Shown here in pieces: positions 1 to 64,000 of a DNA stretch of 64,000 nt; positions within the stretch are counted from its first letter, which is position 1; each line of letters begins with the position of its first letter. The translations under genes were made by a program, and so were the position numbers. The DNA is from Patescibacteria group bacterium (lineage in GTDB: Bacteria; Patescibacteriota; Minisyncoccia; UBA6257; Colwellbacteraceae). The notes beneath the pieces were generated by a model that saw nothing but the letters and a program-made list of their open reading frames with translations, did no database searches and was not told the origin of the DNA. The stretch lies in the NCBI GenBank assembly GCA_023380475.1, contig JAMCRD010000006.1, positions 2,546 to 66,545 on the forward strand. Reading direction: 5' to 3'.

Positions 1-1
1 A

Positions 2-124
2 ATCCACGCTGTGATACTGTTCCCAGATGGCAACCGCCCTTACGGAGATAGATATATGGCGAACCTGCCATTCGACTATCTCAAACCAAGTACGGCACCC
101 CTGCCTTGGAAATTGCTATGGTAA
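2..124 (+). CDS. Possible 3' end of an unidentified CDS entering from the window edge
   Basis: Open frame from position 2 (IHAVILFPDGNRPYGDRY...WKLLW) to TAA at 122-124; no recognisable family. Confidence 0.3.
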   Translation: MHAVILFPDGNRPYGDRYMANLPFDYLKPSTAPLPWKLLW

Positions 125-156
125 TAGCCAAACCATATCGCCTAGCCGCCAGCAAG

Positions 157-756
157 CTATAAAGATCCGTTGCGCCTAGCCATACGGCGGTAAATTCTGA
201 ACATCACGAACAAAACCACGGCGGTGGCAACGACCGCTGCCAGCAAGGTAAAGATATCAGAGGCGTTGCTCCAGTATATACCGAGGATATAACCGACGAA
301 CAAAATGACGGTCGGCTCAATGACGTCACCGATAATGTCCGGGATTATAAAACTCAACAGAGGCACACCGACAAAACCCGCCAAGAGGTTAACCACTGAA
401 CTCAATGAGCCGGCAAAACGGGAAGAAAAAACAGTGCCAGCTGCATCATGACGCAGCTCCTCTTCGAACTGCACAAAAAAACGCGACTGGTCTATTTTCA
501 GCTTGCGGATGATTGTTGCACCGTACCTCCTGGTCAATAGGTAATCCGCCAAATCGCCCAATACATTGCTCGAAACAGCCACAGCCAACGACTCCCATAT
601 ATTAAAATAGCCCTGGCTGGAGAAGGCTCCTACCGCCAGGAGGGTGGCGCTCATCGGTAACGGCAAGATCATTGCCGCGCCAAAATTGAACACAAAGATA
701 GCTGCATATCTGTAGACGAGGACGTATGACAAAATTGAGCTTAGCAACGAACCCAT
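157..756 (-). CDS. DedA/VTT family membrane protein
   Basis: Hydrophobic 199 aa; LPLP...LLAVG, SSNVLGD...Y and SRF motifs typical of DedA. Confidence 0.85.
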   Translation of the reverse strand: MGSLLSSILSYVLVYRYAAIFVFNFGAAMILPLPMSATLLAVGAFSSQGYFNIWESLAVAVSSNVLGDLADYLLTRRYGATIIRKLKIDQSRFFVQFEEELRHDAAGTVFSSRFAGSLSSVVNLLAGFVGVPLLSFIIPDIIGDVIEPTVILFVGYILGIYWSNASDIFTLLAAVVATAVVLFVMFRIYRRMARRNGSL

Positions 757-760
757 CTGG

Positions 761-1186
761 CTACTGTACCGGATTGGCCTGTTTTATAAGATAGTCACGA
801 ACCGCCGAACTAACCTCCGCAACAGATGTAGCTGTGCTGGTATGGCTCGCCTTGGCGTAGGCATACACCGACATCTGAGGATATCTCGAATCGGAAACAG
901 ACAAGCTCGTTTTTAGATAATCTTCGGGTAGTTTGAACAGTCTATTAATGTAGTCGAAGGTCATCCAGGAAGTTATCAGGCTGACGTCATCTGCCGTCAG
1001 CGAGCCATGTGATCTGAGAAAATCAGAAACTTCAACCCTCTGCTGATCAATAAACTCGAGCCGTTTCAGATGTACTATCGCAATCGCGAAGAAAACCACC
1101 AGCACTACCAAAGCTATACTCAAAAGGATCACTGCGCATTTGAGATAAGCCCTCGATCTGTCACCATGCGGTTGGTCCATATGCAA
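761..1186 (-). CDS. Hypothetical membrane-anchored protein
   Basis: One N-terminal TM segment, WMTFDYINRLF motif; ends 4 nt before the dedA start. Confidence 0.7.
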   Translation of the reverse strand: MHMDQPHGDRSRAYLKCAVILLSIALVVLVVFFAIAIVHLKRLEFIDQQRVEVSDFLRSHGSLTADDVSLITSWMTFDYINRLFKLPEDYLKTSLSVSDSRYPQMSVYAYAKASHTSTATSVAEVSSAVRDYLIKQANPVQ

Positions 1187-1286
1187 TAAGTATACCTCTG
1201 GCTGGGACTATCGGGTGCATACACCAGCATCTTTAACAAGAAAGAATTGTATTGTTATAATCGTCATGCTAGGTTGTTTCAGCGCC

Positions 1287-1361
1287 GCTTCCGTCGTTCA
1301 ATGGATAGGACACAAGATTGCGGATCTTGTAATCGAGGTTCGACTCCTCGCGGAAGCACCA
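1287..1361 (+). tRNA. tRNA-Arg(GCG)
   Basis: Cloverleaf GCTTCCG/CGGAAGC, anticodon arm CAAGA-TTGCGGA-TCTTG, GGTTCGACTCC T-arm, encoded CCA. Confidence 0.95.
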
Positions 1362-1381
1362 TTAATTGAGAAACGGCTGGT

Positions 1382-2503
1382 TTGACCCCCTTTCTGGACG
1401 TACCTCCAGATGTCATAATTAATGTTATGAAAATGTTTAATAAGTTATTTTACGCGATCACGGGCGTGTTGTTGTCGATCGCGATGGCGCCGATTGCCTC
1501 GGCTCATGAAGTATATGTGCTTTCACCCAGTTCAATAGCCAAAGCTGTAAACACACCGTCATTCAGCCTGCTAGGCGTCATATCCCAGAACTTGCACGAA
1601 TTCGTATTCTGGGCGTTCATCGGCATCTTAATAGTCTTCTGCGTCCTCATGATATCAACTTCGCACTTACTCGAACGCAAACTCGATCCGCTTCTGGTAA
1701 AAATTAAGAGGTATGCTCCATTTATTGCGCGATTTACGATCGGCATCTCTTTCCTGGCTTGCGCCTATTATCAGGCGACCTTTGGTCCAGAACTGCCTCT
1801 TTCATCCACATTCGGGTCGATCTCAGGACTAATCGCGGTAGTTTTTGCAGCTTTGGGAGTACTGGCTATAGTCGGCTTGTTGGTTCGACCGGCGGCTTTT
1901 ACTGCCCTTGTTATATTTGGAGCTACTATTTGGGTTCATGGTGTCTACATGCTGACCTACGTCAACTATCTCGGCGAAATCATCGTTCTTCTTATACTCG
2001 GCGCCCACAGCTTTAGCCTAGATACGTATTTCGCCACTAGACGAACCAGGAAAAGAAACGATGACCAGGCATCGCCTACCTGGTTATCAAAAGCAAAAAA
2101 CTATCTGGCGCCGCGCAGCTTCGCTATCCTACGCGTTCTTTTCGGGACAGCTCTGGTCTATGCCTCAGCTTATGCCAAGATCATCCACAACAACCTAGCC
2201 CTCTTTACCGTTGAGCGATACCACCTCGATAAAATATTGGGTTTCGAACCACACTTTCTTGTCCTAGGGGCAGCCCTTGTTGAACTTACAATAGGGCTGT
2301 TCTTCGTCCTTGGATTCGAGATACGTTTCACATCTACCTTTTTGTTATTCTGGCTTACCCTCTCGTTAATCTTCTTTGGAGAAATAGTCTGGCCTCATCT
2401 GATCCTAATCGGCATCCCTATAGCCTATATTTTCTACGGTTACGATCGATACTCTCTAGAAGGGTGGCTCTTTAAAAAGAGCAAGCTTGAGCCGATACTT
2501 TAA
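1382..2503 (+). CDS. DoxX-like polytopic membrane protein (start probably near 1428-1434)
   Basis: Signal-like segment ending AHEVYVL, many TM helices, two DoxX-like repeats. Confidence 0.7.
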   Translation: MTPFLDVPPDVIINVMKMFNKLFYAITGVLLSIAMAPIASAHEVYVLSPSSIAKAVNTPSFSLLGVISQNLHEFVFWAFIGILIVFCVLMISTSHLLERKLDPLLVKIKRYAPFIARFTIGISFLACAYYQATFGPELPLSSTFGSISGLIAVVFAALGVLAIVGLLVRPAAFTALVIFGATIWVHGVYMLTYVNYLGEIIVLLILGAHSFSLDTYFATRRTRKRNDDQASPTWLSKAKNYLAPRSFAILRVLFGTALVYASAYAKIIHNNLALFTVERYHLDKILGFEPHFLVLGAALVELTIGLFFVLGFEIRFTSTFLLFWLTLSLIFFGEIVWPHLILIGIPIAYIFYGYDRYSLEGWLFKKSKLEPIL

Positions 2504-2511
2504 TAGGAGCC

Positions 2512-2682
2512 ATGCCCAAATCCGATATTAAAATTCCAATTATCATAGCCATAGCACTACTGGTATTGATCGGCGGTTATTTTTACTATGCGGCATCAAC
2601 CAAGAAATCTGCCGGATCGTTCCACGGGCCAACTAGTGCGCCGCATGTAGTCGGGCCACATACCTTGCCCCCGACAAATTAG
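2512..2682 (+). CDS. Small single-TM protein, 56 aa (MPKSDIKIPIIIAIALLVLIGGYFYY...), absent from the ORF track
   Basis: AGGAG 3 nt before the ATG, one clear TM helix, follows the doxX-like gene, TAG at 2680-2682. Confidence 0.6.
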   Translation: MPKSDIKIPIIIAIALLVLIGGYFYYAASTKKSAGSFHGPTSAPHVVGPHTLPPTN

Positions 2683-2745
2683 TTGATATTTGCTGGGTGA
2701 AAAGTAGAATCTTTATAGCTGATTCGGTGAATCGACGCCACAGCA

Positions 2746-2819
2746 GCGGGTATCGTATAGCGGCATTATGTCGCCCTTCCAAGGCGAAGATACGGGTTCG
2801 ACTCCCGTTACCCGCTCCA
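2746..2819 (+). tRNA. tRNA-Gly(TCC)
   Basis: GCGGGTA/TACCCGC acceptor stem, TCGCC-CTTCCAA-GGCGA anticodon arm, encoded CCA. Confidence 0.95.
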
Positions 2820-2836
2820 ATCATCTGGAGAACTAA

Positions 2837-2871
2837 ATAGAAGCCACTATCGCGCGATCGTGGCTTCTATT
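2837..2871 (+). terminator. Hairpin after tRNA-Gly
   Basis: AATAGAAGCCAC...GTGGCTTCTATT inverted repeat. Confidence 0.6.
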
Positions 2872-2897
2872 GACTCCAAATCAAAAAATGGTATTCT
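2870..2897 (+). promoter_or_regulatory. Sigma70-like promoter
   Basis: TTGACT-N16-TATTCT with an extended TG. Confidence 0.45.
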
Positions 2898-2903
2898 CCA
2901 CCG

Positions 2904-3025
2904 TGCAGCATACGTCTCCAACCATCGGTATTCTGGAACAAGGGGCGAAGCACAGCACCATGATGTAAAACCAGAAGGTGATACCTCATGCGAGAGCAAA
3001 CTTTAAGACGTTAATTTTCTGCATG
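2904..3025 (+). ncRNA. Candidate structured small RNA
   Basis: Nested pairings TGCAG/CTGCA, ACGTCT/AGACGT, TTCTGG/CCAGAA downstream of a promoter; no ORF. Confidence 0.35.
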
Positions 3026-3076
3026 CTATGTGATTTATATTACACGACTTTTGATTCAACAAATTTATTTTGAACC

Positions 3077-4306
3077 TTACTCTGTCTGCAAATTATTGCT
3101 ACTAAACTTTTTCTCGAAGACCATCAACACAACCACAGCCACGAAGGCTGCTGCTGCCCCTAGATAGAAGGGCGCCGACGGCCCGACCCGATCCCACAAT
3201 AGTCCCGCCAGGAAGCTAGCGACAAGAGCCGCAACACCAGAAGTCATGCCATATATGCCGAACGCTCTGCCGCGATAGTCTGCGCTGACCATGTCAGCCA
3301 ACAGGGCCTTTGCCACACCCACATCGATTGCATAATAGATGCCATACAAACCGTAGAGCAGCCAGATCATATAGGCTTGTGAAGCAAGAGCGAATCCGAG
3401 ATACACCAATCCGTACACAACCCAGCCTATAATGATGGTGGGGATACGTCCTATCTTGTCGGAAAGCGATCCTACGGGGACGGCAAACAGGGCATATATA
3501 AAATTGAATAGAGCTATGACCAGTGGGATGGCAAGCAATGTAATACCAAGATTCCTAGCACGGAGGATGAGAAATGCGTCAGATGAACTACCAAGGGTGA
3601 AAATAATGACTATTGCCATAAACAGATAGAATGACTGAGGGAGAGCCGATCTACCTTTCGCCGTTACGATCCGCTGCGGAGCTGGCTGGTTGTGGCCGAT
3701 TTCTCTGACCTTCGTCACCAGAATCAGCAAGGTGAAGAAAAGCGGGACAGCGGTAAATATAAGGATATAGCGATACAACTGTGCGCTGCCGCTAAGGAGA
3801 TACAATAGGCCGAATAATATGAGCGGCCCGGCGACCGATCCGAATGTGTCGAGCATACGCACTATGCCGAAACTCTTGCCCCGTGTCTCTTTTTCAGATG
3901 AACCAGCGATAAGAACGTCTTTAGGTGGGTCTTTTATGCCCTTACCGGCGCCGTCCAAGAACCGCAGACCAAAAATCGAGGCGCTGGAGGTGAAAAACGC
4001 AAGGAGCGGACGGCTTACCATCGAAAAGAGGTAGCCGATGAATATTATTGGCTTGCGTCTTTTAAACTTATCAGATAAGAGTCCGGATATAACGCTGAAT
4101 ATGTAACTGCCGGCGTCAACCAAGCCTTCGGCGATACCGACAAACGTCTTATCAAAACCAAGGACGGTGGTGTAGTAAATCGGGATGATCGGCGTGAAGA
4201 TGTCCTGGCTTATCCCACCGAACAGGCTAAGCAAGCCGATGAAGAAAGGGTTTTTGTTTTTAGGCTTGGAGCTGGGATTCGCCTGCGCTGCAGGCTGGTT
4301 CTCCAT
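3077..4306 (-). CDS. MFS transporter
   Basis: About 12 TM helices; motif A GLLSDKFKRRK and GSLSDKIGR. Confidence 0.9.
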   Translation of the reverse strand: MENQPAAQANPSSKPKNKNPFFIGLLSLFGGISQDIFTPIIPIYYTTVLGFDKTFVGIAEGLVDAGSYIFSVISGLLSDKFKRRKPIIFIGYLFSMVSRPLLAFFTSSASIFGLRFLDGAGKGIKDPPKDVLIAGSSEKETRGKSFGIVRMLDTFGSVAGPLILFGLLYLLSGSAQLYRYILIFTAVPLFFTLLILVTKVREIGHNQPAPQRIVTAKGRSALPQSFYLFMAIVIIFTLGSSSDAFLILRARNLGITLLAIPLVIALFNFIYALFAVPVGSLSDKIGRIPTIIIGWVVYGLVYLGFALASQAYMIWLLYGLYGIYYAIDVGVAKALLADMVSADYRGRAFGIYGMTSGVAALVASFLAGLLWDRVGPSAPFYLGAAAAFVAVVVLMVFEKKFSSNNLQTE

Positions 4307-4366
4307 GTCTTTAGGTTATCCACAATACAGAGAATTGAAAAGACCGTCGGGTGTAGTAACATTTAG

Positions 4367-4460
4367 GCAGGACTAGTGTTATTAAAAAGTAATCAAAAAA
4401 GCGTGAACCAATTTCGGTTCACAATTGCCAAACACTAATCTTAAATTAGTTAACACCTGC
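4367..4460. ncRNA. Candidate structured ncRNA
   Basis: GCAGG/CCTGC closing stem, TAGTGTT/AACACTA, GTGAACC/GGTTCAC hairpin, followed by a strong hairpin. Confidence 0.35.
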
Positions 4461-4489
4461 TTCTTCTTTTAAAATAAATACTACTCCTA

Positions 4490-4518
4490 AAAGAGCATTC
4501 TTCGGAATGCTCTTTCTT
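4490..4518 (+). terminator. Intrinsic terminator-like hairpin
   Basis: AAAGAGCATTC-TTCG-GAATGCTCTTT followed by T-rich sequence. Confidence 0.65.
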
Positions 4519-4566
4519 ATTCTCGCTAAGTTTATTTTTAGCCGATTATCTGCTAGAATCACCGTA

Positions 4567-4743
4567 ATGAAGCTAACGGTTGGTATGGCCATTATTGCTG
4601 CCGTTCTAGGAACGGCTTTCTATTTATACACAGCTTTGACTACCCAAACCTCTACCCGCTATGCCCAAGCTAAGGACGATACATCCAACCCAGGTGCTTC
4701 CGGCCCAGCCGTGCCGCAAGCTTCTCAATATCAAGGTCTCTAA
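4567..4743 (+). CDS. Small single-TM protein (58 aa)
   Basis: ATG at 4567, N-terminal hydrophobic helix, directly upstream of the ECF sigma gene. Confidence 0.55.
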   Translation: MKLTVGMAIIAAVLGTAFYLYTALTTQTSTRYAQAKDDTSNPGASGPAVPQASQYQGL

Positions 4744-4752
4744 GCCAATCGC

Positions 4753-4780
4753 GTAACCGACGGCCAGTCGGTTCCGTTCT
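4753..4780 (+). promoter_or_regulatory. Putative ECF autoregulatory promoter
   Basis: GTAACC...CGTT with AAC-N17-CGT spacing, ending just before the sigma ATG. Confidence 0.5.
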
Positions 4781-4782
4781 AC

Positions 4783-5319
4783 ATGTTAGAGGGCGAGCAA
4801 AAACTGGTGGAAAGGGCAAAGAGTGGTGATTCCTCCGCCTTTGGCCTGCTATATGATTACTACTTGCCCAGAATCTACCGGTTCGTCCTTATAAAAGTAG
4901 GCCAGCGTGAGGTGGCGGAGGACATCACTCATCTAGCATTTTTAAAAGCTTGGGAGAATATAGATCGTTACTTCTACCGCGGCTACTCCTTCGGGAGTTG
5001 GCTATATAAGGTGGCAAGGAACACGCTAACCGATCACTATCGTGATCGCAATAGTTCTACCCAAGTACATCTCGACGATATTTTCATCGAGCCAGAGTCA
5101 GACAAACCCCGACCCGGCGAAAACATCGATATAAAGTTAGAGAGCGAAAGGATTATGGCAGCTCTCTTAAAACTTTCAGCGTTGGAACAGGATGTAGTGA
5201 TAATGAGATTAGTGGATGACCTACCAACCAAAGAAGTTGCGGAAGCCGTAGGTAAGAGCGAGGGTGCTATCAAATTGATACAGCACCGCGCCATAAAAAA
5301 GTTAAAAGAGCTTTTGTAA
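4783..5319 (+). CDS. ECF (sigma-24 type) RNA polymerase sigma factor
   Basis: Region 2 (AEDITHLAFLKAW, FGSWLYKVARN) and region 4 HTH (TKEVAEAVGKSEGAIK...RA). Confidence 0.95.
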   Translation: MLEGEQKLVERAKSGDSSAFGLLYDYYLPRIYRFVLIKVGQREVAEDITHLAFLKAWENIDRYFYRGYSFGSWLYKVARNTLTDHYRDRNSSTQVHLDDIFIEPESDKPRPGENIDIKLESERIMAALLKLSALEQDVVIMRLVDDLPTKEVAEAVGKSEGAIKLIQHRAIKKLKELL

Positions 5320-5321
5320 AA

Positions 5322-5837
5322 ATGAGTCCGGAAGATAAATTAATCACACAATTGAACAATCTCAGAAGGATCAACCCTTCGGAAGATTTTGCTAGCAAGT
5401 TGAGAATTGAACTCCTTTCCACGCCGCGGACGGAAAGGAAGCACTTTTGGAAACTTACCGGCTTCAGGCTGTCTATCAAAGAGAGCTTGGGTTTTGCTGC
5501 TTCAGTTGCAGTAGTAGCAGCCTTAATACTGGCTTTTATAGACCTGACCCCTCAAACAGCTAGCCCGCTAATTGGTACCAACATTCCAGGAGCAGAGAGT
5601 ACAAATATGCTAAATGCCGCAAATGCTGCAGTCAGCGACATAAATATCCACCTCGATGAAGTTAACTCGTTTAGTGCTGCAGCCAAGCAAACCAGCAAAG
5701 CCCTGTCGGACATCAATCCATCCGCAGTAAATACCGGATCGCTTAACAGCGAGAATAACAGCATTAATGCCTCGTCCACCGACAGCAACAGCGCTTCCCA
5801 GATAAACAGCATCCTCGACGAGGTATCGAACAATTAA
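5322..5837 (+). CDS. Putative membrane anti-sigma factor
   Basis: 2 nt after the ECF stop; N-terminal PSEDFASKLR, one TM helix, Ser/Asn-rich outer domain. Confidence 0.6.
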   Translation: MSPEDKLITQLNNLRRINPSEDFASKLRIELLSTPRTERKHFWKLTGFRLSIKESLGFAASVAVVAALILAFIDLTPQTASPLIGTNIPGAESTNMLNAANAAVSDINIHLDEVNSFSAAAKQTSKALSDINPSAVNTGSLNSENNSINASSTDSNSASQINSILDEVSNN

Positions 5838-5838
5838 G

Positions 5839-6711
5839 ATGAACAAGAAGGCTATAAAATATCTAACCGCCGCTGTGCTGATTACAGCCGCCGCAACCTC
5901 AGTTAGCGCGGCTCTAGCTGACACCAACTCGATTAATAACGGCATTACCTCGGTTCAGAACGAGGTTAACAATCTGATCAATATCCGCAGCAGTCAGTCT
6001 ATCTCCGATGGAACCAAGACAGCGCAGGAAATTGCTGCCCAGAAGAAAGTGTTAAAAGGAGTTATAGCTCTGTCTGATAATGAGATATCTACAGCTCAAG
6101 AGAAACTAAATAACCTGCCGACCTTCGATGAAAACAGTGAGGCATATGTGTTGCAGAGCAACTATCTAGCCGAGTTGGCTTCCTATAGCAAATATTTCGC
6201 AGCTGAAGGATTAATTATATCCAACGCAACAACCTCAGACCAACTGCAGGCTGTAGCTGCAGACATAAAAGCTTTCCGCAACTCGGGATACAACAGCGAG
6301 ATATACAATATGATCACGTTCACCCTGCTCTACTACGATGCCGACATAATATCGACAGCCAATAGCCGCCTGAACAGCATCGAGACGGACATAACGAGTC
6401 TCAGCCAACTTCTAGCTAACCAGTCAGCTTTGAACAGTGAATTGAACAAGGCAAGCGGCTTAATCAGCGAAGCTTCAGACCTGCACGACCAGGCCAGCGC
6501 GCTAATACTCCAAAATTCCTCATCCACTGCATCTACGACCGCTACCAGCAGCCTCACGATTGCAATCTCCGGCTCTGCGGCAACTACAACCTCAGCAACC
6601 AGCACGCCCGACCCAAGAAGCATCCTCGAAAAAAGCATCACCAACGTGAAGAACGCCTATCAAATATTCATAGACGTAGCGAACAGCATCAAAACCCAGC
6701 TTAATCCCTAA
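5839..6711 (+). CDS. Secreted coiled-coil hypothetical protein
   Basis: Signal peptide, helical heptads, Ser/Thr linker. Confidence 0.75.
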   Translation: MNKKAIKYLTAAVLITAAATSVSAALADTNSINNGITSVQNEVNNLINIRSSQSISDGTKTAQEIAAQKKVLKGVIALSDNEISTAQEKLNNLPTFDENSEAYVLQSNYLAELASYSKYFAAEGLIISNATTSDQLQAVAADIKAFRNSGYNSEIYNMITFTLLYYDADIISTANSRLNSIETDITSLSQLLANQSALNSELNKASGLISEASDLHDQASALILQNSSSTASTTATSSLTIAISGSAATTTSATSTPDPRSILEKSITNVKNAYQIFIDVANSIKTQLNP

Positions 6712-6729
6712 CAACCTCTTATTTGATGA

Positions 6730-6760
6730 TATTAAATCCCGCCGAGCTGGCGGGATTTAA
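6730..6760. terminator. Bidirectional terminator
   Basis: ATTAAATCCCGCC-GAGCT-GGCGGGATTTAAT between convergent genes. Confidence 0.7.
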
Positions 6761-6785
6761 TATCGATTGAAAGTACTGTTCCAGA

Positions 6786-7061
6786 CTAGGCCACTGCTTC
6801 CTTGAGTAGTTTGCCAGCCCTAAACTTCGGGGCAGTCTTAGCTGGGATCTGTATCTTCTCTCCAGTCTTCGGGTTAATGCCCATTCGAGCTGCGCGCTTC
6901 GATACGCGAAATACCCCAAAACCAGCGATAGCTACCTCTTCGCCGCGAGCAAGGGACTTAACGATAGTTTCAAAGACAGCTTCTACCGTCATTTCAGCCT
7001 GCTTCTTGGTTTCAAGCCCAGCTGCTTTCATTACCGCTTCCACTAATTCAGGTTTTTTCAT
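6786..7061 (-). CDS. hup: HU DNA-binding protein
   Basis: MKKPELVEAV...GFGVF...RAARMGINPKTGEKIQIPAK.APKFRAGKLLKEAV; true start at 7061. Confidence 0.95.
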   Translation of the reverse strand: MKKPELVEAVMKAAGLETKKQAEMTVEAVFETIVKSLARGEEVAIAGFGVFRVSKRAARMGINPKTGEKIQIPAKTAPKFRAGKLLKEAVA

Positions 7062-7260
7062 ATAAGTTTTCTTTGCTTTTCTTCGACCTTTGCTTTTGTT
7101 TGCCCCGAGCAAAAGGATTGACTAACCTACTAGGCTCCCCTGCTCGAAAACTCTAGGAATATTCTAGCAAGTTAGGGCCCGGGACTCAATTCACAAAAGT
7201 ACAACCAAAGAATTATGTCAACTGGAGGAAGCGCTAGGGTAAAAAGAGATGCGATAGTAA

Positions 7261-7298
7261 AAAGAGACCCCAACCTCTCTAAAAGGAGAGGATGGGGC
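7261..7298 (-). terminator. Terminator downstream of rny
   Basis: CCCCAACCTCTC/GAGAGGATGGGG stem with a T-tract on the minus strand. Confidence 0.55.
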
Positions 7299-7300
7299 CA

Positions 7301-7430
7301 GTCCTGACTAGTGGTCTGTGGGCGTATGCATCAGTTCTGATGCTTTAGTAAGGTTTTCTCGAGGAGTTGCCGAGCCGAAACCAAGCAATCCGGTGAGGGA
7401 AACCTAAAGCCCACAGGCCACCGATCAGGC
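7301..7430. ncRNA. Rod-shaped ncRNA, 6S RNA candidate
   Basis: CCTGA/TCAGG, GTGGTCTGTGGGC/GCCCACAGGCCAC, AGGTTTTCTC/GAGGGAAACCT and GGAGTTGC/GCAATCC nested stems; adjacent to rny. Confidence 0.5.
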
Positions 7431-7455
7431 GAGATATATCCTAGCTTAGAGCGGG

Positions 7456-8958
7456 TTAGCGTGCAAACTCCACCGCCCGCATTTCCCGGATCACATTAAC
7501 CTTTATCTCTCCGGGATATTTAATATCTGATTCTATCCGGTTGGCGATATCGCGAGCCAGCTGTAGCGCTCGGAAGTCATCAACCTGCTCGGGAACGACG
7601 AATACCCTCAGCTCCCGTCCGGCGGAGATGGCGTAAGCGTTCTTAACGCCTGGGAAGGAAGCTGCTATCCTTTCCAGATCTTCCAGACGCTTGATGTAAT
7701 TTTCCATCGTACCGCGGCGCGCTCCTGGTCGAGCCGCTGAAAGGACGTCGGCTGCACCGACAATGAATGCTTCCGGCGTCTCAAAAGGATAGTCTTCATG
7801 ATGCGATTCCATAGCCTTTATAACCGCCTCATCGACACCGTATTTCTTAAGGATTTTGCGACCCAGTTCGACGTGCGTACCCTGCACCTCATGATCTATA
7901 GCCTTACCTATGTCATGCAGCAGCGCCCCCCGCTTGGCAATATCAACGTTAGCCCCGAGTTCGGAAGCAATCATGCCAGAGATATGAGCCATTTCCACGG
8001 AATGAGTCAGCACGTTCTGGCCAAAGCTACTACGGAAGTTCAGCCGACCTAGTAAATGGATTATCTCTTTAGGCAGATCGAAAACACCCACTTCATAAGC
8101 CGCTTGTTCACCAATCTCGTACATCCGCTTCTCCATCTCAGCCTTAGCTTCCTCAACTTTCTCTTCGATCTTAGCCGGCTGGATGCGGCCGTCCTTGATC
8201 AGTTTTTCCAATGCCAGCTTGGTAATTTCGCGGCGCAGCGGATCGAAGGACGAAATAATCAGTGTTTCTGGATTCTCGTCCACGATTAGCTCGGTGCCGG
8301 TCAGACGTTCCAAAGTCCTTATGTTACGCCCCTCCCGGCCGATGATCTTACCCTTAAGATCCTCTGAGGGAAGAGTAAACGAAGAAGTGGTAAGTTCGGA
8401 GACACTGGATCGGGAATAACGCTGAATGGCGCTGGTTATGATGCCAACACTCTGTTTCTCCACCTCTTCCCTACCTTCACGCAGTATTTTTTGGCTCAGT
8501 TTGGCTAAGTCGTTGCTATATGAGTCTTCTACTTCCTTGAACAGCCGATTCTTAGCTTCGTCCGGTGTAAGCCCGGCGATCTTTGACAACTCGGTCTCCA
8601 GCGATGCTCTGCTTTTCTCAACGTCGGCCGATTTTACTTCCAGATCTTTAAGACCTTGATCAAGCTTTGCCTTGTCGCCATTGAGGATTTCTTCCCGCTT
8701 GGCCAAGCGATCCTCGGCTTTGTCTAGAGATGTTTTGCGTTCCTTTTCTTCATGCTGGGCTTCGTCCAGCAAAGTGACAGCCTTCTTTTTGGCCTGCAGG
8801 ATTATATCCTGGGCCTCGTTCTCGATTTTGAGAGATTGCTCTTTGATGCGCCGTTCGAGGGAACTAGCACGCCGTGTGCCTATTAGTTCTCGAATAGCGT
8901 AACCGATAGCGAGCCCCAGAACTAAAAGACCCGCCAATACAATTGGTTCGTAATTCAT
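7456..8958 (-). CDS. rny: Ribonuclease Y
   Basis: N-terminal TM, coiled coil, KH (KGKIIGREGRNIR), HD domain (LLHDIGK). Confidence 0.97.
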   Translation of the reverse strand: MNYEPIVLAGLLVLGLAIGYAIRELIGTRRASSLERRIKEQSLKIENEAQDIILQAKKKAVTLLDEAQHEEKERKTSLDKAEDRLAKREEILNGDKAKLDQGLKDLEVKSADVEKSRASLETELSKIAGLTPDEAKNRLFKEVEDSYSNDLAKLSQKILREGREEVEKQSVGIITSAIQRYSRSSVSELTTSSFTLPSEDLKGKIIGREGRNIRTLERLTGTELIVDENPETLIISSFDPLRREITKLALEKLIKDGRIQPAKIEEKVEEAKAEMEKRMYEIGEQAAYEVGVFDLPKEIIHLLGRLNFRSSFGQNVLTHSVEMAHISGMIASELGANVDIAKRGALLHDIGKAIDHEVQGTHVELGRKILKKYGVDEAVIKAMESHHEDYPFETPEAFIVGAADVLSAARPGARRGTMENYIKRLEDLERIAASFPGVKNAYAISAGRELRVFVVPEQVDDFRALQLARDIANRIESDIKYPGEIKVNVIREMRAVEFAR

Positions 8959-9053
8959 TTAAAATTGTTTGGAATTGGTTTTTCATTTACGATCCTACCT
9001 ATCTTAGGTCTTGGGTAGGTCTATTGTCAAAACCATATACTTACTTCAATCAG

Positions 9054-9779
9054 TTAGTAGAGCGTCCAGCTAGAGAATGCCATTACCAAGAGCGATGACA
9101 AGGTAAGTAAAGTAACGTTCCTAAGCAGCAGTTTCGTCGAAAACCGGCCGTCCAGCTGGTTGAGATAGGTATTGATCGCAGCACAGCTAAACAGCGCGAA
9201 GATGACAGCGCCGGCCACGAAACCGATCGGCAACAAAGTAAGCACAGCCAGAAGTTCAAGAGACAGCAGGCTCATCACGCCAGATACTAAGAGCAGCCTG
9301 TTGCCCCGCAGGACGCTGACTTTATTATAAAACTCGCGGAATAGAGCGAAGAGCAAGATAAAACCAATGATTTCGCTTAATATCGAAAGATCACTAGCAA
9401 TAATTATTGCTCCGTAGGATGCAAGCAGTAGTAGGTGCATAAAGGTGTACCATCCCTTCCTTTCAATTAGCTCTAAATTTTTGACCCCCCACAAGATAGC
9501 GAAAGCTAGACCCATCAGGCCGGCTATCAGGAAACGGTCCAGGGGCAGAGGGGGCAAGAGGAATGGCAGCAGAATTAAAGCTATAAACGACGCGCCGAAT
9601 GTAATTGACCTCAGCGTTGGCTGCAGATACATCGTCAGCGCCACTGCGATGAAAGCCAGGCCTGCCCAGAAGCTCCCTGGATTAAAAGCTAAGAGAAGGA
9701 CCAGTAACCCGTAGACTAATCCCCTAAACGTTAACCTTGATATCGGACTTGTCCGAAGTGATATGAACTTTGCTCCCAT
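9054..9779 (-). CDS. Hypothetical polytopic membrane protein (start uncertain)
   Basis: Highly hydrophobic 241 aa; overlaps the clpB end. Confidence 0.7.
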
Positions 9780-12375
9780 CTTTTATAGTTCCGCCGATTA
9801 TCTGGTCAGCCAGCTTGTCGAGCACCGCTCTTTGTATGAGCCGCTTGATCGGACGTGCGCCGTAATGCGGATCAAAACCATGCTCGACGATATAGTTTTT
9901 GGCAGCGGCATCAACCGTGATCGTAATTCCTTTTTCTTTAAGGCGGTCGACGACTTCCTTAAGTTGGATATCGACGATCTCCTGCACGCTTTTCTTAGTC
10001 AAAGGCTTGAAGATTATTATTTCATCTAGGCGGTTTAAAAACTCAGGACGGAAATTGTTGCGGACCGCTTCATTGATCTTAGATTCATATTCCTCTTCCT
10101 TGCGCTCGGCCTCAGTCTTATCTGAAGACGAGAAACCAACGCGAGCGTAATCCCGGAAGAATTCACCACCGACATTGGAGGTCATGACAATGATGCAATT
10201 CCTGAAATTGACTGTCTTGCCTTTGCTGTCAGTAAGCCGACCGTTATCCAAGACCTGCAGTAAAATATTAAACACATCGGGGTGGGCTTTTTCGATTTCG
10301 TCGAACAAGATAAGGCTGTAAGGGCGGTGACGGATAGTCTCAGTAAGTTGGCCACCTTCCTCATGCCCGACGTAGCCGGGCGGCGAACCGATAATTTTTG
10401 AGACAGCATGGCGTTCCATATACTCTGACATATCAACCCTGATGAGAGCCTTCTCGTCACTGAACATGAATTGTGCCAGGGCTCTGGCCAGTTCAGTTTT
10501 ACCCACACCCGTAGGGCCGAGAAACATAAACGATGCCAGAGGGCGATCGACAGGAGCCAGGCCCGCTCTAGCTCGACGCAAGGCTGAGGCTACGCTTCTT
10601 ACAGCGCTGTCTTGTCCGACTACTCGTTGGCGCAACACTTCTTCAATGCGACGTAGCTTGTCAGCCTCAGACTCCAAAATATTCTCCATGGGTATGTTGG
10701 TCCACCGGGCTATAACCTTAGCTACATCTTCTTTATCAACCGCGCCTTTAAGGAACCCGACATCACCACTCGGTCTCTTCTTGCCCTTGCGCGCTGCACC
10801 CGAGGAACATTTTTTTTCATAAGTCTCGTAATCTTTTATAGCTGCGGGTAGTTCGCCGTAAATTATCTTAGCTACGCGTTCTAGATTCCCTTCCCGCTCG
10901 GCAACCTCACGCTCGCGCTTCAGGTTCTCAACTTTTTCCCTAAGAGCGTTTAACTTTTCGAATACCATCTTCTCGGCCTGCCAGCCAGCACTCAGCTCCC
11001 GATCTTCTTTCTTGATAATTTCCAGCCGCTTACCTATTTCCGCGACACGTTTCTTGGATTTCTCACTGGTTTCCTTGCCGATGGCGGCACGCTCAACTTC
11101 CAATGAAGATATCTCCCGGCGGAGATTGCCTATATCCGGCGGGACGCTCTCCATTTCAAGCCGGCGCATCGCTGCCGCCTCGTCAATCACATCCACCGCC
11201 TTATCAGGCAGAAAACGGTCTGAGATATATCGAGCCGAGAGGTTGACTGCTGAAACTAGCGCCTCATCGCTTATCCTAAGGCCGTGATGTATTTCGTATT
11301 TCTCCTTCAGCCCGCGCAGAATAGTGATACTGTCATCAATGGACGGTTCCTCGACCATCACTGGTTGGAAACGCCGCTCCAACGCCGAGTCTTTCTCGAT
11401 ATAGCGCTGATACTCTCGTACCGTAGTGGCGCCGACGGCGTGCAGCTCTCCTCGGGCCAGAGCCGGTTTAAGAAGGTTGGAGGCGTCGATAGCCCCTTCG
11501 GCTGCACCAGCGCCGACGATCATATGAATCTCATCGATAAACAGTATTATCTTGCCGGCGGAGTTCTGAACCTCTTTAATGAACGCCTTAAGGCGATCCT
11601 CAAATTCCCCGCGGAATTTCGTACCGGCAATAAGCGACCCGAGATCGAGCATTATTATTTCCTTGCCCTTGAGAGATTCAGGCACGTCGCCAGCAATTAT
11701 TTTCTGAGCCAAACCCTCCACGATAGCCGTCTTGCCGACGCCCGGCTCGCCGATAAGACAAGGGTTGTTTTTAGTGCGGCGCGAGAGGACCTGAATTACT
11801 CGGCGCAACTCCTCCTCGCGGCCGATCACCGGATCCAGCTTTCCCTGCAGGGCTTTTTCAGTGAGGTTTACCGCGTATTTTTCTAATATCTGAAACTTAG
11901 TCTCGGGCGATTCGTCGGTTACCCTGGAACTCCCGCGCAACTTGGCTAGAGCCCGCAGCGCACTGTCACGCTGCACACCGTACTGTTCCAAGATGGATCT
12001 GGCTGGGGAATTTACCTCCAAAATGCCCAACAGGATATGCTCGCAGGATATGAACTCATCATGGCTGGCTTGGGCGATGCGTCCGGCCCGCTCGACAATA
12101 GCCATTACCTCCTGCGAGAGATACAGCTGGCCAACAGCATTGGCCGAGAAAATTTTAGGGAGCTTCCTTAGTTCAGCTTCGATGTTCTGCTCAAGCTCCT
12201 GAATGTTTACCCCAACTTCTGCCAATATAGGCTGGACCAATGAGGTGGGGTCGCTGATTAAGGCTGATAGAAGATGGAGGGCTCTGAACTCACCGTGATT
12301 TTGGGCGGCTGCCAGATCCTGGGCATTCTGCAAAGCTTCCTGAGCCTTGATTGTGAAACGGTTAAAAGAGTTCAT
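9724..12375 (-). CDS. clpB: AAA+ chaperone ClpB
   Basis: Clp N domain, GEPGVGKT and GPTGVGKT Walker A motifs, long coiled-coil M domain. Confidence 0.95.
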
Positions 12376-12447
12376 TTTATTACCTTTATTATACAGGCCA
12401 CGGCAAGCCGACGTAAAAGAAGCGATGGCCAGACGGAAGCGAGTTTA

Positions 12448-13698
12448 CTAGGATGAAGGATACTTGGCAAGGGTTACTTTGACAGTCAGTACGTTCTTGC
12501 CCCGCTGTACTTGGAGCGTTACTGTATCTCCCACGTTGTGGCTTTCTATTAGAGCCGACAGGGTATTATTCTGATCGTCTATGCTGATGCCGTTCACCGA
12601 GATAATAACGTCACCCAGTTGCAGGCCGGCTTTCTGAGCCGGGGAGTTAGACATCACCGCCGGATCGCCATTGGCATCACCTTCAATTAAAGCACCGTGG
12701 TCCACCGCAAGATTATCCGCCGTGACTAGAGCTGGTGTTACTGGTACATACCTCACTCCAAGATACGGCGTTTCTATCGTACCTGTGGCTAAAACTGAGG
12801 CTATGTCTTTTTTAGCGTCATTAATCGGGATAGCAAAACCAACACTCTGGGCACCGGTATCAACTGCAGTATCAATACCTATCACCTGACCTTTCAAATT
12901 GAGTAATGGCCCACCCGAGTTGCCGGGGTTAATAGCCGAAGTGGTTTGGATAACATTGGTCAACGTTTCGCTGCTTGAAGTCATCTGGTCGCCAGCCGTG
13001 ATGGTGCGCGATAGACCCGAAATCGTACCAACCGAAACGGTGTTCCTGTATTCGCCCAGGGCGTTGCCGATGGCTATAGACGTTTCACCAAGCTGAACAC
13101 TGTTGGAATCGCCCAAGTTCACAGGGGTAAGATTAGTAGCATTTATCTTGATGATAGCTATATCTTGGGTAGGATCTTCGGCCACGACTTTGGCGGCATA
13201 TTTCTTACCGTCGTTAGTGAGAACTGTGTACTGAGCTGAAGAGTCTTCAACAACATGCTTGTTGGTCAAAATGTAGCCGTCAGAAGAGATGACAAAACCG
13301 CTGCCGCTGCCAACCTGCTGCAAAGACGTACCATTTTGACAGTTGGTGTAATACTGAGATCCGCCGCCGAATAAATTTTGAAACTGCGGCGGAAGATCGG
13401 CAAACGGGTTGTAGGGACACTGCTCGATAACCGGCAGGTTCTTCGATATCACCACCGAGACTACGCTTGGCGTCAAATCTTTGGCTACACTTATAACTGC
13501 CTGTTCATAGTCTGTATTCGCACTATAGGGCGTCGAACTGGATGTATTGTTGTTATTGTTTAACTTACTCACGCCAGCTGGCAGCAAACTGTTCAAGCCA
13601 CCGGGGGCAATAACTGCAATCGTTATCGCGCCACCGACTAGAACGCCTACTAAACCAGATACGAAAACGCTAAGCAAGATTTTTTTGTCCATATTCAT
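12448..13698 (-). CDS. htrA: HtrA/DegP family serine protease with one PDZ domain
   Basis: TNKHVV, DIA and GNSGGPL catalytic triad motifs; N-terminal TM; C-terminal PDZ. Confidence 0.93.
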   Translation of the reverse strand: MNMDKKILLSVFVSGLVGVLVGGAITIAVIAPGGLNSLLPAGVSKLNNNNNTSSSTPYSANTDYEQAVISVAKDLTPSVVSVVISKNLPVIEQCPYNPFADLPPQFQNLFGGGSQYYTNCQNGTSLQQVGSGSGFVISSDGYILTNKHVVEDSSAQYTVLTNDGKKYAAKVVAEDPTQDIAIIKINATNLTPVNLGDSNSVQLGETSIAIGNALGEYRNTVSVGTISGLSRTITAGDQMTSSSETLTNVIQTTSAINPGNSGGPLLNLKGQVIGIDTAVDTGAQSVGFAIPINDAKKDIASVLATGTIETPYLGVRYVPVTPALVTADNLAVDHGALIEGDANGDPAVMSNSPAQKAGLQLGDVIISVNGISIDDQNNTLSALIESHNVGDTVTLQVQRGKNVLTVKVTLAKYPSS

Positions 13699-13702
13699 TA
13701 TT

Positions 13703-14887
13703 TCAGAGTAATTTTATTATCCGCCCGACCGCGGCGTCAATCTGATCTTCAGTCGTGGGCCGACCCAAGGAAAATCGCAAACTAGCTCCCGACCTTTCCT
13801 CACCGAAACCCAAGGCTCTCAATACATAAGAAGAACGGTTGGATCTCATAGTACAAGCCGATCCTGCCGAAACAGCCACGCCAGCCAAATCAAACTTAAC
13901 TAGCAGTTCATCGACATCGTGGCCTGGAAAGTAAATGTGCAGGTTATTGGGTAGACGGCCGGACGATAAGTCCGGACCGTTAAGCTCCAACTCTGGATGG
14001 GACCTTGTCAGCCCTGTCCACAGACGGTCACGCAGGGCGGCGATGCGGCGGCTCTCGGCTTCTTTATTCTGGCAAACCAAGTTTGCAGCCTTGGCCAGAC
14101 CTACTATCGCCGGAACATTCTCCGTAGCCGCACGCAGACCAAACTCTTGACTACCCCCGGTTATTATGCCGGAGACATACCTCACACTGTCCTCTTTTAG
14201 ATACAAAACCCCGCAGCCCTTTGGTGCGTAGAACTTCTGGCCAGATATGGTCAACATATCAACGCCGAGAGTCGCAACGTCCATATCTAAAAACTGGAAG
14301 GCTTGGGCGGCATCGGTGTGGAACAAGGGATAGGGCGATTTTATCTCCTTGCGATAAGCTCTGACCGTCTCGGCGACTTTTTCAATCGGCTGGACGGCAC
14401 CGACTACATTCGAGCCATAGATAATCGAAACCAATACCGTCCTAGGATTCAAGGCCTTGGCCAGCGATGCTAAATCGACTACTCCATCTTTGGATACCGG
14501 CAGCTGCACAACTTCAACCGTTTCGCCATTCAGGTCGAGAACTGTATCTCTGACCGATTCGTGTTCAATGGACGTCGTGATAACGCGATAGGGAGGCTGC
14601 GGAACGCTGCCCTTAACCCTCTTTGCCATCAACTTGCTAATTACTCCCCTCATGGCCAGATTGTTCGCTTCAGTAGCCGAGCCAGTAAAGATAACTTCAT
14701 GAAATTTGGCTCCCAATATACCAGCCACGACCTCCCGGGCATCGTCGATAGCCGCCATAGCCTCGCGGCCAAAGGAATGCAGCGAACCAGGGTTGCCAAA
14801 TTTTTCACCAAAGTACGGCGAGATACTTTTCAGCACCTCAGGGTCGACGGGAGTCGAAGCGGCGTAATCCAAATAGATTTTATCCAT
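13703..14887 (-). CDS. iscS: Cysteine desulfurase, IscS/NifS family
   Basis: YLDYAASTP, FGNPGSLH, HTDAAQ, SAGSAC; start at MDKIYLD. Confidence 0.92.
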   Translation of the reverse strand: MDKIYLDYAASTPVDPEVLKSISPYFGEKFGNPGSLHSFGREAMAAIDDAREVVAGILGAKFHEVIFTGSATEANNLAMRGVISKLMAKRVKGSVPQPPYRVITTSIEHESVRDTVLDLNGETVEVVQLPVSKDGVVDLASLAKALNPRTVLVSIIYGSNVVGAVQPIEKVAETVRAYRKEIKSPYPLFHTDAAQAFQFLDMDVATLGVDMLTISGQKFYAPKGCGVLYLKEDSVRYVSGIITGGSQEFGLRAATENVPAIVGLAKAANLVCQNKEAESRRIAALRDRLWTGLTRSHPELELNGPDLSSGRLPNNLHIYFPGHDVDELLVKFDLAGVAVSAGSACTMRSNRSSYVLRALGFGEERSGASLRFSLGRPTTEDQIDAAVGRIIKLL

Positions 14888-14891
14888 CTCA

Positions 14892-15467
14892 CTAAAACAG
14901 GGTATTCGAGTCTTCGGGGCAAGCCAGACGAACCGGATCCAGATCAACCCGTACCATTTCTCCCGTTGCCCTGTCCGGCATAAGCAGGTAATTCTGACGT
15001 TTAGCCAGATCATAGAGGTCGCGGGTTATAGCCACGTCGTTCAGGCAATATCTTTCCAGCGAGGCCCAGTCACCCTGTTCATAGAACGTTATCGCCTCCA
15101 GCGCGTGATTGGTTTTGCCTATACCTAGATTAGCTTTGGCCAACAAATCCAGACTTATCCGATGGCCAGTAGTCATCTCAATCTCATCCAGCAGGTCGAG
15201 AACCGGGATAGCCTTGAGATTGAATTCGAAATACTTTTCCAGTACTGGGATGTCAAACCTGGTTATCGAGAACCCGACTATACGACTGGCATTTTTAAGT
15301 CTGTCCTCCAACTGTCCTATCTCTCCTTCTCGAAAGCTGAGCAACTTTTTTTCAAGATACGAATAAACTCCGACGAAGGATGCATCTAATTTGCGTAGAT
15401 TGGCCTTGCCGCCGACATCAGCGAAAGTATTTTTGGTTTCGATATCTATAACCAGTTCGTCTTTCAT
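14892..15467 (-). CDS. RNase H-like/DEDD exonuclease-domain protein
   Basis: IDIETK, GFSITRFD and YCLNDV motifs; start at MKDELV. Confidence 0.8.
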   Translation of the reverse strand: MKDELVIDIETKNTFADVGGKANLRKLDASFVGVYSYLEKKLLSFREGEIGQLEDRLKNASRIVGFSITRFDIPVLEKYFEFNLKAIPVLDLLDEIEMTTGHRISLDLLAKANLGIGKTNHALEAITFYEQGDWASLERYCLNDVAITRDLYDLAKRQNYLLMPDRATGEMVRVDLDPVRLACPEDSNTLF

Positions 15468-15477
15468 AGTCCAGTTG

Positions 15478-15972
15478 TCAGGCAACATGCCGGTCGGCGA
15501 CCGAAGAAGCAGCATAACTGTCCGGCTTGGTTCTAGCCTCGAAGTTATGAGCGCGGATCATGCCCAGCAGTTCCTGAATAATGACTTTTGTTTCGCCCTT
15601 CTCGCCAACATCAACATGGATCTCAAATCCAAATCTAGGAGCATCCATCACTCTAAGAAATTCCAGTATGTCTCGAGCGACATCCAAAGACATTACTACC
15701 TCACGAGTGATGCGGCTGCGCAAGCTGTAAAAATTATCCAGTTCTGTCCGACGCCAAAAATATCTGCCGCCGTTGCCGATGCGATGAACAACAATCGCCG
15801 TGACAAAATCGGCTTTCGTTTTGTCATAAAGCAACGAATCGGTTCCAATAATCACCTTATAACTCCTATCAGGATCGGCCTTCATAAAGGCTATGATTTC
15901 TCGAGCAACTTCTTTGGGGCTAAACAGCGCACCGAAGGCTCCACAAAACTTGTCACTGCTGGCTTTAGACAT
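15478..15972 (-). CDS. YkuK-family RNase H-like protein
   Basis: IIGTDS, EIHVD and YAASSVADRH motifs. Confidence 0.85.
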   Translation of the reverse strand: MSKASSDKFCGAFGALFSPKEVAREIIAFMKADPDRSYKVIIGTDSLLYDKTKADFVTAIVVHRIGNGGRYFWRRTELDNFYSLRSRITREVVMSLDVARDILEFLRVMDAPRFGFEIHVDVGEKGETKVIIQELLGMIRAHNFEARTKPDSYAASSVADRHVA

Positions 15973-16071
15973 AAGCGTAACTAGACATTAGATAGTCAGC
16001 GCAGCCTTGTCAACGCGAGTTACCGTACACTTTCACTATGGTGTCCTTCCTGTTAAAGTTAATGTTGATTA

Positions 16072-18111
16072 ATGGCTAAAAAGAACCGCTCCAAGGACAA
16101 AAATCGTGAAGTCCAGGATCCCAAACTGCACCCCGAAACTAAAAACAGCGTTCTCGCTGTTGTCTTCATCGGCATAGCAGCCATCCTCGTCCTAGGCGGT
16201 CTAGGAGAGGCCGGGCCAGCTGGACAGTACATTCACATTTTCCTTAATGAGTTTTTGGGGTGGGGGTACTACCTTATCCCAACCATCCTGATAATAATCT
16301 CAGCCAACTTCTTCGTAAGGGGCGAGCGACACAAACTGGTCGGGGTAACTGTCGTGGGCGGCATCCTGTTTGTTCTGTCCGGACTGGGGATAATGGACAT
16401 CATCTCGCCCAACTCCAGCGGTTTGATCGGCAGCATTGTCGGTGACCTGCAAGTGCCCTTCGGCTACTGGGCAGCTTTAGTAATAAATGTGACGATAATG
16501 ATTGTTTCCGTCCTGGTGACGCTAAACCGTCCGCTCAGACTGGCCATTAAAAAAGCTGAGGAGGCAAAAGCTGTTAAACCAGAAGAAACGCCCAAGATTA
16601 TCATCCCTCAAGCCCCCGAAGAGAAAACCGCGCCTGTCATCCCCGAGGCTGGAAACGGCAAAAAAGGCTCCAAGGAGGAGACCATGAAGTTGCCCAAGGC
16701 TCCGGTATACAAGAGCAAGAGCTATGTCCCCCCGCCGCTCAATCTACTAATGTCGACCAGCGAGAAACCAACAGTAGGTGATCTGCGAGCCAACGCCAAT
16801 ATAATAAAGAGGACTCTGGAGAGTTTCGGCATAGCCGTAGAGATGGGCGAAATAACCATCGGGCCGAAAGTGACCCGCTATACCCTGAAGCCGGCCGAGG
16901 GAGTGAAGCTATCGAGAATCACAGCCTTGAGTCAGGACCTGTCTCTAGCTCTAGCAGCACATCCTATACGCATCGAGGCACCTATCCCCGGCAAGTCGCT
17001 GGTAGGAGTAGAAATACCGAATAAAGTAGCCAGCATCGTCAGACTGGGAAGCATTCTTGGCTATCCAGAATTCGCTAACTCCAGTTTGTTGAACTTCCCA
17101 CTGGGCCGAGACGTATCCGGCGATCCAATTTTCGCCAATCTGGCCAAGATGCCTCACATCCTAGTGGCCGGCGCGACTGGCAGCGGCAAATCAGTCTTTG
17201 TTCATTCTCTTATAATCTCGCTCCTGTACAAAAACTCACCCGAAACCCTGAGATTAATCTTGATAGACCCCAAGAGAGTTGAGTTATCAATATACGAAGG
17301 ATTGCCCCACTTGGCTACGCCGGTGATAACCGAGGGTAAGAAAGCGGTCGCAGCACTCCGCTTTGCCGTGGAGGAGATGGAGCGACGCTATGAAACCCTA
17401 CTGAATGCCGGCAATAGAGATATTGATGGCTACAACAGCAAGCGCAAAGAAGATCTCATGCCTTATTTCGTCATCGTCATCGATGAGCTGGCCGACCTCA
17501 TGGCGGCATTCGGCCGCGAAGTCGAGGGACACATCGTGCGGTTAGCCCAGATGGCCAGGGCCACCGGTATTCACTTAGTGGTATCCACCCAGCGCCCGTC
17601 AGTTGAGGTTATAACCGGCTTGATCAAAGCCAACATAACTTCCCGCGTTGCCCTGCAGGTGGCCAGCCAAGTTGATTCGCGAACAATCCTCGACACCTCG
17701 GGAGCAGAAAAACTCTTGGGGGGAGGAGACATGCTCTTCATATCCGGAGAACTATCCAAACCGAAACGCATTCAAGGGGCATTCGTGACCGAGGACGAAG
17801 CCGAGAAAGTTATAGACTTCATAAAGAAATCTAATGCTGCGCCAGGCGAAAACGACTTCGCGGAAAAAGTCGAGGATGTGGTCAATCGTACTACGGAGGC
17901 CGGCGAGGAAGGCGATGACGACGAGCTGTATGACGAGGCCGTAGAAATAGTAAGAAACGCCAAGAAAGCCTCGGCTTCCCTACTCCAGCGGAGGCTTAAA
18001 GTCGGCTATGCTCGGGCAGCCAGGCTTCTTGATATAATGGAAGCGCGCGGAGTCGTAGGCCCCGGCGAAGGAGCCAAACCGCGCGAAGTTTACCAAGACA
18101 GCGATGAATGA
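16072..18111 (+). CDS. ftsK: DNA translocase FtsK
   Basis: N-terminal TMs, AGATGSGKS, IDELADLM, gamma domain (SASLLQRRLKVGYARAARL). Confidence 0.97.
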   Translation: MAKKNRSKDKNREVQDPKLHPETKNSVLAVVFIGIAAILVLGGLGEAGPAGQYIHIFLNEFLGWGYYLIPTILIIISANFFVRGERHKLVGVTVVGGILFVLSGLGIMDIISPNSSGLIGSIVGDLQVPFGYWAALVINVTIMIVSVLVTLNRPLRLAIKKAEEAKAVKPEETPKIIIPQAPEEKTAPVIPEAGNGKKGSKEETMKLPKAPVYKSKSYVPPPLNLLMSTSEKPTVGDLRANANIIKRTLESFGIAVEMGEITIGPKVTRYTLKPAEGVKLSRITALSQDLSLALAAHPIRIEAPIPGKSLVGVEIPNKVASIVRLGSILGYPEFANSSLLNFPLGRDVSGDPIFANLAKMPHILVAGATGSGKSVFVHSLIISLLYKNSPETLRLILIDPKRVELSIYEGLPHLATPVITEGKKAVAALRFAVEEMERRYETLLNAGNRDIDGYNSKRKEDLMPYFVIVIDELADLMAAFGREVEGHIVRLAQMARATGIHLVVSTQRPSVEVITGLIKANITSRVALQVASQVDSRTILDTSGAEKLLGGGDMLFISGELSKPKRIQGAFVTEDEAEKVIDFIKKSNAAPGENDFAEKVEDVVNRTTEAGEEGDDDELYDEAVEIVRNAKKASASLLQRRLKVGYARAARLLDIMEARGVVGPGEGAKPREVYQDSDE

Positions 18112-18802
18112 GAAAAAGGATTTACCGGAGTTGCTTAAAGAGTTAAGCGCAGCGCGAGGACTTAATGTAGAAAAATTGGCCGAAGCCTCCAATATACCGG
18201 CTCGTTTTGTAAGTTCGCTGCTGGAAGGTAACTACGAAGAGCTCCCCTCCAAACCGTATATCCGGGGCTACATTATAAAACTAGCCAAAGTGCTGGATAC
18301 CGACCCAGACATCCTGCTAGAAAGCTATGAATCTTCTTCCGAAGATCTACGTAGCTCAGGGGTAACCGACCGACTGCCAGCTAACCGCTTTGCTTTGAAA
18401 CCAATCAATCGCGGTTTGCTCATCGCCATCGTAGTTGTCATGATCGTAGCCGGCGTCGTCATCTTCAGATTCAACGACATAATCGGCAAGCCGGAAATAC
18501 AGGCTAATGTCCCGAGCATCACTTCGAGTCAGACTGTCAACGTGACCGGCGAGGTCAAGCCGGGCGACACTTTGACCATAAATGGCCAGGTTGTTTACCC
18601 GGCCGGCAACGGCACCTTTGAACAAAACGTATCATTGAGTCCTGGGTTAAATACGCTACAATTTACCGTGAAGCGGTTCCTGGGCGGCGAAACGGTTCTG
18701 ACTAAGCAGGTATTTTACCAATCAGCACAGTCGACAGCGGCGGCGCCACCCTTATCATCTTCATCAACTCCAGCAACATCAACCACTACAACAAAACAAT
18801 AA
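18104..18802 (+). CDS. RodZ-like HTH membrane protein with a C-terminal Ig-like domain
   Basis: HTH ([16 protein letters not shown]), TM helix, LSPGLNTL; overlaps the ftsK stop. Confidence 0.75.
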
Positions 18803-18804
18803 CA

Positions 18805-19851
18805 ATGAAAGCTAAGAAAGAAGACAAATCCAAAAAGGAAAGCGGAGCCAAAGATCTGGAGAATTTGCTGTCGTCGCTCAAAGAAAAATACGGCGAAGGA
18901 GCCATTATGAAACTGGGCGACGTAAGCCGATCCAACGTCGATGTGATACCCACCGGCTCTTTCTCATTGGATTTGGCTCTGGGGGTAGGCGGGCTGCCGC
19001 GCGGCAGGATAATCGAGATATTCGGACCAGAGGCCGGCGGTAAAACAACGCTCGCCCTGAATGTTGTCGCCCAAGCTCAAAAGCAAGGCGGCAAGGCGGC
19101 TTTCATCGACGCTGAACATGCTATGGATCCCGACTATGCTCGCAAGCTGGGTGTGAACGTGAATGAACTCCTTATCTCCCAGCCAGACAGCGGCGAGGAA
19201 GCACTAAATATTTTGGAGAGCTTGGTCCGTTCCGGGATGATTTCGGTGGTGGTAGTTGATTCTGTGGCGGCTCTTACACCCCAAGCCGAACTGGAAGGCG
19301 AAATGGGCGAACAACACGTTGGACGCCAAGCAAGAATGATGGGTCAAGCCTTACGCAAGCTAACCGCCGTTGCGGCCAAGAGCAAAACTATGATCATTTT
19401 CATAAATCAAATAAGGATGAAAATAGGGGTTATGTTCGGTAACCCAGAAACGACTCCCGGCGGACGGGCGTTACCTTTCGCGGCGTCGGTGCGGATAGAC
19501 ATAAGAAAGATAGCTCAGGTCAAGAAAGGAGAGAATGTTGTCGGCAACAGAGTTAGAGCCAAGGTTGTTAAAAATAAAGTGGCTCCGCCGTTCAAGTCTG
19601 CCGAATTCGACATCATGTTCAACGAAGGCATATCCTACGAAGCTGATGTCTTGAACGCAGCGGTCAACGCTGGTGTCGTCAAAAAATCAGGTTCCAGTTT
19701 TACCTTCAGCGGCGAGCGACTGGGGGTTGGCTTTGACAATGCTCGCTTGCGTCTTAAGGAGGACAAAAAACTTTTGAAAGAGATAGCCGCAGCCACTATA
19801 AAAGTCAGAGATTCTTCAGAAGAAGCTGAACGAGTCGAAGTTACTGAGTAG
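18805..19851 (+). CDS. recA: Recombinase RecA
   Basis: [36 protein letters not shown]. Confidence 0.98.
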
Positions 19852-20674
19852 CTCTAGCGGTCAACTTAAAGAAGTTATTAAACAGCTCTGCAATTAATAT
19901 CGGGCCGGTACCGCCAGGTGTCGGGGTGTAAAAAGCTAGGCGCTTCCTGTCCTCATCAGTAAGCTGATCGGATGCAAAGTCACCAATGAGTTTGCCAGCG
20001 GTATTACGCCCGTAGCCGAAATCGATAAGTCCCGCCCCATCCTTAAGCATGGCTGGTTTGACCGTTCCGGCGGCGCCTGACCCGCAGATAACTAGGTCGG
20101 CCGCCTGAAGCGGCGAATAATCCCCACCGGTATCAACAACAGATAAGTTACCAACTTTCCCCAACAGCCATAGGCTGGCCGGCTTGCCTATCAACAACCC
20201 TGGTCCAACTACCGCCACACTCTTGCCGGCAAGGTTGAAATCAACAGCTTTGAGAACCTCCTCAATTGTGGCTACGGCTGGTGGGAGAACCAAGTTGCGG
20301 CCGGCATAGTAGGCGCCTAAGGCGCGTTCCCCCAACACATCGACATCCTTCTCGCGGGGAACAGCGTTCAAGACATAGTAGGGATTCGCCTTATTTGGCA
20401 ACGGCAGCTGGACTAAAAGGCCACCAACCGAATTTTGCAAAGCGATATGGCCGACTTCATGACGCAGTTTGTCCTGCGACCAATCTCCTGATAGATTGTA
20501 TCTTTTAAAACGCACACCGAGTTGTCGCCCCACTTTCTCTTTCTCTCTCAAGAAATTTTGGGAATCGGTATCGTCTCCCACTAAAACAGCCGCCAATATC
20601 TTGCCGGGAGGAGGGAGTTTTTTGAGCTGAGCGATCAGCTCCTGAGCAATCTTTTTACCGGGAATTTCCTGCAT
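19841..20674 (-). CDS. folD: Methylenetetrahydrofolate dehydrogenase/cyclohydrolase
   Basis: [23 protein letters not shown]. Confidence 0.9.
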
Positions 20675-21861
20675 AGCTTTGAAACTTCTTTATCCACGCC
20701 TTTCACGCCTCTTAGACCATTAACAACCAGCCCGGCCAAAATCGCCATATCCTTTTCGCGCATACCCCTAGCAGTTACGGTCGGTGTGCCAATCCTCAAA
20801 CCAGAAGGACGAAAGGCTGATTTATCCTTTGGGATAGTGTTACGGTTAGCAATTATACCCAAACCTTCAAGACGTTTCTCGGCGGTTAGTCCATCCAATC
20901 CTAGGCCAGTCACGTCGGCTAAAATCAGATGGGTATCAGTCCCACCTGAGACCAGTCTCAAGCCATCGGCCTGCAGTGCCGTGGCGAGAGCCTTAGCGTT
21001 GGACACCACTTGCTTTATGTACTTCTTGAACTCAGGCTGGCTGTCTTCAAAGAAGGCGACTGCCTTGGCAGCGATGGCGTTATCGTGCGGCCCGCCCTGC
21101 AGGCCGGGGAAAACGGCCTGATCTATTTTGTCACCGAGATTGTATCTGCAAAACAGTACTGCTCCCCGTGGACCGCGCAGTGTCTTGTGAGTGGTGGTCA
21201 TGACGACATCAGCATAAGGGAAAGGTGAAGGATGCTCGCCGGTAGCCACCAAGCCAGCTATATGTGATATATCAGCCAAGTGATAGGCACCTATCCTTTT
21301 AGCAATAACACCTATGCGCTTGAAATCTATCTTCCGCGGATAAGCTGTGAAACCGGAGATTATAATTTTGGGTTTCTTCTCCACGGCTATCTTTTCTAGG
21401 GCATCGTAGTTAATGCGCTCTGTCTTTGGATCAATGGTGTAGTGTTCCGCTTTCCAGAACATGCCCGAAGCCGAGACGCTGTGGCCGTGAGTCAAATGGC
21501 CGCCGGACGACAGGCCAAGCCCCAAAAGAGTGTCGCCTGGATTCAGCAGGGCGGTGTATACAGCCAAGTTAGCCGGAGAACCGGAATAAGGCTGGACATT
21601 GACATGCCAGTTCTTAGGGTTCAATCTGAACAGCTTAATCGCCCGGTCCTGAGTCAGTTTTTCAAGCTTATCCACGTAGACATTCCCGGGATAGTAACGC
21701 CTGCCCGGATATCCTTCGGAATATTTATTGACAAACACGCTAGCCAAAGCTTTTCTCACAGCCGGCGACGCTATGTTCTCGGAAGCGATGAGGTCTATCG
21801 TGTCCTCTTGTCGCCTTGTCTCAAGCTCAGTCAGATGCCTTATCTCCCCGTCTTCCTTCAT
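20635..21861 (-). CDS. glyA: Serine hydroxymethyltransferase
   Basis: LIASEN, GGHLTHG, TTTHKTLRGPRG. Confidence 0.97.
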   Translation of the reverse strand: MKEDGEIRHLTELETRRQEDTIDLIASENIASPAVRKALASVFVNKYSEGYPGRRYYPGNVYVDKLEKLTQDRAIKLFRLNPKNWHVNVQPYSGSPANLAVYTALLNPGDTLLGLGLSSGGHLTHGHSVSASGMFWKAEHYTIDPKTERINYDALEKIAVEKKPKIIISGFTAYPRKIDFKRIGVIAKRIGAYHLADISHIAGLVATGEHPSPFPYADVVMTTTHKTLRGPRGAVLFCRYNLGDKIDQAVFPGLQGGPHDNAIAAKAVAFFEDSQPEFKKYIKQVVSNAKALATALQADGLRLVSGGTDTHLILADVTGLGLDGLTAEKRLEGLGIIANRNTIPKDKSAFRPSGLRIGTPTVTARGMREKDMAILAGLVVNGLRGVKGVDKEVSKLCRKFPVKRLLRS

Positions 21862-21920
21862 TACATGTTTAGTGTACGGCCAACCTCCTCCGACGAGCAA
21901 ACTAGTCGGGGTAGGAGCTA

Positions 21921-22595
21921 TTACCCGTTGGCCGGAAGGTGTATAGCGTTATCGGCTGTGAATTCACCCACTCTTGATCGCTCCAAATCAGCGAGGTAGG
22001 CGCCTGTGCCCAAACGCCGGCCAAGATCTCTAGCTAGAGCACGAATATAAGCGCCGGGACCCGTCACAATCCTTAAGGTAACGTACGGCCACGCATAGCT
22101 GATAACATCTATTTTCTTTATTTCTATTTGGCGAGGTTTTATTTCAAATTTCTCGCCACGGCGGGCACGTCTATAGGCCGCTTGGCCGTGTATTTTCACA
22201 GCGCTGACTTGAGGAGGAGTTTGTTGGATCACGCCGACAAACGAGGACAAAGCTTTGGTTACCGTATCCGTACTAGGCCGTAGATCCGGGCCTACTGCTT
22301 TCTTTGTCCCTTCCTCGTCATCAGTTGTACTTTCATAGCCCAATTTTACCTTGGCCAAGTACTCTTTCTCCTCGGCTACAGCCTTAGATAGGCTCTTGGT
22401 GGATTGGGACCCTATGCCAACAACCAGAATACCCGAAGCGAGAGGGTCAAGTGTGCCAGCGTGGCCGACGCGGCTAACGCCGGTAAGCCTGCGGATCTGA
22501 TTCAAAAAGATATGGGAGGTTGGTCCCTTTGGTTTCCAAAATGCGAATATGCCACCGGCGCGAAGTCGGTCTATGTCTATCGCCAGATGATTCAT
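21921..22595 (-). CDS. truB: tRNA pseudouridine(55) synthase, short form
   Basis: KPKGPTSH, VGHAGTLDPLASG, GAYIRALARDLG. Confidence 0.95.
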   Translation of the reverse strand: MNHLAIDIDRLRAGGIFAFWKPKGPTSHIFLNQIRRLTGVSRVGHAGTLDPLASGILVVGIGSQSTKSLSKAVAEEKEYLAKVKLGYESTTDDEEGTKKAVGPDLRPSTDTVTKALSSFVGVIQQTPPQVSAVKIHGQAAYRRARRGEKFEIKPRQIEIKKIDVISYAWPYVTLRIVTGPGAYIRALARDLGRRLGTGAYLADLERSRVGEFTADNAIHLPANG

Positions 22596-22598
22596 ATA

Positions 22599-22814
22599 TC
22601 ACTGATTGGTTGAAGAACTGATCGGCGGACCGCCAAGCTCGTTCAGCTGCTGCAATTCGTTGGTTGTCTTCTGATTATTCTCGATACGCTTGATCAGCGA
22701 GAGATAAAGGACGAAATACCAAACCAGGAAGCCGAGGATTAGAATGACTGCACTAGCTAACACAATGGATAGTATCCGCCTCCAATTTATCTCCCAAGAG
22801 AAAAATTTTCTCAT
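22599..22814 (-). CDS. Small single-TM hypothetical protein
   Basis: 71 aa, one TM helix, operonic with truB. Confidence 0.6.
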   Translation of the reverse strand: MRKFFSWEINWRRILSIVLASAVILILGFLVWYFVLYLSLIKRIENNQKTTNELQQLNELGGPPISSSTNQ

Positions 22815-22918
22815 CGCTTTTTAAGCCCTGTCTGGCTTAATTTAAAATATCAGCCATTCAGGTGTACCTCAACTAAGTATACTCTAAATACGTCGGCAAG
22901 AGCGCCGCACTAAGTATC

Positions 22919-23401
22919 TTACCGTCCAATTTTATTAAGGATAGTCCTTGCTGTCTCTTCCGGACTCTGCCTCGAGTTATCGATAACTTCACCGAAATCG
23001 GGCTTATTAAGCCCGATTTTATAGTGGTATTCGACCCTTTTCCGCTCGTCCTCCCTCAACTCTCTGCCACCGCGGTTCTTCAGAGCTTCACTAAGTTTTG
23101 GCGCTAAGGTAAAAGTATATACCGCTGCACCCAAATCTCCGATGTTGCTCATAATGTAATCGTAATTATTCCGGGACAATGGGTAAGGAACAATCACCTC
23201 GAGCCCCCTCAGCGAGAAATTTCTTATAAGAGAGACTGCATTCTCCAAGTTTAGCGGCACAGCTAGGTCTATAGGCATCCACCCCACCATTTCCCGGAGG
23301 GCATCTACTTCCAATAGTGCAGCGTTAGGCAGTTTTTGAGCCAAAATCTTGGCCACCGTGCTCTTGCCAGTGTTAATAGGACCACTGATGAGGATAATCA
23401 T
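22919..23401 (-). CDS. P-loop nucleoside/nucleotide kinase-like protein
   Basis: ISGPINTGKST Walker A, C-terminal IDNSRQSPEETA. Confidence 0.8.
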   Translation of the reverse strand: MIILISGPINTGKSTVAKILAQKLPNAALLEVDALREMVGWMPIDLAVPLNLENAVSLIRNFSLRGLEVIVPYPLSRNNYDYIMSNIGDLGAAVYTFTLAPKLSEALKNRGGRELREDERKRVEYHYKIGLNKPDFGEVIDNSRQSPEETARTILNKIGR

Positions 23402-23425
23402 TTTACACGGGAAGTTAGATCATAT

Positions 23426-23500
23426 TGGGGTGTCCAGAGGGAATCGAACCCTCATAGCCGCCTCCACAGGGCGGAGCTTTACCATTAAGCTATGGACACC
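23426..23500 (-). tRNA. tRNA-His(GTG)
   Basis: Reverse complement GGTGTCCATAGCTTAATGGTAAAGC...CTGTGGA...GGTTCGATTCC...CCCA, with G-1 and CCA. Confidence 0.95.
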
Positions 23501-23595
23501 ATCCGGAAAGGAGCTTACGCTTACTGCCCGCAAGCGGTCAATCCAGCTTCAAACCAATAATATCTGCACGTAAATAATATATAATTAGTTAACCT

Positions 23596-24231
23596 ATGAA
23601 AATACTTTCCACGACTTCTCTATCTATCCCAGACGTCAAAACAATCAAGTTCGAGCGCTTTATTGACGGTAGGGGGTTCTTCACCGAGCCATATAGAAAA
23701 AGTGACTTTGATAGCGACCTCGACCTCAAATTGTTTGGAGCCACCGGATTTGTACAGATGAATGAGAGTTTTTCCAATAAAAATGTGTGTCGTGGATTAC
23801 ACTTTCAGTGGAATCCGTTCATGGGAAAATTAGTACGCACGCTTTACGGACATATGATTGATATAATTCTAGACATAAGGAAAAACTCACCGACATTCGG
23901 CAAGGTCATTGCCTACGATATGCCGACAAGCACATCCGACACATCCAACGAATGGATCTGGGTTCCTCCAGGGTTTGCTCACGGCAACTATTTTGTAGAA
24001 AGTTCCAGAATAGAATATTTATGTTCCGGCGAGTACAGTCCCAACTGCGAGGCGGTTATTTCTCCCCTGTCTAAAGATCTTGATCTATCTTTATGCACCG
24101 ACGAAGCAAAGAGCTTACTGCAAGGAGCTATCCCATTGGCCATAATGAGCGATAAAGACAAAGGAGGTTTATCGCTGACTGAATGGGTAAGAGATCAGCG
24201 CTCTGATAATTTCATTTACGGTCGTTGCTAA
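23596..24231 (+). CDS. rfbC: dTDP-4-dehydrorhamnose 3,5-epimerase family
   Basis: DGRGFFTE, RGLHFQ, WVPPGFAHG. Confidence 0.88.
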   Translation: MKILSTTSLSIPDVKTIKFERFIDGRGFFTEPYRKSDFDSDLDLKLFGATGFVQMNESFSNKNVCRGLHFQWNPFMGKLVRTLYGHMIDIILDIRKNSPTFGKVIAYDMPTSTSDTSNEWIWVPPGFAHGNYFVESSRIEYLCSGEYSPNCEAVISPLSKDLDLSLCTDEAKSLLQGAIPLAIMSDKDKGGLSLTEWVRDQRSDNFIYGRC

Positions 24232-24246
24232 AACTTATTACAAGCA

Positions 24247-24975
24247 ATGGAAAAAACGAAACAGAAAAATATATTGTTCACTGGAGGCAACGGCCTTTTG
24301 GGCAGCGAGTTCCATAAAATACTACCCCATGCTTTATATCCGAGTAGAAAAGAGTTTGATGTCTCGAACATAAAACAAATGAGCAAATACTTAGGAAGCA
24401 AAGCGGTTAAAACAATAATCCACGCTGCTGCATTTACATCGCCGCCAAAAGTAGAAGCAGATCCAGAAGAGGCTATCACCACAAACATCTTGGGAACAGC
24501 GAACGTGGTGAGGCTTTGTCTGAAACGCAAGATAAAATTGGTCTATATTTCAACGGACTACGTTTTCAAGGGAGATAAAGGAAATTACAAGGAGGTAGAT
24601 CCTGTTTATCCGGTAAACAAGTATGCTTGGTCTAAATTGGGAGGCGAATGCGCTGTAAGAATGTACGACAACTCTGTAATAATCCGGACCACCTTCGGCC
24701 CAAACGTATTTCCTTACGAGAAAGCTTTTGCAGATCAGTGGACGAGCAGAGAATCCGTATCGGTTATCGCTGGCATGATACTTAAGGTAGTCAAATCCGG
24801 TTATACCGGCATAATTCACGTCGGCGGTAAAAGAAAAACCGTATATGATTATGCCAAGAGATTAAGTCCAGAGAAACACATAGGTAAACTTTATATAAGA
24901 GAAGTTTCGTTCTCTGTGCCAGCCGACACATCTTTGGATACAAAACTTTTTAGAAACGTTATCCATGATCGATAA
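24247..24975 (+). CDS. rfbD: RmlD-like sugar nucleotide reductase
   Basis: TGGNGLLG, ISTDYVFKG, YAWSK. Confidence 0.8.
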   Translation: MEKTKQKNILFTGGNGLLGSEFHKILPHALYPSRKEFDVSNIKQMSKYLGSKAVKTIIHAAAFTSPPKVEADPEEAITTNILGTANVVRLCLKRKIKLVYISTDYVFKGDKGNYKEVDPVYPVNKYAWSKLGGECAVRMYDNSVIIRTTFGPNVFPYEKAFADQWTSRESVSVIAGMILKVVKSGYTGIIHVGGKRKTVYDYAKRLSPEKHIGKLYIREVSFSVPADTSLDTKLFRNVIHDR

Positions 24976-25954
24976 GCTAAGAATTATGGTTGGAGGTGGC
25001 GCTGGGTATATAGGAAGCATATTAGTCCCGGAGCTATTGAGGCTGGGTCACAAAGTGACAGTTGTGGATTTGCTATGGTTCGGCAACCACTTACCTTCCG
25101 ATACTAAGATCATACAAAAGGATCTGTTCCATCTAGAAAAATCAGATCTAACCAATATAGATATATTTATATTCTTAGCCGGCCTTTCTAACGATCCAAT
25201 GGCAGAATTCAGCCCAGCTAAGAATTTCATATACAATGCGGCGCTACCAGCTTACTTAGCTTTTATAGCCAAACAGGCGGGGGTTAAACGTTACATATAC
25301 GCTTCATCGTGCTCTGTTTATGGTTACACTGATAACAGTTTATATGACGAAACTGCGCCAACCATATCCAGTTATCCCTACGGCATATCGAAGCTGCAAG
25401 GAGAAAAGGGGGTGTTTCAACTACAAGACAAGGACTTTTCTGTAATAGCCCTCAGACAAGGAACTGTAGGTGGCTATAGCCCTAGGATGCGTTTTGATCT
25501 GATAGTTAACACAATGTTTAAGACTGCTATAAAAGACGGGAAGATAACGATAAACAATCCCGCGATATGGAGACCGCTCTGCGACGTAAGAGACACGGCC
25601 GCAGCTTACGTTAAGGCGATACAACTGGATAGCCAAACTTCAGATGTCTTCAATATAGCATTGAGTAACTTCACTGTCGGTGAGATAGGAGAGGCTATTA
25701 AGAAGAAAATTGAAGAACTAACAAAAAAAAGTGTATTGATCGATGTAAAAAATGTTCAAGATTACCGCAACTATAAAGTATCTACAGACAAAGCTGCAAC
25801 AAAACTCGGATTCAAGGCGTCATTCTCAATAGCTGACACTATAGAGGAATTGTTTAGGCACATTGATCAATACCAAGATTTCGAAAAAGACGAGTTTTAC
25901 AACATACGTACCTTTAAGAAGATAGAGGGCGGGGGAGAACGCCAATACATCTAA
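24965..25954 (+). CDS. NAD-dependent epimerase/dehydratase (SDR)
   Basis: GGAGYIGS, ASSCSVYG, YGISK, RMRFDLIVN. Confidence 0.9.
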   Translation: MIDKLRIMVGGGAGYIGSILVPELLRLGHKVTVVDLLWFGNHLPSDTKIIQKDLFHLEKSDLTNIDIFIFLAGLSNDPMAEFSPAKNFIYNAALPAYLAFIAKQAGVKRYIYASSCSVYGYTDNSLYDETAPTISSYPYGISKLQGEKGVFQLQDKDFSVIALRQGTVGGYSPRMRFDLIVNTMFKTAIKDGKITINNPAIWRPLCDVRDTAAAYVKAIQLDSQTSDVFNIALSNFTVGEIGEAIKKKIEELTKKSVLIDVKNVQDYRNYKVSTDKAATKLGFKASFSIADTIEELFRHIDQYQDFEKDEFYNIRTFKKIEGGGERQYI

Positions 25955-25979
25955 ATAGGCACCATACTAATCTCTTGTA

Positions 25980-26054
25980 TGGTGCCGCGGGAGGGAATCG
26001 GACCCCCGACGCCAGCCTCTTCAGGGCTGCGCTCTACCACTGAGCTACCGCGGC
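25980..26054 (-). tRNA. tRNA-Phe(GAA)
   Basis: GCCGCGG acceptor stem, CTGAAGA anticodon loop, encoded CCA; T-loop reads GTCCGA. Confidence 0.92.
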
Positions 26055-26130
26055 GATAACAAAGACATGCTACACAAGATCAATCCATTCTTCAATGAAG
26101 GAGAGCAGATTGCTACATAGACAATAACTA

Positions 26131-27687
26131 TTATAGACTTGTAAAGTTCAACGGACTGCCCCCGTAGTTCAATGGATAGAACAGATCCGTCCTAAGGATA
26201 AAATAGGAGTTCGATTCTCTTCGGGGGCACCAAGTGAGAAATTGCAAATCCCCAGAAGTCGCCGCAGACGGCTGGGCGGCCAGTTCGTATTGTAATTTCG
26301 GGGCAAACGAGAATTCGCGGTTTCGCAAAATATGGTTCGAGCCGATGTTTTTGAGAAATGTTGTCATTGCAATTCCGTTATTCTCTTGAAGCAGTTTTGA
26401 GGCCTGATTGAGTGATAGAACGAACTCTCTCGCTGGTTCGAGCCACGACAGCCCTTTGTCCGCGAAATCGGATATTTTCTCCTGCAATCCGATTTTCCGA
26501 GAAAGCAGCTGTTCCTTCTTCGCGGCGTATTCGGTCTGGAACAGGGCGTCGGCAAGATAGGCATCGAGGAGTTTGGACAGCTTCGCCTCCACGCGGGCAA
26601 CTTCGTTTTTCAGAGTATCAATCTGCGCTCGCGCCTCCTCCCTTGCCTTGTCCCGTTCCGCCTCTAAGAGAGCTAACGCTTTCTCGGTATCATCGTCCGA
26701 CAAAGAAATTTTTTGCAGGAACGATTGTATATGCTCCGTCACTATCTCCTCGCGGAGATAGTGCTTTTCTTGGCACACGCCGCCTTTCTTTGTGCAACGA
26801 TAATAAGCATGGCCTTTCTGCATTTCGGCGGTGATGGAGCTTCCGCACGAGGCGCATTTCATAAGGCCGAGAAAAGCGAAATCATGCCGCTTCGTCTCAA
26901 TCGTCTTGCCGCGCTTTGCGCGCACCTCTTGGCAGAGGTCAAAAAGTTTCTTCGGGACAAGAGGTTCGTGGCGTCCCTCGTACAGTTCTCCGCGATACCG
27001 CATAAGGCCGTAATAGAAGGGGTTGGTTAAAATCTTCTGGATATTGCTAAGCGCAATCTCCTTGCCGAGGTTGCCTTTCAATCCTTGCTCTCGGCACCAA
27101 TCTACGAGGTCATGGAGCGTATAGCTTCCTATGGCGTAAAGCGCGAACAGCTTGCGGACAAGCGGGGCTTTCACGGGGTCAACATCAATCCCTCGCGTCC
27201 TCGGGTTGTTCAAGTAGCCAATCGGTGCCCAGCTCGGCCATACGCCGTTCCGTATCTTCTGCCGCAAGCCACGCTTTACGTTCTCCCGCAGGTTGTCCAC
27301 GAAGTATTTTGACTGCCCGAAGGCAATGTTGAGCATAAAGAGGCCTTGTGGTGTCGGCTCAAACCAGAACGTAGGGAACTTGAGGGACTTAATCAGGCCT
27401 CGGTCAATCATGTGGATGACCCGCCCGCCGTCCACGGAATTGCGGGCGAGGCGATCTGGGTGCCACGAGAGGATGCCCTGTGCCTTGCCGCGTTCCACGA
27501 ATGACAACATTTCAGCGAACTTAATACGGCCGGGTTCTTTGGCGGTCTTTGCCTCCTCAAAGGAAGCGACAATTTCAAGTTTTTCTTTGGCGGCAAATTC
27601 CCGAAGCTCCACCAGTTGAGCTTCTATGGACAGCACCTGCCCGTCGTCTTCTTCCGTTGATTTGCGAGCGTAGATTATGTATTTCAT
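26131..27687 (-). CDS. Large serine recombinase (integrase); its last ~32 codons run antisense through the tRNA
   Basis: YARKS catalytic motif, DRLARN, recombinase domain, zinc ribbon CASCG...YYRC...C, coiled coil. Confidence 0.95.
   Translation of the reverse strand: MKYIIYARKSTEEDDGQVLSIEAQLVELREFAAKEKLEIVASFEEAKTAKEPGRIKFAEMLSFVERGKAQGILSWHPDRLARNSVDGGRVIHMIDRGLIKSLKFPTFWFEPTPQGLFMLNIAFGQSKYFVDNLRENVKRGLRQKIRNGVWPSWAPIGYLNNPRTRGIDVDPVKAPLVRKLFALYAIGSYTLHDLVDWCREQGLKGNLGKEIALSNIQKILTNPFYYGLMRYRGELYEGRHEPLVPKKLFDLCQEVRAKRGKTIETKRHDFAFLGLMKCASCGSSITAEMQKGHAYYRCTKKGGVCQEKHYLREEIVTEHIQSFLQKISLSDDDTEKALALLEAERDKAREEARAQIDTLKNEVARVEAKLSKLLDAYLADALFQTEYAAKKEQLLSRKIGLQEKISDFADKGLSWLEPAREFVLSLNQASKLLQENNGIAMTTFLKNIGSNHILRNREFSFAPKLQYELAAQPSAATSGDLQFLTWCPRRESNSYFILRTDLFYPLNYGGSPLNFTSL
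26158..26232 (+). tRNA. tRNA-Arg(CCT), integration target
   Basis: GCCCCCG/CGGGGGC acceptor stem, GTCCTAA anticodon loop, AGTTCGATTC T-loop, CCA at 26230-26232. Confidence 0.92.
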
Positions 27688-27713
27688 CGTGTTAAAAATT
27701 TTCTTTTCCCAGT

Positions 27714-27812
27714 CGAAACCGCGAATTCTCGTTTGCCCCGAAATTACAATACGAACTGGCCGCCCAGCCGTCTGCGGCGACTTCTGGGGATTTGCAATTT
27801 CTCACTTGGTGC
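27714..27812. repeat. 99 bp inverted copy of 26227-26325
   Basis: Base-by-base reverse-complement match, no mismatch seen. Confidence 0.95.
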
Positions 27813-27897
27813 AGGACAATTGAGATAGCTCGAACGGTTTTTGACACCCCCACCGAGGCTAAATCTGAAACGCCCGACGTGGCGGAGCCGCACCGAT
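27809..27897. repeat. 89 bp inverted copy of 28659-28747
   Basis: Reverse-complement match with one mismatch (GACGTGG vs GACGCGG). Confidence 0.95.
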
Positions 27898-27966
27898 AAA
27901 GACCGCCAAAGAACCCGTTCCTAACATCGGCTCGAACCATATTTTGTGGGAAAAGAAAATTTTTAA
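27898..27966. repeat. Three short inverted fragments of the recombinase locus
   Basis: 27898-27917 = rc of 27531-27550; 27923-27946 = rc of 26326-26349; 27947-27966 = rc of 27692-27711. Confidence 0.9.
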
Positions 27967-27970
27967 TCAT

Positions 27971-28141
27971 ATGAAAAAAGCATTATTAATTATTTGTGAG
28001 TTTATAGCGACGGTAGTTATTTTCTTATTGATTTATAAATTTTTTAATTTATCAACAGCTTTACCAATATGGATTGTAATCGTCATCATTTTGATAAAAA
28101 CGACAATTAGCCACGACGGTAAAGACAAAGACGGGGCATAG
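27971..28141 (+). CDS. Small 2-TM cargo protein (56 aa)
   Basis: ATG at 27971 after the duplicated leader; AT-rich; two hydrophobic helices. Confidence 0.65.
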   Translation: MKKALLIICEFIATVVIFLLIYKFFNLSTALPIWIVIVIILIKTTISHDGKDKDGA

Positions 28142-28203
28142 GATTTTGAATATTGGTCAATCTGTTCCGCACCAATAAAGACACAAAGAAATAATTTTTA
28201 ACC

Positions 28204-28626
28204 ATGAAAAGATTAAAAAGTTTACTAGTGGTTTGGCTAGAAATTTTGGTCGGCGGCCTGATTTTAATTTTTGTGCCAGACATCAGATGGTTTCTGTTTT
28301 ATCTTTTAGTGATTGTTCTTATGACTTCGGTTATGCGAGCGGATTATCTGCGAAAGGTCGTCAGGGTGTTCCAAGTGGAGAATGGGGTTAATCTCGCTAG
28401 CATAGCCAAGAAACTCAACATATCGGAAGCAGAGATTCAGAAGTCCAGAGATGACCTTAGCGACAGCTTGCTGGACGACCAAAGAAAATCTTTGCATAAG
28501 GATATGGAAGAGCTTGGAATTTCCAGCCCCGAACGCTTTTACAGAAATCCAGTGGACGGCCTATCAGATACCGAAAGGGGTAAGAAATTCATGGATAAAG
28601 TTTTTAAGGACTTCGGGGATAACTAA
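28204..28626 (+). CDS. Hypothetical cargo membrane protein
   Basis: 140 aa, two N-terminal TMs, charged C-terminal domain. Confidence 0.75.
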   Translation: MKRLKSLLVVWLEILVGGLILIFVPDIRWFLFYLLVIVLMTSVMRADYLRKVVRVFQVENGVNLASIAKKLNISEAEIQKSRDDLSDSLLDDQRKSLHKDMEELGISSPERFYRNPVDGLSDTERGKKFMDKVFKDFGDN

Positions 28627-28658
28627 AATTTGCCGCCAAAGAAAAACTTGAAATTGTC
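28627..28658. repeat. 32 bp inverted copy of 27568-27599 (recombinase 5' coding region)
   Basis: AATTTGCCGCCAAAGAAAAACTTGAAATTGTC exact match. Confidence 0.9.
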
Positions 28659-28786
28659 ATCGGTGCGGCTCCGCCGCGTCGGGCGTTTCAGATTTAGCCT
28701 CGGTGGGGGTGTCAAAAACCGTTCGAGCTATCTCAATTGTCCTGCACTACTAATAATCTGCTAATTGAGCATATTATTAGTAGACC

Positions 28787-28858
28787 GTCCCCATAGTTCA
28801 ACGGATAGAACATCTCCCTTCTAAGGAGATGATTGAGGTTCGATTCCTCATGGGGACA
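28787..28858 (+). tRNA. tRNA-Arg(TCT)
   Basis: GTCCCCA/TGGGGAC acceptor stem, TCTCC-CTTCTAA-GGAGA anticodon arm. Confidence 0.93.
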
Positions 28859-28859
28859 C

Positions 28860-28930
28860 CGGGCTGTAGTGTAATGGTAGCACGAGTCTTTTGGGAAGAT
28901 TTAGTCCGAGTTCGAATCTCGGCAGCCCGA
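28860..28930 (+). tRNA. tRNA-Pro(TGG)
   Basis: CGGGCTG/CAGCCCG acceptor stem, TTTGGGA anticodon loop, AGTTCGAATC; no encoded CCA. Confidence 0.92.
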
Positions 28931-28961
28931 CAAAATAAAGTAGACCCATCTAGGTTAATAA

Positions 28962-28990
28962 AAGCCCACCTTTATCTATTTGGTGGGCTT
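28962..28990. terminator. Hairpin between the tRNA cluster and a convergent gene
   Basis: AAGCCCACC...GGTGGGCTT. Confidence 0.55.
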
Positions 28991-28995
28991 ACTGC

Positions 28996-29331
28996 CTATG
29001 CTTCTTGAACGCCGTGAATGTCGGCTGACCTTTCGAGTATAACCCCAGGCAATTTCTTTGAGGTAATTACAGTCTTGGTCTGACCTTCACTAGACGTTAA
29101 CACTTCGCCTTTTAGCCCCAGATATATACCTTCTGCACAGCCCCAGCAAAACAGATCGCCGCAATCATAACCCTGAGCACCCCTATGTTGAGTGTGGTAG
29201 CTAAAACGGTTCCCTGACCTGCTGGTGTGGTAGCTGCACATGTTGATACCACAACCGCTGCACCTATCGAGGGCCCTATTATCACAACCCTTAACCTGGC
29301 ATTTGCCGTCTCTTGGCTCTGGAAGTGACAT
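28996..29331 (-). CDS. Cys/His-rich putative zinc-finger protein
   Basis: C-x4-C, CxxC, CxxH and C-x4-CxxC pattern in 111 aa. Confidence 0.6.
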   Translation of the reverse strand: MSLPEPRDGKCQVKGCDNRALDRCSGCGINMCSYHTSRSGNRFSYHTQHRGAQGYDCGDLFCWGCAEGIYLGLKGEVLTSSEGQTKTVITSKKLPGVILERSADIHGVQEA

Positions 29332-29445
29332 ATGCGATATGTATTTAAAAAAACAGGAAGATTGCCCGTGAAGGCAACCCGCTCAATTTTTCTTGAACTG
29401 GATTACCTCGACTAGTAATCTTACCTAGAAAATACTATAAAATTG

Positions 29446-30075
29446 CTATTTTGTCAATGAGTCAAATTGATTCATCAACGATAAATACTGCTTATTTAGG
29501 GAGTTTACCGATTGCGCATCGCTATTCAGTTGATCGACTATCTTGTTTAATTCTGCATTAAGAGATGCGGTGCTGGTAGCTCCGCCAGTCTGACTTATGT
29601 ACCCCACCTTAAGCTGATCCAGCAACTTGTATATTAGATCGCTGTAATCAACTAGATTTTCTATTATCTGGTACTCCTTGCCTATTGCTTGGACTCCGAT
29701 TTGTTCCGCTGATTCCGGTCTTATTTGATACAGGTCGTTGGCCATCGTGCCAAGTTGGGTCGACAGGATTGAAGCGTTATCACGCTCCTGGTTATTGCTA
29801 TTTATTTCCTGGATTGCGATATCCAGGGCTTTGTTGTAATCACCGGCGTTGTAGGCCGTACTTATATCGTTAAGGTTAGTGATTGAGGTGTCCGCTAAGC
29901 TGACGATGGCGTCGGAGGTTTGTGCAGCCTGAGCCCTGGTAGTTGTGAACTCCTTAGGCACGTAAGGCATACTGTTGTTTAGCGCCTCTGCGCCGTAAAT
30001 TATCCCTATCACTAACAAGATGGCTAAAACCAGTATTATTACTGCGTTCCATCGAGCCGAAGAGCTGTAATACAT
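29446..30075 (-). CDS. Membrane-anchored helical hypothetical protein
   Basis: N-terminal TM, long amphipathic helices. Confidence 0.75.
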   Translation of the reverse strand: MYYSSSARWNAVIILVLAILLVIGIIYGAEALNNSMPYVPKEFTTTRAQAAQTSDAIVSLADTSITNLNDISTAYNAGDYNKALDIAIQEINSNNQERDNASILSTQLGTMANDLYQIRPESAEQIGVQAIGKEYQIIENLVDYSDLIYKLLDQLKVGYISQTGGATSTASLNAELNKIVDQLNSDAQSVNSLNKQYLSLMNQFDSLTK

Positions 30076-30174
30076 CTAAACGGTTATACCCTATTTCTTA
30101 GCGATACACAATTATGTACCTACGACTGGTAAATTCCTATATAGTTTGAACCACTATCGGTATAGAACATAGGC

Positions 30175-30705
30175 ATGTACAGTGGTACATCTACAAAAGG
30201 AAAATACTCGGGCTACGCAGGAAAAGAAAAAAACTACAGAGAGATTGCTAAGGCGCTTGATGGTTGACTAAACGTAATATTGCAAGAGTCAAAGCCAGAG
30301 AAGATTTTGATCTATCATATACTCCGCTATTCGCCGTGGGTTTAGCAATATATTGGGGAGAGGGCGACAGCAAGCCAAAGAATCCTTTGAGAATATCCAA
30401 CACAGACCCACGGATGATAAAGTTGTACGTCAGGTTTCTCAGAGAAATTATGAAAGTCCCTGACGATAAAATCCGCCTAGGCCTCATACTGTATCCAGAC
30501 CTCGATGATAGAGCAAGTAAGAATTACTGGTCTAAGATAACTAACTTGAAATCAACAATTTTTGTCAAATCTCAGTTTTCAAAGGGCGTCATCCTACAAA
30601 AAACTGCGCCACGGCGTGTGTATGGTTATAGTAAGTGGGTACGAGTACAAGGAGAGGGTTCTAGAATGGATTGATATTTTGTCAAAACGACTTACAATAA
30701 TGTGA
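30175..30705 (+). pseudogene. Disrupted HTH + LAGLIDADG-like gene (YWGEG type)
   Basis: LRRKRKNYREIAKAL fragment then a stop; GLAIYWGEGDSK...ISNTDP core; frameshifted tail HGVCMVIV...LEWID ending TGA at 30705. Confidence 0.7.
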
Positions 30706-30709
30706 GATC

Positions 30710-30780
30710 GCGGGTATCGTATAGCGGTATTACATCTGGTTGCCAATCAGATGACAGGGGTTCGACTCCCCTTACCCGCT
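30710..30780 (+). tRNA. tRNA-Gly(GCC)
   Basis: GCGGGTA/TACCCGC acceptor stem, TTGCCAA anticodon loop, GGTTCGACTCC. Confidence 0.93.
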
Positions 30781-32262
30781 CAAGGTTATTTCTTCTTCAA
30801 CGCCTATATTTTTTATAAAGTCCGCGTCGTGAGATATAACTATCAGCGCGCCTCTGAAATTAGATAGAGCGCTTTCAATTTTTTCGATACTGTCTAGATC
30901 TAAATTATTGGTCGGTTCATCTAAGACAAGGAGTTGCGGCGGTTTTTCTCCAGATAAGATACATGCCAGTGCGGCACGCATCTTTTCCCCGCCGCTTAGT
31001 ACATCGACTTTCTTTATAATATCGCTGTCTCTAAACAAAAATCTGGCGAGCCACTTCCTGGATGCTTCGTTATCAAGCCCAGATATGCGCTCCATGTTGT
31101 TTAGAAGGGTCGCATCCCTAGATAGCCTTACAACATCCTGATCAAGATATGCCACTCTATCTATACCAAGCACGACCCTACCTACCACTGGATTTATTTC
31201 TTTCAAAATTATCTTTACCAGCGTGGTTTTCCCTGAACCGTTCGGCCCGCTTATGGACACCCTTACCGGGCCATAAAGATCAAGATTAAACTTTCTCAAT
31301 ATAGGCTTCGTACCGTAAGAGAAACTCACGTCTTTCAGTGTCGAAACAAGTTTGCCGCTAGGGACTTCTGTTCCGGAAATATCCACTTTTATGCTATTTT
31401 CCGGCGGGATCCTGGCCACAGCTTCCTCCAATGCACGTTTGGCATTGTTCACTCTAATAATATGAGTTAGGTGCAGTTTGGAACTCGTTTTCTCGCTGGT
31501 TTCTTTCATATGACCAAGCTCCAATCTGGACATCCCCAACTTGCCCTTCACCGCCCGTCCACGTCTAACCCTAACTCGCTGTCTTTCCAACATAGCTTCA
31601 GCCTGTTGCTCAGCGAGCTTAAACTTTTCACGCTTTACGGTTACATCCCTAGCAGCTGCTGCGCTCTCCGAATTCTTAATCTCTCTGTATGCAGAGTAGT
31701 TGCCACCGTAAAGCCTTAACCCATTTTCTGATAATTCAAGAATTCTATCCACTAAATTGAGCAGCTGTCGGTCGTGACTAACTACCAGCACGCCGCCACG
31801 CCAGTTCTCTACCAATTTGTAGATCACCTCGCGCGAAGCGCGATCCAGATTGTTGGTAGGCTCATCCAGTATTAGGAACTTCGGTTGCGATGCTATCAGG
31901 CTAGCCAGGACGACTTTCACTCTTTCACCGCCACTTAGGTTCCCAAGTGCGCGATTGGGTTCGATGTGTTTTATACCGAGTTCGGGGAACTTCCCCAAAC
32001 CATTTGCGCCAGCTACATCCAACACCTTCCTCGAAAGATCAACGTGCATATCTTGCGGCAGATAAGCTGTGCGAACCAACCTCTCGATCTTGCCTCTACT
32101 GGGTTCGATTTCGCCGACAAGCAACTTCAGAAAAGTAGTTTTACCCACACCGTTCTTGCCGACCAGGCCTGTTTTCTCACTGTCAAAGCTTGCAGTTATA
32201 TCTCTAAGGATGTAACCCGAACCCGCATCGAATGATATGTTTTTAGCTACTATGTCTGCCAT
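30772..32262 (-). CDS. ABC-F family ATPase
   Basis: Two ABC domains (GKNGVGKT, GPNGSGKT, LSGGE, LDEPTNNLD), no TM. Confidence 0.92.
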   Translation of the reverse strand: MADIVAKNISFDAGSGYILRDITASFDSEKTGLVGKNGVGKTTFLKLLVGEIEPSRGKIERLVRTAYLPQDMHVDLSRKVLDVAGANGLGKFPELGIKHIEPNRALGNLSGGERVKVVLASLIASQPKFLILDEPTNNLDRASREVIYKLVENWRGGVLVVSHDRQLLNLVDRILELSENGLRLYGGNYSAYREIKNSESAAAARDVTVKREKFKLAEQQAEAMLERQRVRVRRGRAVKGKLGMSRLELGHMKETSEKTSSKLHLTHIIRVNNAKRALEEAVARIPPENSIKVDISGTEVPSGKLVSTLKDVSFSYGTKPILRKFNLDLYGPVRVSISGPNGSGKTTLVKIILKEINPVVGRVVLGIDRVAYLDQDVVRLSRDATLLNNMERISGLDNEASRKWLARFLFRDSDIIKKVDVLSGGEKMRAALACILSGEKPPQLLVLDEPTNNLDLDSIEKIESALSNFRGALIVISHDADFIKNIGVEEEITLSG

Positions 32263-32367
32263 TGCTACGGATAAATTGTACGCCGGGTAAGATAGGAGGT
32301 CGATTAGCAGTAATTTACGGGGTTATGTTTTTGGGATATCCTAAGCTGATCGCGTTTTACTCTCCCC

Positions 32368-33852
32368 ATGTGGCAAAAGATAAAGTCCTTCCTTGTTGAG
32401 AACAGAACCACGAAACAGACTGTGGCCAAAAACACTGTCTGGCTTTCTATATCTAATTTTGGCGGCCGTCTTCTCAAGGCGGTTATCGTTATATACGGCG
32501 CGCGAGTTTTAAGCACTGCCGGCTATGGTGTGTTTTCATACGCTGTCACTCTGGCTGGTTTCTTCACGCTGTTCGTTGATCCCGGCATAAACGCTATTTT
32601 GGTACGTGAAGGGTCCAAAGCTTCGCCCGAGGAACGCCAATCTCTGTTCGCAACAACCTTGATCATGAAGGCTGTAGTCCTCGCGTTAAGCGTTGTTGTA
32701 ATCCTAACCGTAGCTCCTTTGTTTTCGATCCTCCCGGGCGCCAAGGCATTGATTCCGTTTATCGCCCTGATAATCGTTTTCGATAGTTCACGTGAGTTCC
32801 TGGCTTCCTTCTTCCGGGCAGGAGAGAAAATGCAGTGGGATGCCGCGTCTTTCTTGATAGAAAACCTTGGCATCGTGGTCTTTGGGTTCATATTCTTAGC
32901 CATCTCTGCCACCCCGCTTTCTTTCACCAAGTCGTACGTCTTAGGTACAGCAGTTGGTGCGCTTGCGGCAGCATGGCTCCTCCGGAGAAATTTCACCAAC
33001 ATACTAGCTGGAGCCTCCGTAAGAAAGATGATCGACATCATAAAGGTAGCGTGGCCGTTCGCCGTGACCAGCGCGCTGGGTATACTTCTTACGAATACCG
33101 ACATTCTTATTATCAGCTGGATGCGGAATGCATCTGACGTGGGTATCTACTCTGCAGCCATACGCATAATCCAGGTGCTGTACATTGTCCCAACCATAAT
33201 TCAATTCAGCACACTGCCCCTCTTGTCCCGCTTAGCCAAACGTGACCCCGATAAGTTCCGCATAGCATTTGAAAGGATAACGTCCTCCATCTTCCTGGTT
33301 TCTATACCTCTCTCCGTCGGCGGCATTATCTTAAGCAATGGGATCATGGGTTTGATATTCGGTCCGGCCTACGCTGGGGGAGGAACCGCTTTTGCAATCC
33401 TGATGCTCGGTTTATCGTTTGACTACACCGCCTGTGTAATAGCCAATGGCATTTTTGCTCACAACCATCAAAAGAGTCTGATTGTATCCTCGGCTATAGG
33501 CGGCTTCGGCAATGTTCTACTCGATCTGCTACTCATCCCGCCATTGGGCATAGTTGGATCATCTATAGCCACACTTCTCGCCCAAATCCTAAGCAATTCC
33601 TACCTCTGGTACGCCATGGGCAAACTAAATAGTTTTCACGTCCTACCTAAGCTTAAAAGGATAGTCGCTGCCAGCTTAGTAATGGCTGCGGTGACATGGT
33701 TGCTGGCGACCTTGCAGGTCAATATCATAGGGAACATAGTCGTTTCCGGAATTGTCTATTCCCTCATGCTGCTGCTGACCAAAGAGCCCCTAGTTAAGGA
33801 GATTAAAGAACTAAGTGGGTTCGCTAATCCCTCCGAGGGAAGCTCTGTCTAG
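32368..33852 (+). CDS. Wzx-type polysaccharide flippase
   Basis: 12-14 TMs, KNTVWL start motif, DVGIYSAAIRI. Confidence 0.88.
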   Translation: MWQKIKSFLVENRTTKQTVAKNTVWLSISNFGGRLLKAVIVIYGARVLSTAGYGVFSYAVTLAGFFTLFVDPGINAILVREGSKASPEERQSLFATTLIMKAVVLALSVVVILTVAPLFSILPGAKALIPFIALIIVFDSSREFLASFFRAGEKMQWDAASFLIENLGIVVFGFIFLAISATPLSFTKSYVLGTAVGALAAAWLLRRNFTNILAGASVRKMIDIIKVAWPFAVTSALGILLTNTDILIISWMRNASDVGIYSAAIRIIQVLYIVPTIIQFSTLPLLSRLAKRDPDKFRIAFERITSSIFLVSIPLSVGGIILSNGIMGLIFGPAYAGGGTAFAILMLGLSFDYTACVIANGIFAHNHQKSLIVSSAIGGFGNVLLDLLLIPPLGIVGSSIATLLAQILSNSYLWYAMGKLNSFHVLPKLKRIVAASLVMAAVTWLLATLQVNIIGNIVVSGIVYSLMLLLTKEPLVKEIKELSGFANPSEGSSV

Positions 33853-35069
33853 ACCGTCCTGGTTATTGCCTCAAACAACTTCCTGAACCGTTCTTGAGAT
33901 AGCTTGTCGGTGTAGCTGGCTGTCACCAGTTCTCTTCCCTTCTCGCTTACTTGGCGGGCATAGGCAGCATCGCTCAATAAGCGGTCTATAGAGTCGACCC
34001 AGCCGACGACGTCATTCACGTCCTTCACTACAATGTTACGACCTTCTTCAACGCCCTCTATTCCAGCTACGCCTAATGGTGTCGTGATGACAGGTATACC
34101 TATGGCCATAGCCTCCAGTATTTTAGTCGGTGTTCCAGCGCCGAAACGTAGCGGAGCAACGAACACGGCTCCAGCAGCAATCACAGTATATGGGTCATCG
34201 ACAAAGCCAGTAAAAGTTACATCCTCGCCGTCCACGAATTTCAGGCTGCCCCTATCGCCGATGACCACCAGCTTCAGCGACGGGTTCCCCTTCTTTATGT
34301 TCGGCCATAATCCTTCCAAGAAAAACCTTACAGCATCGGTGTTAGGTGGGTACTTTAGGTTGCCCATAAAAACCAGTGAATTATTTCCTCGCTTCCAGTG
34401 GTAATTGAGTACTTTAGAATCTATGCCGTGCTTTATATTCTCAAAAGTAAAGTTGTTGCTGAAACCGGTTCGGCTATAGTTGTCCAGAATGTAACGCTTG
34501 TCCCTGGCTGAGGTCACGTTGAAATATTCGAACTCGCTGAGCAATCTGACCTCGTAGTTCTTTATTCTACTTTCTTCGATTGAATATATCGCCCTCCAAA
34601 ATGGGGAGGCAAACCTTTTGCCGTCTTTGTAGTTCAGGGATATTGCGTCGTTAAAGTCCAGAACAATCTTATCCCTACAGACCTTGCTTATCTTTTCAGC
34701 GTACTTGCCTAACCTTATCGTATGAACATATATGGCGTCGTACTGCTCAGCATGGTCCGATAACCATTTTTTGACCTCTCTGAAGTAATAGTAGCCAGTT
34801 TGCATAGGCTTGTTGGAAAAAACAGAAACTAGTGCCCGGAGATAAAACTTCCACTTAGCGTATCGGAACAAGTAAAGCCTGCCGAAGTTATTCCTTAAGT
34901 AACTTGTCTGCGACTCCTTAACGTTGTCATCGGTAACTATGCAAAACTCCAGATCAAATTCTGGTTCCAGCCCCTGGATAATATTATTGAGTATCTTGAA
35001 ACGTGTCCCGTCCACCGGTGGGTATGGCAGGCGCGTCAGAAGAACCAAGATTTTTTTCTTACTGTTCAT
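33849..35069 (-). CDS. Glycosyltransferase family 4
   Basis: PYPPVDG, FMGNLKYPPN, KILEAMAIGIPVITT; start at MNSKKK. Confidence 0.9.
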   Translation of the reverse strand: MNSKKKILVLLTRLPYPPVDGTRFKILNNIIQGLEPEFDLEFCIVTDDNVKESQTSYLRNNFGRLYLFRYAKWKFYLRALVSVFSNKPMQTGYYYFREVKKWLSDHAEQYDAIYVHTIRLGKYAEKISKVCRDKIVLDFNDAISLNYKDGKRFASPFWRAIYSIEESRIKNYEVRLLSEFEYFNVTSARDKRYILDNYSRTGFSNNFTFENIKHGIDSKVLNYHWKRGNNSLVFMGNLKYPPNTDAVRFFLEGLWPNIKKGNPSLKLVVIGDRGSLKFVDGEDVTFTGFVDDPYTVIAAGAVFVAPLRFGAGTPTKILEAMAIGIPVITTPLGVAGIEGVEEGRNIVVKDVNDVVGWVDSIDRLLSDAAYARQVSEKGRELVTASYTDKLSQERFRKLFEAITRTV

Positions 35070-35967
35070 GGCTTGCTTCAGACAACCCCTCATAACCGCC
35101 TTTGAGCCAGGAAAAGATATTGCTAACTTTATTCCCACCTTTGACTATTTGATAAACCCTGAAAGGGGTATAGGCGAAAGTGAATAACAGTACCCCATAT
35201 ATCAGCCATCCAAAAGAAAAGTTCTTCTTTATAAACAAAAAATACGACTTGGCGAGATGGTATAACACATATGGGCTAGTCCTCGTTTCCTCTATATCCT
35301 TAATATCATGGAAAACGGATGCGCCAGGAACATATATCACATTAAACCCGGCTTTCTCAGCGTTAAAGCAAAAATCTAAATCCTCGGCATAGAAGAAGAA
35401 CCTTTCATCAAACAGACCTATCTTTTCAAACACTTCCTTTTTAATAAGCATTGCGCATCCGCTCAAAAAATCGACTTTCCTGGAACGGCCACCGTTGTCC
35501 AAAACCTTGTTCTTATCGAACGAAACTACGCCCATCTTTGCTTTCCGGAAATATCCTCCCCCTTGCCATACCTTTTGTCTGTTGTGAGCATAAAATATCC
35601 GGGGACCGGCAATACCATTGCGCTTATCTGCGTTAATAGCATCCATTAGCTTACCCAATGTGTTTGCCTCGATCTCAGCATCATTATTTACAAGGAACAC
35701 ATATTCCGCACCTTCTTTGAGGGCCTTTCGTATGCCGACATTTACGCCAGCAGCAAATCCTAAATTCCTACCGTTGAAAATGAAATCTGTTTCCGGAAAC
35801 TCTCTCCTTAATCTTTCCCCAGATCCATCGACTGAACCATTATCTACTACGACGACCGAGACATCCTCAGAGCTTACCGAACGGAGCGAAAGGAGACATA
35901 TTTTTACAGCTGCATAACTATTCCAGTTAATGGTGATGATGGTTATGTGTTTATTACTGATTCTCAT
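35059..35967 (-). CDS. Glycosyltransferase family 2 (rhamnosyltransferase-like)
   Basis: VVDNGSVDGS, NLGFAAGVN, LVNND, FDERFFFYAEDLD. Confidence 0.92.
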   Translation of the reverse strand: MRISNKHITIITINWNSYAAVKICLLSLRSVSSEDVSVVVVDNGSVDGSGERLRREFPETDFIFNGRNLGFAAGVNVGIRKALKEGAEYVFLVNNDAEIEANTLGKLMDAINADKRNGIAGPRIFYAHNRQKVWQGGGYFRKAKMGVVSFDKNKVLDNGGRSRKVDFLSGCAMLIKKEVFEKIGLFDERFFFYAEDLDFCFNAEKAGFNVIYVPGASVFHDIKDIEETRTSPYVLYHLAKSYFLFIKKNFSFGWLIYGVLLFTFAYTPFRVYQIVKGGNKVSNIFSWLKGGYEGLSEASHEQ

Positions 35968-36784
35968 AGAAAGCCTTTGGATGCCGGACATTAATTCTCT
36001 TAACGAGGACAGCCCCGTTGCGGCGAGAATTATGGTCCCCCACTTCAACAAGTTCTTCCTTTTTATCCTTCTCAGCTAGTCTCAAATCGGCCGCCTTGAA
36101 ACCATTGAGGTAATGGTAGTGAAACACATGAATATCATCCAAGACAACGATCTTTACACCCAAAATTAGTTCGGCAATAACTTTGAGCAATGGAGTGAGA
36201 AACTTAGAAAAATAAATATAGCGAAGGCCTATGGGTATGTTAATGCCAAGAACCCTTTTTACCAACTTCGGGTGCATCTTATCCTCTCTGTATGAGAACC
36301 AAGAAAAGGACTCATTATTCGGGAATAGATTATGGTGGTAGTTTGGGTACCAGACCCTATCATCCCCAGCATTAACCCTTATCCAATCGGGCTTCTTCCA
36401 GAAATGAAGCGTTGAGAAGAAACAAACAATGTTATCGGAGTCCATTCTCTTAATGAAATCAACGAATGTATCCTCGACACATTCATCGGCATCGATACAA
36501 AGAATGTAATCACCATCGCTCATCCTCATCATGAGTGTCCTTCGACGCGGCTCATCCCACCCCTTGTTATAGATAGAACCATTCTCCTGAGGCCATATGT
36601 ACAACTTGATCCTCGGATCATGGAGCGAAACAACATACTCAATCGTACCGTCGGTCGACCCACCGTCCAAGATAACAATCTCATCGCAAAATTCGAAGAG
36701 ATTTCTAATCGCGATGGGTATGTTATGGATTTCATTCAGCACCATAAGATTTCCGCTTATTCTTATCTTTTTGTGAGTAGCCAT
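35954..36784 (-). CDS. Glycosyltransferase family 2
   Basis: CDEIVILDGGSTDGT, IDADE. Confidence 0.85.
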   Translation of the reverse strand: MATHKKIRISGNLMVLNEIHNIPIAIRNLFEFCDEIVILDGGSTDGTIEYVVSLHDPRIKLYIWPQENGSIYNKGWDEPRRRTLMMRMSDGDYILCIDADECVEDTFVDFIKRMDSDNIVCFFSTLHFWKKPDWIRVNAGDDRVWYPNYHHNLFPNNESFSWFSYREDKMHPKLVKRVLGINIPIGLRYIYFSKFLTPLLKVIAELILGVKIVVLDDIHVFHYHYLNGFKAADLRLAEKDKKEELVEVGDHNSRRNGAVLVKRINVRHPKAFYENQ

Positions 36785-36792
36785 TTTGATGT

Positions 36793-37500
36793 TCACTTTT
36801 TCTTTAGTATGAAGGCTAATTCGGCACAATATTCCGGAAAAGCTTTCCCTATCTCATACAGAGCATCACAATATCCATCAGGAAGCTCCTCCATCTTATG
36901 ATTAGGAAGTGTCTTTAAAAGTAGACCGCCAGTCTTGACTTTTAAAAACCCCGCCTTAGTCACTACACTACTTAGCCTTTCCGAATCGAAGTACCTCTTA
37001 TGTCCGATCTTCTTATCAATGGGACCCAGATCGTAAATGGTTTTTATGAAACCCATTTCTTTCCCAATAAAACGATGTATAGATTTGGCGTTGGGGACAA
37101 TAACCAAAAGCCGCCCCCCCTTAGAGAGAAGGCTCTTCGCCTTCCTCAAAAAAATTAACGGGTTATCTACGTGCTCAAGGATGTCTATGGCTATTATGAG
37201 ATCAAATCGGCGGTTCAGTCTCATATTTTCGACTTTCGAAAGTACAAACTCAAATTTTTTATTATTAAATTTTTTCCTGCTCCGCTTAAGATATTTCTCA
37301 TCAAAATCTACCAATACAATCTTTTTGGCTTTTTCCACTATCCGAGAGCAGTGGGATAGGTCAATAATTACATCGCCAGTACCAGCACCTAAATCTAATA
37401 TGGAATCGATTTTCCTGTGCCCCAAGAAGTCATTAATAAAGAATGCCCTATATCTACTCATCTTGGCATTAAAACCCAGTGCGTACTGATTCTTTGGCAT
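36793..37500 (-). CDS. Class I SAM-dependent methyltransferase
   Basis: ILDLGAGTG, DILEHVDNP, VPNAKSIHR. Confidence 0.9.
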   Translation of the reverse strand: MPKNQYALGFNAKMSRYRAFFINDFLGHRKIDSILDLGAGTGDVIIDLSHCSRIVEKAKKIVLVDFDEKYLKRSRKKFNNKKFEFVLSKVENMRLNRRFDLIIAIDILEHVDNPLIFLRKAKSLLSKGGRLLVIVPNAKSIHRFIGKEMGFIKTIYDLGPIDKKIGHKRYFDSERLSSVVTKAGFLKVKTGGLLLKTLPNHKMEELPDGYCDALYEIGKAFPEYCAELAFILKKK

Positions 37501-37501
37501 C

Positions 37502-38509
37502 TTAGTAAAAGAGCTTACTCCAAAGCTCCCTATCGATTTTCAAATTCTTCTTATACCAATCAAATTCCTTCTTGACGCCATCCGCTATCCAGATCTTTGG
37601 TCTCCAGCCCAATTCTCTCCAGGCTTTTGTATTATCCTGACAAAGATAAAGAAGGTTCCCAGGCAATCTAATTCTACCGTCATTAAGTATCTTTGAGGGT
37701 TTGCCTTCTTTTACATCTTCATATAACACCCTACATCCACTTATTTTCGCTACCATGTGAGCGAGTTCCGAAATAGTCGTTTTTTGAGATGAGGAAACAT
37801 TAAAGATGTGGCTTCCGGGCTTAAGTTCTTTCGACAACAGAATCGCATGAAGCCGAACAACATCTTCCACGTTGCAATAATCACGGACCTCGCTACCTTC
37901 CCCGAAAACTACAATCTTCCTCCTTATTATGCTGTTTTTTATAAAAAGTGTTAAAACCCTCCCGAACCATTCGCGGATACCGTAGATGATTGAGTACCTT
38001 AAACCGATGAAAGGAATCCTAAGTTGATCGGAATAAATTTTTGCCAAAAGCTCGGTGGAATACTTAGAAACGCCGTATATCCAATGCGGATCTATTGGGT
38101 CATCCTCGCTCTGGAGTTCCGATTTAGCCTGACCGTAAACAGCCGCCGATGAAGCATAAATAAAAAGCTTCAGCTTGGGACATTTTTTAGCAAACTCCAT
38201 CATATTCGTCGTACCTATTAAATTAGAGGTTATATCCTCCTGTGGGAAATCTATACATCTAGTGATCTCAAGTTGTGCCGCATGATGATTTATAACGTCG
38301 ATATCGGTCGGAAGTTTGGATATAAAATTTTCGTCGAGAATGTCCCCAAAAATAAACTGGATGTGTTTATCTTTCAATCGGCGGTAAATGTTTTCTATTC
38401 TACCGCTCCTGAAGTTATCCACAACGATAACTTCATGTCCCTGTTTCACGTACATATCAAGAATATTACTGCCAATAAAACCAGCACCTCCCGTAAGTAG
38501 AATCTTCAT
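37502..38509 (-). CDS. NAD-dependent epimerase/dehydratase
   Basis: TGGAGFIGS, ASSAAVYG, YGVSK. Confidence 0.92.
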   Translation of the reverse strand: MKILLTGGAGFIGSNILDMYVKQGHEVIVVDNFRSGRIENIYRRLKDKHIQFIFGDILDENFISKLPTDIDVINHHAAQLEITRCIDFPQEDITSNLIGTTNMMEFAKKCPKLKLFIYASSAAVYGQAKSELQSEDDPIDPHWIYGVSKYSTELLAKIYSDQLRIPFIGLRYSIIYGIREWFGRVLTLFIKNSIIRRKIVVFGEGSEVRDYCNVEDVVRLHAILLSKELKPGSHIFNVSSSQKTTISELAHMVAKISGCRVLYEDVKEGKPSKILNDGRIRLPGNLLYLCQDNTKAWRELGWRPKIWIADGVKKEFDWYKKNLKIDRELWSKLFY

Positions 38510-39072
38510 ACTTTTATAAATTTGACGTGGCTTCTTCTAGCGGATTCTTCGTCGTCGTTTGAATTTCCAATGAACGCAACATCTTTTTTGCTCATCTGCC
38601 AGAATCTTATAATTCTGTCTATATCTAGGCCCGTAGGCTTCGGTTCTAGACAATTCTCTTTGAAAATAACGATGCTCGGTTTTTTGACAAGGAACTTATC
38701 AATAAAATTTAAAACGCATCTTTTAGTGTTCATCGAATATATCGCAAACTTTATATCATTTTTATTTACGACATCTAAGAGTGTTTTATTCACATTGTAA
38801 TTCTCCGTTCTAGTTTCAAAATCTGAGATGATGCCCACAAGCTTGTTAAATATTCCTTGGCCATAGTTACTCCTAATATAGAATAGCTGCTGATTCAAGG
38901 GAGAGAATTTCAAAACCTCCCCGACCTCGGAAAAAAAATATTCTGAAAGTTCTTTCTTTAGGACACTCCAATCTACTCCTAGGTTCACCAGAGTGCCATC
39001 CAAGTCGAAAATAAATGCCTTATGTCTTAAGAGTTTATCGGGGTCAAATTTGTTCGCCGGTCCATTCATCAT
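38506..39072 (-). CDS. HAD-family hydrolase
   Basis: FDLDGTL, PKP, FIGNSNDD. Confidence 0.85.
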   Translation of the reverse strand: MMNGPANKFDPDKLLRHKAFIFDLDGTLVNLGVDWSVLKKELSEYFFSEVGEVLKFSPLNQQLFYIRSNYGQGIFNKLVGIISDFETRTENYNVNKTLLDVVNKNDIKFAIYSMNTKRCVLNFIDKFLVKKPSIVIFKENCLEPKPTGLDIDRIIRFWQMSKKDVAFIGNSNDDEESARRSHVKFIKV

Positions 39073-40114
39073 CTTTTATTAATTTATACCCCATATCAAT
39101 CATTCTAACCCAATACCAATCAGGTGGTACATTGTCGAACTGCTTCAGTTTGCTGTTGACTTCCTCACCCAATCCAATCTTGGTGTAATAATACGGCATA
39201 TTCGCTCCGGCTTTACTAAAAAAGAAGCTTGTGGTGAAAAATCTACCGACGTTTATTTCTATCAATTTTATTTTTCCGTTTTTGTCCGTTTTCATATCGG
39301 CACAAAATATCCCAGAAGCCTTCGGATCAATCACCTTCACGGCCTTGTAGACCAGTTGATTGATTTCCTCGTTCTGGACCGTCCTGGCCACAGAGGGGCT
39401 AGAAGATTGCCCACTTGGAGTTAAATTGCCGAAAATGTATTCTATCCTCTCCCGCGCTTGTGACATTATTAATTCTCCATTCAACCACAAACTCTGAAAG
39501 GCGTATTCTCTACCAGGCAAAAATTCGCTGACCATGAAATCGCCGTAGCCCAGTCCTTTCATCTCCTTCCAATAGTCTATCCACATCTTGGCGTGTTCGA
39601 GTTTTTTGACCGGCAATGCAGCACGAGACCCCGCGCCGCGAATAGCTCTCACCCACACCTTTTCATTGGTTCTGAATAGGTTTTGGAGAGCTGCTTCGAG
39701 ATCTTTTTCTGACCTAAGATAAAAGGCGTCCGGAACCGCTATGTCATGAGTTTTCAAGAGGCTATTGAACTGCATCTTGTTTTGGCAAATTTCAACCGTC
39801 TCTGGATCGGGCAGAAACGTTCTTGCCCTTATCCTACTCTTGTTTTTAGATAAGAAATTAACCTCAACGTCCGGTTGGGAATGCACAAAATCTATTTTTT
39901 CCTTTTCGATTAATTTATTTAACTTATCAATATAATTCGGGTCGTCTACCCCTGGTATGATGTACCTCTTATCAACATGAGCAAGCTCAATATGGTATCG
40001 GCTCATGTCGGCTCCGACTATATAAAATCTTTCATCCTTCGGATTACTTCTTAGCGATTCTATAAAATTATATGCCGCCGAACCGCCGGCGCCTGTGACC
40101 AATATTCTTTTCAT
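39044..40114 (-). CDS. ATP-grasp protein (carbamoyl-phosphate synthase-like)
   Basis: VTGAGG, SEFLPGREY, IEINVGRF. Confidence 0.85.
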   Translation of the reverse strand: MKRILVTGAGGSAAYNFIESLRSNPKDERFYIVGADMSRYHIELAHVDKRYIIPGVDDPNYIDKLNKLIEKEKIDFVHSQPDVEVNFLSKNKSRIRARTFLPDPETVEICQNKMQFNSLLKTHDIAVPDAFYLRSEKDLEAALQNLFRTNEKVWVRAIRGAGSRAALPVKKLEHAKMWIDYWKEMKGLGYGDFMVSEFLPGREYAFQSLWLNGELIMSQARERIEYIFGNLTPSGQSSSPSVARTVQNEEINQLVYKAVKVIDPKASGIFCADMKTDKNGKIKLIEINVGRFFTTSFFFSKAGANMPYYYTKIGLGEEVNSKLKQFDNVPPDWYWVRMIDMGYKLIKDDEWTGEQI

Positions 40115-40130
40115 ACTATGTGTTGCAATT

Positions 40131-41090
40131 TCAGCTCAGCGCTGTTTTTAAAGCCTCGATAGCGAATCGAGAATCACATTTCTTATTATTAGTGACGCAA
40201 TCTATAAAGTACAGAATCTCCTCTTTCAGCGGCTCCTTTGTCGCGACCGTTATATTCATGACATCGGGCTCTGAAAAATGCAGAATATAGTCAGAAAAAT
40301 CTCCCTTGGTCTCTTTAAACTTATCATAATTACTCTTGAAAAAGCTTATTTGCTGACTAATATAATCCATCTCCAGATAACCTTCCGATCCCGTAATACT
40401 TAGCTTCCTAATTTTCACCGGCGTGATCCAGTTTGCTTGGACAAACGCAGAGGCATTGTTGTACTTCAGAAAGAATTCAACCGAATCATCTCGTCGGACA
40501 ATGTGATTCCTCTGCCTATTTACATACACCTCGACCGGTAGTCGCTCAAGTAAATAATTAACGATATCTATATCATGTATTGCCAAATCAACAGCGATAT
40601 CCGCGTCTTTTATCTGGGGAGGGAAACCACCAACCCTCCTTGCAATAATATTAATGATGTTCCCGAGCTCTCCCTTGTCGACCATGTTTTTAATCTTCAA
40701 CACTGCTGGATTAAATCTTTCGATATGACCAACAAGAAACTTCGCGCCAGTCGCTTCAGCCGCTTTCAACAAATCCTCGGCCGCTTTTAAGTCCATAGTT
40801 ATGGGTTTTTCAAGCAATACGTTTATACCACGGTTCAAACATTCTTTTGCGACCTCATGGTGTAACACAGTAGGGACACACACCGAGACCACAAGCGGCT
40901 TTTCGGCATCCAGCATCTGCTTATAATTCACATAGCCCATCGAGTTAAATCTTTTTGCAGACTCGTCGACGACAGCGGGGTTGGTATCTGCAAGCGCGAC
41001 TAATTCAACACCGGGAATTTCTGAGTACACACGAGCGTGATTCCTGCCCATATTGCCAACCCCTATCACTGCACACTTTATTTTCTTCAT
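40131..41090 (-). CDS. Gfo/Idh/MocA oxidoreductase (WbpB/WlbA-like)
   Basis: IGVGNMGRNH, LLEKP, GHIERFNP, DLAIHDID. Confidence 0.9.
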   Translation of the reverse strand: MKKIKCAVIGVGNMGRNHARVYSEIPGVELVALADTNPAVVDESAKRFNSMGYVNYKQMLDAEKPLVVSVCVPTVLHHEVAKECLNRGINVLLEKPITMDLKAAEDLLKAAEATGAKFLVGHIERFNPAVLKIKNMVDKGELGNIINIIARRVGGFPPQIKDADIAVDLAIHDIDIVNYLLERLPVEVYVNRQRNHIVRRDDSVEFFLKYNNASAFVQANWITPVKIRKLSITGSEGYLEMDYISQQISFFKSNYDKFKETKGDFSDYILHFSEPDVMNITVATKEPLKEEILYFIDCVTNNKKCDSRFAIEALKTALS

Positions 41091-41092
41091 GG

Positions 41093-42190
41093 CTAAATTC
41101 CCTTTATAGTATCTACTATATACTTTATGTCCTGCTCGCTTACTGATGGATTCACCGGCAAGGAAAGGACTTCCTTGCTGATCTTTTCTGAAATCGGGAA
41201 ATCGCCATCTTTATACCCCAAACGCATAAAATGTGGGTGAAGATGAAGGGGTTTTGGATAGAAAACAGCGTTACCTATCCCTCTTCCGGTAAGGTATTGA
41301 GAAAGTTCGTCTCTCTTAATCTTGAACTGATCGGTCACCCTGATCGTATATTGGTGAAAGACATGACTAAAACCATCCTTAACGCTGGGAACCTTAATAC
41401 CCTTGATACCAGCCAGTCCCTCAGAAAGGGCCCTCGCGTTTTTTTGCCTAATTTCATTAAAACCTTTCAATTTTTTAAGTTGTTCGATCCCCATAGCTGC
41501 TTCTATATCGGTCATCCTGTAGTTAAACCCCAAATCATAATACTCATAATGGGTTTTCTCTGACTGCCCGTGGTGTCTGAATCGCTTGACGCTATCTGCG
41601 ATGTTTTCATCATCTGTAACAACCATCCCCCCTTCACCCGTTGTCATATTCTTCGTCGCATAGAAAGAAAAGCATCCCGCACTACCAAATATTCCCGCTC
41701 TTTTCCCCTTATATTCCGCACCATGAGATTGGCAGGCGTCCTCCACTATCCTGAGATTTTTCCTGTGTGCGATTTCACCGATCCCATCCACGTTATAAAT
41801 CTGTCCATAGAGATCAACGGGTAAAATTGCCTTTGTATCGCCGGTCAATTTTTCCTCTATTTTATCTGCATCTATGTTGAAGTCAATCTCATTGACATCC
41901 ACAAAAACTGGTCTCGCACCCTGCATCAGTATGGCATTGGCGGTCGCGACAAAGGTGAATGGCGTTGTAACGACTTCGTCTCCTTTTTTTATACCGCATG
42001 CGTAGAGTGCACAGTGAAGCGCGGCGGTACCACTATTCACCGCAATCGCGTATTTCACCCCACAAAACTCGGCAAAGTCTTTCTCGAATTCCGCAACCAC
42101 CGGACCTTGAGCTATCTTACCTGAGGATAGTACTTTCTCAACTTCGTCAATTTCTTCCCCGCCAATCAATGGTTTTGAGATGTTTATCAT
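41093..42190 (-). CDS. DegT/DnrJ/EryC1/StrS sugar aminotransferase (WbpE/WlbC-like)
   Basis: NSGTAALH, EDACQSHG, SFYATKNMTTGEGG. Confidence 0.93.
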   Translation of the reverse strand: MINISKPLIGGEEIDEVEKVLSSGKIAQGPVVAEFEKDFAEFCGVKYAIAVNSGTAALHCALYACGIKKGDEVVTTPFTFVATANAILMQGARPVFVDVNEIDFNIDADKIEEKLTGDTKAILPVDLYGQIYNVDGIGEIAHRKNLRIVEDACQSHGAEYKGKRAGIFGSAGCFSFYATKNMTTGEGGMVVTDDENIADSVKRFRHHGQSEKTHYEYYDLGFNYRMTDIEAAMGIEQLKKLKGFNEIRQKNARALSEGLAGIKGIKVPSVKDGFSHVFHQYTIRVTDQFKIKRDELSQYLTGRGIGNAVFYPKPLHLHPHFMRLGYKDGDFPISEKISKEVLSLPVNPSVSEQDIKYIVDTIKGI

Positions 42191-42486
42191 GCCACATTAT
42201 TATAATCCACATTGTTCATGACTAGAACGCACCATACAGTTAACGCCTAGAGGTAACTCTTGTGGCGGCAAGGGGTGACGGTATTCACTGCAGTCATGAA
42301 AAACCAATCAACCTTCTATGGCAAGGAGTTCGGACTCAGATGGTATCACCCGGTTGAGCGGGATTATCAGACGGTCAAGGAAATGCGCCGAGTCTTCGGC
42401 CCACCCAGGAAGACATATCGCATATGTTATGAACGGGTACACTAACTTATAAAATTAACAATATTAGGTTATAATCAGCACTAACT

Positions 42487-43164
42487 ATGTCGGATGTATA
42501 CAAGAAAGTACTTATCTGGACGGTACTTACTATAGCCGTTTTAGCAACAATCACATTGGTCATACTCGGCGTAATGCAACCGGCATCTTCAACTAATCAG
42601 GATTTTGCGGCTACTACAGCTCCCGCGATAACTTCGACAGATCACGTCGAAGGTAGTTCAAACGCTAAGGTGTCAGTGATCGAATACGGAGATTTCCAAT
42701 GCCCAGCCTGCGGAGATTTTTATCCGATTGTTAAACAAATGATCACAAACTACGACAGTAAAATAAAGTTTGCATTTAGAAATTTCCCACTGCCGCAGCA
42801 CCCCGACGCCCAAATAGCGGCTCAAGCCGCAGAAGCGGCTGGCCTGCAAGGGGAGTATTGGCAGATGAATAATCTGCTGTACGAAAAACAAAATGAATGG
42901 ACGATAGCGTCACCATCAATCGTAGTAAGTCAATTCTTCGACAGCTACGCTTCATCATTAGGATTAAATGTTAATAAATTTAACGTCGACATAAATTCGA
43001 CTGAAGTGCTCAACAAGATAAAGGATGATGTTGCCGGAGCAAACTCCGCGGCCGTAAACCATACGCCGACTTTTTTCATAAACCTGAAACAGATCCCCAA
43101 CCCAGACAGCTATGGCCAATTCAAATCAACCATTGATCAAGCCTTATCGGCCGCGGGGGCTTAG
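42487..43164 (+). CDS. DsbA-family thiol oxidoreductase
   Basis: EYGDFQCPAC, FRNFPL, TPTF; N-terminal TM. Confidence 0.92.
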   Translation: MSDVYKKVLIWTVLTIAVLATITLVILGVMQPASSTNQDFAATTAPAITSTDHVEGSSNAKVSVIEYGDFQCPACGDFYPIVKQMITNYDSKIKFAFRNFPLPQHPDAQIAAQAAEAAGLQGEYWQMNNLLYEKQNEWTIASPSIVVSQFFDSYASSLGLNVNKFNVDINSTEVLNKIKDDVAGANSAAVNHTPTFFINLKQIPNPDSYGQFKSTIDQALSAAGA

Positions 43165-43588
43165 TTTATTGCTCTTGTTAATCGTCGCCCTGAGTTTTCT
43201 GGGGTTTGCTGACGCGACTTATCTCACCGCGGATCACTACCTAAGACTACCCCTGCCGTGCACCACCGCTGGGGGATGTGAAACTGTTTTAACTAGCCGC
43301 TACGCCATGGTAGGGCCAATCCCCCTGGCGGCCATCGGCATCTTGTACTATCTAGCCATACTATTCTTGGCCATGCTGGCCTACACATCTAATCGCGGGC
43401 AGCCGAGAGCCGTAAAACTGGTCCTAGGGATAGTCGTTGCCGGCCTGGTTGCTTCTTTGTTTCTGTTTTATCTGCAGGTATTCGTCATCCACTCTCTGTG
43501 CACGTATTGTCTTGGTTCAGCCATGACTACTTTCATATTGGCTGTGTTAAGCGTCCTGGCACATAGATTATCGGTAAGATATAGTTAA
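43112..43588 (+). CDS. Vitamin K epoxide reductase (VKOR) family protein
   Basis: C-x5-C..VLTS loop and CTYC active site, TM helices. Confidence 0.92.
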   Translation: MANSNQPLIKPYRPRGLSLLLLLIVALSFLGFADATYLTADHYLRLPLPCTTAGGCETVLTSRYAMVGPIPLAAIGILYYLAILFLAMLAYTSNRGQPRAVKLVLGIVVAGLVASLFLFYLQVFVIHSLCTYCLGSAMTTFILAVLSVLAHRLSVRYS

Positions 43589-43592
43589 ACCG

Positions 43593-44390
43593 ATGTCTGA
43601 CAACATCATCGAAGTTCGTGATTTGGTGAAAGATTTTGACGGCTTCCGAGCCGTCAATGACGTATCGTTTACCGTACCGGCTCGCCGGATATTTTCTTTT
43701 CTGGGACCGAATGGCGCCGGGAAAACCACTTCTATCAAGATACTGACGACGATGCTTCATCCGACCAGCGGGGTGGTCAGAGTAAATGGCTTCGACCCTG
43801 TCACCCAGCAAAATGAGGTGAGGCATTCCTTTGGGATAGTATTCCAAGATCCAAGTCTCGACGATGAATTGACCGCATATGAGAACATGGAGTTTCATGG
43901 CGTGCTTTATGGAATGGATAAGGCGACACGCCGAGCCAGGATAAAAGAACTGCTGGATTTCATGGAATTGTGGGATAGGAAAGACAACCTAGTCAAAGAA
44001 TTTTCGGGAGGGATGAAGCGGCGCTTGGAAATCGCCCGAGGCTTGTTACACCACCCGAAAATACTTTTTATGGACGAACCCACCCTCGGTCTAGACCCCC
44101 AAACCCGCAACCATATCTGGGGCTACATCCGCAACTTAAATAAAACTGAAGGGATCACGGTGTTTTTCACTACTCACTATATCGAAGAGGCCGAGCATGT
44201 GTCGGACACTGTCGCCATCATGGACCACGGCCGGATAATAACCCACGGTTCTCCTGATGAGCTCAAGAGACAGACTGGCGCCTCTTCTTTAGAAGAGGCC
44301 TTCCTGAAATTAACCGGCAGCGCCATAAGGGAAGAGGAGGCAAGCTCCACTGATAGAGCTAGGCAGCGCTATCACCGCATGCACCATTAA
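43593..44390 (+). CDS. ABC exporter ATP-binding protein (DrrA-like)
   Basis: GPNGAGKT, FSGGMKRRLEIARG, DEPTLGLD. Confidence 0.93.
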   Translation: MSDNIIEVRDLVKDFDGFRAVNDVSFTVPARRIFSFLGPNGAGKTTSIKILTTMLHPTSGVVRVNGFDPVTQQNEVRHSFGIVFQDPSLDDELTAYENMEFHGVLYGMDKATRRARIKELLDFMELWDRKDNLVKEFSGGMKRRLEIARGLLHHPKILFMDEPTLGLDPQTRNHIWGYIRNLNKTEGITVFFTTHYIEEAEHVSDTVAIMDHGRIITHGSPDELKRQTGASSLEEAFLKLTGSAIREEEASSTDRARQRYHRMHH

Positions 44391-44391
44391 G

Positions 44392-45144
44392 ATGAAAGTC
44401 ATATACATACTTTGGTTGAGGCAACTCAAAAGATACTTCCGTTCCAAAGCCAGACTGGTCGGCTCGCTTGGTCAGCCGTTGCTCTTCCTGGTAGCTTTAG
44501 GCTTCGGCTTCGGTCCTATTTTCCAGAAAGCTGGCGGTGGTAATTATATTCAGTTCCTGGCACCAGGAGTTGTGGCTATGGGTATACTGTTTACCGGCAT
44601 CTTCACGGGGGTGGATATAATTTGGGATAGGCAATTCGGCTTTCTAAAGGAGACTCTTGCCGCCCCAGTATCGCGTCTGCAGATAATGTTGGGACGAACC
44701 ATCGGCGGTGCAACGGTTGCTACCATTCAGGGAATAATCGTATTGCTGCTTACTTTTGCAGTTGGATTCAGGCTGGACGGCATGGGTTTCGCTTCGATAG
44801 TGCCAGCCGTGCTGCTCATGTTTGTGATAGCTCTGTTGTTCACAGCTCTGGGAACTGCTATAGCATCACTGCTGCAGGACGTGCAGGGCTTCCAACTGAT
44901 AATGAATTTTTTGGTCATGCCGACTTTCTTTCTATCGGGAGCCTTGTTCCCATTGGAGGGATTACCGAGGGTGATTTCCGATATCGCCAGCGCCGATCCT
45001 CTTACTTACGGTATAGATGGCTTGCGCGGAATACTAACCAACTCCGCTCACTTCAACATGTACACCGACGTACTTGTGTCGCTGATAGTAATGGTTGTAC
45101 TGGTCGCGATCGGCAGTTACCTGTTCACAAAGATAGAGATTTAA
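44392..45144 (+). CDS. ABC-2 type permease (DrrB-like)
   Basis: WDRQFGFLKETLAAPVSR, FLSGALFP, PLTYGIDGLR. Confidence 0.92.
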   Translation: MKVIYILWLRQLKRYFRSKARLVGSLGQPLLFLVALGFGFGPIFQKAGGGNYIQFLAPGVVAMGILFTGIFTGVDIIWDRQFGFLKETLAAPVSRLQIMLGRTIGGATVATIQGIIVLLLTFAVGFRLDGMGFASIVPAVLLMFVIALLFTALGTAIASLLQDVQGFQLIMNFLVMPTFFLSGALFPLEGLPRVISDIASADPLTYGIDGLRGILTNSAHFNMYTDVLVSLIVMVVLVAIGSYLFTKIEI

Positions 45145-45146
45145 TT

Positions 45147-45221
45147 TGGCGGGGGCGCCAGGATTTGAACCTGGAAGTCAGGATTTGGAGTCCCGCAGTT
45201 TGCCGTTAAGCTTACACCCCC
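45147..45221 (-). tRNA. tRNA-Trp(CCA)
   Basis: Reverse complement GGGGGTG...CTCCAAA...GGTTCAAATCC...CGCCCCCGCCA. Confidence 0.92.
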
Positions 45222-45359
45222 TTAGGACCCTATCACTATTTGTTATTTCGGCGCATAAATCAAGCTCCGTTTATACGAAATCTTCTGGGTGTATCGACAA
45301 ACCGCAAGCTTTGGATTCAAATTACGGTTATCCCGCCAATTAATCGACGTCGCAAAAAT

Positions 45360-45558
45360 TGACCTCGATGAGGCAGGGTAAAAGATTCATTGCCATATTG
45401 GCAAAAGGCGACAAACCCGCAAACACTATGAGCTATGTCGCTAAACGTTCTTTATAATCGCTTTCGATCCCCTTTGAGAATCTTTAAGAGGGTCACAGAG
45501 TCCGACTACGGCCGGATTTACAATAGCGACGAAGTTCCAAACTTCGTCGCTTATTTTT
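45360..45558 (+). ncRNA. Candidate structured ncRNA with its own terminator
   Basis: TGACCTC/GAGGGTCA, AAAGATTC/GAATCTTT, GGCGACA/TGTCGCT stems; terminator AGCGACGAAGT...ACTTCGTCGCT then TATTTTT. Confidence 0.5.
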
Positions 45559-45586
45559 GCTAAAAAAGAGGCTTTTTAGGCCCCAT

Positions 45587-45613
45587 TGACAAATACCCTG
45601 TTATGTGTTCTAA
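45587..45613 (+). promoter_or_regulatory. Sigma70-like promoter
   Basis: TTGACA at 45587 and TG-extended TCTAAT ending 45613 (short spacer). Confidence 0.45.
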
Positions 45614-45617
45614 TGTA

Positions 45618-45905
45618 GGCACTGAATCGGCGCACGCCTTAAAGCCAAACACTAATAGCCGGAGGTAAGCTGATTCAGATGGGAAAAGGTTCTTTTATAT
45701 AAAGTGTCAGTAAAAAGGAGGCTACGAAAAACATTATGTAGCTTGTGTCGCTTTTGTCGACACTGCCTATAGACTGACCAATTGTGGTATATCACTCGCA
45801 TTACGATCGGCGGTTAAACCTCCGTCGATGCCAGTCCGATGAAACCGGATTGAATAATGTCAGTGATAGGAACGGCGGAGATTATCCACATCCCGCCGTT
45901 TTTTT
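45618..45905 (+). ncRNA. Candidate ~290 nt structured ncRNA with its own terminator
   Basis: CTGAATCGGC/GCTGATTCAG, AGTGTC/GACACT, ATCACT/AGTGAT, ATCGGCGG/CCGTCGAT, CAGTCCG/CGGATTG stems; terminator AACGGCGG...CCGCCGTTTTTTT. Confidence 0.55.
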
Positions 45906-45921
45906 GTCGGTATTAAACCTT

Positions 45922-45951
45922 TTGACAGAAGACATAAGCATGTCCTAATAT
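45922..45951 (+). promoter_or_regulatory. Promoter with an overlapping putative ArsR operator
   Basis: TTGACA-N18-TAATAT; dyad GACAT-AAGC-ATGTC in the spacer. Confidence 0.55.
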
Positions 45952-45960
45952 TTCCAGGCA

Positions 45961-46260
45961 ATGTCCGATCTATGTTCGGAGGTAAATAGTTTTGGCAAAG
46001 CTTTCAGTAATAGAACCCGCTATCGGATCATCGAAGCCTTACTAAGGGGTCGCAAGACTGTTGGCGAGCTGGTTAGGATAGTCAAACTGTCACAACCGGC
46101 GGTCTCTCAGCATCTCAAAGTACTTAAGTCGTATAAAATAGTCATCGACGAGCGGCGCGGCCAGGAAATTTTTTACACCGTAAACACCGAATATGTGTTG
46201 TATTTACTGAAATGCATGATCAGCGATATGAACAGGAGAAATAAGTCTAGAAATGGGTGA
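45961..46260 (+). CDS. ArsR/SmtB family transcriptional regulator
   Basis: TRYRIIEAL, SQPAVSQHLKVL, ERRGQEIFY. Confidence 0.92.
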   Translation: MSDLCSEVNSFGKAFSNRTRYRIIEALLRGRKTVGELVRIVKLSQPAVSQHLKVLKSYKIVIDERRGQEIFYTVNTEYVLYLLKCMISDMNRRNKSRNG

Positions 46261-46828
46261 CCGCATAAAACTACGGGTGATACTGGGCAGCACGCGTCAA
46301 GGCAGGCTAGGCGACAAACTCGCCAAATGGATACATGACCTAGCCAAAGAAAGGGGCGATCTGGACGTAGAATTATTGGATCTGCGCGATTACCCTTTGC
46401 CGTTCTTGGGCGAGGAGGCGCGGTCGGCCAGTGAACCAGCTGACAAGTTGATAGCGGCTTGGGCCACGAAAGTAAGTGAGGCTGATGGTTTTATAATAGC
46501 AACTGCAGAATACAATCACGGCTACCCAGCTGTTTTAAAGAATGCACTGGACTCCATAAAAAATGAGTGGAGCAACAAGCCTGTAGCTTTTGTAAGCTGG
46601 GGTGGTGTATCCGGTGGGGCCAGAGCTGTCGAACAGTTAAGACAAGTTGTAGTTGAGCTACAGATGGTGCCGATAAGAAACGCTGTACATATACCGTTTG
46701 TGTGGAATCTGATGGACGACGACGGCTCCTTAAAGCCCGAGGCACTCAATGTACACCAAGAAGGTGCAAAGAACTTATTAGATCAACTGGTTTGGTGGGC
46801 CAAGATACTTAAAACCGCCCGGGTGTAA
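46253..46828 (+). CDS. NADPH-dependent FMN reductase
   Basis: GSTRQGR, EYNHGYPAVLKNALD, GGARAVEQLR. Confidence 0.92.
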   Translation: MGDRIKLRVILGSTRQGRLGDKLAKWIHDLAKERGDLDVELLDLRDYPLPFLGEEARSASEPADKLIAAWATKVSEADGFIIATAEYNHGYPAVLKNALDSIKNEWSNKPVAFVSWGGVSGGARAVEQLRQVVVELQMVPIRNAVHIPFVWNLMDDDGSLKPEALNVHQEGAKNLLDQLVWWAKILKTARV

Positions 46829-46873
46829 AATAACGTCTGTGCCATAAAAACAGGCGGCTTTGAAACTCTGCTG

Positions 46874-47629
46874 ATGAAGCGCGAACACAATAAAACATAT
46901 ATCTACGGCAAGCACGCCCTAGACGAGGCTATAGGCAACAAGCCGGACATAATCAGAAAAGTTTTCCTGTCTTCAGATATTGCGGACACCAAACTCAGGA
47001 ACACTCTTAAGGGGCTGAACATCCCGGTAGCAACTATAAAGAGCAAGGAGGCCGCTAGGATGGTGGGGCGAGACACACCATATCAAGGCGTTATCGCCAT
47101 AGTCGATTTGTGGCGCAACCTCATAGATTTTTCAGAGTTTATAGCAGAATTGAAGCCGTCTAATGATACGGCACTCGTTATTCTGGACGAGTTAACTGAT
47201 CCGCAGAACGTCGGAGCAATAATACGTTCCGCGGCAGCCTTTGGAATCAGCGGTGTCTTGATACCATCACATAACCAGGCACCAATAACCGGCGCCGTGG
47301 TTAAAGCCTCGGCCGGCATGGCTTTTCGAATACCACTTGTCTTAATGGGTAATATCAATTACTCCATAAGCCACTTAAAAGAAATGGGCTTCAAGGCATA
47401 CGGTTTAGTGATGGACGGCACGCATAATCTGCATAAAGAAACTTTTGACGCGCCGGCACTGTTTGTAATAGGCAACGAGGGCAGTGGCATACGCGAGAAG
47501 ACACTAGAGCTTTGCGATGTACCACTGCGCGTACCAATGAATCCGAGATGTGAATCACTCAACGCCGCAGCCTCAGCCGCTGTTGTGTTATACCAATGGA
47601 GCGCTGAACACAGCAGAGCACTAAAGTAA
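46874..47629 (+). CDS. rlmB: 23S rRNA 2'-O-methyltransferase, RlmB/TrmH family
   Basis: DPQNVGAIIRSA, IGNEGSG, ESLNAAAS SPOUT motifs. Confidence 0.85.
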   Translation: MKREHNKTYIYGKHALDEAIGNKPDIIRKVFLSSDIADTKLRNTLKGLNIPVATIKSKEAARMVGRDTPYQGVIAIVDLWRNLIDFSEFIAELKPSNDTALVILDELTDPQNVGAIIRSAAAFGISGVLIPSHNQAPITGAVVKASAGMAFRIPLVLMGNINYSISHLKEMGFKAYGLVMDGTHNLHKETFDAPALFVIGNEGSGIREKTLELCDVPLRVPMNPRCESLNAAASAAVVLYQWSAEHSRALK

Positions 47630-47644
47630 GAAACTAATCTCGAT

Positions 47645-48505
47645 ATGGAGAACATTAACCTTACAACTGAACCATGGGAGGATTACGAACTACTTGACTC
47701 GGGCGATAACCGCAAGCTGGAACGGTACGGCTCCGCGATCCTTATACGTCCCGAGACACAGGCTATATGGCGGCGGAAGCAGCCCGACCTTTGGTCCAAG
47801 GCAGTCGCCGAGTTTATCTGGTCTGATGGCAAAGGCGCATGGCACAAGAAAGATCGTATCGCAGAGAAATGGGCACTCAAGTGGAGAGATGTCAGTTTCA
47901 GCGTGAGGCTAACTTCGTTCAAGCACACTGGTCTGTTCCCGGAGCAGGCCCCAAACTGGGAGTGGATAGATAAAAGTATCCGCACGAAAGATAAACCGAA
48001 CGTGCTGAACTTGTTTGGTTATACTGGCCTAGCTAGTATCGTCGCCGCTAAAGCGGGTGCAACAGTCACCCACCTCGACGCATCCAGACAAAGCAATTCG
48101 TGGGCTAAGGAAAATGCCATCGCCTCAGATGTTACCAAAGGCATAAGGTACATTCTTGATGATGCTATGAAGTTCGTTAAGCGAGAAGGTCGCCGTGGAG
48201 TTTCCTATGATGGAGTAATATTGGATCCTCCGGCTTTTGGCCGCGGTCCTAAAGGAGAAGTGTGGCGGATAGAGGAAGATTTACCCAAGTTGATGGACGA
48301 CCTCAAGGTGATTTTCTCCCACAAACCAGGATCGTTCCTGCTCTTGAACGGATATGCGGCAGGTTACACTCCCTTGTCTTTCGAACAATTAATTGACAGC
48401 TGCTTCGGCTCATCCACTGGTGAATTTGGTGAGCTGCGTTTGAAAGAGACGGATTCTAGTAGGTCTATATCGGAGGGTATTTATGTGCGCTTAGTAAGGA
48501 ACTAG
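47645..48505 (+). CDS. SAM-dependent methyltransferase (RlmI-like)
   Basis: YELLDSG, HTGLFPEQ, VLNLFGYTG, ILDPPAFGRG. Confidence 0.88.
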   Translation: MENINLTTEPWEDYELLDSGDNRKLERYGSAILIRPETQAIWRRKQPDLWSKAVAEFIWSDGKGAWHKKDRIAEKWALKWRDVSFSVRLTSFKHTGLFPEQAPNWEWIDKSIRTKDKPNVLNLFGYTGLASIVAAKAGATVTHLDASRQSNSWAKENAIASDVTKGIRYILDDAMKFVKREGRRGVSYDGVILDPPAFGRGPKGEVWRIEEDLPKLMDDLKVIFSHKPGSFLLLNGYAAGYTPLSFEQLIDSCFGSSTGEFGELRLKETDSSRSISEGIYVRLVRN

Positions 48506-48526
48506 CCCCACAGAAAGACCAGCCCA

Positions 48527-49708
48527 CTAATTGATCAGGAACTTGAAAAACCGGTGTTTTCCGATCTTCAAGAGGTCGCCGTTGTGTATCGTTATAGTTA
48601 TCGGTTGGGGTTGCAGTTTTTTATTGATCTCAATGGCGCCTTGTCCAATCAACCTCCTTGCTTCGCTTTTGCTCGCCACAGACCCAGACAACACTATTAC
48701 ATCAACCAAATAATTAACATATGTCCCGTTTACGTTATTCGATTTTATTTTTACTATTTGGGCATCGTCCGGTATCTCTTTTTGTGAAAACGTTCTAATG
48801 AAATTTTCTCTGGCCTTCACTGCTTTTACTTCGGAGTGGTAGGTTTTGACGATTTCTAAAGCGAGCGCAATTTTTGCATCCCGCGGATTATCTACGGCGG
48901 GAGGAGTAACGTTGGTAAGGAGGGTAAAATATTTTCCGATTAAGGTATCGGGTATGGACATTATTTTCCCAAACATATCGTCTGGCGTATCGTTGATACC
49001 GATATAGTTTCCAAAGCTCTTGCTCATTTTCCTTACACCGTCCGTCCCTTCAATGAGCGGCACCGTTAGAATGTCCTGGGGTGGCAAACCCATTCTTTCC
49101 ATGAGGGTGCGCCCGGTTAGCAAGTTAAATTTCTGATCAGTACCACCGATTTCCACATCGGATTTTATAACCACTGAATCGTAACCCTGTAAAATAGGGT
49201 AAAGCATTTCGTGCACCCGAAGCGATTTGCCACCTTCCAAGCGTTTCTTGAAATCCTCCCTTTCTAATATCTGCTGAACGCTTACCAGCGAAAGAAGTTT
49301 TGCCAACGTTCCTCCATTCAATTTTCTTAACCACTTGCTGTTATATACAATTTCTGCTTTTTTAAGATTCACTACTTTCCCCGCCTGTTCCAGATAGTGT
49401 TTCATGTTTAGCTTTACCTCCTTTTCGGTGAGGGACTTCCGTTCGGCTGACTGTCCCGAAGGATCGCCGATTTGAGCAGTAAAATCTCCGATGATGAGCA
49501 CAGCTTTGTGCCCTAGGTTTTGGAACTCGCGGAGTTTCAATAATGGTACAGTGTGGCCTAAGTGGATATCTGGTTTTGTCGGATCAATACCGAATTTCAC
49601 GCGCAACTTCTTATCTGAGCGCAAGGCCCTTTCTAGATGACCGCGGTCGATAATTTCTTCAACGCCGCGATTAAGCATCCTGTTAATTGCCACCTCCTTG
49701 TTTTCCAT
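48527..49708 (-). CDS. tyrS: Tyrosine--tRNA ligase
   Basis: HLGH and KMSKS motifs, C-terminal S4 domain. Confidence 0.97.
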   Translation of the reverse strand: MENKEVAINRMLNRGVEEIIDRGHLERALRSDKKLRVKFGIDPTKPDIHLGHTVPLLKLREFQNLGHKAVLIIGDFTAQIGDPSGQSAERKSLTEKEVKLNMKHYLEQAGKVVNLKKAEIVYNSKWLRKLNGGTLAKLLSLVSVQQILEREDFKKRLEGGKSLRVHEMLYPILQGYDSVVIKSDVEIGGTDQKFNLLTGRTLMERMGLPPQDILTVPLIEGTDGVRKMSKSFGNYIGINDTPDDMFGKIMSIPDTLIGKYFTLLTNVTPPAVDNPRDAKIALALEIVKTYHSEVKAVKARENFIRTFSQKEIPDDAQIVKIKSNNVNGTYVNYLVDVIVLSGSVASKSEARRLIGQGAIEINKKLQPQPITITIHNGDLLKIGKHRFFKFLIN

Positions 49709-49738
49709 ATCGCTTCAATTCTAACAGGATTGGGGCAC

Positions 49739-49765
49739 AAAAAAAACGCCCCTTGCGGGGCGTTC
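49739..49765 (-). terminator. Terminator after clpP
   Basis: AACGCCCC-TTGC-GGGGCGTT with a T-tract on the minus strand. Confidence 0.7.
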
Positions 49766-49768
49766 CTT

Positions 49769-50401
49769 TTATTTCCTTGTTTTGATCACCTCATCAATAA
49801 CACCATATTCCTTAGCTTCTTCAGCTGAAAGCCAGAAATTGCGATCGGTGTCTTTGGTCACCTGCGCCAGCGGCTTGCTGGTATGTTTAGCCAAAATCTC
49901 GTTAACTTTCTCCTTTATCCGCATTATCTGCCTAGCTTCAATTTCTATATCGCTGGCCTGCCCTTCAACGCCACCCATAACCTGATGCAGGAGTATTTCC
50001 GAGTTAGGCAAGGCGGAACGCTTGCCCTTCTTGCCAGCGGCTAAAAGAAATGCAGACATAGAAGCTGCCATCCCAACACAAGTCGTGCGGACATCCGGCT
50101 TCACGTACTGCATGGTGTCATATATGGCTAGGCCGGCGGTTACCATCCCACCCGGCGAATTTATGTACAACTCAATGTCCTTCTTCGGATCCTGGCTTTC
50201 CAGGAAAAGCATCTGAGCTATAACGGCATTGGCCACCTGATCGTTTATCGGGCCGCTAAGGAAAATAATTCTGTCCTTAAGCAGGCGCGAGTAAATGTCG
50301 TAAGCCCGTTCACCGTATGCCGATTTTTCAATGACTGTCGGGATTAAGTACTGCGATTGTTCCTCTTCGCCGAACAACGGCTTGTTAGATTTGTTCATCA
50401 T
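49769..50401 (-). CDS. clpP: ATP-dependent Clp protease proteolytic subunit
   Basis: [29 protein letters not shown]. Confidence 0.97.
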
Positions 50402-50431
50402 CTCGCTGATTATAGTACGAATATTTTGAGA

Positions 50432-52393
50432 CTAGTGCAAGAACTTAACAATCAAGAGAGCGATGATGTTGACTACCTTAATCAGTGGGTTGATAGCCGG
50501 GCCAGCAGTGTCTTTGTAGGGGTCGCCCACCGTATCCCCTGTCACAGCCGCCTTGTGTGCTTCAGAGCCCTTGCCTCCAAAGTGGCCACCTTCAATGTAT
50601 TTCTTAGCGTTATCCCAGGCAGCCCCACCAGCTGTCATCGACAATGCCATAAACAGGCCGCCGACAATTACGCCGGTCAAAAGGCCGCCCAATGCTTCGG
50701 CTCCTAGGATAAACCCGACCAGCAATACCCCTACTATCGGTATGAGCGCAGGGATAATCATCTCTTTGATTGCCGCTTTAGTGACGATATCGACTGCCCG
50801 GCCATATTCCGGTTTGGCCGTGCCAGCCATCAAACCCTTAATCTCGCGGAACTGGCGACGAATTTCATCAACCACAGCTCCGGCCGCTCGGCCGACTGAA
50901 CGCAGAATCAAAGCTCCGAAGAAGTAGACCATGGCAGCACCAAGCACTAGTCCCACGATGACACGCGGATCGCTCAAGCTGAATAAAACATTCTTGGTTT
51001 CGCCGGCGTAGCCTGAAAACAGAACTACAGCCGCCAGGCCTGCCGAGGCGATAGCGTATCCCTTGGTTACCGCCTTGGTGGTATTGCCCACAGCATCAAG
51101 TGAGTCGGTAATTTCACGCACCTGCTCCGGCTGTTTGGTCATTTCAGCAATGCCGCCGGCATTATCCGTGATTGGTCCAAAGGAGTCGATAGAAACGATG
51201 ATACCGGCGACGGAGAGCATCGCCACTGAGGCAATGGCCACACCATACATGCCAGCCAAAGCAAAACTACCCAATATACCCAACACAATTACAATAGCCG
51301 GCAGTAAGGTGGATTCCATGCCAACCGATAAGCCGATGATAACGTTCGTGCCGTGGCCGAACTTAGAAGCCTCAGCGACCGACTGTACTGGACGAAATCT
51401 CTTCGCGGTGTAGTAGTCAGTGATTACAACCATCAAACCCGTAACGGCCAGTCCAATAAGCGCTGACAAGAATATGTTCAAGTAGCTGGCACCAAAGACA
51501 TAACTGGAGACGAAATAGAAACCTATAGCGGCTAAGATGAGTGAAGCTACCAATCCTTTATAGAGCGCCCCCATTATCGAGTTGTTATCACTGAGGCGCA
51601 CAAAGAACGTCCCTAAAATCGAGGCAATTATCGAAACACCACCCAAGAGCAGTGGGAAGGTAATTGAACCAGACAATCCCAATGTCAGTGAGCCCAACAA
51701 AATGCCTGCAGTCAGAGTAACGGCATAAGTTTCGAAGAGATCGGCGGCCATGCCGGCGCAGTCACCAACATTATCGCCCACATTGTCGGCAATCACTCCC
51801 GGATTGCGTGGGTCATCTTCAGGTATCCCAGCTTCTACCTTGCCAACTAAATCCGTACCAACGTCGGCTGCCTTAGTATAAATACCGCCACCCAAGCGGG
51901 CGAAGATTGAGATAAGGCTGGCGCCGAAACCTAAACCAACCAGCGTCTGGATGTTGCCGTTAAACACAAGGTAAGCGCCAGAAACGACCAACAGTCCCAA
52001 CGCTGTAACCAGGAGACCGGTCACAGATCCGGCGCGGAAAGCCAGCGAAAGAGCTGGAAACAGCCCTCTTTTAGCTGCCTCGGTAGTCTTAGAGTTGGAA
52101 CGCACCGCAACGTTCATGCCGATATAACCCGTAAGGGCTGAGGTCGCCCCGCCGACCAAAAAAGCTATAGCTGTCGGCCAGCCTAGGGTCAACCAAATCA
52201 CTGCAGCCAGCACTATCGCCACCGCGGCGACAGCTTTGTACTGGCGATTTAGATAGGCCATCGATCCCTCATGGATCGCCTTAGAAATCTCAACCATATC
52301 AGCGCTGCCTGATGGTTGTCGCTTTAGCCACACTGCAAGGGCCACGCTGTATATTATGGCCAAGGCAATCGGAACAAAGATTATATATAACAT
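50432..52393 (-). CDS. hppA: Membrane proton-translocating pyrophosphatase
   Basis: [36 protein letters not shown]. Confidence 0.96.
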
Positions 52394-52417
52394 TCGTTAG
52401 TTATTTTTGGTTTGTAT

Positions 52418-53683
52418 TTAATCGTCGTCGTCTTCTTTATGGTAAATTGGTCTAACTCCCCCTTCCACCGTGGAATTGCCGGCCGGGTCACCTTCTGGAT
52501 GCTCTTCATTTTCCAGATCGACTGCGGCGGCTACGCCTCCTTCCTGAACTTCGTTGGGCTTGGACAACGGACGGACATCTATCTTCCACCCAGTAAGTTT
52601 GGCTGCCAGACGTACATTCTGGCCGCCCTTGCCAATAGCCAGACTCAGCTGGTCGTCTTGGACCATAACCCGGGCTTCCCGGTCGCTCAACAGCTCGACG
52701 GCCTTAACGTCCGCAGGAGCCAGGGCATTGGCTATAAGTTCATCGGCTTTCTCCGACCACTGGACTATATCTATTTTCTCCGAACCCAGCTCATTGGTAA
52801 CCGTCATGACCCTTGTACCACGCTGGCCTACACAGGAGCCAACTGCATCGATGCCAGGAGCATTGGAAGCGACGGCAATCTTTGTCCTCGAGCCGGCTTC
52901 TCTAGCTATGACTTTCACCGCCACTGTGCCATCAGCTATTTCCGGCACCTCTGACTCAAAAAGTTTGACCACAAAATTCGGGTTGTTCCTGGACAACAGA
53001 ATGTTTGGGACGCGGCTCTTCGGATCGTCGGACACGGCTAGAATGTAGAAACGCATCCTCTCGCCGACCGTGTAGTGCTCGCCGGATACAGTCTCGCCTC
53101 GCGGCATCATGGCTTGGGCACGACCCAAGTCGACGTTAACGCTACCCCGATCAAAACGCTGGACGATGCCGCTTATAATTTGTCCTTCCTTGCCCTTATA
53201 CTCACTGATAACCGACTCGCGTTCGGCTTGGCGGAGCATCTGGATGATGCGCTGCTTGGCAGCCTGAGTGGCAATCCTCCCGAATTCAGATGACGGCGGT
53301 AAGGGGAATTCCAACTCATCGCCAACTTTGGCGTCGGGTTTGACTTGCTTAGCCTCATCAAGCAGCAGATGCCGCTCGGGGTTAAAGCGCGGCAAGCGCG
53401 GTTCCTCACCCTCCTCGGCTGCGACTGCCGCAATAGCTTCTTCCTCTTCAGCTCCTTCGGCCATATTCACAGTTGTCTCATCAACAACTTCTTTGATGCG
53501 GGTAAAAGTTACGTCCCCTGTTTTTGGATCGAGTTTCGCTCTGATAATGGCGCCTTTGTCACCCTCCTCTTTTTTATAAGCGGCGGCTAAAGCTCCTTCT
53601 ATGGCCTCGTAGACTTTAGCCACATCGATGCCTTTATCTTTGGCTATCTGCTCCGCTGCTTGGATTACTGATTTTAGATTCAT
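52418..53683 (-). CDS. nusA: Transcription factor NusA
   Basis: FGRIATQAAKQ, S1 and KH domains, AIGKGGQNVRLA. Confidence 0.97.
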   Translation of the reverse strand: MNLKSVIQAAEQIAKDKGIDVAKVYEAIEGALAAAYKKEEGDKGAIIRAKLDPKTGDVTFTRIKEVVDETTVNMAEGAEEEEAIAAVAAEEGEEPRLPRFNPERHLLLDEAKQVKPDAKVGDELEFPLPPSSEFGRIATQAAKQRIIQMLRQAERESVISEYKGKEGQIISGIVQRFDRGSVNVDLGRAQAMMPRGETVSGEHYTVGERMRFYILAVSDDPKSRVPNILLSRNNPNFVVKLFESEVPEIADGTVAVKVIAREAGSRTKIAVASNAPGIDAVGSCVGQRGTRVMTVTNELGSEKIDIVQWSEKADELIANALAPADVKAVELLSDREARVMVQDDQLSLAIGKGGQNVRLAAKLTGWKIDVRPLSKPNEVQEGGVAAAVDLENEEHPEGDPAGNSTVEGGVRPIYHKEDDDD

Positions 53684-53787
53684 TTTTTATTTATTTTTCC
53701 GGGCCTTTATGACGAAAGGCCCGTATTTAACGGACCTTCCATATCAAACCTATTATATAACCTCGATACTGGATATCAAGCCTGACC

Positions 53788-55068
53788 CTATAGATGCTGG
53801 TCGGCAGCGATTATCCCTTGATAAGAAGTGCTGACTACCAGATAACCCTTGAACCAGCCGTACTCCAGCGCTGCCCCCTTCTTGCTGAAAGCTAGGTACC
53901 TGACCGGCGTACTGTCAGGCAGAGACCCGTTACTGAAAGATCCCGAAGCGGTCCCCGGCGATGACTGGAAGAATGAAGGGGCGCTGGCCTCAATAACCGG
54001 GTCTAAAGTTGAAGTGGCTGTGGCTAGATTGGCCCCTGAGGTCAGCTTAAAGATGTAACCCGGCCAGGCACCAGACTTATTGTAGTAAACAAAACCAGTC
54101 ACATCCTGGTCGAACGTGCTAGCTAAGAAACTCTGCGCAGCGTTCGGCAGAATAGTGCCCAAGACGGACTGCGCGGAGACGGGCGTGCTGCTGGTAGTAC
54201 TTAAACTCGCGGCATTAACAAAAACCAGTTCCTCAAACGTCCCAGCCGCTGCGGAGCTAGCTGTTGAAGAAGCTATATCAGCTTGCAAGGCCGCTAGGCT
54301 AAGCGGTGTCGACAAAGTAACAGTGGTCGAAGCAGAGGCTGGAGATTTTAAGAAGCTCTGATGGATAAGCGTAACGGCTGTGGAAGTCGGAGCGGCAGTG
54401 GATGTCGTAGTTGTGGTAGCAACTGGAGCCGGAGTAGGTACCGCTGCCGGCGCTGCCGGGGCAGAAGAGCTTTGCAAACTAGGCAGAACGAAGAATTGTA
54501 TAACTACCCACGCCAATATCAACACGACTAAGACGCCGACCAATATCCAAATCTTGTGGCCTGATTTCTTGGGGCCGACAACCTTAACTTTTGGGGCCAC
54601 GGGCGATGTAACCGACGGCGGCACTTGAGAGGCTGCTGGGCCGATGGGTTTATTAAACAGTTCTTCTGGCTTGAAAGTTTGTGGTGTTACACCCATACCA
54701 CCAGAGGACCGCATCGATTCAAGATCGCTCTGCATTGTACGAATGCCTATTTCTGGCGGAGGAGGTGGGGGGACACTACCGGCAACTGGAGGAGGCGGAG
54801 TACTTGGCATAACCGGAGGTGGAGTTGGAATTGGAGGAGGTGTCGGTGTTGGGGGTGGTGTCGGTGTTGGAATAGGAGTTGGTGCAGGAATAGGTGTTGG
54901 GGCCAGAGGAGGCGTCGGCGGGATAGACCGTGGACTGGGAATGGGTTCCTGAGCCGGCGTAAAGTTCGGCACCAAAGGCGGATTAGGATTGTTTTGCTCG
55001 CCCCCATTCGCATTGCCCGGAAAAGGTGCTGGAGACGGCACACCTCCTAGGTTTTTATTTTCATCCAT
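53788..55068 (-). CDS. Proline-rich single-TM hypothetical protein
   Basis: PTP repeats, IRTMQSDL motif, TM helix, Thr/Ser-rich outer domain. Confidence 0.8.
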   Translation of the reverse strand: MDENKNLGGVPSPAPFPGNANGGEQNNPNPPLVPNFTPAQEPIPSPRSIPPTPPLAPTPIPAPTPIPTPTPPPTPTPPPIPTPPPVMPSTPPPPVAGSVPPPPPPEIGIRTMQSDLESMRSSGGMGVTPQTFKPEELFNKPIGPAASQVPPSVTSPVAPKVKVVGPKKSGHKIWILVGVLVVLILAWVVIQFFVLPSLQSSSAPAAPAAVPTPAPVATTTTTSTAAPTSTAVTLIHQSFLKSPASASTTVTLSTPLSLAALQADIASSTASSAAAGTFEELVFVNAASLSTTSSTPVSAQSVLGTILPNAAQSFLASTFDQDVTGFVYYNKSGAWPGYIFKLTSGANLATATSTLDPVIEASAPSFFQSSPGTASGSFSNGSLPDSTPVRYLAFSKKGAALEYGWFKGYLVVSTSYQGIIAADQHL

Positions 55069-55128
55069 GCCTAAAGTATAGCACTTAACGTGCTGTTAAA
55101 TTATCAAACAAGTTGTGGATTAAACCAG

Positions 55129-57249
55129 CTAGCTACGATTGTCTGGAGATTCACCCAGCTGCTTTATAGATAAACCGATTTTGCCGTTTTCGATTTTGAT
55201 TACCTTAGCCCGCACATGGTCGCCGAGTTTCAACACGTCGCTGACATTCTTAACAAACCCGTTCTTTATTTCAGAGACATGAACCATACCGTCCCTACCT
55301 CCACCCAAATCGACTATGGCTCCAAAATCCAGCAGACGTATTACATCGCCTTCAACTATCTCTCCCACTTTGAACTCACGCATCATAGATCTTATTTCGG
55401 CAACTGCCTTTTCAGCGGCTTCGGGTAGAACTGATGACACAAATACCTTGCCGTCCTGCTCTATATCTATAGCGGTAACGCCAGTTGAAGCAATAAGCCC
55501 ATTTATAACTTTACCGCCAGGGCCGACCAATTCGCCGATTCTGGATGGGTCTATTTCTACTGTGAGTACACGTGGCGCCAGCCTAGACAACTCGGGCCTA
55601 GGCCTACTCAGAACTTTGTCGGTCACATCAAGTATCTCCAGTCGTGCTTTCCTGGCCTGCCCTAAAGCATCCTGCAATATTTGCAGGCTAACGCCGTAGA
55701 CTTTTATGTCCATCTGCAAGGCATTAACTCCTTCGCGGGTACCAGCAACTTTAAAATCCATGTCGCCATGATGATCCTCCGGCCCTTGGATGTCGGTGAG
55801 TACTTTGTAATTGCCCTTCTCATCGCTCATAAGACCCATGGCTATGCCTGCGGCCGGCTTCTTGATAGGAACTCCGGCATCCATCAGAGCCAGACTCGAA
55901 GCACAAACTGTAGCCATTGAGGAAGAGCCGTTGGACGAAAGTATTTCTGACACCACTCTAATTGTGTAGGGGAAATTCTCCTTTGGCGGGATCAGAGGAC
56001 GTATCGCTTTTTCGGCTAGCTTGCCATGGCCAATCTCGCGGCGGCCAGGGGCGCCGACGCGTCCGGTTTCGCCGACCGAAAAAGGCGGGAAGTTGTAGTG
56101 GAGCATAAACCGCCGCTTGGTCGATCCTTCCATAGACTCGACCAGTTGTTCGGAACCTGGTGGCGCGATAGTTACCGCAGCGAGGGCTTGGGTATTACCG
56201 CGAATAAATACAGCTGAACCATGAGTGCGATGCAGCACGCCAACCTCGGCATATAAGTCTCTAATTTGATCCAAGTGTCTGCCATCCGGACGCTGGCCGG
56301 CCGTCAGGACTTTTTGGTGCACCAGCTCATTAATCTCTTCGTCCAAAAGATGTGCCGCCGATTCAAAGTCCTTGTCAGCATATCCTTTGTCCTCCAGATA
56401 CTTAGACATGTCGGCTGTGAGATCACGCAGGTTTTGATCGCGTTTGGTTTTGTCATGCTCGTAGACCGCACCTTCGAGTTTAGGTTTCAAAAAACCCAGG
56501 ACGTCGGCTTTAAGTTTATTATCCGGTTCCCATAGCTTAACTGTTTCTTTCTCTTGGCCAATCTCCTTGATTATTTTCTGCTGGAAGGTGTTGAGCTTGT
56601 CGATCTCCTCCACCGCGATGCCAAAAGCTTTCATAATGTCGTTTTCCTGGGCATCATCGCCGGACAGTTCAATCATGTTGACGGCTTTATTGCCTGCTCC
56701 AGCGACGAAGGTTTCTAATTCGATCGGGTTATTGGCCAGTTCGCTGATCAGTGGATTGATTTTAAAGTCGCCCCCAATCTTAGCAACGCGCAAACCTGAT
56801 ACCGGACCGGCGAATGGTATATTCGATATACCTAGAGCAGTAGAAACGGCGGTCAAAGCGACTAAATCCGGATCATTTTCCTCGTCATACGAAACCACGG
56901 TAATCACCACCTGGATCTCGCGGCGGATGCGCTGATCAAATAACGGCCTTATCGCCCGATCGACAATCCGGCCAGAGAGAATTGATTCATCTGAAGGCCG
57001 CCCTTCGCGCCTGACAAAACGGCTGCCGATAATCTTGCCAGCAGCGTAAAAACGTTCCTCGTAGTCTACGGAAAGCGGCAAATAATCGACTCCCTTGTCT
57101 TCCTTACCCATGACCACCGTGGCTAAAATCGTCGTTTCGCCGTAATTAGCCATAACGGCACCGTTGGCTTGTTCGGCTAAGCGAGATACCTCAATGGTCA
57201 GTGGCCTACCAGCAACATCGATTGAAAAAGTTTTTCGATCAAGATTCAT
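55129..57249 (-). CDS. pnp: Polyribonucleotide nucleotidyltransferase
   Basis: Two RNase PH domains, RREIGHG, SNGSSSMA, GDMDFKVAG, KH and S1. Confidence 0.98.
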   Translation of the reverse strand: MNLDRKTFSIDVAGRPLTIEVSRLAEQANGAVMANYGETTILATVVMGKEDKGVDYLPLSVDYEERFYAAGKIIGSRFVRREGRPSDESILSGRIVDRAIRPLFDQRIRREIQVVITVVSYDEENDPDLVALTAVSTALGISNIPFAGPVSGLRVAKIGGDFKINPLISELANNPIELETFVAGAGNKAVNMIELSGDDAQENDIMKAFGIAVEEIDKLNTFQQKIIKEIGQEKETVKLWEPDNKLKADVLGFLKPKLEGAVYEHDKTKRDQNLRDLTADMSKYLEDKGYADKDFESAAHLLDEEINELVHQKVLTAGQRPDGRHLDQIRDLYAEVGVLHRTHGSAVFIRGNTQALAAVTIAPPGSEQLVESMEGSTKRRFMLHYNFPPFSVGETGRVGAPGRREIGHGKLAEKAIRPLIPPKENFPYTIRVVSEILSSNGSSSMATVCASSLALMDAGVPIKKPAAGIAMGLMSDEKGNYKVLTDIQGPEDHHGDMDFKVAGTREGVNALQMDIKVYGVSLQILQDALGQARKARLEILDVTDKVLSRPRPELSRLAPRVLTVEIDPSRIGELVGPGGKVINGLIASTGVTAIDIEQDGKVFVSSVLPEAAEKAVAEIRSMMREFKVGEIVEGDVIRLLDFGAIVDLGGGRDGMVHVSEIKNGFVKNVSDVLKLGDHVRAKVIKIENGKIGLSIKQLGESPDNRS

Positions 57250-57266
57250 TTATTTATATGAGTTTT

Positions 57267-57797
57267 CTAGGCGGGACGGCGGCTGCGGCGGAGAGACTTA
57301 AATATCACCCGTGGCATCTTCTCTATGTCATGAAAGGCGTCAGCTGATTCGCGTAATTTGGAGGAGGTGGTCCGTCCGAAGGCTGCAACCTCTACATTCC
57401 TTCCCAAACCCCACTTCAAATATTCCACCAATGGTACAAAATCGCCGTCGCCGGTGACCAATATAATCGCGTCCACCATGTCCGCCATTCTTATAGCATC
57501 AACTGCCATGCCAACATCCCAGTCAGCCTTCTTACTGCCGTCGGCCCAGACTTGAATATCTTTAGATCTGAGCTCGATGCCGGCCTTCTCCAGAGCCTCA
57601 AAGAAACTTTCCTCGCCAGTAGAGGGATCACTTTTGACAACGTAAGCTATGGCTCTCACCAGGCGACGATCGCCGGTAAGCTGCCGCATCAGCTCGGTAT
57701 AATTAACCCTGCCGCCATACAAATTCTTAGCAGAGTGATATAGATTCTGTATATCTATGAAAATTCCAAGACGCTGGTCTTTTTGGGGGGCCGCCAT
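57267..57797 (-). CDS. NYN (LabA/DUF88, PIN-like) domain protein
   Basis: FIDIQNL, KADWDVGMAVD, GDGDFVPL. Confidence 0.9.
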   Translation of the reverse strand: MAAPQKDQRLGIFIDIQNLYHSAKNLYGGRVNYTELMRQLTGDRRLVRAIAYVVKSDPSTGEESFFEALEKAGIELRSKDIQVWADGSKKADWDVGMAVDAIRMADMVDAIILVTGDGDFVPLVEYLKWGLGRNVEVAAFGRTTSSKLRESADAFHDIEKMPRVIFKSLRRSRRPA

Positions 57798-58061
57798 TTA
57801 TTTCAATCCGAGTTTCTTGGTAACAGCAGCGTAGGTTTTTGGGTTCCTATCTTCCAAATATTTAAGTAGTTTGCGTCGCTTGCTTACCATGCCCAAAAGA
57901 CCCCGACGAGAATGGTTGTCTTTGGGGTGTTTCTTTAAGTGAGCAGTCAATTCATCAATTTGCCGACTTAATAGCGCGATCTGTACTGCAGTCGAACCAG
58001 TATCGGCGTCGTGAGAACGGTGCTCGCCTATCACGTTTTGCTTCTGACGAGAAGTTAACAT
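57798..58061 (-). CDS. rpsO: 30S ribosomal protein S15
   Basis: DTGSTAVQIALL, HPKDNHSRRGL. Confidence 0.97.
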   Translation of the reverse strand: MLTSRQKQNVIGEHRSHDADTGSTAVQIALLSRQIDELTAHLKKHPKDNHSRRGLLGMVSKRRKLLKYLEDRNPKTYAAVTKKLGLK

Positions 58062-58115
58062 TCGGAGCAACTATATCAGCTTTTAGGCTGGCCGTCAAAG
58101 TTTTGTTGTCGTATA

Positions 58116-59024
58116 ATGCCGTTAATGGCGAAACTGGAAGAGCTATTGCACGAATACTTAGATTACTTATCCATCGAAAAAAACCGCTCCGCGCTCACGA
58201 GGCGGAGCTATGAACACTGCCTTAAAAAATTCATCGAATGCTCCGGAGCCAGGACAGTCGATGACCTCAGCGAAAAAACCATCCGCGATTTTCGAGTGAA
58301 GATATCCGATCCTGAATCTCATATGAAGAAGGGCACGCAAGCCTACTATGTAATAGTGCTGCGCAATTTCCTTAAGTATCTAATAAAAAGAGGGATCAAC
58401 GTCGTATCTCCTGAAGCAGTGGAGCTACCCAAGATCCCTATACGCCAGATCCAGGTGATGGAATATAGTGACCTGGAACGACTGCTCGACGCGCCAAAAG
58501 GGGAGAGCCTGAGAGTGGTGCGCGACCGAGCTATACTAGAATTATTATTCTCGACTGGACTCAGGATATCAGAGTTGTGTGCGCTTGATAGGTCTCTACC
58601 CATTGACCGCGGCGAATTTACTGTGCGCGGCAAGGGAGAAAAACTGCGTGTCGTATTCGTCTCCGACCGAGCCAAGAAAGCTTTGAAAGACTACATAAGC
58701 AAGAGAGCTGACGCAGAACCGGCGTTATTCATAAGCCTATCAAAGGGGTCAAAGCCCAAGGTTCTAGGCCGGGTTACACCCAGAGCAGTGCAGCGCCTAG
58801 TATCTTTCTATGCCCGTGCAGCCGGCATACCCAGACATGTGACTCCCCATCAATTGAGACACCAGTTTGCAACCGATCTGCTTATGAACGGGGCCGATAT
58901 ACGTTCGGTACAGGAATTATTGGGTCACGCGAATATTTCGACCACGCAGGTCTATACACACGTTACCAATAAAGAGCTAAAAGAGGTCCATCGCGCCTTT
59001 CACGCGCGACGGCGCAAGGAATGA
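58116..59024 (+). CDS. Tyrosine recombinase, XerC/D family
   Basis: RDRAILELLFSTGLRISE, HQLRH, LLGHANISTTQVY. Confidence 0.93.
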   Translation: MPLMAKLEELLHEYLDYLSIEKNRSALTRRSYEHCLKKFIECSGARTVDDLSEKTIRDFRVKISDPESHMKKGTQAYYVIVLRNFLKYLIKRGINVVSPEAVELPKIPIRQIQVMEYSDLERLLDAPKGESLRVVRDRAILELLFSTGLRISELCALDRSLPIDRGEFTVRGKGEKLRVVFVSDRAKKALKDYISKRADAEPALFISLSKGSKPKVLGRVTPRAVQRLVSFYARAAGIPRHVTPHQLRHQFATDLLMNGADIRSVQELLGHANISTTQVYTHVTNKELKEVHRAFHARRRKE

Positions 59025-59075
59025 ACAAACCGAAGAAATGCTGGTTGGGACAAGATCGGCGTATCGCCGCTGCAG

Positions 59076-59106
59076 GATATAATTAGGTATAAGATATAAT
59101 TAGGTA
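59076..59106 (+). repeat. Direct repeat GATATAATTAGGTA x2
   Basis: Copies at 59076-59089 and 59093-59106, each containing TATAAT. Confidence 0.8.
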
Positions 59107-59135
59107 AAGGTCGATATCGTAAAAACAAAACTATA

Positions 59136-59687
59136 ATGAGGAAATACCAGATACCTTTGGCAATAATATCTGTAGTTGCTATCACGGCCTTTGCTGTTGT
59201 AGGCAGTGGTATCGCTTCCGCCGACGATAACGGCAACGGCGTCGGCAGCGTAGTGAGAAATTCAGCTGCGAATGTGGTAGGCGAAACAGTGAGCGCCTCG
59301 GAGACGGAAGGCAATGGCAACTCCAATTTAGGGCTCGGCGGCAGTTCCTTAGAGATAGGAGGCAGTGGCAACGTGACATTAAACGGTGGCAAGTTAACCG
59401 CCGTTTCTGGAGACAATTTGGCTGTAAGTGTTTTTGGTCTTAGTGTAAACGTTTCGTTGGCATCCACTACCAACTATGTAGGTGCAACGACTAGTTCCGC
59501 AGTCACTTCTGCCAATGTCGGTGATACGATTGATCTGACTGGTGCAATTGATAGCTCGACTGGCGTTATAACAGCACGGACGTTCCGGGATGAGACGCTT
59601 CAGCAACAGAACGTGGCGAGTATCCAAGCGCAGATCCAGAAGTTACTACAACTGTTACAGCAATTGCGAACTCAAGCTGGGATGTAG
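59136..59687 (+). CDS. Secreted hypothetical protein
   Basis: Signal peptide, Gly/Ser-rich beta region, C-terminal IQAQIQKLLQLLQQL coil. Confidence 0.75.
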   Translation: MRKYQIPLAIISVVAITAFAVVGSGIASADDNGNGVGSVVRNSAANVVGETVSASETEGNGNSNLGLGGSSLEIGGSGNVTLNGGKLTAVSGDNLAVSVFGLSVNVSLASTTNYVGATTSSAVTSANVGDTIDLTGAIDSSTGVITARTFRDETLQQQNVASIQAQIQKLLQLLQQLRTQAGM

Positions 59688-59714
59688 GCCGATTGGAGAA
59701 AAGAAGGTCAGCTT

Positions 59715-59750
59715 ATCAAAGAACCGTCTCTTATGAGACGGTTTTTTGAT
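59715..59750. terminator. Bidirectional terminator
   Basis: ATCAAAGAACCGTCTC-TTAT-GAGACGGTTTTTTGAT. Confidence 0.7.
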
Positions 59751-59755
59751 TCTAG

Positions 59756-59837
59756 TGAGCGAGGTGGGACTCGAACCCACAACCCTTACGGGACAGCGTC
59801 CTAAGCGCTGCGCGTATGCCGATTCCGCCACTCGCCC
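59756..59837 (-). tRNA. tRNA-Leu(TAG)
   Basis: Reverse complement GGGCGAGTGGCGGAATCGGCATACGC...CTTAGGA..., long variable arm; followed by CTA rather than CCA. Confidence 0.93.
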
Positions 59838-59974
59838 TAAAATTGTGCTGCTTTATTGTATTTCCGCTCCAGGTAATACTCAATATTTGGATAGTAAATA
59901 AATCTTATAAGTTTAATGGAGTCGTTTTTTTGCATAAACTAGACTGTTTGCCCTAACTCCTTTTTGGATCCATC

Positions 59975-60320
59975 CGCAAAAAGTCGGCGAAATATTCATT
60001 TGGTATTTTTAGTGATTTAATCGTCTTTGATTTAGCCTGCGTTAAACCAATTAAGTTGAGAAACTCATAAAAGTTTTTATCTCCAAATTGTACATAGAAG
60101 TATTTCTTTTCTCCGTTTTTTCTCTTGCCTTACACCCCATACTATTTTTTATACCGAGGCATTTCTTAAAAGCAATTACTATCTGCTCGTCTCTTGATGT
60201 GATATTAATATGCCTACCATCTTTCGACAGATTGCCATCAGTCGCTATAAGTCCTATAGCATAGGCAAATCCAGGAGATTATTGGATTTTTACTCTACTC
60301 AATCGTTTCGTTTTTACATT
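59975..60320 (-). pseudogene. LAGLIDADG endonuclease-like pseudogene
   Basis: Minus-strand translation SPGFAYAIGLIATDGNLSKDGRHINITSRD..., frameshift, YFYVQFGDKNFYEFL...IPNEYFADFLR; in-frame stop near the 5' end, truncated at the second motif. Confidence 0.75.
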
Positions 60321-60530
60321 ATACTAAGCCACTTAGTGTATGCCATTTCATGGCTTGCGCTACCCTGGGGGTGATTCCAAACTATTGAACCATTACGATA
60401 GGTTGATAAATAGACTATTTTATTGTCTTATGTAGGCACGGACAAACGTCGATTGTTCGTTAAAAAGAACACAACAACGGTGCCAGATAAGTCAAAAACA
60501 TGACTTAAACTTGGTATCCGTAAAAAATGT

Positions 60531-61196
60531 ATGCGAAAAGCATTACAGTCAGCGCGAAGAGTAGTACAATCATTCCTCAAGGCTCTATTTCCAGGGTTCA
60601 CAGATAAACGCTTCTGGGGATCTGTTAAGATCACGTACATCTTTGTGTATCTTCCCATCGGCATCCTACTGGTGTTGCTGAATGGATTTTTCTCAGCCAT
60701 ATTTCTGATTTATGCCGCAGTCGGTGTTGCGACAATTTTGGTGGGCGCTAGGTTAAGTTGCACAGACGAGACAATCAAAACATCCCGCTCTCAGGAAACG
60801 ACGAAGTGGGTGATAGCAATCCTTATTGCACTAGCGATACTTGGTTCCGTAAGAGGAGCATTCTCATTCGTCTGCGAGAACGTACAGGCAAATGCGTATC
60901 CTGAAGGGATAACCTTAGGATGGAATCGCAACTGCGTATCATTTGAACTCAACGGCGGCGAAATGTCGCCTTGGATATATGCTCCACTGCATTCATACTA
61001 TATCTTCACGTCATACGATCATAAGCCATTCACGGTATTCTACGGCGATGGATCCCATTATCACCTTGGAGTAAATCAGAACCTTGATTTTGGCACCAGC
61101 ACATCCGACCACTTCAGATTTATGCCTGACGGAAACGGCACGGAGATCGTGATAGCACTGACAAGCGCGTCGACGCTGACAAATACCCCGAACTGA
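60531..61196 (+). CDS. Hypothetical membrane protein
   Basis: Three TMs then a beta-rich domain; terminator hairpin at the stop. Confidence 0.65.
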   Translation: MRKALQSARRVVQSFLKALFPGFTDKRFWGSVKITYIFVYLPIGILLVLLNGFFSAIFLIYAAVGVATILVGARLSCTDETIKTSRSQETTKWVIAILIALAILGSVRGAFSFVCENVQANAYPEGITLGWNRNCVSFELNGGEMSPWIYAPLHSYYIFTSYDHKPFTVFYGDGSHYHLGVNQNLDFGTSTSDHFRFMPDGNGTEIVIALTSASTLTNTPN

Positions 61197-61250
61197 TCGG
61201 GGTATTTATTTTCAGCGACATTTAAAGCCACCGGTTGCGGTGGCTTTAAA
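61181..61250. terminator. Two hairpins between convergent genes
   Basis: AAATACCCCGA...TCGGGGTATTT and TTTAAAGCCACC...GGTGGCTTTAAA. Confidence 0.65.
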
Positions 61251-61269
61251 TTGATTATTTTTTATTGCT

Positions 61270-61623
61270 CTACAGAATGCTGCCGACTAAGGTCGGTATG
61301 CTGTAGGCCAGAACGGCGACTATTATGGCAATAATGCCGTACATCAATCTGTTTTTAGCCTCCTTAATCTTCTCTTCATTACCAGCTGCGGTTAAGTACA
61401 CAAATGCAGCCCACAAGAAGAAAAACATAGCAATTATAAAGAAGAGCGAGTAGGCGTAACCCAGTAAGGTATTCAAAATACCAGTAACACCCGAATACCC
61501 ATTAATGTTCACTGGCTGAGGGGTCTGAGTATTAGGATAGTATATGGTCTGGGCCAAGGCCGCCGGCATTGCCGCTACACTTGAAATTATTGACGCAACT
61601 ATTACTCCCAGTTTCTTGTTCAT
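61270..61623 (-). CDS. VirB2/TrbC-like pilin
   Basis: Signal peptide, two TMs linked by YLTAAGNEEKIKEAK. Confidence 0.8.
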   Translation of the reverse strand: MNKKLGVIVASIISSVAAMPAALAQTIYYPNTQTPQPVNINGYSGVTGILNTLLGYAYSLFFIIAMFFFLWAAFVYLTAAGNEEKIKEAKNRLMYGIIAIIVAVLAYSIPTLVGSIL

Positions 61624-61762
61624 AATCTATAAACGCGGTTTCGACCTTTTATAAGATTCAATCCTTCGACACTAATCTTAATTTGCCAAAGTATAACACA
61701 ATTGGGAGCCTGTGTCCAAAAAACAGTTACGCATCAGTGTTGCGACGCACAAACCTGCAATC

Positions 61763-62110
61763 TTATTTTGGGCCCAAAGTAGTTTGTATAACGGAAACCA
61801 ATCCGGCAGCGATCAAAACCAGAGCGTAACCGGCTATGGCCCATAGCACAGTCTTGCGTCCGACAGCAAAATTATCCGGATTGCCTCCGGCGGTGAGCAT
61901 TCTGAACGCTCCGTATAAGACCATTATGATGGCTACCGTAGGGGCAATATACGTCACAAAGTAGTTTGTAATGACATTGACCAACTGGCCGAAGTTGTTT
62001 ATGCCGCTCCCCGCGAGCGGGTTGGAAATCGGCAATGCGCCTTGCGATCCGCCGGGACTACCAGTCCCAGCTTGCGCGTAAACCTTACTTATCAAAAATT
62101 GCATTGTCAT
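61763..62110 (-). CDS. VirB2/TrbC-like pilin
   Basis: ISNPL motif, two TMs linked by MLTAGGNPDNFAVGRK. Confidence 0.8.
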   Translation of the reverse strand: MTMQFLISKVYAQAGTGSPGGSQGALPISNPLAGSGINNFGQLVNVITNYFVTYIAPTVAIIMVLYGAFRMLTAGGNPDNFAVGRKTVLWAIAGYALVLIAAGLVSVIQTTLGPK

Positions 62111-62111
62111 T

Positions 62112-62471
62112 TCAAGAACAACTTAGTGCGCTCCAGGGTGCCACCGAGACATTGGCACCAACAATGTTCAGCACGGTGTTTATAATCAGCCATGCACCAA
62201 AGACTATTATAACACCTACCAAGGCTGCGATTATAGCGTCCCGTCCAGTTTTAAGCTTATCCGGTTCGCCGCCGCCAGTCATTATCACAAAGCCTCCATA
62301 GACTATGACGATTGTGGCAATCGGTACGGATATAGTGAGAGCGAAATTCAATACGTTCTGAAATAGTTGCAACAGGCCACACCAACTGTTGGTGTCCTGT
62401 GGGACCAAGGGCCCCCAGAAGCCTATTGTCAGCGCCAACTTCTTACTCTGATGGACCACGTCTTTATTCAT
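62112..62471 (-). CDS. VirB2/TrbC-like pilin
   Basis: GPLVP, two TMs linked by IMTGGGEPDKLKTGR. Confidence 0.8.
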   Translation of the reverse strand: MNKDVVHQSKKLALTIGFWGPLVPQDTNSWCGLLQLFQNVLNFALTISVPIATIVIVYGGFVIMTGGGEPDKLKTGRDAIIAALVGVIIVFGAWLIINTVLNIVGANVSVAPWSALSCS

Positions 62472-62474
62472 TGT

Positions 62475-63776
62475 TTACTGTCCGGTCCCCAAGCTGTTAA
62501 CTGACGTCTCGGCGACTTGCAACGCTCGGTTCACCGACGCAGATTTATTCAGCACTGATTCTATCATATTGCTAAATATAGTAGAAACGGCATCCGAATC
62601 CGGCTGCACCCAGTCTTCGGCCGTCAAAGCCTGGGAAGCGTATGGCCCAAGGGTGGCGTTGCTTTGATACTGGGCGATAAGCGATCGCAGTGCCGGTGGC
62701 CGGCCGCTTGATGCGGCATAGCTGTCGGCCACACTCTGGTTGGTTGTGACGAAGTTTATGAAATCCCAAGCCTCGGTCGGATACTGGCTCTCCCTCGATA
62801 CCGCCAGCCCCCAATAGTCGGGGTAATTGACTTGGCTGCTTAGACTGAACTGAGGCATAGCTGAAACGCCCAAGTTTATATTTGGATTCTGGGATTTGAT
62901 CTGTGGTATCTGTGAAGCATAACCAAGGAACATCGCACTCTTGCCACTGGCGAAAGAATTTAAGGCAGATCCAGTCGGGTCATACCACGTGTAGTATGTA
63001 CCGCCAGGCACAGCAAACTTGGTGTAAAAAGATAGAGCCGCCTGCCCTTGTTGGCTCGCGAATGTTGCCTGCCCCGTGTTGGGGTCTAGCATCTGCGTAC
63101 CCTCCTGCAAGAAAAGAAGGTTGAGGATGTCAGTCGCGTTAGCCATGCTATTTAACGTACCACCTAAAGCCACTGCCGGTCGGGTAATTATGCCGTAAGT
63201 TTCCTTTCGCGTCTGAAGCACAACTTTTTCAAACTGGCTCCAAGTCGCGGGCGGTACAGCTATGCCGCTTTGATTAAAAATATCACGATTATAAATAAGA
63301 GCCAGCGTATCTATTGATAGAGGCATAGCATAAATATGGCCTCCGTTCACAAAGTCGTTGGTAGCTACTTGGGGGAAAATACTCTCAAAGGTGCTGGCAC
63401 TGATAAGAGAACTCGGGGCCGGTACCACAATATTGTTGTGCTTAGGCAACCAAGAGTTATTAAACATGAAGATATCAGGGCCTTGGCCGGCCGCTAAAGC
63501 GTTTATTAACTTTGACTCGTAGCTAGCCTGATCAAGTTGAGTGTAACTGACGGAGATATTGGGATAGGTTTTCTCAAAAGCCTGAACACTTGGGCCCCAA
63601 ACACTCCCATTATCACCAACGCCCCAGACTGTAAGACTGGCTGATGGACCGCTGCGGCGCAGTCCCGGGATAACACCCAAAAAGACCAGCAGGAAAAACA
63701 AGACAACAAAACCGATTATGCCTATGATTATTTTCTGCTGTTTAGTAAACATCAGCAGTATTGTAACGCTGACCAC
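62475..63776 (-). CDS. Extracellular solute-binding protein (sugar-binding family 1)
   Basis: N-terminal TM, LTVWG, ALAAGQGPDIF, DTLALIYNRDIF. Confidence 0.88.
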   Translation of the reverse strand: MVSVTILLMFTKQQKIIIGIIGFVVLFFLLVFLGVIPGLRRSGPSASLTVWGVGDNGSVWGPSVQAFEKTYPNISVSYTQLDQASYESKLINALAAGQGPDIFMFNNSWLPKHNNIVVPAPSSLISASTFESIFPQVATNDFVNGGHIYAMPLSIDTLALIYNRDIFNQSGIAVPPATWSQFEKVVLQTRKETYGIITRPAVALGGTLNSMANATDILNLLFLQEGTQMLDPNTGQATFASQQGQAALSFYTKFAVPGGTYYTWYDPTGSALNSFASGKSAMFLGYASQIPQIKSQNPNINLGVSAMPQFSLSSQVNYPDYWGLAVSRESQYPTEAWDFINFVTTNQSVADSYAASSGRPPALRSLIAQYQSNATLGPYASQALTAEDWVQPDSDAVSTIFSNMIESVLNKSASVNRALQVAETSVNSLGTGQ

Positions 63777-63779
63777 ACC

Positions 63780-64000
63780 TTAAATACAGGTGGTGCCGGC
63801 TATCGAATCGCCCGCCGCAACTTTCATAATCCTCACACCCTGGGCGGCGCGTCCTGTTTCTCTTATTGTCGCCAGTTTGGTACGGATAATCTGTCCACGT
63901 GAAGAAGCAGCGAATAATTCCATCTCTTCGGTGACAATGTGTGCTGAGACAACCGCCCCCGTCTTGGGATTAACTTTAGCGGTTAGTATCCCCTGACCAC
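63780..64000 (-). CDS. gyrA: DNA gyrase subunit A, C-terminal beta-pinwheel (partial)
   Basis: Minus-strand frame GQGILTAKVNPKTG...GQIIRT...GRAAQGVRIMKV, stop at 63780-63782. Confidence 0.85.
   Translation of the reverse strand, partial: GQGILTAKVNPKTGAVVSAHIVTEEMELFAASSRGQIIRTKLATIRETGRAAQGVRIMKVAAGDSIAGTTCI

Follow-up and report, generated by a model that had tools for sequence, protein, structure and literature searches.

A serine-recombinase element at Patescibacteria tRNA genes with an internal inverted attP copy and conserved pairing along its whole length

Serine recombinases cut both strands and rotate. The large serine integrases, such as those of LI/A118, Bxb1 and phiC31 and SprA of SPbeta, have resolvase, recombinase and zinc-ribbon domains, give attL and attR, cross over at 2 nt and use sites of about 50 bp. 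SSV-family elements target tRNAs. The yeast 2-micron plasmid is a circle in which two long inverted repeats hold the FLP/FRT recombination site and are kept identical, and both of its isomers occur equally. According to the portions of the following papers that are accessible, the distance between core and motif in large serine integrases is 5 bp greater for attP than for attB (PMC3783163), and the "suicidal" archaeal integrases of the SSV family, which are tyrosine recombinases, carry their site in the integrase gene, which is split on insertion; an internal spare attP is not reported there (PMC7253208). Those portions also describe the folded attP(+) of CTXphi (XerC/D, IMEX), in which two inverted attP copies form the site by pairing within a single strand, one strand exchange is resolved by replication and both copies stay in the integrated form (PMC3089051, PMC4246890). 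On the same partial sources, CTXphi relies on host tyrosine recombinases, a dif target and its own rolling-circle gene, and its copies are imperfect and inert as double-stranded DNA. Integron cassettes, as far as the accessible text describes them, are mobile single genes with a folded single-strand site (attC) in fixed orientation to a promoter; they are promoterless, stand in arrays at attI and are moved by a tyrosine integrase, IntI (PMC5027507).

The element described here lies in a window of 64,000 nucleotides, the whole stretch of DNA that was analysed, from a Patescibacteria group bacterium. It is 2.5 kb long and sited at the 3' end of a tRNA-Arg(cct) gene (26158-26232, plus strand; ARAGORN, Rfam and sequence), whose final bases, the CCA end, come from the element's left arm. 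This arm, F1 (26227-26325, core 26227-26230), is the attL side of attP and also holds integrase codons from about 455 to 487. The large serine recombinase (26131-27687, minus strand; ORF and Pfam) has 518 aa as integrated, the last 31 of which are encoded by the tRNA antisense strand. An internal inverted attP (27714-27897) is made up of F2 (27714-27812) and A2 (27809-27897), with its core at 27809-27812, and promoter-like boxes that face the cargo lie across this core (27792-27820, plus strand; -35 at 27792-27797, 17 nt, -10 at 27815-27820). The cargo consists of two plus-strand ORFs: one of 56 aa (27971-28141), hydrophobic and without a Pfam match, and one of 140 aa (28204-28626), with N-terminal hydrophobic segments, no family above cut-off and no usable match in the atlas search. 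The right arm, A1 (28659-28747, core 28744-28747), is the attR side of attP, and its other strand encodes the conserved tail of the integrase when the ends have been joined.

Two long inverted pairs were found as the original prediction had described them. F1 and F2 are 99 nt long and 100% identical, and A2 and A1 are 89 nt long and 99% identical, with a single mismatch at 27880/28676; the two middle arms overlap by the 4-nt core, which gives 184 bp in total. Four short pairs and seven conserved helices within the integrase gene had been missed. The short pairs are W (27568-27599/28627-28658, 32 nt, 100%), X (26326-26349/27923-27946, 24 nt, 100%), Y (27531-27550/27898-27917, 20 nt, 100%) and Z (27682-27711/27947-27976, 30 nt, 87%). 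X1 adjoins F1, W2 adjoins A1, W1 and Y1 lie within the integrase gene, and Z1 covers the integrase leader and gene start. By repeat comparison, the block at 27898-27976 (Y2, X2 and Z2) consists of copies of three distant integrase-gene pieces, and the cargo start codon lies within Z2. Pairs internal to the integrase gene include V (26355-26368/27500-27513, 14 nt), which closes the main coding domain, and 26399-26413/27387-27401.

The recombinase passes the cut-offs for PF00239, PF07508 and PF13408 (resolvase, recombinase and zinc-ribbon). Its translation shows the Ser10 motif and four cysteines, a coiled coil is read from sequence alone, and its PDB matches to the A118 and SPbeta enzymes are weak. 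At the 46 of 80 loci that could be anchored, the midpoint of the overlap falls at the first two core bases in 44 on each side; a single top-strand crossover bond fits 44 of the 46, and the remaining two have a mismatch further out in the arm. The crossover dinucleotide is the symmetric GC in 59 of 81. A 2-nt crossover at hybrid end sites fits a serine-integrase integrative element, and the earlier claim about the ends is right: they are the attL and attR of a serine-recombinase element.

The predicted zinc-ribbon motif is separated from the core by 18 nt in 87 of 89 tRNA targets and by 23 nt in the A arm (75 of 82 motif matches). Only one arm shows it, and on the host side the sequence past the core lacks conservation. 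The core boxes match 8/12 here and at least 8/12 in 57 of 61 family members, in the same register across the core; in a generic promoter scan they fell below threshold and were not listed, and their promoter role is putative. Since the motif sits 5 bp more distant from the core than it does in the tRNA target, as in the large serine integrases, and since the boxes span the core and the integrase end is conserved, the middle copy is by these marks a true attP, which bears out the prediction of an intact inverted attP inside the element. The conserved integrase tail is encoded only across attP, and in the integrated state the gene is interrupted near its 3' end, a split that had also been predicted. 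No conserved second gene was found as a directionality factor candidate, the cargo falling into 60 clusters among 63 elements; a factor acting in trans is possible.

The element, here in its integrated form, belongs to a large family whose members measure 2.3-3.3 kb, carry one cargo and insert by serine recombinase at tRNA 3' ends. Family matches came to at least 551 and at least 594, and the family is very common in Patescibacteria; CPR names stand on 65 of 80 genome records among the matches listed. The targets comprise 25 anticodon types, the enzymes are 60-96% alike, and nearly every member carries a different cargo gene. When homologous recombinase loci were checked for the same architecture, as had been proposed, both long pairs were present in 59 of 67 informative unique loci and all six pairs in 51 of 67. 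The integrated form therefore keeps the internal attP in those 59 loci, unlike usual serine-integrase elements. Among viral contigs three loci turned up, two of them truncated by the edge of the contig and the third 26% alike, with 0 matches to the core motif, and the 126 plasmid records were all below 60% identity. In two other genomes of the genus, an empty tRNA-Arg site was not identified and the matches were short tRNA stretches. No description of the family was found in the literature searched, most subscription journals lying outside it; the main text of PMC10083194 does not contain "tRNA", and its supplementary tables may list family members.

Set against the large serine integrases, the repeats here are 180-200 bp long, a second complete attP stays inside the element, attP lies in the integrase gene, no directionality factor gene is evident and pairing is conserved through the whole element. 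Two inverted attP copies are able to pair as in CTXphi, but here the serine recombinase is element-encoded, its gene is part of the fold, the targets are tRNAs, the copies are exact and the internal one looks competent. The likeness to integron cassettes ends at the element's own serine recombinase, promoter, leader, single cargo and tRNA ends, and an Rfam search of the element gave tRNA matches and one sub-threshold match only, with no attC site. The gene is split on insertion as in the SSV family, but only the last 30 or so residues are swapped. In contrast to the 2-micron circle, only one isomer is seen (the second in 0 of 119 loci), and the element is without replication genes. A serine recombinase with a self-folded single-strand substrate was not found in the literature searched.

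The two classes of repeat behave differently across the family. Arm length varies from 65 to 130 nt, with insertions common to both copies, and an element's own two copies are closer to each other than to the nearest relative's in 60 of 63 elements (median 98.9% vs 85.3%). On a tree of 63 elements, two-sided changes outnumber one-sided changes in F (650 vs 114) and in A (141 vs 46, 37 columns). The changes per site in F1 are 8.3, 7.5 and 9.2 at the three codon positions, without coding periodicity. The long arms thus change fast yet in step, which points to copying. Identity falls below 95% in 18 of 96 F pairs and 14 of 84 A pairs, and several of these differ by whole blocks, so either copying is imperfect or chimeras occur. 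On the same tree, the two-sided and one-sided counts are 15 and 73 for W, 22 and 52 for X, 30 and 37 for Y, 21 and 73 for Z and 7 and 49 for V. Co-change in W, X, Y and V exceeded all 100 partner shuffles; four of five smaller intragenic helices tested showed no excess. The short pairs therefore change slowly and with compensation, which argues for selection for pairing, although the low rates of the helices are partly circular since these were chosen for conserved pairing.

Further evidence comes from the coding region. Seven conserved helices were found inside 113 integrase genes against 0.6 in a codon-permuted null (maximum 3 in 60), and three subsamples of 30 integrases gave 7-9 helices against 0 in 30 EF-Tu genes of like divergence. 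Synonymous variability is strongly suppressed in W1 (0.13) and is 0.22-0.28 in V1/X1 against a mean of 0.69. When folding energy was compared to codon shuffles (10 each), both strands of two integrase genes gave z of about -5 to -6; this test did not discriminate and was not used, because a host control gene was also low (-4.8, -2.6). Helices also abut the arms or one another: F1 and X1 meet within -6 to +3 nt in 59 of 63 elements, and the same range holds for Y2-A2 (55 of 62), A1-W2 (50 of 63), Z2-X2 (49 of 59) and F2-Z1 (45 of 59). Conservation of the pairing across relatives shows that the family is selected to fold as one strand. The pairs form three mutually crossing sets, A/F, X/Y and W/Z, and all of them at once would be a knotted or threaded fold; the sets may form in turn.

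Whether this strand is DNA or RNA was judged from wobble pairs and loops. A raw wobble-pair bias of 53 vs 24 in local alignments was gone after alignment, tree counting and composition correction (152 observed/160 expected; 112 and 127), which leaves neither strand favoured as the folding one. GNA or its complement occurs in 68 of 76 A-arm triloop hairpins against 23 of 93 in host flanks, in related sequences whose counts are not independent. Such mini-hairpins are more stable as DNA, according to the accessible part of PMC13037366. The absence of a G-U excess on either strand and the GNA triloops fit DNA better than RNA, and we infer that the folding molecule is DNA.

On balance, it is somewhat probable that the element passes through a single-stranded DNA stage, folded so that the joined ends are paired to the internal copy and templated by it. 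The fold would be much like that of the CTXphi attP, although the recombinase is of the serine type. After joining of the ends, the end attP copy would pair with the internal inverted copy to form a 180-200 bp duplex attP. The geometry places X and Z, and W and Y, exactly at the two ends of this duplex, where they would form three-way junctions. The internal copy would be the pairing partner and probably the template that fills in or corrects the joined ends in each cycle, and such templating would keep both copies identical while they change fast. The duplex attP would rebuild the promoter and the conserved last integrase helix, so that only the free form would yield full-length enzyme, and the cargo would be driven by the internal attP while the element sits in the chromosome. 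As for CTXphi, insertion might proceed by a one-strand exchange that replication resolves; alternatively, it might follow conversion to double-stranded DNA through the end copy. Against this reading, neither the unitigs of four runs nor the viral contigs revealed a free or single-stranded form, and cut-and-rotate on the folded circle would give two hairpin ends, which is not the observed layout. The element also encodes no enzyme for producing single strands, and its own genome (98% complete) gave no match for ComEC, DprA or reverse transcriptase. A fuller proposal, which we hold tentatively and at somewhat less than even confidence, is that this is a new class of element. In this class, the substrate of a large serine recombinase is a self-folded strand whose ends are kept by short helices at the two borders of the internal attP template; duplex attP, promoter and last helix are rebuilt by polymerase and ligase of the host, and insertion occurs at tRNA ends in one polarity with a captured gene.

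An unlikely alternative is that the pairs act in RNA. The joined ends would make a promoter for a long transcript running backwards over the cargo into the integrase gene, pairing of Z, X, Y and W would control translation or stability of the integrase message, and gene conversion in a double-stranded circle would keep the arms alike. The lambda sib element is an RNA structure across attP and offers a precedent. The fixed register of the boxes across the core and the position of Z1 over the integrase leader agree with this explanation, and a transcript through the element holds both partners of every pair. Against it are the lack of G-U excess and the GNA-type triloops in the arm, and exact helix abutment at both arm ends exceeds what translational control needs.

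It is more doubtful still that excision and integration are ordinary double-stranded reactions, with the internal attP retained as a promoter for the cargo and sometimes a second landing site, its sequence made uniform through gene conversion or through attP x attP recombination, and the short repeats being relics of an old inverted gene duplication. Intramolecular attP x attP activity is reported for the LI/A118 integrase in the accessible part of PMC3783163, and the promoter register fits. Rearranged loci (L080, L087, L139 and L142), in which the internal F copy is joined to a tRNA (3 of 119 loci) or to a foreign arm (at least 1 of 119), suggest that occasional recombination at the internal site is possible. 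The reciprocal cargo-only product was sought in the L080 and L087 genomes and not found. However, relics would decay, whereas the short pairs show compensatory change and suppressed synonymous variation. A promoter needs about 40 bp, not 184, and attP x attP inversion would leave flipped isomers, of which none was seen among 119 loci.

Very unlikely is the two-state switch put forward in the original prediction, in which a double-stranded circle with two equal attP sites integrates via either and the repeat pairs invert segments. The internal site bears all the marks of attP, the crossover dinucleotide is mostly symmetric, and the order tRNA-F-integrase occurs in opposite polarity at three loci. 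All three, however, run into a foreign arm, another piece of tRNA or the end of the contig. Among the 119 unique loci whose sequence extends beyond the 3' arm of the gene, none runs on into the element's own second arm, as isomer 2 or a free circle would, and among 119 loci with 300 nt upstream the order is standard in 105 and the cargo flipped in none. Neither the second integration isomer nor the separate inversion of the cargo is therefore seen in relatives, and no inversion joint was listed in the unitigs. The second isomer would place a full-length integrase beside the tRNA promoter and might be purged; since such selection could hide it, its absence lowers the probability of a switch rather than removing it. 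A switch also leaves unexplained the four short pairs, the intragenic helices and the maintained identity of 180-200 bp, of which a serine integrase would require about 50.

The layout was also examined in unitigs from three runs of one study, one possibly the source. The gene-start/arm joint is present, with one record extending more than 31 nt on both sides, the arm/Y joint is carried by two records, and the internal core is crossed by one record with only 26 nt on the far side. At the level of unitigs, the junction check that had been proposed found these two joints spanned and no alternative junctions or circles listed. No circle or empty-site joint occurred in the unitigs of four runs; the circle joint is almost identical in sequence to the internal copy, so short reads cannot show a circle. 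That an assembly or amplification chimera made the layout has next to no probability and is already refuted by the relatives, in spite of the short-read assembly and a whole element spanned by no record, because the same layout in independent loci of different sequence is stronger proof than the unitig joints, and the copies differ at 27880/28676 and in Z.

If the folded-strand reading is true, single-strand recombination extends from tyrosine to serine recombinases. On that reading, the integrase would recognise a short universal tRNA motif and might accept single-stranded donors. The vehicles of transfer in these reduced genomes are poorly known, and PMC12455944, in its accessible part, names no recombinase or integrase. 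Being so common, and with a different gene in almost every member, the family may be a main route of single-gene exchange in the reduced genomes of Patescibacteria.

Sequence comparison within the window reproduced both inverted pairs of the original prediction. The left arm (F) occurs at 26227-26325 and 27714-27812 (99 nt, 100% identity) and the right arm (A) at 27809-27897 and 28659-28747 (89 nt, 99%), with a 4-nt core common to both middle arms. The left end of the element lies in the last bases of tRNA-Arg(cct). The element encodes a large serine recombinase of 518 aa on the minus strand, and its cargo consists of two A+T-rich ORFs that matched no known family. Four short pairs, W (32 nt), X (24 nt), Y (20 nt) and Z (30 nt), each match a piece of the recombinase gene, inverted, with a cargo flank, and these matches lie at both sides of the cargo; further, smaller inverted pairs lie within the recombinase gene. 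An A+T-rich 16-bp hairpin (28747-28783) directly follows the right end, ahead of tRNA-Arg(tct) and tRNA-Pro, and would come after the tRNA in the empty site. In three sequencing runs that belong to one study, unitigs matched the window's internal joints, and none spanned the element.

Relatives were collected by a recombinase-protein scan, which gave at least 551 matches in genomes and at least 594 in metagenomes. Among the matches listed, 80 genome and 80 metagenome records were kept, and 65 of these 80 genome records bear CPR names by a count of titles. With the window this made 161 loci, and 11 duplicates were left out. At the 67 informative loci (at least 1700 nt upstream and at least 60 nt beyond the gene's F arm), the F pair was present in 64, both long pairs in 59 and all six pairs in 51. 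The internal copy thus recurs in homologues, the two-pair layout is the general plan of the family, and an assembly chimera was rejected because relatives share the layout. Full elements measure 2302-3306 bp (n=63), their targets cover 25 anticodon types and 13 amino acids, and the 63 cargoes fall into 60 clusters.

Several other loci were seen. A decayed relative without an integrase (L006, G000:C2:18159-19211) has the order tRNA-Arg(tcg), an F-like start of about 28 nt, a 282-aa cargo ORF, W and an A-arm start that is 92% like the A arm of the window's element. Other derivatives lacking the integrase (L173, and L175/L177 on contig G002:C28) retain F, X/Y and part of A, and adjoin a tRNA gene or tRNA-like end. 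At L116, L096, L053 and L059, the element is adjoined by additional cargo units, which bring A, W or Z/X/Y pieces of their own and resemble small arrays. On contig G000:C1, the 3' end of a distant serine recombinase (37% identity) has an 83-nt inverted copy (127-209 and 3477-3559, 96%) about 2 kb upstream, past two genes, one helix-turn-helix-like and one of 517 aa; the inverted-copy plan may therefore extend to a sister subfamily. A third serine recombinase (38%; G000:C5:89196-93704) lies at tRNA-Tyr beside ORFs predicted to be helix-turn-helix-like, methyltransferase-like and nuclease-like, and no long inverted copy was found for it up to the contig end.

The internal copy (27714-27897) is an attP, as crossover mapping, a motif shift and the integrase tail all bear out. 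Crossovers could be anchored in 46 of 80 loci. The match of the left end to the internal copy begins at or before core position 0 in 44/46 and at or before position 2 in 46/46, and the right end matches it through position 1 or later in 44/46; the crossover dinucleotide is therefore the first two core bases, a symmetric GC in 59/81. A GTTCR motif, which in the tRNA targets is part of the T loop, is separated from the core by 18 nt in 87 of 89 targets and by 23 nt in 75 of 82 motif hits in the A arm. Zinc-ribbon motifs of large serine integrases are described with the same 5-bp shift between attB and attP (PMC3783163). Read from F to A, the attP carries -35-like and -10-like boxes with 17-nt spacing in a fixed register, pointing at the cargo. 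They score at least 8/12 in 57/61 and at least 9/12 in 23/61; those of the window score 8/12 and are absent from generic promoter-scan output. Also from F to A, the integrase frame runs on into a conserved helix, W-C-x-I-L-x-x-V-R-T-H-F (59/63 anchored). The integrase gene is split on integration, as predicted, since this conserved tail lies across attP while the tRNA-derived tails have nothing in common.

The same prediction held that the circle, with two inverted attP sites, could enter through either one and flip the cargo, and this part was not supported. Beyond the 3' F arm of 119 unique loci we found a tRNA in 96, something else in 23 and the element's own A arm in none. On the upstream side (119 loci with 300 nt), 105 had the standard order F-A-Y/X/Z, three had the internal F copy fused with a tRNA, 11 were partial or decayed, and none had flipped cargo. 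The second isomer could escape notice if a full-length chromosomal integrase gene is selected against, so such a switch keeps a small probability. An arm of a sister element served as target in 9 of 104 anchored loci (L017, L050, L104, L112, L130, L139, L148, L163 and L168), not at a tRNA; the sister element at L139 has its own 123-nt inverted repeat surrounding its cargo. The integrase module lies between a tRNA and a sister-element arm at L139 and L142, and between a tRNA and a tRNA piece at L080. The likeliest reading of these three loci is that, in rare cases, the internal attP acts on a further target. No reciprocal product was found in the genomes of L080 and L087, whose flanks hold tRNA-Ala genes with short inverted repeats and incomplete copies of tRNAs around them.

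The long arms are kept alike by copying. Identity between an element's own copies had a median of 98.9%, compared to 85.3% with the nearest relative (own higher in 60/63); on a tree, F had 650 two-sided versus 114 one-sided changes, and core-proximal A had 141 versus 46; the terminal F copy changes equally across codon positions; and insertions are common to both copies. Copying is imperfect, as 18/96 F pairs and 14/84 A pairs fall below 95% identity. Next to the core, short blocks of F vary modularly between close relatives, and in seven elements (L039, L055, L070, L098, L115, L123 and L137) the two copies differ in the blocks they hold. The main-hairpin loop of A occurs in both orientations among 63 elements (GCA/TGC, GAA/TTC, ACA/TGT), which suggests that the loop has inverted repeatedly.

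The short pairs change slowly (7-30 two-sided changes each). Co-change of W, X, Y and V, a pair inside the integrase gene, exceeded all 100 partner shuffles, and synonymous variation was suppressed to 0.13 at W1 and 0.22-0.28 at V1/X1 (mean 0.69). Seven conserved helices of 9-16 bp were found within 113 integrase genes against a null of 0.6 (60 codon-permuted); three 30-integrase subsamples gave 7-9, and an EF-Tu control (30 genes, similar divergence) gave none. Five smaller inner helices were also tested, and four of them had no excess co-change. From the co-change, the low synonymous variation and the helix excess, short pairs and inner helices are under selection for pairing in one strand. 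Helices abut the long-arm ends in 45/59 to 59/63 elements, depending on the junction, giving three-way junctions F-X-Z and A-W-Y.

A raw strand bias in wobble pairs was rejected, as no wobble excess among mismatches persisted on either strand after composition correction. A-arm triloops were GNA or its complement in 68/76 hairpins, compared to 23/93 in host flanks; the sequences are related, so these counts are not independent. Mini-hairpins of the GNA type have greater stability in DNA form and are present at single-strand origins (PMC13037366). The wobble null and triloop bias lean towards DNA over RNA, without distinguishing strands; a folding-energy test was not discriminating, as it failed its host control.

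Sites, layout, polarity, concerted arms and selected pairing are established here. We infer that the element passes through a stage as single-stranded DNA. There the internal copy would pair with the joined ends and template them, which would bring back the duplex attP, the promoter and the tail of the enzyme, and insertion in one polarity would follow. By the established chemistry of serine recombinases, four-strand exchange on a folded circle would leave a hairpin at each of two ends; either a single strand would therefore be exchanged, or the strand would be made double beforehand. The pairs fall into three sets that cross each other and may form together or in turn. The element contains no enzyme for making or moving single strands, and its own genome (98% complete) has no match to ComEC, DprA or reverse transcriptase. 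Competence is reported to be common in Patescibacteria (PMC12455944).

No description of this family was found in the literature searched, which included the main text of PMC10083194. Two inverted attP copies of CTXphi pair within a single strand (PMC3089051, PMC4246890); CTXphi is nearest in working, but the element does not belong to its kind. It has single features in common with integron cassettes and with SSV-type split integrases. The encoded enzyme is a large serine recombinase, and the rule that such elements leave no attP after insertion is broken in this family, which keeps one. A categorically new mechanism is possible, at a little short of an even chance.

What the first reader, a model, noticed from the sequence alone, without database searches (positions are those of the whole stretch)
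27692..28658. Non-coding DNA of the element is a mosaic of short inverted pieces of its own recombinase gene
Seen: after the internal attP come 20 bp from 27531-27550, a 5 bp gap, 24 bp from 26326-26349 and 20 bp from the recombinase leader 27692-27711. A further 32 bp from 27568-27599 fills the whole gap between the cargo stop and the right arm. All are exact reverse complements, and their order is permuted relative to the gene. Inference: a minus-strand transcript or ssDNA would pair with the recombinase coding sequence in several partly exclusive ways. Candidate explanations are cis-antisense control, a guide-like RNA, a folded ssDNA intermediate, or scars of repeated template switching.
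Basis: partly seen in the sequence, partly recalled or inferred. Interest (0 to 1): 0.8.

Follow-up and report, generated by a model that had tools for sequence, protein, structure and literature searches.

The report
Mobile element folding like DNA origami
A 2.5-kb mobile element of an ultra-small bacterium carries short exact inverted copies of its own recombinase gene, kept matched to that gene across dozens of relatives, so one DNA strand likely folds into a branched shape that would line up the element's two ends for joining.

Summary
They belong to a 2,521-bp large-serine-recombinase element (26227-28747) at a tRNA-Arg 3' end, probably of Patescibacteria. With the 99- and 89-bp arms they pair 389 of 404 non-coding bases and abut almost without gaps, giving a theta-shaped single-strand fold. 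All four recur in 35 of 46 full-length relatives. X and L2 change with their own gene on the same tree branches (23 shared changes each, slid controls 0-11). Paired synonymous sites are constrained. The coding sequence self-pairs (7.5 versus 1.0 expected, 48 of 48 loci); 22 outgroup recombinases lack the arms. Joining the ends restores a conserved recombinase C-terminus. There is no G·U bias overall, which favours DNA over RNA. Best reading (0.65): a folded single-stranded DNA intermediate with a DIRS-like internal splint. Against: this wiring is confined to one subclade, this copy's internal fold is weak, no free circle was seen, and nothing is tested biochemically. Ten literature searches found no description. 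This scan noted the family and its folding on other DNA; the junction geometry and tree-based tests are added here.

The parts
26158..26232 (+). Target tRNA-Arg(CCT); its last 6 nt are the first 6 nt of the element (attL)
26227..28747 (.). Whole element, 2,521 bp, with the same 4-nt core at both ends
26131..27687 (-). Large serine recombinase ORF (Resolvase, Recombinase and Zn-ribbon domains). As integrated it runs out into antisense tRNA sequence; the conserved C-terminal segment appears only when the element ends are joined
26227..26325 (.). L1: left arm and 3' end of the gene; pairs with 27714-27812 (99 of 99)
26326..26349 (.). L2: coding, continuous with L1; pairs with 27923-27946
26355..26368 (.). 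W: coding; pairs with 27500-27513 and closes the folded body of the gene
27500..27513 (.). W': coding partner of W
27531..27550 (.). X: coding (gene nt 138-157); pairs with 27898-27917
27551..27567 (.). 7-pair hairpin between X and Y (6 of 7 pairs here), covarying in relatives
27568..27599 (.). Y: coding (gene nt 89-120); pairs with 28627-28658
27692..27711 (.). Z: recombinase leader; pairs with 27947-27966
27714..27897 (.). Internal inverted copy of the joined-ends junction (L1' 27714-27812 and R' 27809-27897, shared core 27809-27812): the predicted splint or internal attP
27898..27966 (.). X' (27898-27917), 5-nt linker, L2' (27923-27946), Z' (27947-27966). Z' is also the leader of the first cargo ORF
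27971..28141 (+). Cargo ORF 1, 56 aa, hydrophobic; no Pfam family, one weak NCBIfam match far below its cut-off
28204..28626 (+). Cargo ORF 2, 140 aa; no family over a cut-off
28627..28658 (.). Y': fills the gap between the cargo stop and the right arm
28659..28747 (.). R: right arm (attR side); pairs with 27809-27897 (88 of 89)

Best explanation
The four pieces are conserved pairing partners of the recombinase gene that likely fold one DNA strand of the element into a theta-shaped structure, in which the internal inverted junction copy would act as a splint holding the two element ends together. Shown from sequence: helices L1/L2/Z meet at one node and R/X/hairpin/Y at a second. The nodes are joined by three edges: the roughly 184-bp att duplex; L2 plus X, with the folded gene body as a branch; and Z plus Y, with the cargo as an unpaired loop. 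Inferred cycle: (1) the element becomes single-stranded, most plausibly on DNA uptake (ComEC) or at a replication gap; (2) it folds, and host nucleases and ligase trim and seal the splinted ends, so no excision factor is needed; (3) sealing restores the recombinase's conserved C-terminus and a double-stranded attP; (4) the recombinase inserts the element at a tRNA 3' end, which splits the C-terminus again and probably leaves the enzyme impaired. Whether step 4 uses the folded strand directly (CTX-phage-like, resolved by replication) or a double-stranded circle (DIRS-like, with the flipped product purged) is not resolved. The short helices probably clamp the far ends of the att arms and protect the strand. 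Their near-perfect match is probably kept by selection plus copying across the paired strands.
For: Exact map with 389 of 404 non-coding nt paired. All four pieces found in 35 of 46 relatives that have both arm pairs (X 39, Y 44, Z 42, L2 44), from 57 non-redundant loci at 55-100% protein identity. Junction linkers are within 2 nt in 32 of 37 (X'-R'), 33 of 41 (R-Y'), 34 of 41 (L2'-X'), 36 of 44 (Z'-L2'), 33 of 47 (L1'-Z) and 40 of 48 (L2-L1) loci. Changes shared by both sides on one tree branch: X 23 (slid controls 0-7), L2 23 (2-11), hairpin 40 (0-21), L1 591 (148-254); the six X sites with repeated shared changes are all third codon positions. X matches its own partner at 19.3 of 20 against 16.7 for other loci's partners. 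Four-fold degenerate sites paired with X, Y or L2 have heterozygosity 0.26 (n=10) against 0.59 outside helices (n=51). Exact inverted matches of 11 nt or more within the coding sequence average 7.5 against 0.96 in synonymous shuffles, above expectation in 48 of 48 loci. 25 of 26 more distant clade loci have the left arm pair and all 26 show 3-15 such matches; 22 outgroup recombinases (31-38%) have no arm pair and 0-4 matches. Mismatches show no wobble preference: 70 G·T, 92 A·C, 89 transversion type on the sense strand. In-silico joined ends give a conserved WxxILxxxRTxF-like tail in nearly all of the 47 full elements, whereas the integrated tails are unrelated to each other. ComEC is present in 128 of 128 class genomes checked. 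A functional precedent is the DIRS-1 ICR (PMC7192593, passages).
Against: No single-stranded or circular form was observed. The left-right helices X, Y, Z and L2 are absent from 7 of 7 full-length distant members, which fold each half separately, so this wiring is not required across the clade. This window's copy has a weak internal fold: 2 matches against 0.77 expected, and folding excess of -28/-35 kcal/mol against -62 to -96 in three relatives. W covariation barely exceeds controls (10 versus 2-8), Y is too conserved to show much covariation (19.3 versus 18.9), and Z was not tested on the tree. The folding strand is not identified (29 versus 40 columns, p=0.23). ComEC, DprA and a reverse transcriptase were not found in this 98%-complete assembly. 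Helices were chosen by recurrence, which inflates the synonymous-site contrast. Serine recombinases are known to cut both strands together (recalled), so direct use of a folded strand would need unusual processing.
Confidence: 0.65

Rival explanations
1. Double-stranded switch and exchange system. The recombinase half flips between L1 and L1', which turns the gene to face tRNA read-through and joins it to its true C-terminus. X, Y, Z and L2 then become direct repeats serving as short homology sites for cargo swapping. The pieces arose by template switching and are kept matched by gene conversion.
For: Half-flipped forms with the four pieces as direct repeats exist (L172, L206). Derivatives have lost the gene body between X and L2 (L207, L191/L214), and one type carries other sequence between Z' and Y' (L191/L214). 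The internal junction is found joined to a tRNA in L106 and L113. Cargo is highly variable: 6 homologous pairs among 42 proteins. Z' is the cargo leader.
Against: It does not explain self-pairing throughout the coding sequence, constraint on synonymous sites, the covarying hairpin, or gap-free junctions. Flips are rare: 3 of 130 clade loci have a tRNA on the gene's 5' side against 98 on the 3' side. Flips with identical arms may be mis-assemblies.
Confidence: 0.15
2. RNA-level cis-antisense control. A transcript entering from the cargo side folds so that the leader (Z) and the early coding region (Y, X) are paired, which blocks translation of the recombinase from read-through RNA, as in IS10/IS50 fold-back protection (recalled).
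For: Three of the four pieces target the leader and the first 160 nt of the gene. Distant members also pair their leader, with other partners.
Against: There is no excess of G·U-type pairs on either strand overall. Pairing extends over the whole gene and both att arms, far beyond what translation control needs. The weak post hoc bias in X and L2 (4 versus 17 columns) points to the strand opposite the mRNA. No Rfam family other than tRNA-like matches was found.
Confidence: 0.12
3. The pieces form a guide-like RNA that directs the recombinase to its target or donor, in the manner of IS110 bridge RNA (recalled).
For: Close relatives use many different tRNA targets.
Against: The pieces match only the element's own sequence, with no exact match of 14 nt or more to the tRNA target or flank. 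The only target-matched part is the 4-6 nt core. The protein is a standard three-domain large serine recombinase.
Confidence: 0.03
4. One-off scars: a decayed inverted duplication or an assembly artefact with no function.
For: Exact repeats can mislead assemblers, and many relatives lie at contig ends.
Against: The pieces sit at the same positions in 35 of 46 full elements with allele-matched sequence. Single contigs span the junctions.
Confidence: 0.01

Closest known systems
DIRS-1 tyrosine-recombinase retrotransposons with an internal complementary region (ICR) (PMC7192593, passages read)
   Same: An internal stretch exactly complementary to both element ends. In DIRS-1 the ICR is essential, single-stranded DNA intermediates were shown, and the published model has ligation to a single-stranded circle.
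   Different: Bacterial; serine rather than tyrosine recombinase; no reverse transcriptase in the element or in this assembly; a 184-nt splint plus further helices running through the coding sequence; targets tRNA 3' ends; carries cargo.
CTX phage and related Xer-exploiting elements (PMC4439123, passages read)
   Same: The attachment site is the stem of a folded single strand; integration goes through a Holliday junction that replication converts into product.
   Different: CTX uses the host tyrosine recombinases XerCD at dif and makes its single strand by rolling-circle replication. This element encodes its own serine recombinase and no replication protein, and its fold spans the whole element.
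Large serine recombinase integrative elements and phage integrases (Bxb1, phiC31; PMC10083194, passages read; A118 and SprA seen in its reference list)
   Same: Resolvase, Recombinase and Zn-ribbon domains; attL and attR with a short core that varies between relatives; insertion at a defined site.
   Different: Keeps a complete inverted attP inside the integrated element; no shared second gene that could be a directionality factor (cargo is unrelated between copies); the att core splits the recombinase C-terminus; the gene is self-complementary.
Integron attC cassettes (recalled)
   Same: Folded single-stranded DNA as recombination substrate; variable cargo of one or a few genes with little flanking DNA.
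   Different: Tyrosine integrase IntI, short attC hairpins and a fixed platform. Here the recombinase travels with the cargo.
IS10/IS50 fold-back control of transposase translation (recalled)
   Same: An upstream inverted copy of the translation start region.
   Different: Here the pairing covers both ends and much of the coding sequence and shows no G·U preference.

Membership tests
Large serine recombinase integrative element | Resolvase, Recombinase and Zn-ribbon domains | tested here: met
   PF00239, PF07508 and PF13408 all over their cut-offs
Large serine recombinase integrative element | attL and attR sharing a short core, with site-specific insertion | tested here: met
   A 4-nt core at both ends; tRNA 3' ends of many isotypes in relatives. 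Host tRNA genes mostly end in discriminator plus C, so 4 nt is compatible with a 2-nt crossover
Large serine recombinase integrative element | A single attP that is consumed on integration | tested here: not met
   A second, inverted joined-ends copy is retained in 46 of 57 loci
Large serine recombinase integrative element | A directionality factor encoded for excision | tested here: inconclusive
   No shared second gene: 6 homologous pairs among 42 largest cargo proteins. A host-encoded or very small factor is not excluded
Large serine recombinase integrative element | Concerted double-strand exchange on double-stranded attP and attB | not testable with these tools
   Needs biochemistry; catalytic motifs look standard by eye
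DIRS-type elements | Internal region complementary to both ends | tested here: met
   27714-27897 is complementary to 26227-26325 and 28659-28747
DIRS-type elements | Reverse transcriptase, RNase H and tyrosine recombinase | tested here: not met
   Serine recombinase only; PF00078 not found in the assembly
CTX-type or integron folded-ssDNA recombination | Tyrosine recombinase (XerCD or IntI) | tested here: not met
CTX-type or integron folded-ssDNA recombination | Attachment site formed by folding of one strand | tested here: inconclusive
   Sequence capacity and covariation are shown; the folded molecule was not observed
Guide-RNA recombinases (IS110 bridge RNA, recalled) | Non-coding RNA with segments matching target and donor | tested here: not met
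   The pieces match only the element's own gene and leader; no Rfam family
Structured cis-antisense RNA | A transcript covering the region, and G·U-tolerant covariation on one strand | tested here: inconclusive
   No strand bias overall; expression could not be tested

The most novel reading that the evidence does not exclude
A family of bacterial mobile elements that travel as natural single-stranded DNA origami. One strand routes itself twice along each edge of a theta graph, splints and seals its own ends without an excisionase, completes its own recombinase gene in doing so, and is inserted by a serine recombinase acting on folded single-stranded DNA. In Patescibacteria it would ride on natural DNA uptake and work as a self-carrying gene-cassette system that deposits varied genes at tRNA ends.
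Probability: 0.45. Interest if true: 0.92.

Novelty: categorically new. Interest (0 to 1): 0.8.

Why it matters
I know of no serine-recombinase element that uses a folded single strand (recalled; not found in ten searches). I also know of no bacterial integrase gene whose codons are constrained to pair with its own non-coding DNA. If the model holds, it explains how a two-part element with no excisionase, relaxase, Rep protein or reverse transcriptase spreads. Recombinases of this clade were in about 64 of 301 class genomes, by my reading at E below about 1e-115. It would also identify a route of gene gain in Patescibacteria, extend the DIRS splint principle to bacteria, and offer integrases that may accept single-stranded donors at tRNA ends. 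The design makes clean tests possible, because synonymous breaks and compensating changes can be made in each helix.

Tried and rejected
Staple idea (mine): X, Y, Z and L2 hold the two halves together after both strands of the folded attP are cut. All four do bridge the halves in the close subclade, but 7 of 7 full-length distant members have no such bridges, so it is not general.

Strand identification by G·T versus A·C mismatches: no signal overall, and DNA folding energies were near-symmetric. The outgroup line ended in a script error.

A 4-nt core as a sign of unusual chemistry: rejected, because host tRNA genes mostly end in discriminator plus C.

Orientation as proof of single-strand exchange: 98 versus 3 loci, but selection against the flipped form explains it equally well. 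L173, first noted as a full flip, is on inspection a tandem with a shortened cassette, and L195 is ambiguous.

Free circles: none clean among the 27 of 121 metagenome stretches examined in detail. Viral contigs gave 2 partial close matches and 1 distant one; plasmids gave 3 distant matches at about 30% identity. Pattern searches in 401 phylum genomes found 4 integrated and 0 joined forms, too few to use.

ComEC association: uninformative, 64 of 64 genomes with the clade and 64 of 64 without a hit.

Expression: no RNA holder was listed. The sigma-70 scan gave 1 site against 3.3 expected.

One search timed out and was rerun. No protein structure prediction was run.

Literature searches without a description of this element: (listings and abstract starts only). 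Term look-ups in PMC12455944 and PMC10083194 found no mention. Supplements were not read, and most subscription journals are not covered.

Full report
Observation. Elsewhere in the window the longest exact inverted match is 16 nt, and 2 of 300 block shuffles reached 20 nt even once. Contigs of runs X1 and X2 span the junctions (one study, one run possibly the source sample).

The element. A large serine recombinase gene (26131-27687, minus strand; three Pfam domains over cut-off) lies in a 2,521-bp element, 26227-28747, at the 3' end of tRNA-Arg(CCT). Stretch 27714-27897 is the reverse complement of the right end joined to the left end: 99 of 99 and 88 of 89 nt, sharing a 4-nt core. Relatives of the protein were found in 134 of 301 class genomes at E<=1e-40. 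Most named relatives are Patescibacteria MAGs, so the host is probably one too. Relatives sit at the 3' ends of tRNAs of many isotypes. When the two ends are joined in silico the reading frame continues into a conserved WxxILxxxRTxF-like tail in nearly all of 47 full elements, while the integrated tails are unrelated antisense-tRNA sequence. The lead for this check came from earlier finding e1-6662169.

Anatomy of the pieces. The pieces are not scattered. L2 is continuous with L1 in the gene; Z abuts L1', and L2' abuts Z', so L1, L2 and Z form a three-way junction. X' follows R', Y' precedes R, and the 17 nt between X and Y form a hairpin, so R, X, hairpin and Y form a four-way junction. A 14-nt helix W branches between L2 and X and closes the gene body. 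Of 404 non-coding nt, 389 are paired. The result is a theta graph whose three edges are the att duplex, L2 plus X, and Z plus Y with the cargo looped out. The permuted order X'-L2'-Z'-(cargo)-Y' is the complement of a walk round the folded recombinase half that skips stems W and L1. This is read directly from the coordinates. That it arose by copying a folded template is inference.

Conservation and covariation. From 112 loci I kept the 60 with full flanks and at least 55% protein identity, and reduced them to 57 non-redundant ones. Of these, 46 have both arm pairs, and 35 of the 46 have all four pieces. Linkers at the six junction positions are within 2 nt in 32 of 37, 33 of 41, 34 of 41, 36 of 44, 33 of 47 and 40 of 48 loci, and the Y-X spacer is 16-21 nt in 40 of 40. 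On a tree of gene nt 200-1310, changes shared by both sides of a pair number 23 for X (slid controls 0-7), 23 for L2 (2-11), 40 for the hairpin (0-21), 10 for W (2-8) and 591 for L1 (148-254). The six X sites with repeated shared changes are all third codon positions. Y is nearly invariant, so its covariation is weak (19.3 versus 18.9 of 20), and Z recurs in 47 of 55 loci but was not tested on the tree. In five loci a hairpin of about 40-80 nt is inserted in Y' with both halves still pairing. Four-fold degenerate sites paired with X, Y or L2 have heterozygosity 0.26 (n=10) against 0.59 outside helices (n=51). Passive re-copying from the gene would not slow the gene's own silent sites. Caveats: helices were chosen by recurrence, loci are related, and elements may recombine.

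The whole gene folds. Exact inverted matches of 11 nt or more in gene nt 1-1350 average 7.5 against 0.96 in synonymous shuffles, higher in 48 of 48 loci; 9 loci with stops or N were left out. Among 26 more distant clade loci (43-51%), 25 have the left arm pair and all show 3-15 matches. The 22 outgroup recombinases (31-38%, including two paralogues in this genome) have no arm pair and 0-4 matches. DNA folding excess over synonymous shuffles is -62 to -96 kcal/mol in three relatives, -1 to -12 in three outgroup genes, and only -28/-35 in this window's copy (5 shuffles each). This copy's sub-lineage has lost several inner helices while keeping the four pieces. The cargo is unstructured and largely unrelated between copies.

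DNA or RNA. Mismatches in intact helices are 70 G·T, 92 A·C and 89 transversion type on the sense strand; the column-level split is 29 versus 40, p=0.23. A per-locus count was also not significant. Structured RNAs normally show G·U enrichment on one strand (recalled), so DNA is favoured and the strand is not identified. A post hoc bias in X and L2 (4 versus 17 columns) hints at the tRNA-sense strand. No RNA family other than tRNA-like matches was found, and expression could not be tested.

Results against a simple picture. The left-right pieces are limited to the subclade above about 50% identity. Seven of seven full-length distant members pair their leader and early gene within the recombinase half instead. 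The selected property is therefore folding itself, not this wiring. Among 130 clade loci (not de-replicated), 98 have a tRNA at the gene's 3' side, 3 at its 5' side (one has both), and 30 show none. L117 looks fully flipped, and L106 and L113 have the internal junction joined to a tRNA, which suggests the internal site can recombine as double-stranded DNA. A metagenome scan for the joined form gave 121 stretches, 51 with a clear native tail by my motif test. The 27 examined in detail included half-flips (L172, L206), tandems (L160, L173, L188, L200), derivatives that lost the gene body between X and L2 (L207, L191/L214) and ambiguous contigs (L195, L225, L226), but no clean circle. ComEC is in 128 of 128 class genomes checked but was not found in this assembly, nor were DprA or a reverse transcriptase.

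Mechanism. I put 0.65 on a folded single-stranded DNA intermediate. Shown: the architecture, its conservation, covariation, silent-site constraint and the split C-terminus. Inferred: production of a single strand, splinted trimming and ligation by host enzymes, expression of the completed recombinase, and insertion at a tRNA end. The integration substrate is unresolved. Rivals are a double-stranded flip-and-exchange system (0.15), RNA-level antisense control (0.12, possibly an added role for Z), a guide-like RNA (0.03) and scars or artefact (0.01).

Comparison. It works most like DIRS-1, whose ICR is complementary to both ends and is required for retrotransposition through single-stranded DNA (PMC7192593, passages). 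It also resembles CTX phage, whose attP is the stem of a folded strand (PMC4439123, passages). It is a member of neither, because it has no reverse transcriptase and no tyrosine recombinase. It has the protein and core of a large serine recombinase element but keeps a second attP and shows no shared directionality gene (general LSR properties from PMC10083194, passages). Competence in Patescibacteria is stated in PMC12455944 (passages). Ten searches (listings and abstract starts) found no description; supplements and most subscription journals were not seen. Earlier agents of this scan reported the family, the internal attP and the self-folding gene on other DNA; these are unchecked notes, not independent support. 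A word search for the junction or theta reading returned nothing.

Verdict. The feature is real, conserved and under selection. I rate it categorically new as a design, with the mechanism still untested. Interest 0.8.

Noticed in passing
G000:C2:18159-19211 (own genome, outside the window): tRNA-Arg(TCG) followed by a 282-aa ORF and then a 65-nt, 92% copy of Y' plus the start of the right arm. It looks like a decayed relative that left its cargo gene at a tRNA end.
   Followed up: partly
window 27947-27973, 27685-27711, 28186-28206: The recombinase leader, the first cargo leader and (partly) the second cargo leader are the same A/T-rich sequence placed 0-4 nt before a start codon. No consensus promoter was found in the element.
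   Followed up: partly
G000 whole assembly: ComEC and DprA were not found, although ComEC is in 128 of 128 class genomes checked; an assembly gap or a recent loss.
   Followed up: partly
L191, L214, L207, L196: Derivatives without a complete recombinase gene. L191 and L214 have other sequence between Z' and Y' in both halves, which suggests cassette exchange between the Z and Y boundaries.
   Followed up: partly
L012, L049, L053, L105, L112: Y' is interrupted by an inserted hairpin of about 40-80 nt with both halves still pairing to Y, adding a further junction.
   Followed up: no
46 full-length close relatives; L119-L131: Element length is confined to 2,302-3,141 bp in the close subclade and 3,172-4,320 bp in 7 distant members, which may reflect a limit on folding, uptake or packaging.
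   Followed up: no
window 28747-28783: A 16-nt inverted repeat directly after the right end and before tRNA-Arg(TCT), on the host side.
   Followed up: no
L002, L003 (G000:C5:89334-90761, G000:C1:2105-3424): Two further large serine recombinases (38-39% identical) in the same genome, without arms or self-pairing; used as controls.
   Followed up: yes
L159, L190, L220, L228, L234: Tandem arrays at tRNA-Ala of a distant subclade with 140-185 bp arms, in which a second element's right end restores the native recombinase tail or the gene is flipped; not resolved.
   Followed up: partly
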